The notes beneath the pieces were generated by a model that worked only from the letters and a program-made list of their open reading frames with translations, did not search any database and was not told the DNA's origin. From NCBI GenBank assembly GCA_016933055.1, contig JAFGBS010000022.1:9564-41563 (forward strand): a stretch of DNA of 32,000 bases, read 5' to 3'. The translations under genes were made by a program, and so were the position numbers. Shown here one piece after another: positions 1 to 32,000 of this stretch; position 1 is the stretch's first letter, and each line of letters begins with the position of its first letter. Origin of the DNA: Promethearchaeota archaeon (GTDB taxonomy: Archaea > Asgardarchaeota > Lokiarchaeia > Sigyniarchaeales > Promethearchaeaceae).

Positions 1-2167
1 GAAAAACCGTCAGTAACATCCTGCGAATTTTACTTGGATTGTGGACAATAGGATTTACGATCAATTCAGAATCTGGATTTTGATGTAAAAAATATCTTTC
101 AAAATCTGCAGAATCCAATTCTTCCCCCTTTTTTATGCTTTCCACTAAGATTTTAGTGAAAGTTTTTTCGATTTTCGCTTTAGTCATACTATTTTCGGTA
201 ACGAATCGGGAATCAGTCGAGTTTTTTTCCCGTACAAATTCAACTTCAATCGAATCAAGTGTTTTTTTTGATTTTCGTGACACTAATTTTTCTTCTACTA
301 AATCATGCGCATCCTCTTCGGACCACGTTTTAAATTCCTTATCTGAATACGCAGATTTCGGCACAAATTTCTGGTTAATCTCTTCCAATCTACGGTGAAC
401 ATTCTCAAAATCCCGCAGGAACCGACCAAACTGCTGATAACTAAGCATAAAGTCAAAAGGACATTCTTCACCCGAAACGATAATAAACCTGACTTTATCA
501 TACCGTAATCCGCCAGATTTGTTTAAGGATCGCTTTATTCCTTCGTTATTACACATTTTCTGCTTTTCATACGTAGAATTTCTTGCATTAATGTTTCGTT
601 TCAAAATTATTGGTTCAAAATCGGAAAAACTACAAAATAAATGGTTTTTACATTCGATTATGTACAAAACCCTCTTGTATACAAACGCAAGGTCAATTTC
701 TCTCCAGCGGAAGTTTTCCCCCAAATCTAAATCTTTTGTATGCTTTCCTATTATGCACTTCGGAATTTTTATTCCACTAGGCGTCACAAGGGTATTCTGT
801 CGTTTCAGATCTAGATATTCCTTATCTTCACGGGTTTTTTCGGGATCATGGACAATTATTTTCTGAGGAATAATACCAAGTTCTTTAATGATTTTTTCAG
901 CAACCAATTCCTCAAATCCACGACCACGGTTACCCGCGACAATATAGGATTTCATATGAGATGATAGGAAATAGAAAAATGCATCCAACACTTGTACATA
1001 GGAAAAAAATACCTCGGTCCGTGCATTTTTTCCTTTCTGCTGAATTTTAAAAAATGGGTGTTTCCAAAAAACATCATAAGAATTCCTTTTTGGGGAAAAA
1101 GTGTTCAAATCTAATAATAATGAATCTATAAGCTTTTCGGATACAGAATAGCGTTTTAACTTGTTATAAAATTCATAATATCCCTTAGAAATAAAGTTCT
1201 GTCCATAATACTCTTCAAGAATGCATTTAAATGCCTTTATTCCTTCTTCGAGTTCTCCTCTTAAAGGGGAGTTCCCAGGAAAGCATAATGGGAGATTCTC
1301 AGAATAAAATTTTATTATTTCTCGAACAAGTTCTAAAGAAATGATTTTTGGAATAAAATCGGAAATCTCTTTATCATTGTCTGCCGGTATTTTTGCTTCT
1401 CGTAGGTATATACTCAAAAAAGTCTTTAAAAACTTAAGACTACTTTTCTTTGCTTTATAATTAATAGTATTGTCTGCTTGACGCTCATCAAAGGATAGAT
1501 TGGATGGATCTTGAATGGTATCTAACCAATCGGTGTAGTTTACATAAAACTCATCGTTCTCATAAAACATAGGAAATATTTGGGTGATGTCTAGATCGGG
1601 ATTTTTTTCGAAAAACATTCCTATGGCTTTCAGATTGGAGGGATGATAATACCAGTGAAAATTTTCTTTTTTTTGGGGATTCACTTTATGAGCAAATTCA
1701 CGCACTAATTCTCGAATGGGCTGAAAGTGTTCATTTAGTGTTCTTGTTCTTTTAAAAGGATATTTCAGTAATTCTTTCAAGAGAAATAAAGTGGATTGCG
1801 CAACTACAGGGGAGAATAATTCCTCTTTTCGAGAATTAAATTCCTTTATCTGCTCTTCATTACTTAAAATGTGTAATAATGTTCCTTTAATTAGAGCTTC
1901 TTTACAAATTTCTGATATACTGGGAATATTAAGTAAAAACGCATTTAATCTGTCATAATGAATCAAACGACTTCGCGTATATTCATTTAAGAGGAATCGA
2001 ATGGTTTGAATGGTATCATAATTAGTCAACTCATTCCGCTGAGACTCATCAATTTCAGAAAATTGATGTTTGAACACATTATGCACATATTGGAAATCAA
2101 TCTCTCGTGGAACTGCTTCATCTCGCCCCTCAATCTGCTCGGTTTCTGCTTGTATGCCCATTCCCAT
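1..2167 (-). CDS. Large protein (at least 722 aa, 3' end runs off the window) with a PD-(D/E)XK nuclease-like domain
   Basis: Manual minus-strand translation is stop-free from ATG 2167 (alternative ATG 2161) to base 1. It contains GNRGRGFEELVAEKII (~919-890) and REIDLAFVYKRVLYIIECKNH (~703-641). Absent from the ORF track because its stop lies outside the window. Confidence 0.85.
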   Translation of the reverse strand, partial: MGMGIQAETEQIEGRDEAVPREIDFQYVHNVFKHQFSEIDESQRNELTNYDTIQTIRFLLNEYTRSRLIHYDRLNAFLLNIPSISEICKEALIKGTLLHILSNEEQIKEFNSRKEELFSPVVAQSTLFLLKELLKYPFKRTRTLNEHFQPIRELVREFAHKVNPQKKENFHWYYHPSNLKAIGMFFEKNPDLDITQIFPMFYENDEFYVNYTDWLDTIQDPSNLSFDERQADNTINYKAKKSSLKFLKTFLSIYLREAKIPADNDKEISDFIPKIISLELVREIIKFYSENLPLCFPGNSPLRGELEEGIKAFKCILEEYYGQNFISKGYYEFYNKLKRYSVSEKLIDSLLLDLNTFSPKRNSYDVFWKHPFFKIQQKGKNARTEVFFSYVQVLDAFFYFLSSHMKSYIVAGNRGRGFEELVAEKIIKELGIIPQKIIVHDPEKTREDKEYLDLKRQNTLVTPSGIKIPKCIIGKHTKDLDLGENFRWREIDLAFVYKRVLYIIECKNHLFCSFSDFEPIILKRNINARNSTYEKQKMCNNEGIKRSLNKSGGLRYDKVRFIIVSGEECPFDFMLSYQQFGRFLRDFENVHRRLEEINQKFVPKSAYSDKEFKTWSEEDAHDLVEEKLVSRKSKKTLDSIEVEFVREKNSTDSRFVTENSMTKAKIEKTFTKILVESIKKGEELDSADFERYFLHQNPDSELIVNPIVHNPSKIRRMLLTVF

Positions 2168-2480
2168 ACCGATCCATCCCTAGAGATTATCCCTATCCGG
2201 ACTCTTTATTGCACATTTTCCTTCTTTTTTATATATATCTAATCCGGATCTAAAAAATCAATATACGATATCAATGTCGATTGTGAAATTAAATCTAAGT
2301 ATATGTAATATTTCAAGCTTAAAATCAGCAAATATAGGCTCATTGTAAATAATGAGAAAGAACCACCGGATTAGTCGATTGACCTCTGGTTTTTAGATTT
2401 TTTTTTGCACAGACCTTAAATTTTTAAAAATTATTTTCGTCCCGGGCTGTTCTTACGTAATAACTTCAATATGATTTTTT

Positions 2481-2524
2481 TATAGATTAAAAGAATAATC
2501 TATATATTGATAATCTATCTATTG
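2481..2524 (+). promoter_or_regulatory. Candidate operator: inverted repeat overlapping a 15-bp tandem repeat, upstream of the CopD-like gene
   Basis: TATAGATTA (2481-2489) / TAATCTATA (2496-2504) is a perfect 9-bp inverted repeat. ATAATCTATATATTG (2495-2509) and ATAATCTATCTATTG (2510-2524) are tandem copies with one mismatch. The site ends 42 bp before ATG 2567. Confidence 0.45.
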
Positions 2525-2566
2525 ATTAATTAGTAATATAACAATTTATCAGAGATGTAAAAAAAT

Positions 2567-3064
2567 ATGGCTCTATCACCAGTATTTCTACAAACCTTAG
2601 TCAACTTCCTCCACAATGTGTTTACTGCTATGTGGGTTGGGGGGATGTTAACGCTTCTATTTGCTGTAATGCCCTCGATGAGAAAAATCCTTGGTAAATC
2701 CAAAGAATCTCAAGCATTAAATACTCAAATTAAAAAAACACTTAGTGTGTTGACCTATATAAGCATAGTGGGACTGATCATCACTGGATTAATGATGGGT
2801 AAAAAAGCCCAACTTGCGGGGGACTATACAGGATTTTTTAGTTTTGGAACCGAATATTCCACACTTTTAAGCATTAAACACCTGTTATATATTTTGATGG
2901 TCGCTTTAGCGATTTTCCGTAGTGTAATCGTGGATAGACTAAAGAAACCCACTCAAGAGATGAAAATGAAGATTAATATGTATTTGTTAATTTTGAATGT
3001 GATTGCAGGATTAGCTGTTTTGTTGCTCAGTTCGAATATTGCAGTGCTGGCATCTATCCCTTGA
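2567..3064 (+). CDS. CopD/DUF4149-like four-helix membrane protein
   Basis: Four hydrophobic segments; LHNVFTAMWVGGM resembles the H...W.GG motif of CopD-like proteins. Confidence 0.65.
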   Translation: MALSPVFLQTLVNFLHNVFTAMWVGGMLTLLFAVMPSMRKILGKSKESQALNTQIKKTLSVLTYISIVGLIITGLMMGKKAQLAGDYTGFFSFGTEYSTLLSIKHLLYILMVALAIFRSVIVDRLKKPTQEMKMKINMYLLILNVIAGLAVLLLSSNIAVLASIP

Positions 3065-3145
3065 GTTTTCTCAGTTATGTTCCTACAAAAAATTAAACCA
3101 AAATCGTTTTTTTATTTCATTATAAATAATAAACGTGTGAATTCA

Positions 3146-3571
3146 ATGAAGCATCTCCCAGATCAAGAAACGAAATTTACATCAGAAAATACGTCCAATA
3201 CTACCCGAAGATCTTTAACTGATCCACTTTCACCTCTACCTTTGACTAGAGTCATCATTCTCACACTTATATCTAGATTCCCCCATATAACCGGGTATAC
3301 TTTGATGAAAAAGAAAGTTCCCGAAAATTTGCATCCTGATATATCACTGAAAACTGGAACCGTATATTCTGAATTACGACGCCTTGAGCGTTCGGGAAAA
3401 CTGATGTCGGAACAAGATAAAAGTGGAAGAAAAGAAAGGTATTATACAATAACTAATGCCGGTCAAAAAGAATTGGCTCAATTGTCAAAGCAAATTCAGA
3501 ATCGGCGTAATTTTGTGCTTAATCCATTGCTGAAAATAATTTTTGAAGACCTGTTGTCTTCTGATGATTAA
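3146..3571 (+). CDS. PadR-family transcriptional regulator
   Basis: TGYTLMKK...KTGTVYSELRRLERSGKL...GRKERYYTITNAGQKEL is the PadR wHTH signature. Start moved from 3077 to ATG 3146 because the skipped stretch looks like T-rich, TATA-containing intergenic DNA. Confidence 0.85.
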   Translation: MKHLPDQETKFTSENTSNTTRRSLTDPLSPLPLTRVIILTLISRFPHITGYTLMKKKVPENLHPDISLKTGTVYSELRRLERSGKLMSEQDKSGRKERYYTITNAGQKELAQLSKQIQNRRNFVLNPLLKIIFEDLLSSDD

Positions 3572-3592
3572 TTTTGTTACATTAGTTAGGTA

Positions 3593-3997
3593 TTAATCCA
3601 ATAACCTTTTTTGATATTGGAGATCTTGGATCTCTGTAATATTTTGGGAAGCTTCCAAACACCCTAAATACCCTCCCTCTGGGTCCCTCAGAGCATAATA
3701 TTCGATTAAAACTTTCTGTTTTCCCTCTAATCCTTTAATATCGAGATCAATCCAAAATCTTGCTTTATCCCTACTTCCATTTTTCATTTCTTCAATAATT
3801 TTCTCTACTTTATCGACACTCTTTGAAGGGTGACAATTTCGAACATTGCGACCTACCACACCTTTAGGGCGTTTAAAAATTCGAGTTTCATGTTTATTCC
3901 AACCAACTACTTCATCACTAGCATCTATAATGGAGAATTCGATAGGGATTGTTTCAAAAAACGCTTCCAGAATTTCTTTAGGTAATGTTCCGATCAT
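3593..3997 (-). CDS. Stand-alone PAS-domain protein (PAS_10/DUF438-associated type)
   Basis: ETIPIEFSIIDASDEVVGWN...VVGRNVRNCHP...YYALRDPEGGYLGCLEASQNIT matches this PAS subtype. Confidence 0.85.
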   Translation of the reverse strand: MIGTLPKEILEAFFETIPIEFSIIDASDEVVGWNKHETRIFKRPKGVVGRNVRNCHPSKSVDKVEKIIEEMKNGSRDKARFWIDLDIKGLEGKQKVLIEYYALRDPEGGYLGCLEASQNITEIQDLQYQKRLLD

Positions 3998-4054
3998 AAT
4001 ATTATAATTAGGTTAATAGTATTTTAATCTGGTTTAAACCCAACGTGTGATCTG

Positions 4055-4249
4055 TCACTTCATTTTTTTTTGCACTTTTGTAATCATAATTTTACCATCG
4101 TGAAATAATACCCAACGAATTTTATCCCCATTTTGGAATCCAAGTGTATCTACAATTTCTTTTGGAACAGTAGTTCTTCTCCTGCTCTCACGAATCGTTA
4201 TCGTGGTTTCTGTCACATAATCGACATCATTCATATCAATTATTGTCAT
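4055..4249 (-). CDS. AbrB/MazE/SpoVT-family DNA-binding protein
   Basis: RRTTVPKEIVDTLGFQNGDKIRWVL swapped-hairpin motif; 64 aa; no adjacent toxin gene seen. Confidence 0.8.
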   Translation of the reverse strand: MTIIDMNDVDYVTETTITIRESRRRTTVPKEIVDTLGFQNGDKIRWVLFHDGKIMITKVQKKMK

Positions 4250-4482
4250 GGGGTTTTCATGATTTTCACAATTTTAAAAGTTTGGTCTAACACCAAAGGA
4301 TATGGAAAAGAATGTTAGGGTTTCTAAGTCGTGTTGTTATAAGTGTAAGCATTTTCCTATGAAGTTCTCATTTATTGATGCCAGAGGGTATTGATTCTGT
4401 GTATGGTTATTAAGGAATCAAACCAAACTAAAGAAATCAAGGTGCAAGTATCACGATTAACATAACCACGGTATCCCCGATA

Positions 4483-5292
4483 GTGTATTATATTCTCATT
4501 TCGGTCTTAGCATTAATATGTGAATATATAGATTCTGCGATGGGTGGCGGGTATGGTACTATCCTTGTACCGATTCTCCTTGCATTTAACATCGATAGAA
4601 GATTTTTGATTCCAGCAGTATTATTCACTGAAATCTGGACCGGATTGGGTTCAGCACTTCTTCATCATTTTGTTGGAAATGCGGATTTTCATGTTAAGAT
4701 TTTGAATGGGAAAGAAGCGGAACAGAATGGGAAAATTATATTATCGCAAGACTTTAAAATAGCCATAATTCTGGCTGTATGTGGTGTCATAGGGGGGGTT
4801 ATTGCAGCTTATGCTTCTATCAAAATAAATGATGTCATAATGAAAACCTATATCGGAAGTTTAGTTCTACTTATGGGTTTTCTTGTTCTGATAAGATTAA
4901 AGTGGAAGTTTAAATGGTGGAAGATTTATGGAATAGGTTTGATCGCCGCATTCAATAAAGGATTAAGTGGAGGGGGATACGGGCCATTAATTTCTTCTGG
5001 TCAGATTATCGCGGACAGAAATCCACGACAAGCGGTTGCATCTACTTCACTTTCCGAAGCAGTTGTGTGTGCAGTTTCACTCATCATAACTGCTACAATT
5101 CCTGAAAATCAAAGCATAATTTTCACACTTCCATTCCTGCATTTTATTATTGCTCTTCTTATAGGTGCTCTTCTCTCCGTTCCCTTAGCAGTTCTAACTG
5201 TTAAATACATTCCCATTAAAAAAATGCAACCCATAATTGGGATTGTTACTGTGCTACTTGGGATCTTTACAATAATAAAAACCTATATGTAG
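4483..5292 (+). CDS. Sulfite exporter TauE/SafE family membrane protein
   Basis: Duplicated glycine-rich motifs DSAMGGGYGTILVP and GLSGGGYGPL; about 8 TM segments; GTG start. Confidence 0.85.
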   Translation: MYYILISVLALICEYIDSAMGGGYGTILVPILLAFNIDRRFLIPAVLFTEIWTGLGSALLHHFVGNADFHVKILNGKEAEQNGKIILSQDFKIAIILAVCGVIGGVIAAYASIKINDVIMKTYIGSLVLLMGFLVLIRLKWKFKWWKIYGIGLIAAFNKGLSGGGYGPLISSGQIIADRNPRQAVASTSLSEAVVCAVSLIITATIPENQSIIFTLPFLHFIIALLIGALLSVPLAVLTVKYIPIKKMQPIIGIVTVLLGIFTIIKTYM

Positions 5293-5717
5293 TTTTGATT
5301 AAGAAAACGTCATCAATTATGCTAAATCGAATGATAAATGAAGGAGATCATCAAGTATCGGGAATCGGAGTTCATAGTGAAAAATTCCTCCAGTTTTTGA
5401 TCTACTATAAATAATGAATAAATAATTCATTTTCTATAAGAATAGAACTTATAATAGATGTTTGATGTATGTACACAATAGTAACTATCCAAAATATACA
5501 AAATCTTGAAATATTGGTGTTTCAATATATTTCATTCTATTTTAGAATTCTATCTTGGACTAAAGTTCTGAAAACCTACTTTCCATTGAATTATTAGCCA
5601 TATAGAAATGGAATTCCATATGAAATCACTTGAATAGATAAATCACATGTATTTCAATTAATATAATATATTTTTGGATAAAATGCGATAAATATTAAAG
5701 GAGATTATTTAACAAAT

Positions 5718-6095
5718 ATGAATTGTCCAAATTGTGGAGTAAAAGTAAGTCTCCATGCTAGAAATTGTTATTCGTGTGGGTATCTACAACCCCAAACACA
5801 GACTGCAGTCGATCCGCGATCATTTCCTGTAATTTCATTTAACACACAGAATATAATACCGGCAATACCACCGGGGAAAGTCCCTGTATCGGAAAAATCT
5901 AAAACCATAACCATTATACTATGGGCATTTCTCGGAATTTTCGGAGCTCATCATTTCTATGCTGGAAGAATAGGATTGGGATTGTTATATCTGTTCACCA
6001 TAGGAATCCTTGGAGTGGGATGGCTAGTCGATTTTTTTCTGATTCTAACTGATCGATTTAAGGACATATTCGGAAATCGAATTTCACAACCATAA
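5718..6095 (+). CDS. Zinc-ribbon + TM2-domain protein (paralog 1)
   Basis: N-terminal CPNCG...CYSCG; C-terminal KSK...FLGIFGAHHFYAGRIGLGLLYLFT.G..GVGWLVD TM2 motif. Confidence 0.9.
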   Translation: MNCPNCGVKVSLHARNCYSCGYLQPQTQTAVDPRSFPVISFNTQNIIPAIPPGKVPVSEKSKTITIILWAFLGIFGAHHFYAGRIGLGLLYLFTIGILGVGWLVDFFLILTDRFKDIFGNRISQP

Positions 6096-6148
6096 TGGAT
6101 TTTTAATTCTTTATCTAGTTTTTTAAACCATGATGAAAACTAGTTCTC

Positions 6149-6706
6149 ATGGGTGTTAATATGCCTAAAGTGAATCCTGACCTAATACAGTGGTCCATTG
6201 ATTCCGCAAAAAAACCGATGAAATTCGTAGCGATATGGAGGGAACATGGGGGTCCTTTAATCAGTGATCTAGATGCGATATGGGATAAGCTAGGTGATAC
6301 TGGATATATGTGGGCTCGAACCATTTATCTTATCCAACAAATCACAAGCACCCTAGATTTATCAAATCAATTACGGGATAACGCTTGTTATAATGTTCCC
6401 CTATTGGAACGAATGATCTATGGTGGTTTTGTTCATTCTCCGGCTAAAGATGAATCAGAAGAGGATGAACTATTTAATGTTTATAAATTTCTTATTATTG
6501 AACCGCTGACACTCGTTTCCTTGATATGGACTGCCCGATCGATGAATTATGCTATCGAATCCGTGGAAACTCTTGTGGAATACATAGATCTGGAAAATTA
6601 TGAAACTAACGAATCCCTCCACCACCAAGTCGATATTTATCTTAATTACTTGTATTCGTTAGATGCGTTAAATTTTGATGATTCTGATTGGTTAGTGCAA
6701 GATTGA
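6149..6706 (+). CDS. Hypothetical soluble protein (185 aa), possibly longin/uDENN-like fold
   Basis: Uninterrupted ORF with plausible composition; the fold suggestion is inference only (see findings). Confidence 0.7.
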   Translation: MGVNMPKVNPDLIQWSIDSAKKPMKFVAIWREHGGPLISDLDAIWDKLGDTGYMWARTIYLIQQITSTLDLSNQLRDNACYNVPLLERMIYGGFVHSPAKDESEEDELFNVYKFLIIEPLTLVSLIWTARSMNYAIESVETLVEYIDLENYETNESLHHQVDIYLNYLYSLDALNFDDSDWLVQD

Positions 6707-6949
6707 GTTTTTTTATATAGACTAATCTCATTTTAGTACCAAAAGAAGGATTTTCATTAGAAATTGTATCATAACACTTCGTCAGAGCCATTTTTTCAAA
6801 ATTTTATCGAATGTAACTAATAGGTCTGAATATTTATAGATGAACCTAAAATCAAGCAATCTATAAATTCTCAATGAATTTTTTTGAATGTACAAGCTAA
6901 AATGATTAATTCTGGATAAAAATTCGGGGTTTTCTTTAATATACGACAA

Positions 6950-8170
6950 TTAATTCTCCAATTGGTTTAACTGCTCTATTATTTTTGGTAATTGGATGTA
7001 AAAGTCTTCCAAATCAGTGAATTCTTCGTAAAACGAACTGATCTTCGGATATATTCGTTTAATTTCTTCAAAAATTGGATTTTGGGAAAGTCGTAGAGAA
7101 GTCAATTGATGCATTTTAGTAAGACCTTCAATGTCTTCAATTCTATTATTTCGTACTTCTAATGTTGTCAATGCTTTCAAATTCTTAAGAGATGGAATTG
7201 ATTTAATAACATTATTATCCAGATACAATTGCTGAAGACAAGTCAACGAATCTAAGTTTTTAATAAGACGAATTTGATTATCATTGAAAAATAACGCATT
7301 GAGTTTAGTTAAAGAATCTAAATTTCGTATGGATTTGATATTGTTTGCACTAAGATCAAGCCATTTTAGGTTTTTAAGATGGTTTAGGCCCGATATTTTT
7401 TGAATATTATTAAGGGAAAAATTCAATTTTTCTAACTGTGAAAGATCATCTAAGCCGGAAATTATCTTTATTTCATTGAGAGATGCATCTAACTCCATTA
7501 ATTTGGGGCATTGAATAAAATTGACTTCAGAAATTTGATTATTGCTTATGTCTAATTTTTTTAACGCATCCAATGGACCGATTTCAAATCGGTTAACTAT
7601 TCGGTTACTCTTTAGGTTTATCTCTTGAAGTTTCGGTAAATTTTCTATATTCGATATTGTTGTAATCTGGTTATTCTCTAAGTTAAGTATCTTAAGGTTA
7701 CGGAGATCTTTTAAATCGGGAATTCTCTTAATTGCATTGTTTGCAGCATTCAGAATAGAAATGGAAGGGAATTCTTTGACTTTATCTAGATATGTTATTT
7801 TATTGTTTGAAAGATTGAGAACTTGAAGGTTGTTCAATTCTATGATTTTTTCTATCTTACGAATATTATTCCATTGTAAGTTGAGATCGGTTAATTGAGG
7901 TAAATTCTCAATCCCATCCACATTTTCTATCTGATTATCATACAAATTTAATTTTACAAGATTCTCCAACTCTAAGAAACAAGGTAATTTTTGGATCTGA
8001 TTCTGACTCAAATCTAATATTTGGATTTGGTTTAATAGTGATTTATCCAGTTGGAAAAGCGGATTAATATCATATAATTGCGATTTTGAGAGATTTAAAA
8101 AGACGTAATCATCTATTTGTTCAAGAAAATACTCTTTGCCGTCTATTATTACTGAGTTTAATTTACTTAT
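6950..8170 (-). CDS. Leucine-rich repeat protein (SDS22-like, about 22-aa repeats)
   Basis: About 14 LxxLxLxxNxIxxI repeats. The frame stays open from 8185, so the track's TTG start (8011) lies inside a repeat. The start given here (ATA 8170) is inferred. Confidence 0.9.
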   Translation of the reverse strand: MSKLNSVIIDGKEYFLEQIDDYVFLNLSKSQLYDINPLFQLDKSLLNQIQILDLSQNQIQKLPCFLELENLVKLNLYDNQIENVDGIENLPQLTDLNLQWNNIRKIEKIIELNNLQVLNLSNNKITYLDKVKEFPSISILNAANNAIKRIPDLKDLRNLKILNLENNQITTISNIENLPKLQEINLKSNRIVNRFEIGPLDALKKLDISNNQISEVNFIQCPKLMELDASLNEIKIISGLDDLSQLEKLNFSLNNIQKISGLNHLKNLKWLDLSANNIKSIRNLDSLTKLNALFFNDNQIRLIKNLDSLTCLQQLYLDNNVIKSIPSLKNLKALTTLEVRNNRIEDIEGLTKMHQLTSLRLSQNPIFEEIKRIYPKISSFYEEFTDLEDFYIQLPKIIEQLNQLEN

Positions 8171-8346
8171 GATTTTTCCCGCCTTTTAAAATGAATTTGA
8201 ATGAAATTTTAATAACCATCTCTAAGAAGTTACACTTCGCTATTATGAATAAAATAATTAGAATTATTCCTTATTGGTTTAAGATTCAAACGTAATAATA
8301 TCAAAATTTGTGGGTCAATGATTTCAATAATCGTATATCAGATGAT

Positions 8347-9588
8347 TTAATTTGCAATAATATCGTCGTCATGATCAAGATTTTTTGGAAATATCTTCTT
8401 TTTTCTACCTTGCTTTTTTATTTCAATTAAGTCAAGTTCCTTTAATTTCTCGATATGATAAGCAATCGTTTTTCGATTAACTTCTAATTTTTCGGTGATT
8501 TTATTATTCCACATCCCGGGATCTTCATTAATCATTTGTAAAATTCTAAATGTTAATTCGCTTTTTTGAAGCTTTAATTCTATATTCGAAATGGGATTTT
8601 TTTGATAATACGGAAAATATACAAGGAAATGCGCCACACGTTCTTTTTTGATGATTTTATAACTTTCCAATACATCAAGATGCCAGGCTAAATTCCCAGG
8701 AGAGAGACTAGTTTTACGTAATAATTCATTAAAGTGAATTCCTGGTTCATTTAAAACAAGATCTATGATTTTATCTCGATTTTCATTTTCTAAAACTTCT
8801 TCTAAAGATAAATTATGTTGAGTTGATAATCCGGGGAGTAACCAATTTTTCAGTTCTCGAATATATTCTTCCTTTGAGATTACAAGGCTTATTGTAATTA
8901 CAATCAGAATAAGAACACTCGTAATTACTATTAATACCCATAAGGAAACGGGACCCGGTGGAGGAGAGGATTGAAATTCAACATTATATATGGTGATAAA
9001 ATAATCCTCGTTAGCTTTAAGACCCAAAACTTCGCCCTTGATGGTCCTCGTTACATTATTCCCTTGGTCTTCAGTTGGAATGATTTGCCATGCACTAAAT
9101 TCAGATTTACAATAAGCAATTGAGTAATTCTTTTCAGGATCTATACCCAGTAGAGAACTTTTTTGGAAAATTAAGGATAGATTATCAATTGTATTATTAC
9201 TAACAATATGTAGCACACTGTAATAATTCGGAATGAAAGTGAGGTTTTCAATTTGGGGATCTTTAGGAATATTCGATAAAAACTCTCCTATATCGATGCT
9301 AAATGATATATTAATTTCAATTGGATCAGAATCATTAATAATCATAGAAATTTGCCGATCAAGAATGGGAGAGAAATGTTGTATGCTAAAATTCACACTG
9401 GTGTTTGCAGTTAAACTGAACTCCTTGTTGAAATTCACGAAATCTAAGTAAATCGACTCGTATGGTTCAATATATCCGACATATTTATTTCCAAAGATAT
9501 CTATCGCTATAGTTTCATGAATTGTACAACTCAACAAAATAAAAAGAAATACACCAACCACAGCGAATGAACTTTTCTTTTTTAACAT
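8347..9588 (-). CDS. Membrane-anchored regulator: signal peptide, extracellular domain, one TM helix, two winged HTH domains
   Basis: Hydrophobic N-terminus; TM LWVLIVITSVLILIVITISLVI; ENENRDKIIDLVLNEPGIHFNELLRKT and ILQMINEDPGMWNNKITEKL...IAYHIEKL are HTH repeats of the archaeal double-HTH type. Confidence 0.85.
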   Translation of the reverse strand: MLKKKSSFAVVGVFLFILLSCTIHETIAIDIFGNKYVGYIEPYESIYLDFVNFNKEFSLTANTSVNFSIQHFSPILDRQISMIINDSDPIEINISFSIDIGEFLSNIPKDPQIENLTFIPNYYSVLHIVSNNTIDNLSLIFQKSSLLGIDPEKNYSIAYCKSEFSAWQIIPTEDQGNNVTRTIKGEVLGLKANEDYFITIYNVEFQSSPPPGPVSLWVLIVITSVLILIVITISLVISKEEYIRELKNWLLPGLSTQHNLSLEEVLENENRDKIIDLVLNEPGIHFNELLRKTSLSPGNLAWHLDVLESYKIIKKERVAHFLVYFPYYQKNPISNIELKLQKSELTFRILQMINEDPGMWNNKITEKLEVNRKTIAYHIEKLKELDLIEIKKQGRKKKIFPKNLDHDDDIIAN

Positions 9589-9624
9589 GTAAAATCTCTT
9601 TTAGTATTATTTAAAAAAAAAAAA

Positions 9625-10215
9625 TTATGCGGGAATTTCGCTTGGAATCTCAAAATTCAATGACACAGGAGTTAATGTTTTTTCAAGAACAACAGTATTT
9701 AATGGTTCTGGTAATGTCACCACAATGGAGATTGTAATATCTAAATGGAAAATCCCCGTCTCGCCATTCAATTCATCAGGACCTAAGAGAACCATAATAT
9801 CTTTTACTCCATCTCCTGCCAATTTGGTTGGTTCGAAGGTGAAAGATAATGAGGTACCACCAGGAGTCAATAAGTTAAATGTAATCTGTATTGACACAGG
9901 AACATCAATCTCACTATTTGCTTCTGAAGTTTTCAAGTTTCCTTGCATTTTACTTAATGCGTACTCATAAGCATTAATAGCTCGTTCATTAACTTGGGGC
10001 GGAGCATTCCATACTGCATCCCAACCATCAGGATTTGTACCCAGATCATCAGAAGAACTTGGTAAGCCCGCTGAGCTTATCATCAAACTCATATTAATTT
10101 CTGCACCATCTACGGTAAACCCATACATAAAAACTGGAATTAAGCCTACTAATGCCATACACGCGATGATTGCAGTCGATATTATTATAGCTTTTTTTGA
10201 AGTCATGATTTTCAT
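9625..10215 (-). CDS. Hypothetical N-terminally anchored membrane/exported protein
   Basis: Lys-rich N-terminus, hydrophobic helix, then a beta-rich domain; no family recognised. Confidence 0.75.
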   Translation of the reverse strand: MKIMTSKKAIIISTAIIACMALVGLIPVFMYGFTVDGAEINMSLMISSAGLPSSSDDLGTNPDGWDAVWNAPPQVNERAINAYEYALSKMQGNLKTSEANSEIDVPVSIQITFNLLTPGGTSLSFTFEPTKLAGDGVKDIMVLLGPDELNGETGIFHLDITISIVVTLPEPLNTVVLEKTLTPVSLNFEIPSEIPA

Positions 10216-10392
10216 CTTTTTTGTGTTTTTTGGACTAACACTAAATAATTTGAAGAAAATCTATTTATAATGAATTGAGGTATAATTTTTTCCCTAATTA
10301 CAACCTATCCCACAATCTTTGATAACGGAAACTCGTTCTCTTGCATTTAGTCAACGGTTTAGTAAAATAACGTTAACATTATAACTTAACAT

Positions 10393-11709
10393 TCACGTTA
10401 ATTTCACGTGAGCACGTGAAAGAATCTCTTGAGCCTTTTTTACATACTTTTTGATTTCTTCCTCTGAATGAAGTGGTGCATAAAAATGGAAATGAAAATG
10501 CATTTGGTTTCGGATTGTAAACACCGTGAGAACAAGAGCATTGAATGTACCTGAAACTCCTCCAAAAAAATTATGCAACTCATATTTTTGACTTTTTTCA
10601 CCTTCGTGGAACTGAGAGAACAAATCTAAATTTCCAAGATTAGTAACTACAAAAGGTTGATTTCTGCTACGTAATTCTACGAATAAAGGAGATAATTTTT
10701 GGATCAAATCTTTTGGAACTACCCTTGAAAACAATTTATAAATTTGGAATATCTGTTTACTTTCTAATCGATTATACAAATTTTTCTGAAATCTTTCTGC
10801 ATTTTTCCAGAAGCTAATGGAAAAATCATATTTTGTTTTGAATATTACACCACCTGCAAAAAGTCCCACATCCCCACCGATTTTCTGCTTTAATTTTCTC
10901 CTTAAATTAACAGGAGAATTAATTATAGGAAAATCCGGAAGAAATGCAGTGCAAATCGCACTATGCAGCTTTATATTGTGGCTTTTGCAATTTTTTAAGA
11001 ATAATTTCGTCTGATCTGTGTTAAAAACCCAAGAATAGGTACATAATTTCTGATTTTGATTGTTTTGAATGTCGATGACGGGTTTTTCCCGAGATGCAGA
11101 AAACAATTTAGAAAAGAATCTTCGGAACCCTACTATTATCTTTACACCAATATAGACACAGAAAAAACGAAAACGTGTTTTTGGTAATTTACTTTGAATG
11201 TGTAGGGGCAAAATCTCATCCAATTTCTTCATAAGAGGAAGAATTTTCGGATTACGATTCGGATTAGATAGAAAATGGAATAAGTCTAAAAATAGAAATA
11301 CCATTGACATTCCATCCCCGATCACATGCTGAAGAGTTAAAATTAGGTCTGTGAATTGGTCATCTTGAAGTAAAATCGCTCGGATTAAAGGTTTAGTGCA
11401 ATTTTCTCCCATTTCAAATTCTTTTGTAAATTCATTCTCAACTATTCTGTACAACTGAGTAGAACTTTCTCTGTTCATTATTTTTAACGGTATAGATTCA
11501 ATTTCTGGCCAAAACATGAAAGGTAGGTTCTGATTATCAGTATATATTTGTGAACGTAATGCGGGATGCTTGGTTTGAATTTTATCCAATGCTTTTCTCA
11601 GATCATCTGGAATTATTTTACCTTTTATAGAAATTGCCATCGAAATGTTAGACGGTTGTCCCAAAGTCCACATCATATATTCTAATTCATTTAGTTTCCT
11701 CGTGTGCAT
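10393..11709 (-). CDS. Condensation-domain acyltransferase (PapA5/alcohol acetyltransferase-like)
   Basis: QHVIGDGMS corresponds to the HxxxDG catalytic motif; KHPALRS, INSPVNLR and VVTNLG are typical of CoA-dependent acyltransferases. Confidence 0.85.
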   Translation of the reverse strand: MHTRKLNELEYMMWTLGQPSNISMAISIKGKIIPDDLRKALDKIQTKHPALRSQIYTDNQNLPFMFWPEIESIPLKIMNRESSTQLYRIVENEFTKEFEMGENCTKPLIRAILLQDDQFTDLILTLQHVIGDGMSMVFLFLDLFHFLSNPNRNPKILPLMKKLDEILPLHIQSKLPKTRFRFFCVYIGVKIIVGFRRFFSKLFSASREKPVIDIQNNQNQKLCTYSWVFNTDQTKLFLKNCKSHNIKLHSAICTAFLPDFPIINSPVNLRRKLKQKIGGDVGLFAGGVIFKTKYDFSISFWKNAERFQKNLYNRLESKQIFQIYKLFSRVVPKDLIQKLSPLFVELRSRNQPFVVTNLGNLDLFSQFHEGEKSQKYELHNFFGGVSGTFNALVLTVFTIRNQMHFHFHFYAPLHSEEEIKKYVKKAQEILSRAHVKLT

Positions 11710-11853
11710 TTCTACATTAGGTAAATTGCCTCCATTAATAAAAGTGTGGGGTAAAAAAATTAATGCAATCCGAATCTCTGGATATCTATACCACAGATGG
11801 CCTGAATCTTCCTTTCGGACGAATTTTTATCTGCATCTAATTTGATTTGAAAT

Positions 11854-12264
11854 TTATACCACAAAAATTAGAATCAAAAAAATAAAAAAGACGCAAATGC
11901 AACATCCGCAACCATTCTTATTTCTTGAGTTTGTAGTCTGTGATGGTGTTGGGGGAACAAATTCTATTTTCTTGCTCACTTCTACCCGTTTTTCCATTAT
12001 TGCTTGATGATTTGCACGGGGACCGACTTTAGAAAAACTACTTGCAGAATAATGTTCCTTAAAGTCTGACCAGATGAATTTCCATGCAGTATCGCACAAA
12101 TGAGTGATTTTATATTCTTTTCCACAAATTTCACAGATTTTTGAGGGTTGTTTTTTTAACAGAGCTCGGTAATCCTTGCTATTGACAAATCGTACAATAT
12201 TAGAATTTTCATTTTGTTTTGCAAGTTCCGCTTTTAATTCCGCAAGTTCTTCCTCAATTTCCAT
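11854..12264 (-). CDS. Hypothetical tail-anchored protein with a CxxC-HxC cluster and Cys-rich membrane tail
   Basis: EELAELKAELAK coiled-coil-like start; CEICG...HLC; C-terminal GCGCCICVFFIFLILIFVV. Confidence 0.7.
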   Translation of the reverse strand: MEIEEELAELKAELAKQNENSNIVRFVNSKDYRALLKKQPSKICEICGKEYKITHLCDTAWKFIWSDFKEHYSASSFSKVGPRANHQAIMEKRVEVSKKIEFVPPTPSQTTNSRNKNGCGCCICVFFIFLILIFVV

Positions 12265-12616
12265 GTTTATACCTAGTATTAAAGACGTTATTCGGATTTA
12301 TTTATTTTCTTTATCTTCATTTACGGAATTGATAAGTAGTTACACTGTTTGTAGAAATTCTGTTCGTTTTATTTGATAAATCTCCAATGCGATTTCATAT
12401 CACTTCTATTGGTTCCCGAATTAAGCCAGATACCGCACAAAGAGATGAACATATTAACAATTGAGATTTTTTCTAGATTTTTAAAGTCCAAATAATTAGA
12501 TTTCACTTTTTAATAAAGTTTGTTCATATTTTCTGTGGTTATTTCTGGTTGTTTTGTTTTATTTTCTCTTTTCTAATCAACATAAAGAAAATTAATTTAA
12601 ATAGTTAAAATCAGAA

Positions 12617-13336
12617 ATGGTCTTAGGAGGAATGAAGATTATGCAAAATGAAATCTCCAAGCATTTGGACAATGCGTTTCAAGAAGATACAGAGAGATTT
12701 GCAAAAATCTTGGATTCTTCTCTTAAAGTTCGGATTATGATTCTTCTAATCATCTATCCTGAATTATCTTTGACCCAATTAAGCAAGAAATTGAAAAAAG
12801 TAAAAAGTACAATTTCTAAACACATGAACGAGCTGATTAAATTAGGATTAGCAAAAGAACGGGAACAAGATGTGGGAGCTTCTCTAAAACAAAAATTATA
12901 CTCAAGCACAAGTAAATATGGATATTGGAGTAGGACAGATAAAGATCTGATTAATAAAAGTCCTACTGAAGTTTTAAGATACCTTAAAGAGGAATATAAC
13001 TTGAAATTGAGGTCTTTTTCCTTCATAAAAGAAATCACAGAACACGTATTATCCTATGTCAATGACTATTACTTGAATTTGAAAATTGAACACATTGATA
13101 ATAACTTCGTGAAGAATCTCCACAATTGTAGTAGATGTGTGCCCCGTTTGAACTTTTTTACGAAGGAAGATTATATACAATATCAAAAGGAATTTTTGAA
13201 GTTCGAAAAAGAATTTATCAAAAAGATCGAAACTAAATACCTTAATAATCCTCAGAATATTGCAAAGGAATATTTAGTTATTGATCAATTTCTTCCCATA
13301 CGTGAAATACTTGATCATGTGGTTAAAAAAAAGTGA
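12617..13336 (+). CDS. ArsR-like winged-helix transcriptional regulator with C-terminal extension
   Basis: KILDSSLKVRIMILLIIYPELSLTQLSKKLKKVKSTISKHMNELIKLGL is an ArsR/MarR-type wHTH. Confidence 0.85.
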   Translation: MVLGGMKIMQNEISKHLDNAFQEDTERFAKILDSSLKVRIMILLIIYPELSLTQLSKKLKKVKSTISKHMNELIKLGLAKEREQDVGASLKQKLYSSTSKYGYWSRTDKDLINKSPTEVLRYLKEEYNLKLRSFSFIKEITEHVLSYVNDYYLNLKIEHIDNNFVKNLHNCSRCVPRLNFFTKEDYIQYQKEFLKFEKEFIKKIETKYLNNPQNIAKEYLVIDQFLPIREILDHVVKKK

Positions 13337-13346
13337 CCTCGAACTG

Positions 13347-13366
13347 ATCCTTTGTGGATTTTTTTT
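13347..13366 (+). terminator. Possible terminator after the ArsR-like gene
   Basis: ATCC-TTTGT-GGAT hairpin running into a T tract, 10 bp after the stop codon. Confidence 0.4.
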
Positions 13367-13369
13367 AGT

Positions 13370-13651
13370 AAAAATTTATCCCGTGATACCCACGTTCGGG
13401 GAATAGGGGGTATATAGTTCTGTCAATTTGGTGTAAGCTCAGGTACATCATGCTACTACTATGTATTCGACATTTGGGGTAGTTACTCGTGCTATCTTCC
13501 CGCACCGAGGACCGACCTATTCTGCATCTGAACGGGTATTAAATGGGTTTAAATTCGTAAATTGATTCGATTTTACGAGTTTGACGTTGTTTTATGATAG
13601 TATCATGTTAAAGGGATCAAATTTTAAATGGATAGACCCGTATAGATGTTG
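13370..13651 (+). repeat. Structured non-coding element, copy 1 (282 bp)
   Basis: Direct-repeat homolog of 15031-15363. The 3' 155 bp (13497-13651) align without gaps at 138/155 identity; the 5' part aligns in blocks separated by indels. Confidence 0.95.
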
Positions 13652-13804
13652 ATTAGATGAAAAAAAATTAGTTAAGAAGATCCACTCTCATCTATCACAT
13701 TTAATTTTTTCAATACACCCTCTGTCTCTTTAAAGGGACTTCCAGTTTACTATCCCATATCTCAAATAAATTCAAAAAATAAGTAGAAAGGGAATTTTCA
13801 GCTT

Positions 13805-14992
13805 CTACGTCCTCAGTATCATTGCAATAGTTGCTTTACAGATTTTTGCTAAAATTTCATAATCCAGGTATTTAGCTTCATCGGATTTTGTATGATAACC
13901 ATCCCATCGTAAGTATGCTGTATCAGTTAGAAATAATGCTGGAATGTCATGCTTCCAAAATGGCGTGTGGTCTGAAAGTAGTGCTGCAGGAAATACTTTT
14001 GCAATCTTTGAGAATGACATTGGTAAAAGGAATCCAATATAAGGTAAATCGACTGATTCTTCTTTCCCAACTTTTAAAAAATCATTATACAATTTTTTTG
14101 TGTTTTTATCCCCAATAACACAAGTGAAATTTCCTGTATGATCCTTGAATTTTGTTTTGTGTGTTCTTAATAGGAATCGAGGAATAGGCGGAAAAGGCTG
14201 AGTATGTTTACTGTTTTTAATGATTCCAACTGTATCATAATTTATCACTGCTGAAAATTTTAATCCTAAATCCAAGGCTTTTTCGACCCATAGAGAACTA
14301 CCAATAAGGCAAGCTTCTCCGAAATGAGTTTCCGTTGAATATGGTTTATATAATTCGTAAATCCCTCTATAATAATCCAATTCCTCTTTACTCATGCTAT
14401 CTTTGAATTTTTTAATGAAATCTTGGAGACCTTCATGTAACGTTCTTCCTGTGTCGCGTGCATGAATCATCATTTGTACATACGTTCGATATTGCTCAAT
14501 ATATTTTACCTTTGTAAATTGAAAATCTTGATTGACAATGCTGTATTTTAAATCTAATTCTCGTAGTTTTTTCCAGAAAACGGGATGTCCCTCTTCCAAA
14601 GTGAAGAAATTCGCAATCACATGTGGTGGGTTAGGGAGCTGGATCAAAATTCGGATTACCTCTAAACAAATTGCAACAGCAGTCAAATTATCATTCGCTC
14701 CGGGACAAAACTCTACCGAATCATAGTGGGAACAAATGCAGAATGCAGGTTGAGATTCATCTCCAATATGTGCTTCGATGTTTTCAAAAGTCTCAGGAAC
14801 CCCATCTAAAATAAACCCATGCGTCACCACTCGGGCACCATATTTAGCAAGTTCATCTCTGATATACGACGCTGCTTCATTCAGTTTATCCATGGTGTCC
14901 AATGGAAATCTTGGACCTTCTAAAATTCTTATATGCTGATAAATTCGTTCCTTATCAATTTGATCAAGTAATTCGTGAAATTTCTCCGTCAT
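13805..14992 (-). CDS. M28-family zinc metallopeptidase
   Basis: SHYDS, PGANDN, TLEE, NYDTVG, LSDH and YHTKSD supply the complete M28 metal-ligand set. Confidence 0.9.
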   Translation of the reverse strand: MTEKFHELLDQIDKERIYQHIRILEGPRFPLDTMDKLNEAASYIRDELAKYGARVVTHGFILDGVPETFENIEAHIGDESQPAFCICSHYDSVEFCPGANDNLTAVAICLEVIRILIQLPNPPHVIANFFTLEEGHPVFWKKLRELDLKYSIVNQDFQFTKVKYIEQYRTYVQMMIHARDTGRTLHEGLQDFIKKFKDSMSKEELDYYRGIYELYKPYSTETHFGEACLIGSSLWVEKALDLGLKFSAVINYDTVGIIKNSKHTQPFPPIPRFLLRTHKTKFKDHTGNFTCVIGDKNTKKLYNDFLKVGKEESVDLPYIGFLLPMSFSKIAKVFPAALLSDHTPFWKHDIPALFLTDTAYLRWDGYHTKSDEAKYLDYEILAKICKATIAMILRT

Positions 14993-15030
14993 ACTTGAGA
15001 AATGATTTAACCAATATAAAAATCCCTAGG

Positions 15031-15363
15031 AAAAATTTATCTCGTGATATCCAAAAATATTACGTTCGGTGAATAGGGGATATATAGTAAGAAGTTCTGT
15101 CCATTTGGAGGGAGGTTTGATTCATATTATACATATATGTGCCTCATGCTACTACTACGCATTCGGCTTTTGACCTATCCGAGGTAGGTGTTTATTCCTA
15201 CGCCCACGTTCCCGCACCAAGGACCGACCTATTTTACATCTATACGGGCATTAAATAGGCTTAAATTCGTAAATTGATTCCAATTTATATATTTGATGGT
15301 GTTTTATGATAGTATCATGGTAAAGGGATCAAATTTTAAATGGATAGACCCGTATAGATGTTG
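15031..15363 (+). repeat. Structured non-coding element, copy 2 (333 bp)
   Basis: Homolog of 13370-13651; contains a perfect 13-bp inverted repeat ACATCTATACGGG (15236-15248) / CCCGTATAGATGT (15349-15361). Confidence 0.95.
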
Positions 15364-15476
15364 TTAAGATAAAAGATGGACCCCTTAATCTTATTGAGAT
15401 AAATTTTATGTATACTTATTAATGGTACTCCATGAGTAAATAAAAGAAAAAATAACTTAAATATGGGAAAAAAACT

Positions 15477-15866
15477 ATGTATTGTCCAAGTTGTGGTTCG
15501 GAAATTAGTGATAATGCACGATATTGTGAATATTGCGGAACTGAACAATCAATATCTAAGGAACAATCGGAATCCAGAACTTATTCATCCCGAAAAATTG
15601 AAATTAATGTGAATACTCCTCATTCCACAGATTACACCTATTATGAAGGAAGCACTGTCTCTCCAAAATCTCAATTAGTTTTGTTATTGTTATGGTTCTT
15701 TTTTGGAGTCTTTGGTGTACATTATTTTTATGCGGGACGAATCGGAATGGGTCTTTTATGGTTATTTACCGGGGGTCTATTTGGAATTGGATGGTGTATC
15801 GATCTAATCGTGATCCTATCTGGTAGTTTTCAGGATAGTTTTGGTAGACCGATTGTGATTTTCTAA
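15477..15866 (+). CDS. Zinc-ribbon + TM2-domain protein (paralog 2)
   Basis: CPSCG...CEYCG; PKSQLVLLLLWFFFGVFGVHYFYAGRIGMGLLWLFTGGLFGIGWCID TM2 motif. Confidence 0.9.
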   Translation: MYCPSCGSEISDNARYCEYCGTEQSISKEQSESRTYSSRKIEINVNTPHSTDYTYYEGSTVSPKSQLVLLLLWFFFGVFGVHYFYAGRIGMGLLWLFTGGLFGIGWCIDLIVILSGSFQDSFGRPIVIF

Positions 15867-16119
15867 ATTCTTACTTTCTTTTTGGAATATAATTCAACCC
15901 TATGAAGTATTCTGGCATCTAATTCCTCAATTTTTTTATCTGGCGAAATCTAGAGACCTTGTATAATAATTTATTATGAAAATGGATTTTCTGCATTGGA
16001 ACATTTACAAATAAACATTTACCTACAAATCAAACGTCATATTTATATTTCTGTTCTCGGTACCTTCCTTGAATAATTTAATTATTCACTACATTTTTAA
16101 CATTAAACGTGAACAAACA

Positions 16120-17301
16120 ATGAGAAAATATCTGAAATATCTAGTTCCTTTTAGCATATTCTTCATCTTAATTCCTTTCTGCTTTACCGGCATAGCGGTA
16201 GCAGATGGTACATACGGAGATCCAGAACAGAATTGGGGTATAGTAATTGGTGATGAAATATTTTATACACTTGGTTGGGACTTAGATCTAGATCTGTCCG
16301 AGGAAATCTGGGAAATGATTGATTCAACTTTACAATCACTGAACATATCTGAAGAGTTATCTGATGTACAAGGTCACTATAATAATCTCTCTAGTATTGA
16401 AAGTGTGTATAACGTCAAGATAGGAATCGAAAATATAACATCCTATTTCTATGAAGATACCTACTACAACAGTTCGTATGATTACATCGTAGGAAGTGTT
16501 GCATTCAAAGCTGCCAGTATGGATGAATATGGTCCCCTTAATGCGACCTTAATCTATGAAATCCAACAAAATCAGGAAATGATTGATTATTATCTGAGTA
16601 TTTTTGGTTCGAATATGACTGCAGATTTTTTGATAGGGAATTTATCTCTTTATGGTCCTGGTCTTGATGATATCGACTACTTTCAATCTTGGTATAATAG
16701 TTATAACGGTACGGAGTACAACAGCCCGGACAGTCCGCCTATATTTGTTCCAACAGATTGGGATATAACCGAATTTTACGAAGAACTCAAATCCAAGGTA
16801 AATTATACGGAATTGGCTATGTATGCAAATATCCACGCTTCTGATTGGAATGACCTCACAACACAATTAGGTTTTACCACCTTAACTGTAACAGCAAAAG
16901 AGGCCGATATTAAGTACCAATTCAGCAGCATGAATAAAACTATAGTAGACAAAAACATTTATGCGATGAATATAACCAATCCAGTGACTGAAACGCGAAT
17001 GGAGACTTTTGATGAGCTCTTAGGATTATTGAATATAACCAATCTGGATTTTGGAGTGAATGCTCATGTGGAATGGGATCGAAAGGGTATATTGAAAAAT
17101 GCACACATTGATTTTACCTTAGAAGGTCTTTATGATGGACATTCCTTTAAAATAACACCGGTGTTTGATATATCCATTGGTGAACACGATCGAATAAATA
17201 CTGGTTATGCAACTATTCCTGGATATTCTCCTTATTTAATTGTCCTTGTCGGTATTGCAGCAGTATCTGGAATTCTTTTAAGTATTAAGAAGAAGAAATA
17301 A
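16120..17301 (+). CDS. Acidic cell-surface protein with Loki-CTERM-like sorting signal
   Basis: Signal peptide MRKYLKYLVPFSIFFILIPFCFTGIAVA (start moved to ATG 16120); many N-x-S/T sequons; C-terminal IPGYSPYLIVLVGIAAVSGILLSIKKKK. Confidence 0.85.
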   Translation: MRKYLKYLVPFSIFFILIPFCFTGIAVADGTYGDPEQNWGIVIGDEIFYTLGWDLDLDLSEEIWEMIDSTLQSLNISEELSDVQGHYNNLSSIESVYNVKIGIENITSYFYEDTYYNSSYDYIVGSVAFKAASMDEYGPLNATLIYEIQQNQEMIDYYLSIFGSNMTADFLIGNLSLYGPGLDDIDYFQSWYNSYNGTEYNSPDSPPIFVPTDWDITEFYEELKSKVNYTELAMYANIHASDWNDLTTQLGFTTLTVTAKEADIKYQFSSMNKTIVDKNIYAMNITNPVTETRMETFDELLGLLNITNLDFGVNAHVEWDRKGILKNAHIDFTLEGLYDGHSFKITPVFDISIGEHDRINTGYATIPGYSPYLIVLVGIAAVSGILLSIKKKK

Positions 17302-17430
17302 TAAAATTCAATTCACCTTTCATTTTTTTTCTATTTCCAACAACCCTTATTGGGTAGAAACTTGGTCTAATCTAGAAAACCATTGCAGTTGCTCCATATT
17401 TTTAAATGAAGTCGGTCCTATCTAATTCTG

Positions 17431-18429
17431 ATGAGATCTTATAGATTCGATATATTGCAACAATTACGTACCTCAAAGGAACCATCCATTCGGTACCAAA
17501 TCCTTAGGTTTATTGACGGTAAAGATCCACACCGTAGTGAAATGCAATTCGTACAAGATGAAATTAAAAGATCCGATAGGATTCAAAAACTCCTTGCGGA
17601 TGTGGACATAGTACATCCTTATTCTAAATGGCAAGGAGCACATTGGGTTTTAAGTTTACTTGCAGAACTTCATTATCCCAAGGGTGATGAAGATCTGTTT
17701 TCATTACGTAATGAGGTCTATAAGTGGTTGTTTTCTGAAAAGCATCTTAAAAGTATCAAAACGATCGAAGGTAAGGTACGCAGATGTGCATCCCAGGAGG
17801 GCAATGCCATCTATTATTCACAAGTTTTGGGATTAATGGATGAACGTACAGATGAGTTAATAGATCGATTGCTAGCTTTTCAATGGGGGGATGGAGGATG
17901 GAATTGTGATAAGAATCCCAAAGCATACAATTCTTCTTACCATGAGAGTTTGATTCCGTTTCGAGCTCTTATACGTTATTTGCACGATAAGCAATCCCAA
18001 ATATCAACATCTCGCAAAACTACAATTGAAAATGCAATATATAATGCAAAAGAGGTCTTCTTAAAGCGTGAATTATATTTATCCTTAGATAGAGGTACTA
18101 TAATCAACCCAAATTTCATTTTATTGCATTTTCCGTATTACTGGCGATACAATATCATGTTTGCATTAAAAGTGATGCATGAAGGAGGATTTATATCCGA
18201 TCCTCGATGCGATAAAGCACTTGATTTACTTGAGTTAAAAGAACTACCATCGGGCGGATTTCCCGCGGAAAAACGCTATTATTACAGCAGAACTGCGAAA
18301 AGTGGGCGTACAGCAGTCAATTGGGGGGGTGTAAATAAATATAAAATGAATGAATGGGTAAGCTCCGAAGCATATTACATATTATCTGGTTGTGGTCGAT
18401 TAAATAAACAAGAAAAGGCAAAAGACTAA
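17431..18429 (+). CDS. Prenyltransferase/squalene-oxidase-repeat-like (alpha/alpha barrel) protein
   Basis: QW-like motifs FQWGDGGWNC and KELPSGGFP; YSKWQGAHWVLSLLAEL and HFPYYWRYNI are typical of this uncharacterised family. Confidence 0.65.
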   Translation: MRSYRFDILQQLRTSKEPSIRYQILRFIDGKDPHRSEMQFVQDEIKRSDRIQKLLADVDIVHPYSKWQGAHWVLSLLAELHYPKGDEDLFSLRNEVYKWLFSEKHLKSIKTIEGKVRRCASQEGNAIYYSQVLGLMDERTDELIDRLLAFQWGDGGWNCDKNPKAYNSSYHESLIPFRALIRYLHDKQSQISTSRKTTIENAIYNAKEVFLKRELYLSLDRGTIINPNFILLHFPYYWRYNIMFALKVMHEGGFISDPRCDKALDLLELKELPSGGFPAEKRYYYSRTAKSGRTAVNWGGVNKYKMNEWVSSEAYYILSGCGRLNKQEKAKD

Positions 18430-18482
18430 TTTGTCACGGAGTCTTATTTTGTGGAGATGTATTCGGATGGATGAAGGAGTGG

Positions 18483-19178
18483 TCAACTATAAAGTGAATT
18501 TCTAAATATTAGGCAGTAGGAATGATCATAGCCATATCCGTATGCTCCCTCTTCCCCATTCCGTAAAGGATCGCTACTCCATCCGACAATAATCTCCCCT
18601 AAGAAATGATGAGATTTTGCGATTTCATATCCGATATCCCACGCCAACGTAGTCACACTTTGGGTTTCCCGGTTTTTCATATTACCTACTTCTACAACTA
18701 TATACCCATTAGGTTTCACTACTTTCTGTAAGTCATAAAAAATATATCGAATACCTTTTAAATAATCAGAATAGGTTCCCTTTGCTTCATAGGCGGTTAA
18801 TGGAGCATCCAGATCTTCTTTACGGGTAAATGGTGGGGATGTGAACACAAAATCAATTGGAGGAAAGTTATATTGTAAAATTTGCCGTGAATCCCCATTG
18901 ACGATATTATTCACATAAGATTCATTGATATGTTCTTTTACATATTGCCATTTTATGGGATCATATTCCACTCCGTATGGAATTCTTCCCATTTCTTCAC
19001 TCACAAATAAAGTGGTTCCAAAACCCGCAAAAATATCCAAAACAGAGTTTCCTGGGTGAGTGTATTTTTGGATAAAAAATTCAACTTCAGCTTCGGGCAT
19101 TCGTATTTCTTCTTGAGAAGAAAAATGTGAGGGCAATTTTCTTCGAAAAGTGTTTTCAAGTAACGTAAACGTTTTCAT
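18483..19178 (-). CDS. Small orphan amino-DNA methyltransferase (N4-C/N6-A type)
   Basis: Motif I VLDIFAGFGTT precedes motif IV VFTSPPF; 231 aa; no adjacent endonuclease. Confidence 0.85.
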   Translation of the reverse strand: MKTFTLLENTFRRKLPSHFSSQEEIRMPEAEVEFFIQKYTHPGNSVLDIFAGFGTTLFVSEEMGRIPYGVEYDPIKWQYVKEHINESYVNNIVNGDSRQILQYNFPPIDFVFTSPPFTRKEDLDAPLTAYEAKGTYSDYLKGIRYIFYDLQKVVKPNGYIVVEVGNMKNRETQSVTTLAWDIGYEIAKSHHFLGEIIVGWSSDPLRNGEEGAYGYGYDHSYCLIFRNSLYS

Positions 19179-19333
19179 TATATAGCTGTAAAATATCGGA
19201 GTATTTTTATCTATCCATTTTAGAGGTTTGCATAAGTTTTAATACTATGTTTCTGCTCAAGATAATCGAATTGGTCAACCTTCTTGGAGGGAATAATCTG
19301 AAGCGAAAATAAAAATAAAAAACAAATATAATC

Positions 19334-19498
19334 CTACTGAGTGTGTGAATGACGAAATTCTATATTTGCGGCTTGCAAATTGCTTAATGCCCATCCTGTA
19401 ACTTCATTTAAGCTCGGGTGTATCACTTGACTATGGTAAATCGGCATAAAGGATCCCGCTTCTGGACATGCACGTAATTCTTTGGTCAGGAATTTCAT
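19334..19498 (-). pseudogene. Remnant of the C-terminus of a pyridine nucleotide-disulfide oxidoreductase (dihydrolipoamide dehydrogenase/mycothione reductase-like)
   Basis: Manual translation MKFLTKELRACPEAGSFMPIYHSQVIHPSLNEVTGWALSNLQAANIEFRHSHTQ* carries the IHPxLxE motif; all three frames hit stops within about 60 bp upstream. Confidence 0.6.
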
Positions 19499-19662
19499 GT
19501 GTTTATCGTCTTTCGGTATAATTTAGTGATGAAGGATCAAGTATTGAAAATTTGGCTGTTTCATTCACTCCATTTCTATTCTATACTTGTATTTTGCTTG
19601 CTTTTAACTCAATATTATAGAGATACAATTTTATTTTTATTCTCTGGTAGTTATCTAATAGT

Positions 19663-20136
19663 ATGCAAGCACCTACCCATATGCTCACGGGAGTTTTTTT
19701 GTTAGTTCTTTTCCAAGCGATCTTTCCCAATGCTCCTATTTGGATTCAAGTTCTTGTTATATTTCCACTAAGTTTTGCTAGTCATTTTCTGATTGATGCT
19801 TCTGCGATAATTACCTATCATCCCCCCAAATCAGATTGGAAAGATCCATTTTGGGTATCCTATCATTTAGTCATTTATATTCTAACGATTGTAGTAGCAA
19901 TATATTTCTGGAGAGCGTATTGGTGGACTATGATTGCGGCAACTCTAGTGGATATAGTAGATTGGATATTCCTTCGAGCAATTTTCAAGAAAAAAGCAAT
20001 TTTACATCCGATTGCGGATAAATTGAGGAACTTTCTTTACAAAAAAACACCTAATTGGAATTACAAGCGCTGGACGGTAATTTTCGAATTTATAATTATG
20101 GGGATTTTGTTAACATTGATTTTGATATTAAGATAA
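19663..20136 (+). CDS. Membrane protein, putative metal-dependent hydrolase (YdjM/DUF457-like)
   Basis: THMLTG, ASHFLID and LVDIVD His/Asp motifs within TM helices. Confidence 0.6.
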   Translation: MQAPTHMLTGVFLLVLFQAIFPNAPIWIQVLVIFPLSFASHFLIDASAIITYHPPKSDWKDPFWVSYHLVIYILTIVVAIYFWRAYWWTMIAATLVDIVDWIFLRAIFKKKAILHPIADKLRNFLYKKTPNWNYKRWTVIFEFIIMGILLTLILILR

Positions 20137-20145
20137 AATCCCAGT

Positions 20146-20490
20146 TTAAGAGGGATTAATCAGATTTATGACAGTTAAAATAGATAAAATTGAGGACACT
20201 GAAAAAATGCTTATGAAAAATCCAACAAAAATCCATATCTTTCGTTGGGCGTAGTATCCTGATGAATTTGTCACAGCATATATGCAAATACCACTACTTA
20301 TTAAGAACAGATATTTTCCCCAGATAAATCCTAATAAAATTAGTATTCCACTCAAAATGGCAACTAATCCCATGCCAATTTCTGCACAAATGTGAAAATA
20401 AATGGTAATTGGTTCTGATTTTAATTCTGGGATCTTCTTCTTTATGATTAACATAATCCACAGACTTATTATCGCAATATCGATGATCAA
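20146..20490 (-). CDS. Hypothetical four-TM membrane protein
   Basis: Hydrophobic ORF; the frame is open upstream to 20538, so the true start is uncertain. Confidence 0.7.
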   Translation of the reverse strand: MIIDIAIISLWIMLIIKKKIPELKSEPITIYFHICAEIGMGLVAILSGILILLGFIWGKYLFLISSGICIYAVTNSSGYYAQRKIWIFVGFFISIFSVSSILSILTVINLINPS

Positions 20491-20768
20491 TGAGTAAATT
20501 GCTGATATATATTCAAGAATTGAGTTTATATTCTCTTTTTACTCCATCTATTAGAATTGAATAACATAGAAGATAAGAAAATGATTTATCAATCATTTTG
20601 TTTTCTAACTTAAAATAGTCCTTCTCGAGATATTACGAGTGTTCCCATCAAAGTGATCATTAATTGTAGCCATTACGGAAGCAGAGACGGATGAAGAATG
20701 ATGAAGTTACAAAGCTGGAGAGAAAAAAAAGATGGATAGGAATTATCGGTAAAGAATAGAAAAAATAG

Positions 20769-22160
20769 TTATCTTGACACGAATAATATCGGTTCTACTT
20801 CGCGTAAGTTGCCCTGTAGATTAAGAGGATCCTTTTTCATAGGCTTCTTACCAAATTTAAACAACACTAAAAATACAAATTCGACGGAAGTATACCCTTT
20901 TAACAAACAAATTAGTCGAATAATGCCTTCCCACATTAAAACTACGAGACCCACCATTATTAATGTCCATCCCAGAGATGTTTGATAAATATTTCGATAA
21001 TCCACAGCAGGATAAATTATAGTGAAGATGCCTCGAGGAATTATTTCGAAGATATTGAACACAAAAATGGTTAACGCAAAAACCCCCCATCTTCGAATCC
21101 AACGAGATAATCTGAGCATTAAGCTTTGTCGATTTTCTCTTAATAATTTATGATTAAATTCATACATCCTCAGAGCAATTGAGATGATCATCATTTGCAA
21201 TCCAATACTAAATAATACAAAACCAGTTGGATGAACATGAAATCCCAGATCAATATTCCCTAAATTGAACGTTCCAGTACCGAAATCATATAATTTCATA
21301 TCTAAAAGTGCCCAATAGGCAAATCCTCCCAGCGTGAGAACCACTCCTACTAAGGAAGTATAGAGTAACATCTTTTTAGATGGATTTGGTTGACTTAACA
21401 ATAAACCAAAAATACACCCAATCAGGAAATATCCATAGTTTGGGAATATGGGGAATTCTCTTCCTGCAAGGCTATTTAATAGCCATCTGTTGTAATATCC
21501 ATTGTTTGTGTCAAGCCCTGAGATAACATAGGCTTCTGTTTCTTGCAAATTCACACCAGCATAGTTAGAAACCCAATTTTGAACTATAGGTGCAACGAAT
21601 ATAAAAACAGCTGCAAAAATTGCCAGAATACCCACTTTTATAAGGATTTGGAGTTTCTCTCTTTTTAAAAGAGTGAATAACGTAAATATGATAGCGGTTA
21701 TTACTATAGAGAAACCTATATTACTCAATGTTTCCGCACGATAAATAAACGTCCACTTATCCCAAGACCAAGTTCCATCGGCGAAAAATCCCCCAGTTCT
21801 AAACCAATCTGCAGTTATACCCCAAGGACTAAGTAAAGGTTCGCGTAAAAATCCAAATACATATAGTGCTATTCCAAATATCAATTGTTTTAAAAATATT
21901 TTCACCAATTTTTGTCCATTTTCATGCATCCTACTCATTGTGAACCAATGCACGGTTGCACTAATCATCAGAAAAAGACTTTGCCAGTGAATAAAAATAC
22001 TAATAAATACTACCAAAATCAACTTCCCAAGCCCTAAACTGAAAGGATCTGATACCGCAACTGGCACTAAATCACTTACATTTAAAAATACGTGGAAAAT
22101 GACCATCAAAAGTATGGCCCAACCACGGAGAATGTCCATAGAAATTAAGCGTTTTGCCAT
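20769..22160 (-). CDS. HGSNAT/DUF1624-like membrane acyl/acetyltransferase (paralog 1)
   Basis: RLISMDILRGWAILLMVIFH N-terminal motif; about 11 TM segments; GREFPIFPNYGYFLIG. Confidence 0.8.
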   Translation of the reverse strand: MAKRLISMDILRGWAILLMVIFHVFLNVSDLVPVAVSDPFSLGLGKLILVVFISIFIHWQSLFLMISATVHWFTMSRMHENGQKLVKIFLKQLIFGIALYVFGFLREPLLSPWGITADWFRTGGFFADGTWSWDKWTFIYRAETLSNIGFSIVITAIIFTLFTLLKREKLQILIKVGILAIFAAVFIFVAPIVQNWVSNYAGVNLQETEAYVISGLDTNNGYYNRWLLNSLAGREFPIFPNYGYFLIGCIFGLLLSQPNPSKKMLLYTSLVGVVLTLGGFAYWALLDMKLYDFGTGTFNLGNIDLGFHVHPTGFVLFSIGLQMMIISIALRMYEFNHKLLRENRQSLMLRLSRWIRRWGVFALTIFVFNIFEIIPRGIFTIIYPAVDYRNIYQTSLGWTLIMVGLVVLMWEGIIRLICLLKGYTSVEFVFLVLFKFGKKPMKKDPLNLQGNLREVEPILFVSR

Positions 22161-22247
22161 ATAGCATAATTACTTATTACAGTATTTAAGAATGTTGATC
22201 AATCCTATTCTGACTCATTAGATATAACTAATTGCAGGATGGGAATT

Positions 22248-23555
22248 TTATGGGATTGACAACAACAAAATCGGCTCCACTTCATAGAGAATTTGCCTTG
22301 AATTAAGAGGATCATTGAAATTTGGTTTTTTATTAAACAATAAACACATGAACATACGAAGAAACCACTCTAAACTCCCATAAAATCTGGCAAATTCCCA
22401 TAACCGAATGATAACTGACCAAAACGCTAATGTGAAAACTACTAAAGCGAAAAGTAATCCTATATTCGTAGTTGTTCCAGTTACAAAATCTTGGTCGAAA
22501 AGTTTGGAAAATACCCAACGGGGAAACAAATCCACTAATTCTAAACAAAAAATTGATAAGGATAGCATCCCAAATCTGCGGAAAAATCGTAATCTTCGCA
22601 CGATTTTTGCATTATTTGGATTGAACTCAATTAATCGCATGAAAAATAAGAAACACATTGATTGGATTCCTAAATTTACAAATAACATCCACGGTTCATG
22701 AATGTGCGTCCAAAAATCGGCGATGATATCTTCAGTAAAAGGTAATAATCCTAATCCCCCTATAACGAATCCTAATGAAGTTAAAAATGCGGTGTGTATG
22801 AATTTCTTTTCAGGTAATGTTTCTTGAGTAAAAATAATACCATAGATTGCACCAAAAAATGCAGATGAGATAAATGGAAATAAGGGTTGCTGCCATCCTA
22901 TTAAATTTCCCATAAATATCAGATACAGTCGTTCTTCCCAGGTATTAGGAATTGTTGTTCTTATATTTAATGGAGTTAATCCAGTTTGATTAAACACCAA
23001 CTGTACAACTACGGGGGTTAATACTATAGAAAGAAAACCGAGAATTCCAAAGATAGCAATATTTCGATAAGGTTTCTTAATACCTTTTCCAAGAGTTATG
23101 AGGTAATATATCACTGCATTGATAATCCGACATAATGCAATGGATTCCAACGTATCTGAAAATTGTAATGAGGATAAGCGTGATGATGGATCCCATATAG
23201 AATAGAAGATATATTGATATAATGTTGCACCTGGTAATAAAAATACCTTAAAGAAATAAGCAACGACCAGTAATAAGGATGCATTAAGTATTTGCTTCAA
23301 AAATACTATAAAAGCGTTATTTTCATTTCGGATATCTTTATTCATTGAATAAATTTGCGATGCAGCCGAAATCATTAAAAAAAATCCCTTCCATTTACCC
23401 AAAAAAATTAGAGGAGCAAGGAAAATAAGAACAATCAGTGATCCAGTCTGGGGATTCAATATACTATAACCTACTACGTAAATAAAAACATGTGATAAAA
23501 TCACTACAAAAATGGCAATTCCCCGTAAAACATCAAGAGTTACCACACGTTTCAT
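22248..23555 (-). CDS. HGSNAT/DUF1624-like membrane acyl/acetyltransferase (paralog 2)
   Basis: RVVTLDVLRGIAIFVVILSH; GWQQPLFPFISSAFFG; shares the C-terminal DPLN...EVEPIL motif with paralog 1. Confidence 0.8.
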   Translation of the reverse strand: MKRVVTLDVLRGIAIFVVILSHVFIYVVGYSILNPQTGSLIVLIFLAPLIFLGKWKGFFLMISAASQIYSMNKDIRNENNAFIVFLKQILNASLLLVVAYFFKVFLLPGATLYQYIFYSIWDPSSRLSSLQFSDTLESIALCRIINAVIYYLITLGKGIKKPYRNIAIFGILGFLSIVLTPVVVQLVFNQTGLTPLNIRTTIPNTWEERLYLIFMGNLIGWQQPLFPFISSAFFGAIYGIIFTQETLPEKKFIHTAFLTSLGFVIGGLGLLPFTEDIIADFWTHIHEPWMLFVNLGIQSMCFLFFMRLIEFNPNNAKIVRRLRFFRRFGMLSLSIFCLELVDLFPRWVFSKLFDQDFVTGTTTNIGLLFALVVFTLAFWSVIIRLWEFARFYGSLEWFLRMFMCLLFNKKPNFNDPLNSRQILYEVEPILLLSIP

Positions 23556-23651
23556 TATTGCTAATTGGTGTGTGAAGATTTTAATATTTTGTACATGTAT
23601 TAAAACAATCCTAGACTCAAGTATTTATTTACATCATGCGAAGCAAGAACT

Positions 23652-25610
23652 ATGGCAAATCATCCCCAAAAAGTAATTATTATTCTTGTTTCCCTACTGG
23701 CAATTTCGGGTTTTTTAATTCCTCCCATATTTAATTTTCCTAGTTTTCGATATTATACTAAAGCAGTACATTATCAAAATTCTCTCGAAGCAAAGAAATA
23801 CATATCAAATAGTCAGATGGATTATAATTATCCCTATAACGGTTCTGAATTATCAAATTATAGTTTCACTCTCACTTTGCAAGAACTTTCTCATTCTCTC
23901 GATGGTATCATGGATATAGACTATTTTAATAATGATTCAGTTTCTTTTGATGCATTACCTTTTCGATTGATGGTCCCCTCGATGTCTTATTCAATACGTC
24001 AAGGAGATATTCAAATACATGCTATATATAAAGACGGTGATCCCTCTACCCCGCTTAATTTTCAGTTGTATAAGGAAGAGAACTATATGTGGGTAACTCT
24101 TAGTGAACCTTTACTTCCCAAATCGCGAACACAATTCCAAATTATTTTCACTACTATATTTCCTGATGGTGGAATAGATAGATGTAATGAATATGCAATT
24201 CCTGAGGATCCACAAAGTCACATATTCAAATGGGCGTGGGGATATCCGATGCCCTCGGTATATGATGAATACGATGGGTGGAATCTTGATCCATATAATG
24301 TACCGGGAGACCCTTTTTATAGCGATATGGCTTGGTATAAGATGTCGGTAGAGGTTCCTTCAGATATGGTCATAGCTGCGAATGGAAATCTTACCTTTAC
24401 AGAGTATCTAGCAAACACGACACGCAGGTATTATGATCCTCTGCTCCCAGTACGCGAAGTAACGTTCTCTGCCTCCCGTTATTTCGAGGAATGGAAATAT
24501 ATACGGAATAACCAAGAAATCGGCTTGTATTTCTTAAATAGCTCCACTCATTGGGAGGATATATGGGCTTCTTCTGTTAAGGATATGATTGATCTTTATG
24601 AAGAAAAATTTGGAGAATATGTGTATCCAATTCTCAATATAGTGGAGGAACACACTAGTTATGGCGGTATGGAACACTCTTGCCAAGTATATATCTCTTC
24701 AAAGACACGATATTATAACACTCCAAATGATTATTTCGTTACAGAAACAATTATTTCACATGAACTTGCGCACCAGTGGTACTTTGGAATGATAGGCGTC
24801 GATCAAATTGACGCAGGACATGTGGATGAGGGATTAGCATGTTGGGTTGATGCCTATTATCATGAATGGAAATATCCATTTGGAGATCCTGATTTTCCCT
24901 TTGAAAACATTCGTACATATGAAGATCGAACTGGATTAAATCATCGCATTAACTTATCGGTATATGAACTCAATTCGTATAACACAGATTATTGGTATGT
25001 TGCGTATACTAAAGCGCCTGTAATCTATGAAAAACTTCGAAGGACAATTGGAACAGAAATATTTTTTGAAGGATTACGAATTTTATATCAACGTCATATT
25101 TGGGACTTTATATGGTTAGATGATGTACAAGATGCATTTGAAATCGTAACTGGTCAAGATCTTGATTGGTTTTTTCTACCTTGGTTTGATAACAAAAATC
25201 TACCCCAATATAATATTATCTCTGCTACTTATGATTCTACCAACCAAAGGGTGTATATTAGTATAGAAGATATGAGAGATTCTTTGCATCTTTACTCCTA
25301 TAACCAGAAAATACCAGTAGAAATTCTTGATCCATCCGGCGAAATTATTCATGAAGAATGGGTATGGATTAATGGGAGTTCCCAAGTTAGTGTGCAACTA
25401 CCCGAAGATGTCATTCCCAGAAGGGTGAATATCCTTAACATCGATTCAGTACTTGCATATAAACAAGAATCTGCAAATGAAGTCTTGGATACATATAGAA
25501 TCACAAGAAATCAAATTTCGGGATTTTATATTCTCCCTTTGAGTATTTTTGCTATATTAGGAGTGGGATATTTAGGAATTAAACTCAAAACACGAAATTC
25601 TGATAAATAG
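23652..25610 (+). CDS. Exported M1-family aminopeptidase with C-terminal membrane anchor
   Basis: GGMEH (GAMEN-like), HELAH...DEG zinc motif and YVAYTKA; N-terminal hydrophobic helix; C-terminal ISGF-TM-KLKTR tail resembling Loki-CTERM. Confidence 0.9.
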   Translation: MANHPQKVIIILVSLLAISGFLIPPIFNFPSFRYYTKAVHYQNSLEAKKYISNSQMDYNYPYNGSELSNYSFTLTLQELSHSLDGIMDIDYFNNDSVSFDALPFRLMVPSMSYSIRQGDIQIHAIYKDGDPSTPLNFQLYKEENYMWVTLSEPLLPKSRTQFQIIFTTIFPDGGIDRCNEYAIPEDPQSHIFKWAWGYPMPSVYDEYDGWNLDPYNVPGDPFYSDMAWYKMSVEVPSDMVIAANGNLTFTEYLANTTRRYYDPLLPVREVTFSASRYFEEWKYIRNNQEIGLYFLNSSTHWEDIWASSVKDMIDLYEEKFGEYVYPILNIVEEHTSYGGMEHSCQVYISSKTRYYNTPNDYFVTETIISHELAHQWYFGMIGVDQIDAGHVDEGLACWVDAYYHEWKYPFGDPDFPFENIRTYEDRTGLNHRINLSVYELNSYNTDYWYVAYTKAPVIYEKLRRTIGTEIFFEGLRILYQRHIWDFIWLDDVQDAFEIVTGQDLDWFFLPWFDNKNLPQYNIISATYDSTNQRVYISIEDMRDSLHLYSYNQKIPVEILDPSGEIIHEEWVWINGSSQVSVQLPEDVIPRRVNILNIDSVLAYKQESANEVLDTYRITRNQISGFYILPLSIFAILGVGYLGIKLKTRNSDK

Positions 25611-25741
25611 TTAATTTCATTTTTTATTACTAACATTATTTACAGGGGGAAGTTCATATCATAATATCTTCATCTCCATTCTTATCGGGAACTAAAAATA
25701 CAAACCAGTATTTCCAGAATTATCGTCAAGGAAATGATCCC

Positions 25742-26407
25742 ATGGAATCAGAAAAACGCTCATTGCGGAAGCATATTCTATCCATGTCCGAAATCGTGTT
25801 TATAACCCTGATGGCAGTACTGAATGTCGGATTTGATTTATTTCTGAGTCCTTTATTCATTTTATTGCTTGGTCATGTTGTGGCAGGTATATTGATTATG
25901 GTACCCATAAATTTTATTTTCATTTCCTTAACCAAACATCTGGTGGATAAGTTTGGGACTCTTGTGCTCTATATGATAGTATTTAGTGCGCTAGCGATCC
26001 CCACTACTTTCTTTGGTGCATTTCCGGGAATATATAAGCTTCTTGTCGGAGTTGCAATTGGCATTCTCCTGGATCTAGTATTTTTCATAAAAACCCCCGT
26101 CTTGTTTAAGATCTTTATGGGTGGATTATTGGGTGCAATTGGGTGGTGGCTCGGAACTTTTCTTATTTGGACCCTTCTGGGATTTCCTTATGTCACCGGG
26201 ATGAGTAATTTCCTAAATGAATTCATCCCGATTTCTAGGTTCATTTCCCTACCGATTACCAAAATTAATAGCGATTTTTTTCTGTTCGTTCTTATCTGTG
26301 GTTTATTATCAGCGATTCCATGTGTACTCATGTGTACAATTACCTACCCCATAGCAAAAACCATCAAATCTACTTCAATTTATGAGAAATTTAATCAAAT
26401 GCAATAA
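25742..26407 (+). CDS. Putative ECF transporter substrate-binding (S) component
   Basis: About 6 TM helices, 221 aa, directly upstream of EcfA- and EcfT-like genes; assignment is mainly from context. Confidence 0.65.
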   Translation: MESEKRSLRKHILSMSEIVFITLMAVLNVGFDLFLSPLFILLLGHVVAGILIMVPINFIFISLTKHLVDKFGTLVLYMIVFSALAIPTTFFGAFPGIYKLLVGVAIGILLDLVFFIKTPVLFKIFMGGLLGAIGWWLGTFLIWTLLGFPYVTGMSNFLNEFIPISRFISLPITKINSDFFLFVLICGLLSAIPCVLMCTITYPIAKTIKSTSIYEKFNQMQ

Positions 26408-26426
26408 AACCAAAAAGTGGCATAGT

Positions 26427-27143
26427 ATGAAACCAATAATTCAAGTAGAAAACCTTAACTTTGCCTATAAGAAAGGAGAACCTATTTTAGAAGATGTAAA
26501 TTTTCTAGTTAACAACGGGGAAATCTTAGGAATTACGGGATCTTCTGGTTCAGGGAAAACTACTTTATTATATATCCTTAAGGGTATAATTCCCCATTTA
26601 ATTAAGGGGAAATTAAAAGGAAATATCATAATTCACCAAATGGATATTAAAACGACCAAAATTTCTAAATTAGCCCATAGTGTAGGCATGGTTTTCCAAG
26701 ACTTGAACACTCAATTGTTTAGTAATACCGTACGAGAAGAAGTAGAATTCGGGCTTCGAAATCTGAAAATGGATCCCGCTCTTGCTAATAATGCCATGGA
26801 AGAACTGCATATTTCCGATCTCGCAAACAAGGCACCGTTAAATTTATCGATGGGACAAAAACAACGGGTGATTTTAGCTTCCATAATTGCGATGCAACCA
26901 AAAATTTTGCTGCTTGATGAACCTAGTGTACATTTGGATTCGAAAAACAGAATAGACCTGAAAAACTGGTTACTAGAATTAAATGAAAACAAGTCAATGA
27001 CGATTCTTATCGCAAGTAATGATTCTTGGCTAATAGGAAATATGTGTAACGAAGTCTTTCATATTGAAGGAAGGAAAGTTACGAGAAAATCAAGAAGTGA
27101 GTTAATAGAAAAACAATCAGAATGGGTATGGAAGAACCTATGA
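26427..27143 (+). CDS. ecfA: ECF-type ABC ATPase (A component)
   Basis: GSSGSGKTT, VGMVFQD, LFSNTVREEVEFG, LSMGQKQRV, LLLDEP; start moved to ATG 26427. Confidence 0.85.
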   Translation: MKPIIQVENLNFAYKKGEPILEDVNFLVNNGEILGITGSSGSGKTTLLYILKGIIPHLIKGKLKGNIIIHQMDIKTTKISKLAHSVGMVFQDLNTQLFSNTVREEVEFGLRNLKMDPALANNAMEELHISDLANKAPLNLSMGQKQRVILASIIAMQPKILLLDEPSVHLDSKNRIDLKNWLLELNENKSMTILIASNDSWLIGNMCNEVFHIEGRKVTRKSRSELIEKQSEWVWKNL

Positions 27144-27736
27144 ACTTAAATAAGTTTTCACAAGTTTGGGTGATAATTTGGACATATTTTAAAATCTCCC
27201 TTGTCATAGGAGTACAGGTTATCGTCTTCCTCCAGTACTCTGCTTTTTTCCATATTCGCTGGATTCTATTACTCATTGAAATCACTCTTGGATTCGTAAT
27301 AAGGATGGATGTAAGAAAGCTGATACCACTAGCTAAATTTATCACTATCAATCTCATTCCCATTTTTCTCATTTTTTACTTTGTAGAATATGATTGGATA
27401 AACACTTTAGTCTCATTCGGGGATTTCATCATCAAAATCCTTCTAATGCTCCTATCTGTGGTTCTGTTTAGTGAAACCACTTCTCAGTACACATTATTAC
27501 TTTCCCTCTCTAAAATTGGGGTCCCTAAGAGAATTGCGTTCATTATTATGAATATATTTTCTTTTATACCAATTTTGAGTGAAGAACTGCGATCAGTAAC
27601 GCTAAGTCAAAAGGCGAGAGGATATAAGTTTAGATTGCGTAATTTGAAACCGATTCTTGTTCCTATCATATTATCTTTATTGGATTTATCAATAAATTTG
27701 AGTATATCTCTCGAATCCCGTGGATATGAACTATAG
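27140..27736 (+). CDS. ecfT: ECF transporter transmembrane (T) component
   Basis: SQKARGY and LESRGY are the paired xRG motifs; ATG 27140 overlaps the ATPase TGA (ATGA). Confidence 0.85.
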   Translation: MNLNKFSQVWVIIWTYFKISLVIGVQVIVFLQYSAFFHIRWILLLIEITLGFVIRMDVRKLIPLAKFITINLIPIFLIFYFVEYDWINTLVSFGDFIIKILLMLLSVVLFSETTSQYTLLLSLSKIGVPKRIAFIIMNIFSFIPILSEELRSVTLSQKARGYKFRLRNLKPILVPIILSLLDLSINLSISLESRGYEL

Positions 27737-27754
27737 AATGAACAATCACATGGA

Positions 27755-28393
27755 TTACTTTGTGATTTGAGCGATAATTCCTATTTCGTTTATACGCAAT
27801 GGTGAGGGCACAAATGGGTCGCTATATTGCATTATCAATGGCTGACCAACAGTTTCTATGTTATCTAATTTTAATCGTTCGATGAGTATTTTCTCGTATT
27901 TTTTTCTTTTTTGTTTGTTAAATCTTCCACGAAATCGAACAGCTGCAATATACTTTTGATCTTGACTCTGAATTACAATATCTTTACCATAGGGTGTTGG
28001 CAACTTTTTTCTTTGATCAGCGAACTTTTTTGGAACAAAAAATACCATTCTTAGTTTATTATCTTCTGTTTGTTCCGTAAGAACAGGAGTCGTCATTGCG
28101 ACTTTCTTCTTTTCTACATTGTTACCAAAAATGAATCCAGATAGTGTTGAGAATGCAGTACTAAATGAATTTGATTCGGTTACTAACACACGAGCAGGTT
28201 CATATCGTCGTATTTCTACTCTACCAAATTTTTTTATAACCTCATATTCTGGTTTCTCCCATATGAACGGACTAATAATACCCCATCCAAACCATAATAA
28301 TAAGAATCCTCCAAGAATGATTACAAAAATCCATATAATTGACATATAGTATGAAACGTGTTCAACTATTTGAGCATCTTCATTAAGATTCAT
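27755..28393 (-). CDS. SOUL heme-binding family protein with N-terminal TM helix
   Basis: EKPEYEVIKKFGRVEIRRYEP, AFSTLSGFIFGNN, KVAMTTPV and YSDPFVPSPLRINEI. Confidence 0.9.
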   Translation of the reverse strand: MNLNEDAQIVEHVSYYMSIIWIFVIILGGFLLLWFGWGIISPFIWEKPEYEVIKKFGRVEIRRYEPARVLVTESNSFSTAFSTLSGFIFGNNVEKKKVAMTTPVLTEQTEDNKLRMVFFVPKKFADQRKKLPTPYGKDIVIQSQDQKYIAAVRFRGRFNKQKRKKYEKILIERLKLDNIETVGQPLIMQYSDPFVPSPLRINEIGIIAQITK

Positions 28394-28485
28394 TACAGTG
28401 TTTATTAGTTTGCAAACATTTCCACAGAATTAATGAAGAATCATTAAATTCTCATAAGAGACACACCATAATAGAGGATATTAGT

Positions 28486-29187
28486 ATGGAAAAACGTTGG
28501 AAAAAGGTAATAGTAGCTATTACTACTATAACCATTATCATTGGCTCATTTTTCATAATAATGCTAATTGATAATAATCCCTTCGATCATGGATTTTCTT
28601 CTGAGGGTCGTTATGATCAAAATCATCTCAATTATATGGGAGTAATCTTTGAAAATAAGATACATGTTTTTGATTTAACTTTTCATTGCGAAACTCATCC
28701 CCTTCATCCTTGTGAGGATGGGTTGCAGTATTATGCAGGGGATTTTTTCTTTAATAACATGACTCCCGTTATCGCATGTGCTCCCGGTCGAGTGGAGCGG
28801 ATTGATTGGTTGGCAGCCGAAGAAGATCTCCCATTCAATACAAGCTTATACATTATTAACGTAGGAGTCCGATTTAATGAATCCGTTTCAATCACCTATT
28901 GTTTCGAACCATTTACGAATAAAACGAGTGATTGGGAACTTCAAGGGCAATTATTGAATGTAACAATCGGAGATTGGGTAAAAAAAGGTGATTTAATAGG
29001 TGTATTTTTAAAAATAAATCAATATGCGCACATCCATTGGGATATATCAATTCCGTGTATGGACATTGGTTATCCTTCACCTGAGTATTTTTATGATATG
29101 GAGGGATATAATCAAATGCTAGACTTGATTTCTTACTTAAATGCTACTCATAATGATGGGATTGACCGAGGAGGGTGCTATTTTTAA
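28486..29187 (+). CDS. Membrane-anchored M23/LytM peptidase-like protein
   Basis: TPVIACAPGRV, LNVTIGDWVKKGDLIG and AHIHW match the M23 fold; N-terminal TM helix. Confidence 0.65.
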   Translation: MEKRWKKVIVAITTITIIIGSFFIIMLIDNNPFDHGFSSEGRYDQNHLNYMGVIFENKIHVFDLTFHCETHPLHPCEDGLQYYAGDFFFNNMTPVIACAPGRVERIDWLAAEEDLPFNTSLYIINVGVRFNESVSITYCFEPFTNKTSDWELQGQLLNVTIGDWVKKGDLIGVFLKINQYAHIHWDISIPCMDIGYPSPEYFYDMEGYNQMLDLISYLNATHNDGIDRGGCYF

Positions 29188-29273
29188 TATAATATTAATT
29201 TAGCTTTTCTTCCCCAAGAAGCATTTCATAATTAATGCAAATTTTTAAGACAATCTATATTTTTTCTTCATAC

Positions 29274-29759
29274 ATGCAAACTTTTCTTCCTTATGCTGAT
29301 TTTGCTAACTCGTTTAAAGTACTAGATTACAAAAGATTAGGAAAACAACGTGCAGAAGCATTAACATTAATCCATGTAATAGAAAGCATAATGAAGGGAG
29401 GGGAGAAACCTAAAGGATGGGTTCATCATCCAATTACCATAATGTGGCGACCTTATTGTAATGCATTGAAGTTATATTGCAATCTCTGTATAAAAGAATG
29501 GATTTCAAGGGGTTATTCAAACACAATTGAGTTTTTTTCTGTAAAGGAAAAAGATGTTATAATGCCGGACTGGCTAGGATTTGAACCTTTCCATGCTTCT
29601 CATCGAGCTAATCTGCTTAGAAAAGACTATTCCTATTATTCAAAATTTCATTGGAAAGAGAATCCTATAAAACCTTATCTATGGCGGGATGAGAATAAAA
29701 CGTGGTATTATTTTGATTCAAAAACTAAAACACGTCACTATTTAACGATCTTCTCATAG
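29274..29759 (+). CDS. MSMEG_6728-family / pyrimidine-dimer DNA glycosylase-like protein
   Basis: MQTFLPY...LDYKRLGKQRAEA...HHPITIMWRPY...EWISRGY...PDWLG...HASHRANLLRKD; start moved to ATG 29274. Confidence 0.85.
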   Translation: MQTFLPYADFANSFKVLDYKRLGKQRAEALTLIHVIESIMKGGEKPKGWVHHPITIMWRPYCNALKLYCNLCIKEWISRGYSNTIEFFSVKEKDVIMPDWLGFEPFHASHRANLLRKDYSYYSKFHWKENPIKPYLWRDENKTWYYFDSKTKTRHYLTIFS

Positions 29760-29910
29760 AATGAGAACAAGATATTCTTCATTGAACACCAGCCGATCCT
29801 CTGTAATCTCTTAATCTAAAAAAAAAGGATATACAGACCATTTGATGCACCCAAGTTTTTATTATCCTTTTTTTCTAGTAAATCTATACAAACAAAAGGA
29901 AACTCCTATC

Positions 29911-30396
29911 ATGAGTAAGTTTGTGGTATATATATCAAAATCGGGTAATACAAAAGTTATTGCTGAAAAAATCGCTCAAGTTGCTCACTACGAATTGATT
30001 TCTTTAAACTTGATGGAAAAAAAAGGAAAAGGTTCCTCAGGAGAACAAGCACAAGAAGAAGCAAGATTCATGTCTGCGATAAGGAGATGTAAAAATGCAG
30101 AACTTGTATTCGTTGGAACTCCGGTAATAATGAAACAACCGCACCCCAAAATTGCCAAATTTGTGAATTCGGTGGATGCTAAACGTATGGCATTTTTCAT
30201 TACCTATGAAAACGATATGGGATTTACTTTGAAGGAAATGAAGGATTCAGCAGAAATTCGCTCAATTCGCGTACTTGGTGCCAGTGAATACGGTGGTTTG
30301 AAAACGGGGATTTTAGAGCAGATGATGGATAAAGATAAAGCAGATATCTTAATAAAAGCGGAAAAATTCGCTTTAGACTGCTTGCAGTCAATTTAA
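29911..30396 (+). CDS. Flavodoxin-like protein
   Basis: YISKSGNTKVIAEKIA FMN-binding loop; LVFVGTPV; start moved to ATG 29911. Confidence 0.8.
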   Translation: MSKFVVYISKSGNTKVIAEKIAQVAHYELISLNLMEKKGKGSSGEQAQEEARFMSAIRRCKNAELVFVGTPVIMKQPHPKIAKFVNSVDAKRMAFFITYENDMGFTLKEMKDSAEIRSIRVLGASEYGGLKTGILEQMMDKDKADILIKAEKFALDCLQSI

Positions 30397-30511
30397 ATTG
30401 TTTCTTTTCTTATTTTTAGGAACTCATAACACTAACATTGCTTTTTTAAATATGTGTGATCAACCAAGTATTGGTTTTTTATTTTCACACAAATTTATCT
30501 GGTTGAAGAAC

Positions 30512-31885
30512 ATGGAAGAAAAGGAAACTAGTACATCCTTAAAGAAACGAACAGTGATTTTTGCAATCCCAAAATTTGGTGCATCATTATTACTAGGCAT
30601 CGTAGGATTTGCACTGTTGAAACTTTATTCGGATGGGTATGGAATAGATGAAACAAAGGTAACATATGTAATTTCATTAGGGTATATAGCGATTGCAATA
30701 TCTCAATCATTTTTCGGTTGGCTAAGTGATGCTACATACATCTCCAAAATCGGTAGAAGGAAACCATATATTTTCGTATTAACTCCCGTTATGTTCATAT
30801 CATTCATTTGTTTGTTTCTTCCTACCTTATTTCTTAAGAATCCCTCCGAGAATACGCTTTATACCTGGTTGTTAGTATTTAATATCTTGTTTGAGATAAG
30901 CTATGCAGTAACTACGCCGTATCAAGCTTGGATGGCCGAACAATTTAGTGTAAAAGAAAGACCAAAAGTTTCCCAAATCCAAAATATGGCAAGTCATATC
31001 GGAAACGGGATAATGATAATCTTTACCATGGTCGTTATTCCTAATTTTGCGATAGAAGTAGCAGCAGACCCCACTAGTCTTCCGCTTACTTATATGCTTT
31101 CAATAATATTTTTTGGAGGATTTTTCTTTATTCTGTTCTATTTAGCTGCTTTCACCATGCCAACGGAAAAACCTCCAGAATCTAAACCGAATCTTCTTCG
31201 AAATTTGAAACTAATCCTCACAAATAAGAATTTCATGCTTGTGCAATTAATGCAAGGGCTTGCAAGCTTGGGATGGATCACTATTACGACTATCATGCTA
31301 AAATACGTAACAAATGTATTAGGATTCACTGGACTTATCAATTTGGTGGTTTCGGGATGCTTATTGGTAGGAATTCTTCTCGCTTTATATATATGGAGGA
31401 AACTGATTCAGAAAGTCGGTAAAAAAAGGAGCATATTGGGAGTTTTTCTATTTGCAGCAATTGTGGCTACAACTTCAGTAGTGGGATTAATTGAGATGCC
31501 TGATATTGTGCGCTATATATTTGGATTTGCATTTATGTTAGGTATTGCAGGGTCATTAGGTGGTTGGTTTCTGTTTCCAGCTATTTATTATGCAGACTTG
31601 GCTGAAGATGATCAGATTTCTACAGGTGAACTTAAAGCGGGAATATTCGTGGGATTTCCGAGTATAATTCTAAATTTATTCCAAGCGTTGGGAACTTTCA
31701 TCTTAGGGCAGTTATATCGTATCTTCCCTATAATTACCATTGGTTCCTTTGTAGCGGGTACAGCATTAACATTTAATATGGCTGAAGTGTTATGGGGACC
31801 AATGGTAATGATCTTCATGCTAATCTCGTATTTCTATACGAAATTTCTGATTAAATTAGATTTCGATTGGGAGAAAAAACGTTAG
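30512..31885 (+). CDS. MFS transporter, GPH/MelB-like family
   Basis: FGWLSDATYISKIGRRKPY, PYQAWMAEQFSVKER, KVGKK and YADLAEDD; 12 TM segments; start moved to ATG 30512. Confidence 0.9.
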   Translation: MEEKETSTSLKKRTVIFAIPKFGASLLLGIVGFALLKLYSDGYGIDETKVTYVISLGYIAIAISQSFFGWLSDATYISKIGRRKPYIFVLTPVMFISFICLFLPTLFLKNPSENTLYTWLLVFNILFEISYAVTTPYQAWMAEQFSVKERPKVSQIQNMASHIGNGIMIIFTMVVIPNFAIEVAADPTSLPLTYMLSIIFFGGFFFILFYLAAFTMPTEKPPESKPNLLRNLKLILTNKNFMLVQLMQGLASLGWITITTIMLKYVTNVLGFTGLINLVVSGCLLVGILLALYIWRKLIQKVGKKRSILGVFLFAAIVATTSVVGLIEMPDIVRYIFGFAFMLGIAGSLGGWFLFPAIYYADLAEDDQISTGELKAGIFVGFPSIILNLFQALGTFILGQLYRIFPIITIGSFVAGTALTFNMAEVLWGPMVMIFMLISYFYTKFLIKLDFDWEKKR

Positions 31886-31923
31886 AAATTAACAAAAAAA
31901 TTATTTTTGAATTATTAATCTTT

Positions 31924-31960
31924 TTTTACCGAAGCTAATCGGTAAAATTTTCCCTTTTTT
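31924..31960 (+). terminator. Hairpin plus T tract after the MFS gene
   Basis: TTTTACCGA-agctaa-TCGGTAAAA is a perfect 9-bp stem (31924-31947) followed by a T/C-rich tract. Confidence 0.6.
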
Positions 31961-32000
31961 TCCTTTGTACTGTACGGTCTTCTCCCTTCTCCCAAAGAAT

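Follow-up and report, generated by a model that had tools for sequence, protein, structure and literature searches.

Two repeats beside a Promethearchaeota peptidase gene are probably members of a genus-restricted family of MITE-type elements

Our analysis indicates that the two repeats on either side of an M28-family peptidase gene in the window (the whole 32,000-nt stretch of Promethearchaeota archaeon DNA that was analysed) are probably separately inserted members of a genus-restricted family of about 60 MITEs, small non-coding transposon relics. We regard the family as new and the kind of element as already known. The resemblance to a one-gene cassette most likely comes from elements piling up in the same variable regions, and the "cassette" around the peptidase gene is most likely incidental. 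The sequence-only reading of this DNA had proposed a non-autonomous mobile element and, built upon it, either a composite unit or an excisable cassette carrying one gene. The first part of that interpretation is supported, as the copies are dispersed and non-coding, have sharp common ends, inverted repeats and TA flanks, and lie near no transposase, whereas the second part is not supported, for the reasons given below.

The two window copies and the gene between them

A repeat search and a MAFFT alignment place the two copies in direct orientation, their starts 1661 nt apart (13366 and 15027). Over 166 nt without gaps (13497-13662 compared to 15209-15374) they are 88% identical, the 3' ends of about 155 nt are 88-89% identical, and the final 43 nt before the ends are the same in both. 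Copy 2 is matched to copy 1 with E = 2e-53 in a search within the genome; their resemblance is not a matter of chance. Each of the six reading frames in the 155-nt segment of copy 2 is interrupted by stops. Copy 1 has TTAG on either side (13365-13368 and 13653-13656), and the peptidase ORF, preceded by a TATA-like box, is the only gene between the copies. The spacing, the similar 3' ends with their 43 identical nt, the stops, the TTAG and the single enclosed gene with its likely promoter had been read from the sequence beforehand and are borne out here, with the ends of both copies now refined to those in Table 1.

Table 1. Coordinates of the repeat copies, their flanks and the enclosed gene in the window
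Feature	Position	Strand	Remarks
T-tract, 5' flank of copy 1	13360..13366		matches family-wide flank pattern
TA 5' of copy 1	13366..13367		pairs with TA at 13654-13655
Copy 1	13368..13653	+	286 nt, G+C 38.8%, no ORF
Internal inverted-repeat core, copy 1	13520..13536	+	TTCTGCATCTGAACGGG; complementary to 3' end 13637-13652
TA directly 3' of copy 1	13654..13655
A-tract, 3' flank of copy 1	13660..13667		mirrors 5' T-tract
M28-family peptidase gene	13805..14992	-	395 aa; Pfam PF04389, E = 1.3e-18
TATA-like box of peptidase gene	15014..15022	-	TTTTTATAT; 23-30 nt upstream of ATG 14992
TA directly 5' of copy 2	15027..15028
Copy 2	15029..15364	+	336 nt, G+C 36.6%, no ORF
Internal inverted-repeat core, copy 2	15232..15248	+	TTTTACATCTATACGGG; complementary to 15349-15363
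TA directly 3' of copy 2	15365..15366

Copy 1 belongs to a subfamily with a degenerate 5' end (AAAAATTTAT replacing CAACATCTAT) and has a canonical 3' inverted repeat with the terminal sequence ATAGATGTTGAT. The 5' end of copy 2 is degenerate in the same way, and its 3' end lacks one base, reading GTTGT for GTTGAT. In both window copies and about 15 others the 5' end matches the 3' repeat poorly, at roughly 12 of 20 positions. The internal core of copy 1 is the start of a better-conserved 3' module, which is common to a second element family. The TAs that flank copy 1 are putatively a 2-bp target duplication or else the outermost bases of the inverted repeats; a 4-bp (YTAR) target duplication was considered as well, and it fits copy 1 with its TTAG on each side but not most copies. 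The sole other repeat-bearing intergenic region in the window lies at 31914..32000, at the contig end, and holds an incomplete member of another dispersed repeat family, one with at least 15 copies of about 225-260 nt.

The nearest relative of copy 1 is not its neighbour but a copy on another contig (C36:77006-77315), to which it is 90.6% identical, compared to 82% for copy 2; the 5' half of copy 2 is in turn closest to copies on contigs C13 and C2. Copies 1 and 2 are not sister copies. The fact that copy 1 is nearer to a copy elsewhere than to copy 2 argues against a local duplication or a composite unit.

The peptidase gene has a G+C content of 35.5%, compared to 35.3% for the genome. Its best homologues are 55-59% identical, and the gene is patchy among relatives; it was not found in the congener G001, a 76%-complete genome, and the homologue in a 55%-identical relative has neighbour genes that differ from those at the window peptidase. 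Apart from this genome, the exact gene occurs in one assembly only, a 1479-nt Logan contig with each of its ends inside a copy. The TATA-like box, read from the sequence and assigned by the known architecture of archaeal promoters, is left behind by about 7 nt before copy 2 begins further upstream, so that the core promoter of the gene appears intact. No recombinase is present among the seven neighbouring ORFs that were scanned. The peptidase is an ordinary resident chromosomal accessory gene that by happenstance has one copy of the element in each of its flanking spacers.

Anatomy and distribution of the family

An nhmmer search gave 63 family matches on 20 contigs of the 3.76-Mb genome, which is a 91%-complete MAG, and 31 of the 63 are full length; a model of the 3' module alone gave 59. 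The possibility raised beforehand, that only two copies exist, does not hold in a genome with about 60 of them. The elements are about 285-430 nt long, with a family range of 282-422 nt, and non-coding, with longest open stretches of 45-57 codons, none of which is conserved between copies. Their canonical ends are the inverted repeats TAATCAACATCTAT and ATAGATGTTGATTA, which match at 13 of 14 nt, and canonical copies start with TA-(G/A)TCAACATCTAT and finish with ATAGATGTTGAT-TA. A second copy of the repeat core lies inside the element. Pairwise identity of full-length copies has a median of 62% and a maximum of 90.6%, and the internal blocks that are conserved despite this divergence could serve a host function. 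Longer copies contain hairpin expansions, variable in length and fixed in position; they had been considered as nested insertions that could supply empty sites, but they hold these expansions and not inserted elements.

TA lies outside both ends of the two window copies and of most of 28 aligned copies. Where family copies adjoin one another, as in two tandem pairs (C27:107597/107601 and C16:252915/252925) and one tail-to-tail pair (C17:540039), they have exactly one TA in common, and the same is seen in G001. This single common TA fixes the boundary of the element at the TA. The flanks beyond it follow a pattern of T-tract, three nt, TA, element, TA, three nt and A-tract, with T in 21-24 of the 28 copies at positions -10 to -8 and A in 20-26 of the 28 at +4 to +7, compared to an intergenic background of 34% T and 34.5% A.

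All family matches are intergenic, and their orientation relative to neighbour genes is random (9, 8, 7 and 6 over the four classes). The sequences and genes next to the copies are unrelated and ordinary, including epimerases, URO-D family proteins, a helicase, methylases and MFS transporters. Dispersed repeats occur in at least 108 intergenic regions of the genome. Six contig ends fall within copies of the window family, and contigs C18 and C35 end in 83 identical nt of the element; contig ends within copies and identical ends are signs of recent activity. Apparently solitary 3' modules proved to belong to the second family, as its 3' ends, and the 3 kb adjoining them have no sequence in common.

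Outside this genome the family is confined to the genus. The 3'-module model found two matches in the sole same-genus genome, G001, and none in 59 other relatives from the host's family or order, which amounts to a difference in copy number of about 30-fold between the two congeners. The same-genus genome holds a full copy of 496 nt with both inverted repeats. The exact 14-mer repeat occurs 27 times here, three times in G001 and 0-2 times elsewhere, with 0-1 for a reversed control. Pattern matches in genome contigs (37), viral contigs (13) and metagenome contigs (0 and 114) were put down to chance; nhmmer with the family profile found no family member among them. A recurrent metagenome match with 77-nt spacing comes from a purine-rich repeat that has no relation to the family. 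No match to the family came from plasmid or phage collections.

Where sites can be compared, copies are not retained at orthologous positions between the congeners. One orthologous spacer has a different element family in each of them, and a 5.7-kb island of G001 is missing from the orthologous site here. It carries three such elements, with family copies on the same strand close to each end. The island continues past the right-hand copy, and the elements therefore do not delimit it cleanly. As a separate observation, the ArsR-type gene adjoining copy 1 and an ArsR-type gene in this island are only distant paralogues. Comparison with the congener recovered no clean empty (pre-insertion) site at the window region or at three other family loci: around the window region, neither the congener nor members of the same taxonomic family show synteny, and each of the other loci has at most one conserved flank in the congener. 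As no empty site was recovered, the TA may be the outermost part of the inverted repeat, and we infer the mobility of the elements, and with it their transposition, from their anatomy.

No autonomous partner emerged from the assembly, which has no long repeat or ORF bounded by these inverted repeats. A self-comparison of the genome gave no multi-copy IS, and inverted-repeat pairs 0.7-6 kb apart gave no convincing element. The DDE_3 domain of IS630/Tc1 transposases (PF13358) had no match genome-wide, whereas control genomes were matched; the TnpB zinc ribbon, DDE_Tnp_4 and rve had no match in whole-genome searches, and the mariner Transposase_1 model (PF01359) gave no signal in the controls either. 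Candidates were set aside as well. A DDE_Tnp_1 match on contig C8 is weak and broken by stop codons, and that contig is bacteria-like and lacks these ends; the 3-kb contig C18, with element halves at both ends, codes for two proteins, secreted or membrane-bound and of unknown family, and for no transposase; and genes that recur near copies are ordinary ones. The lack of a matching transposase in the assembly makes the family an "orphan", although the absence of an autonomous element is not proven in a MAG of this completeness.

Alternative explanations

A broader version of the mobile-element reading, which we consider unlikely, would see here a genus-specific, TA-flanked superfamily served by an Asgard transposase, undescribed or carried on a virus or plasmid, that recognizes TAATCAACATCTAT ends and a palindromic T-tract/TA/A-tract target, with direct copies causing single genes and small islands to be gained and lost. 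This part of the reading is suggested by the island that differs between the congeners and by the number of single genes that stand between two family members, six times that expected (6 seen compared to 1.0, P = 0.0004), five of the six pairs being direct. The bracketing partners mostly belong to unrelated subfamilies, and in four of the six pairs the partner is near the bottom when copies are ranked by similarity, which indicates that the brackets came from independent insertions.

Structured RNA offers a different account, rather unlikely in our view, in which the repeats are small-RNA genes or cis-acting RNA elements and the "inverted repeats" form a closing helix. Blocks conserved at a median identity of 62%, hairpins that vary in length at fixed positions, a few apparently compensatory changes (for example ATACCC/GGGTAT in copy 1 and ATATCC/GGATAT in copy 2) and an element strand whose folding is more favourable than that of its complement by about 5 kcal/mol (Wilcoxon p = 0.02) are all in keeping with it. 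However, this strand asymmetry tracks the G+T-rich composition, and the mean folding energy is only about 1.5 SD under that of shuffled sequences. For 17 copies RNAalifold paired nothing except the internal core with the 3' repeat, at -0.87 kcal/mol; for the eight closest copies it gave -19 kcal/mol over 349 columns with a positive, that is unfavourable, covariation term and four of 47 pairs changed on both sides; and for 22 copies of the 3' module it gave zero base pairs. The 5' end also varies (CAACATCTAT, TAAATTCTAT, AAAAATTTAT) without a compensating change at the 3' end. No Rfam model matched at gathering thresholds or at E up to 10, and no tRNAs were found. The random orientation of the copies relative to genes and their lack of conservation outside the genus likewise speak against a role as RNA.

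It is also conceivable, though improbable, that the family is a domesticated interspersed repeat of the REP/BIME or Correia type, kept by the host as a terminator, insulator or protein-binding site and perhaps immobile now. The strictly intergenic location would suit such a role, and so would old, diverged copies that have retained conserved blocks, and an assembly in which no transposase was found. Inward-facing T-tracts lie a constant distance away on both flanks, and in archaea oligo-T signals termination. Yet the tracts lie outside the element, as adjacent copies have a TA in common without tracts, and the identical copies at assembly breaks point to recent spread. Copies at non-orthologous sites in the congeners and the gap of about 30-fold in their number also fit poorly with repeats held in place by the host.

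The proposal that the peptidase forms a mobile or excisable unit, either a composite transposon using the outer ends or a cassette recombining between the copies, we judge to be quite improbable. It draws on the direct orientation of the copies with their 43 identical nt at the 3' ends, on the excess of mostly direct single-gene brackets, on the patchy distribution of the peptidase, including its apparent absence from G001, and on the island in G001 with its same-strand copies. The copies are not sisters, however, and each has its own TA flanks; the partners in most brackets are dissimilar. The G+C content of the gene is the genome average, the seven neighbouring ORFs include no recombinase, the 1661-nt unit occurs just once in the genome, and the island in G001 extends past its right-hand copy. 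On these grounds the composite unit and the one-gene cassette of the earlier interpretation are not supported.

An ordinary local duplication of one spacer, or the decay of protein-coding fragments, would account for two copies close together on the same strand, but it can be dismissed given about 60 copies over 20 contigs, the closest match of copy 1 on C36, and stops in all frames with no conserved open frame.

Possible mechanism and relation to known elements

If the repeats are separately inserted MITEs, as we think probable, a DDE-type transposase supplied in trans would bind the inverted repeats, and insertion would take place at a TA inside a palindromic, AT-rich target (T-tract, N3, TA, N3, A-tract), with the TA being duplicated. 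Insertion at TA with duplication of the TA is the behaviour of IS630/Tc1-mariner elements, and the transposase may be of that class. Since targets of this kind would lie in intergenic, terminator-like DNA, copies would build up between genes, often side by side.

MITEs of prokaryotes include the SM1-SM4 elements of Sulfolobus, which are reportedly derived from ISC elements. Like prokaryotic MITEs, the elements described here are shorter than 500 nt, non-coding and intergenic, have terminal inverted repeats and tens of copies, show a lineage-specific expansion and would depend on a transposase acting in trans. They differ from typical MITEs in that no parent IS with matching ends occurs in the assembly or is known, in a far greater divergence (the median of 62%), in the internal third copy of the repeat core and in a 3' module held in common with a second family. 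The TA on both sides, the palindromic AT-rich target centred on TA and the insertion beside existing copies resemble Stowaway-like MITEs of the IS630/Tc1-mariner group, in contrast to which no DDE_3 transposase is detectable in the genome and the TA duplication is putative.

Composite transposons likewise have two related direct elements that flank one gene; here, unlike in those, the elements are non-autonomous, 82% identical, non-sister and separately flanked by TA, and the unit is unique in the genome. REP/BIME sequences and the Correia elements of Neisseria are comparable in that they too are numerous, confined to intergenic DNA and potentially hairpin-forming, and may influence termination or promoters, but the present elements are longer and have an archaeal host. 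In contrast to integron cassettes, there is no recombinase in the seven ORFs around the site, the peptidase runs opposite to the elements, and orientation across the family is random. MITEs in archaea are known; one paper (PMC13343696) mentions them no more than in passing, and another (PMC10969869) reportedly reviews them. General surveys of archaeal insertion sequences and of Asgard mobile elements exist, and a full-text search of a literature collection found no paper that combines MITEs with Asgard or Lokiarchaeal terms.

With repeats in so many intergenic regions and no transposase of the searched families, this genome is a useful case for finding the transposase that serves such ends. 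The finding also matters for the annotation of Asgard MAGs, in which repeats of this kind break assemblies, the window family alone accounting for six contig ends, and could be mistaken for novel RNAs, cassettes or recombination sites.

Two copies around a peptidase gene

The sequence-only reading had described two non-coding copies on the same strand that enclose an M28 peptidase gene alone, and both points hold: the copies start 1661 nt apart and the peptidase is the sole open reading frame between them (see table). The 3' similarity it reported was recovered as a gap-free block of about 160 nt, 88% identical between copies 1 and 2, with the final 43 nt identical and stops in all six frames, and the resemblance of the pair is far above chance (E = 2e-53 in a within-genome search). 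Refining the ends shifted them by a few bases and placed a TA directly outside both ends of each copy. Since copy 2 starts about 7 nt upstream of the TATA-like box of the peptidase gene (15014-15022) and its far end lies 110 nt before a zinc-ribbon/TM2 gene, the core promoters of both genes appear to have been spared. The exact peptidase was found in one other assembly only, on a 1479-nt contig that ends inside both copies, as repeats would predict. Elsewhere in the window, a 438-aa open reading frame on the minus strand (10393-11709) matches a condensation domain (PF00668, E = 1e-12), which corresponds to an NRPS-like or acyltransferase-type enzyme and is unusual for an archaeon.

Features of the element family and of another dispersed repeat (C numbers are contigs of the source genome)
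Feature	Position	Strand	Remark
Copy 1, refined ends	window 13368-13653	+	alignment of the pair to other family members
Copy 2, refined ends	window 15029-15364	+	alignment of the pair to other family members
M28-family peptidase ORF	window 13805-14992	-	Pfam PF04389
Internal second repeat core, copy 1	window 13520-13536		complementary to 3' end
Internal second repeat core, copy 2	window 15232-15248		complementary to 3' end
Tandem pairs of family copies	C27:107597/107601; C16:252915/252925		single common TA
Tail-to-tail pair of family copies	C17:540039		single common TA
Repeat family of ~225-260 nt	window 31914-32000		contig end
Repeat family of ~225-260 nt	C2:179150-179400
Repeat family of ~225-260 nt	C9, C15, C23, C24, C34, C36		recurrently at contig ends

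Anatomy of a dispersed family

The source genome (3.76 Mb in 36 contigs, 91% complete) has an RNA polymerase A'' that is 86-89% identical to those of its closest named relatives, 'Promethearchaeota archaeon' MAGs, and 64% and 62% identical to those of Lokiarchaeum ossiferum and Promethearchaeum syntrophicum, which makes the host an Asgard archaeon of the Loki type. The window corresponds to C31:9564-41563. The genome contains 44 BLAST matches to copy 2 and 59 matches to a model of the last 120 nt, within the 3' module. A profile derived from full-length copies gave 63 matches, and 31 of these cover the entire model, at 282-422 nt. Full-length copies have a median pairwise identity of 62% (maximum 90.6%). 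All family matches are intergenic, as judged against a crude gene set covering 85% of the genome, and their orientation relative to upstream and downstream genes is random (9/8/7/6 over four classes). The neighbouring genes are ordinary, namely epimerases, URO-D family proteins, a UvrD-type helicase, peptidases, a DNA methylase and MFS transporters, and no transposase or recombinase was found among them. Six contig ends stop inside a family copy. Contig C18 (L125, 3013 nt) both starts and ends inside element copies: one end has a 31-nt stretch in common with the end of C9, 100% identical and with equal scores against the family profile, and the other has 83 identical nt of the element in common with the end of C35, which implies that near-identical copies broke the assembly at these points. 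The two proteins encoded on C18, 320 and 431 aa long, carry signal peptides, and a Pfam search gave no match for either.

Canonical copies start with TA-(G/A)TCAACATCTATTCCGTGATA and finish with ...ATAGATGTTGAT-TA, so that their ends form a 13/14 terminal inverted repeat with the TA outside. Three variants of the 5' end, CAACATCTAT, TAAATTCTAT and AAAA(A/T)TT(C/T)TAT, each occur in several dispersed copies, and copies 1 and 2 both carry the last of these. Copies lying side by side have exactly one TA in common, an arrangement also seen in the sole same-genus genome (G001), and this sets the TA as the limit of the mobile unit. Among 28 full-length copies, 21-24 have T at flank positions -10 to -8 and 20-26 have A at +4 to +7, compared with intergenic backgrounds of 34% T and 34.5% A. 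This pattern points either to a palindromic target, which before insertion would read T-tract, N3, TA, N3 and A-tract, or to a bias towards terminator-like DNA. The better-conserved 3' module, the '155-bp' block of the sequence-only reading, begins at the internal repeat core. This module is common to the family and to a second one (about 230-300 nt), which has a different 5' half with a long hairpin of variable tip sequence and an identical right-flank pattern. Longer copies of the element carry internal hairpin expansions at one position, and nested elements were rejected as their cause. Another dispersed repeat, about 225-260 nt long and present in at least 15 copies, belongs to a different family but opens with the same ATCAACATCTAT core; dispersed repeats occupy at least 108 intergenic regions of the genome (about 20 kb).

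A family of structured RNAs, which the conserved internal blocks would fit, is an alternative that we consider improbable. Rfam gave no match to the element even at E up to 10, and a known RNA family was rejected as its identity. RNAalifold predicted a single helix from 17 copies, in which the 3' repeat pairs with the internal repeat core, and no pairs at all from 22 copies of the 3' module; for the 8 closest copies the energy was -19 kcal/mol across 349 columns, the covariation term was unfavourable (+0.63) and 4 of 47 predicted pairs changed on both sides. The 5' end, moreover, varies while the 3' end shows no change that would compensate. The folding energy of 31 copies averaged -78 kcal/mol, where shuffles gave -71 (SD about 5). 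The element strand has an advantage of 5 kcal/mol over its complement (p = 0.02), which its G+T-rich composition would lead one to expect.

Probable independent insertions around single genes

The sequence-only reading had further proposed that the two copies form a composite unit or an excisable cassette. This was not borne out, as we found no evidence for their acting as one unit. When the full model length is compared, copy 1 shares 90.6% identity with a copy at C36:77006-77315 but 82% with copy 2. For the 5' half, the nearest relatives of copy 2 are copies on C13 (84%) and C2 (83%), its identity to copy 1 being 75%; in the 3' half the closeness is comparable, copy 1 matching copies on C23 and C36 at 90% and copy 2 at 87%. 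Because these identities favour copies elsewhere, copies 1 and 2 are best read as separate arrivals of one subfamily. Local duplication was rejected as their origin, neither copy being the other's nearest relative, as were composite transposon and integron cassette identities for the copies plus the peptidase gene. A genome self-comparison found no second 1661-nt unit, and the G+C content of the peptidase gene (35.5%) is close to the genome mean (35.3%).

Family members occupy 57 of 3091 inter-gene slots, and both of two adjacent slots are occupied in 6 pairs, compared with 1.0 under random placement (P = 0.0004, 5000 permutations). These pairs, on C2, C6, C9, C10 and C31, are in direct orientation in five of six cases and mostly join unrelated subfamilies, the partner ranking near the bottom by similarity in four of six. 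We read these single-gene brackets as independent insertions accumulating in variable regions that tolerate them. Insertion beside existing copies may also be favoured by the likeness of the element's end (GTTGAT-TA) to one half of the preferred target.

Distribution, turnover and classification

No real match to copy 2 was found by BLAST in 40 relatives, two weak hits having failed the family profile. The exact 14-nt repeat occurs 27 times in this genome, 3 times in G001 (76% complete) and 0-2 times in 39 other genomes, with a reversed control of 0-1; of the three G001 sites, two belong to 231-nt elements of the second family. With the 3'-module model, G001 gave two matches, and 59 other genomes of the family or order gave none. 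One of the two matches is a full copy of 496 nt that has both inverted repeats and abuts another element via a common TA. Further members were not found in GTDB species genomes, IMG/VR, JGI metagenomes, plasmids or phages. As far as available data go, the family is confined to the genus, and its abundance in this species is about 30 times that in the congener.

No clean pair of filled and empty sites was recovered: two-sided synteny with G001 was found neither for the window region nor for three other loci with close relatives of the copies. Two other comparisons show what appears to be turnover of elements between the congeners. The orthologous spacers C2:179139-179444 and L117:1470-1824 (a stretch of G001) hold different repeat families in the two species, and both elements begin at one and the same place, with a common inverted-repeat core. 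Convergent epimerase and HD-domain genes nearly abut in the source genome (C24, about 2382-2413), and their G001 orthologues are separated by a 5.7-kb island (L269, G001:C145:34000-47000, positions 3946-9678) carrying an MntA/HepT toxin-antitoxin pair, an MFS transporter, an ArsR-type regulator and three repeat elements.

No long repeat carrying the element's ends is present in the assembly, and DDE_3 (IS630/Tc1), TnpB zinc ribbon, DDE_Tnp_4 and rve had no whole-genome match, although control genomes did respond; on these two grounds the family is classed as an apparent 'orphan' in this MAG. A mariner Transposase_1 search drew no response from its controls either. One weak, stop-interrupted DDE_Tnp_1 match lies on the bacterial-looking contig C8 (7655 nt), which also encodes a protein with a bacterial-looking signal peptide and may be contamination. 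The transposase partner may be unassembled, extinct, or borne on a plasmid or virus. An archaeal insertion sequence survey (2026) puts the mean number of IS per Asgard genome at 8.5, names IS200/IS605 as the most widespread, describes IS200/IS605-TnpB elements as widespread in Asgard genomes, and mentions MITEs (small non-coding transposon relics mobilized in trans) in passing only (PMC13343696). The TnpB zinc ribbon and the other domains are unmatched here despite the many repeat-bearing intergenic regions and the Asgard-wide presence of IS200/IS605-TnpB (PMC13343696).

Of the earlier interpretation, then, the composite or cassette part lacks support and the mobile-element part stands on anatomy and distribution, from which mobility is predicted. 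The element resembles a MITE in size, absence of coding capacity, inverted repeats and copy number, but searches of this genome found no cognate autonomous element and the TA target duplication is putative. The TA flanks and palindromic AT-rich target are like those of IS630/Tc1-mariner (Stowaway-like) elements, and these features point to an element that would work like a MITE with such behaviour. Since its anatomy is that of a MITE, target duplication and polymorphism are putative, and an autonomous partner was sought and not found, we file it as a putative MITE family, both new and orphan, and assign it to no transposase superfamily. A search of the available literature combining MITEs with Asgard or Lokiarchaeal terms found no paper that contained them all. 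The novelty is modest: a known kind of element, in a new family, from a lineage in which hardly any such elements have been described.
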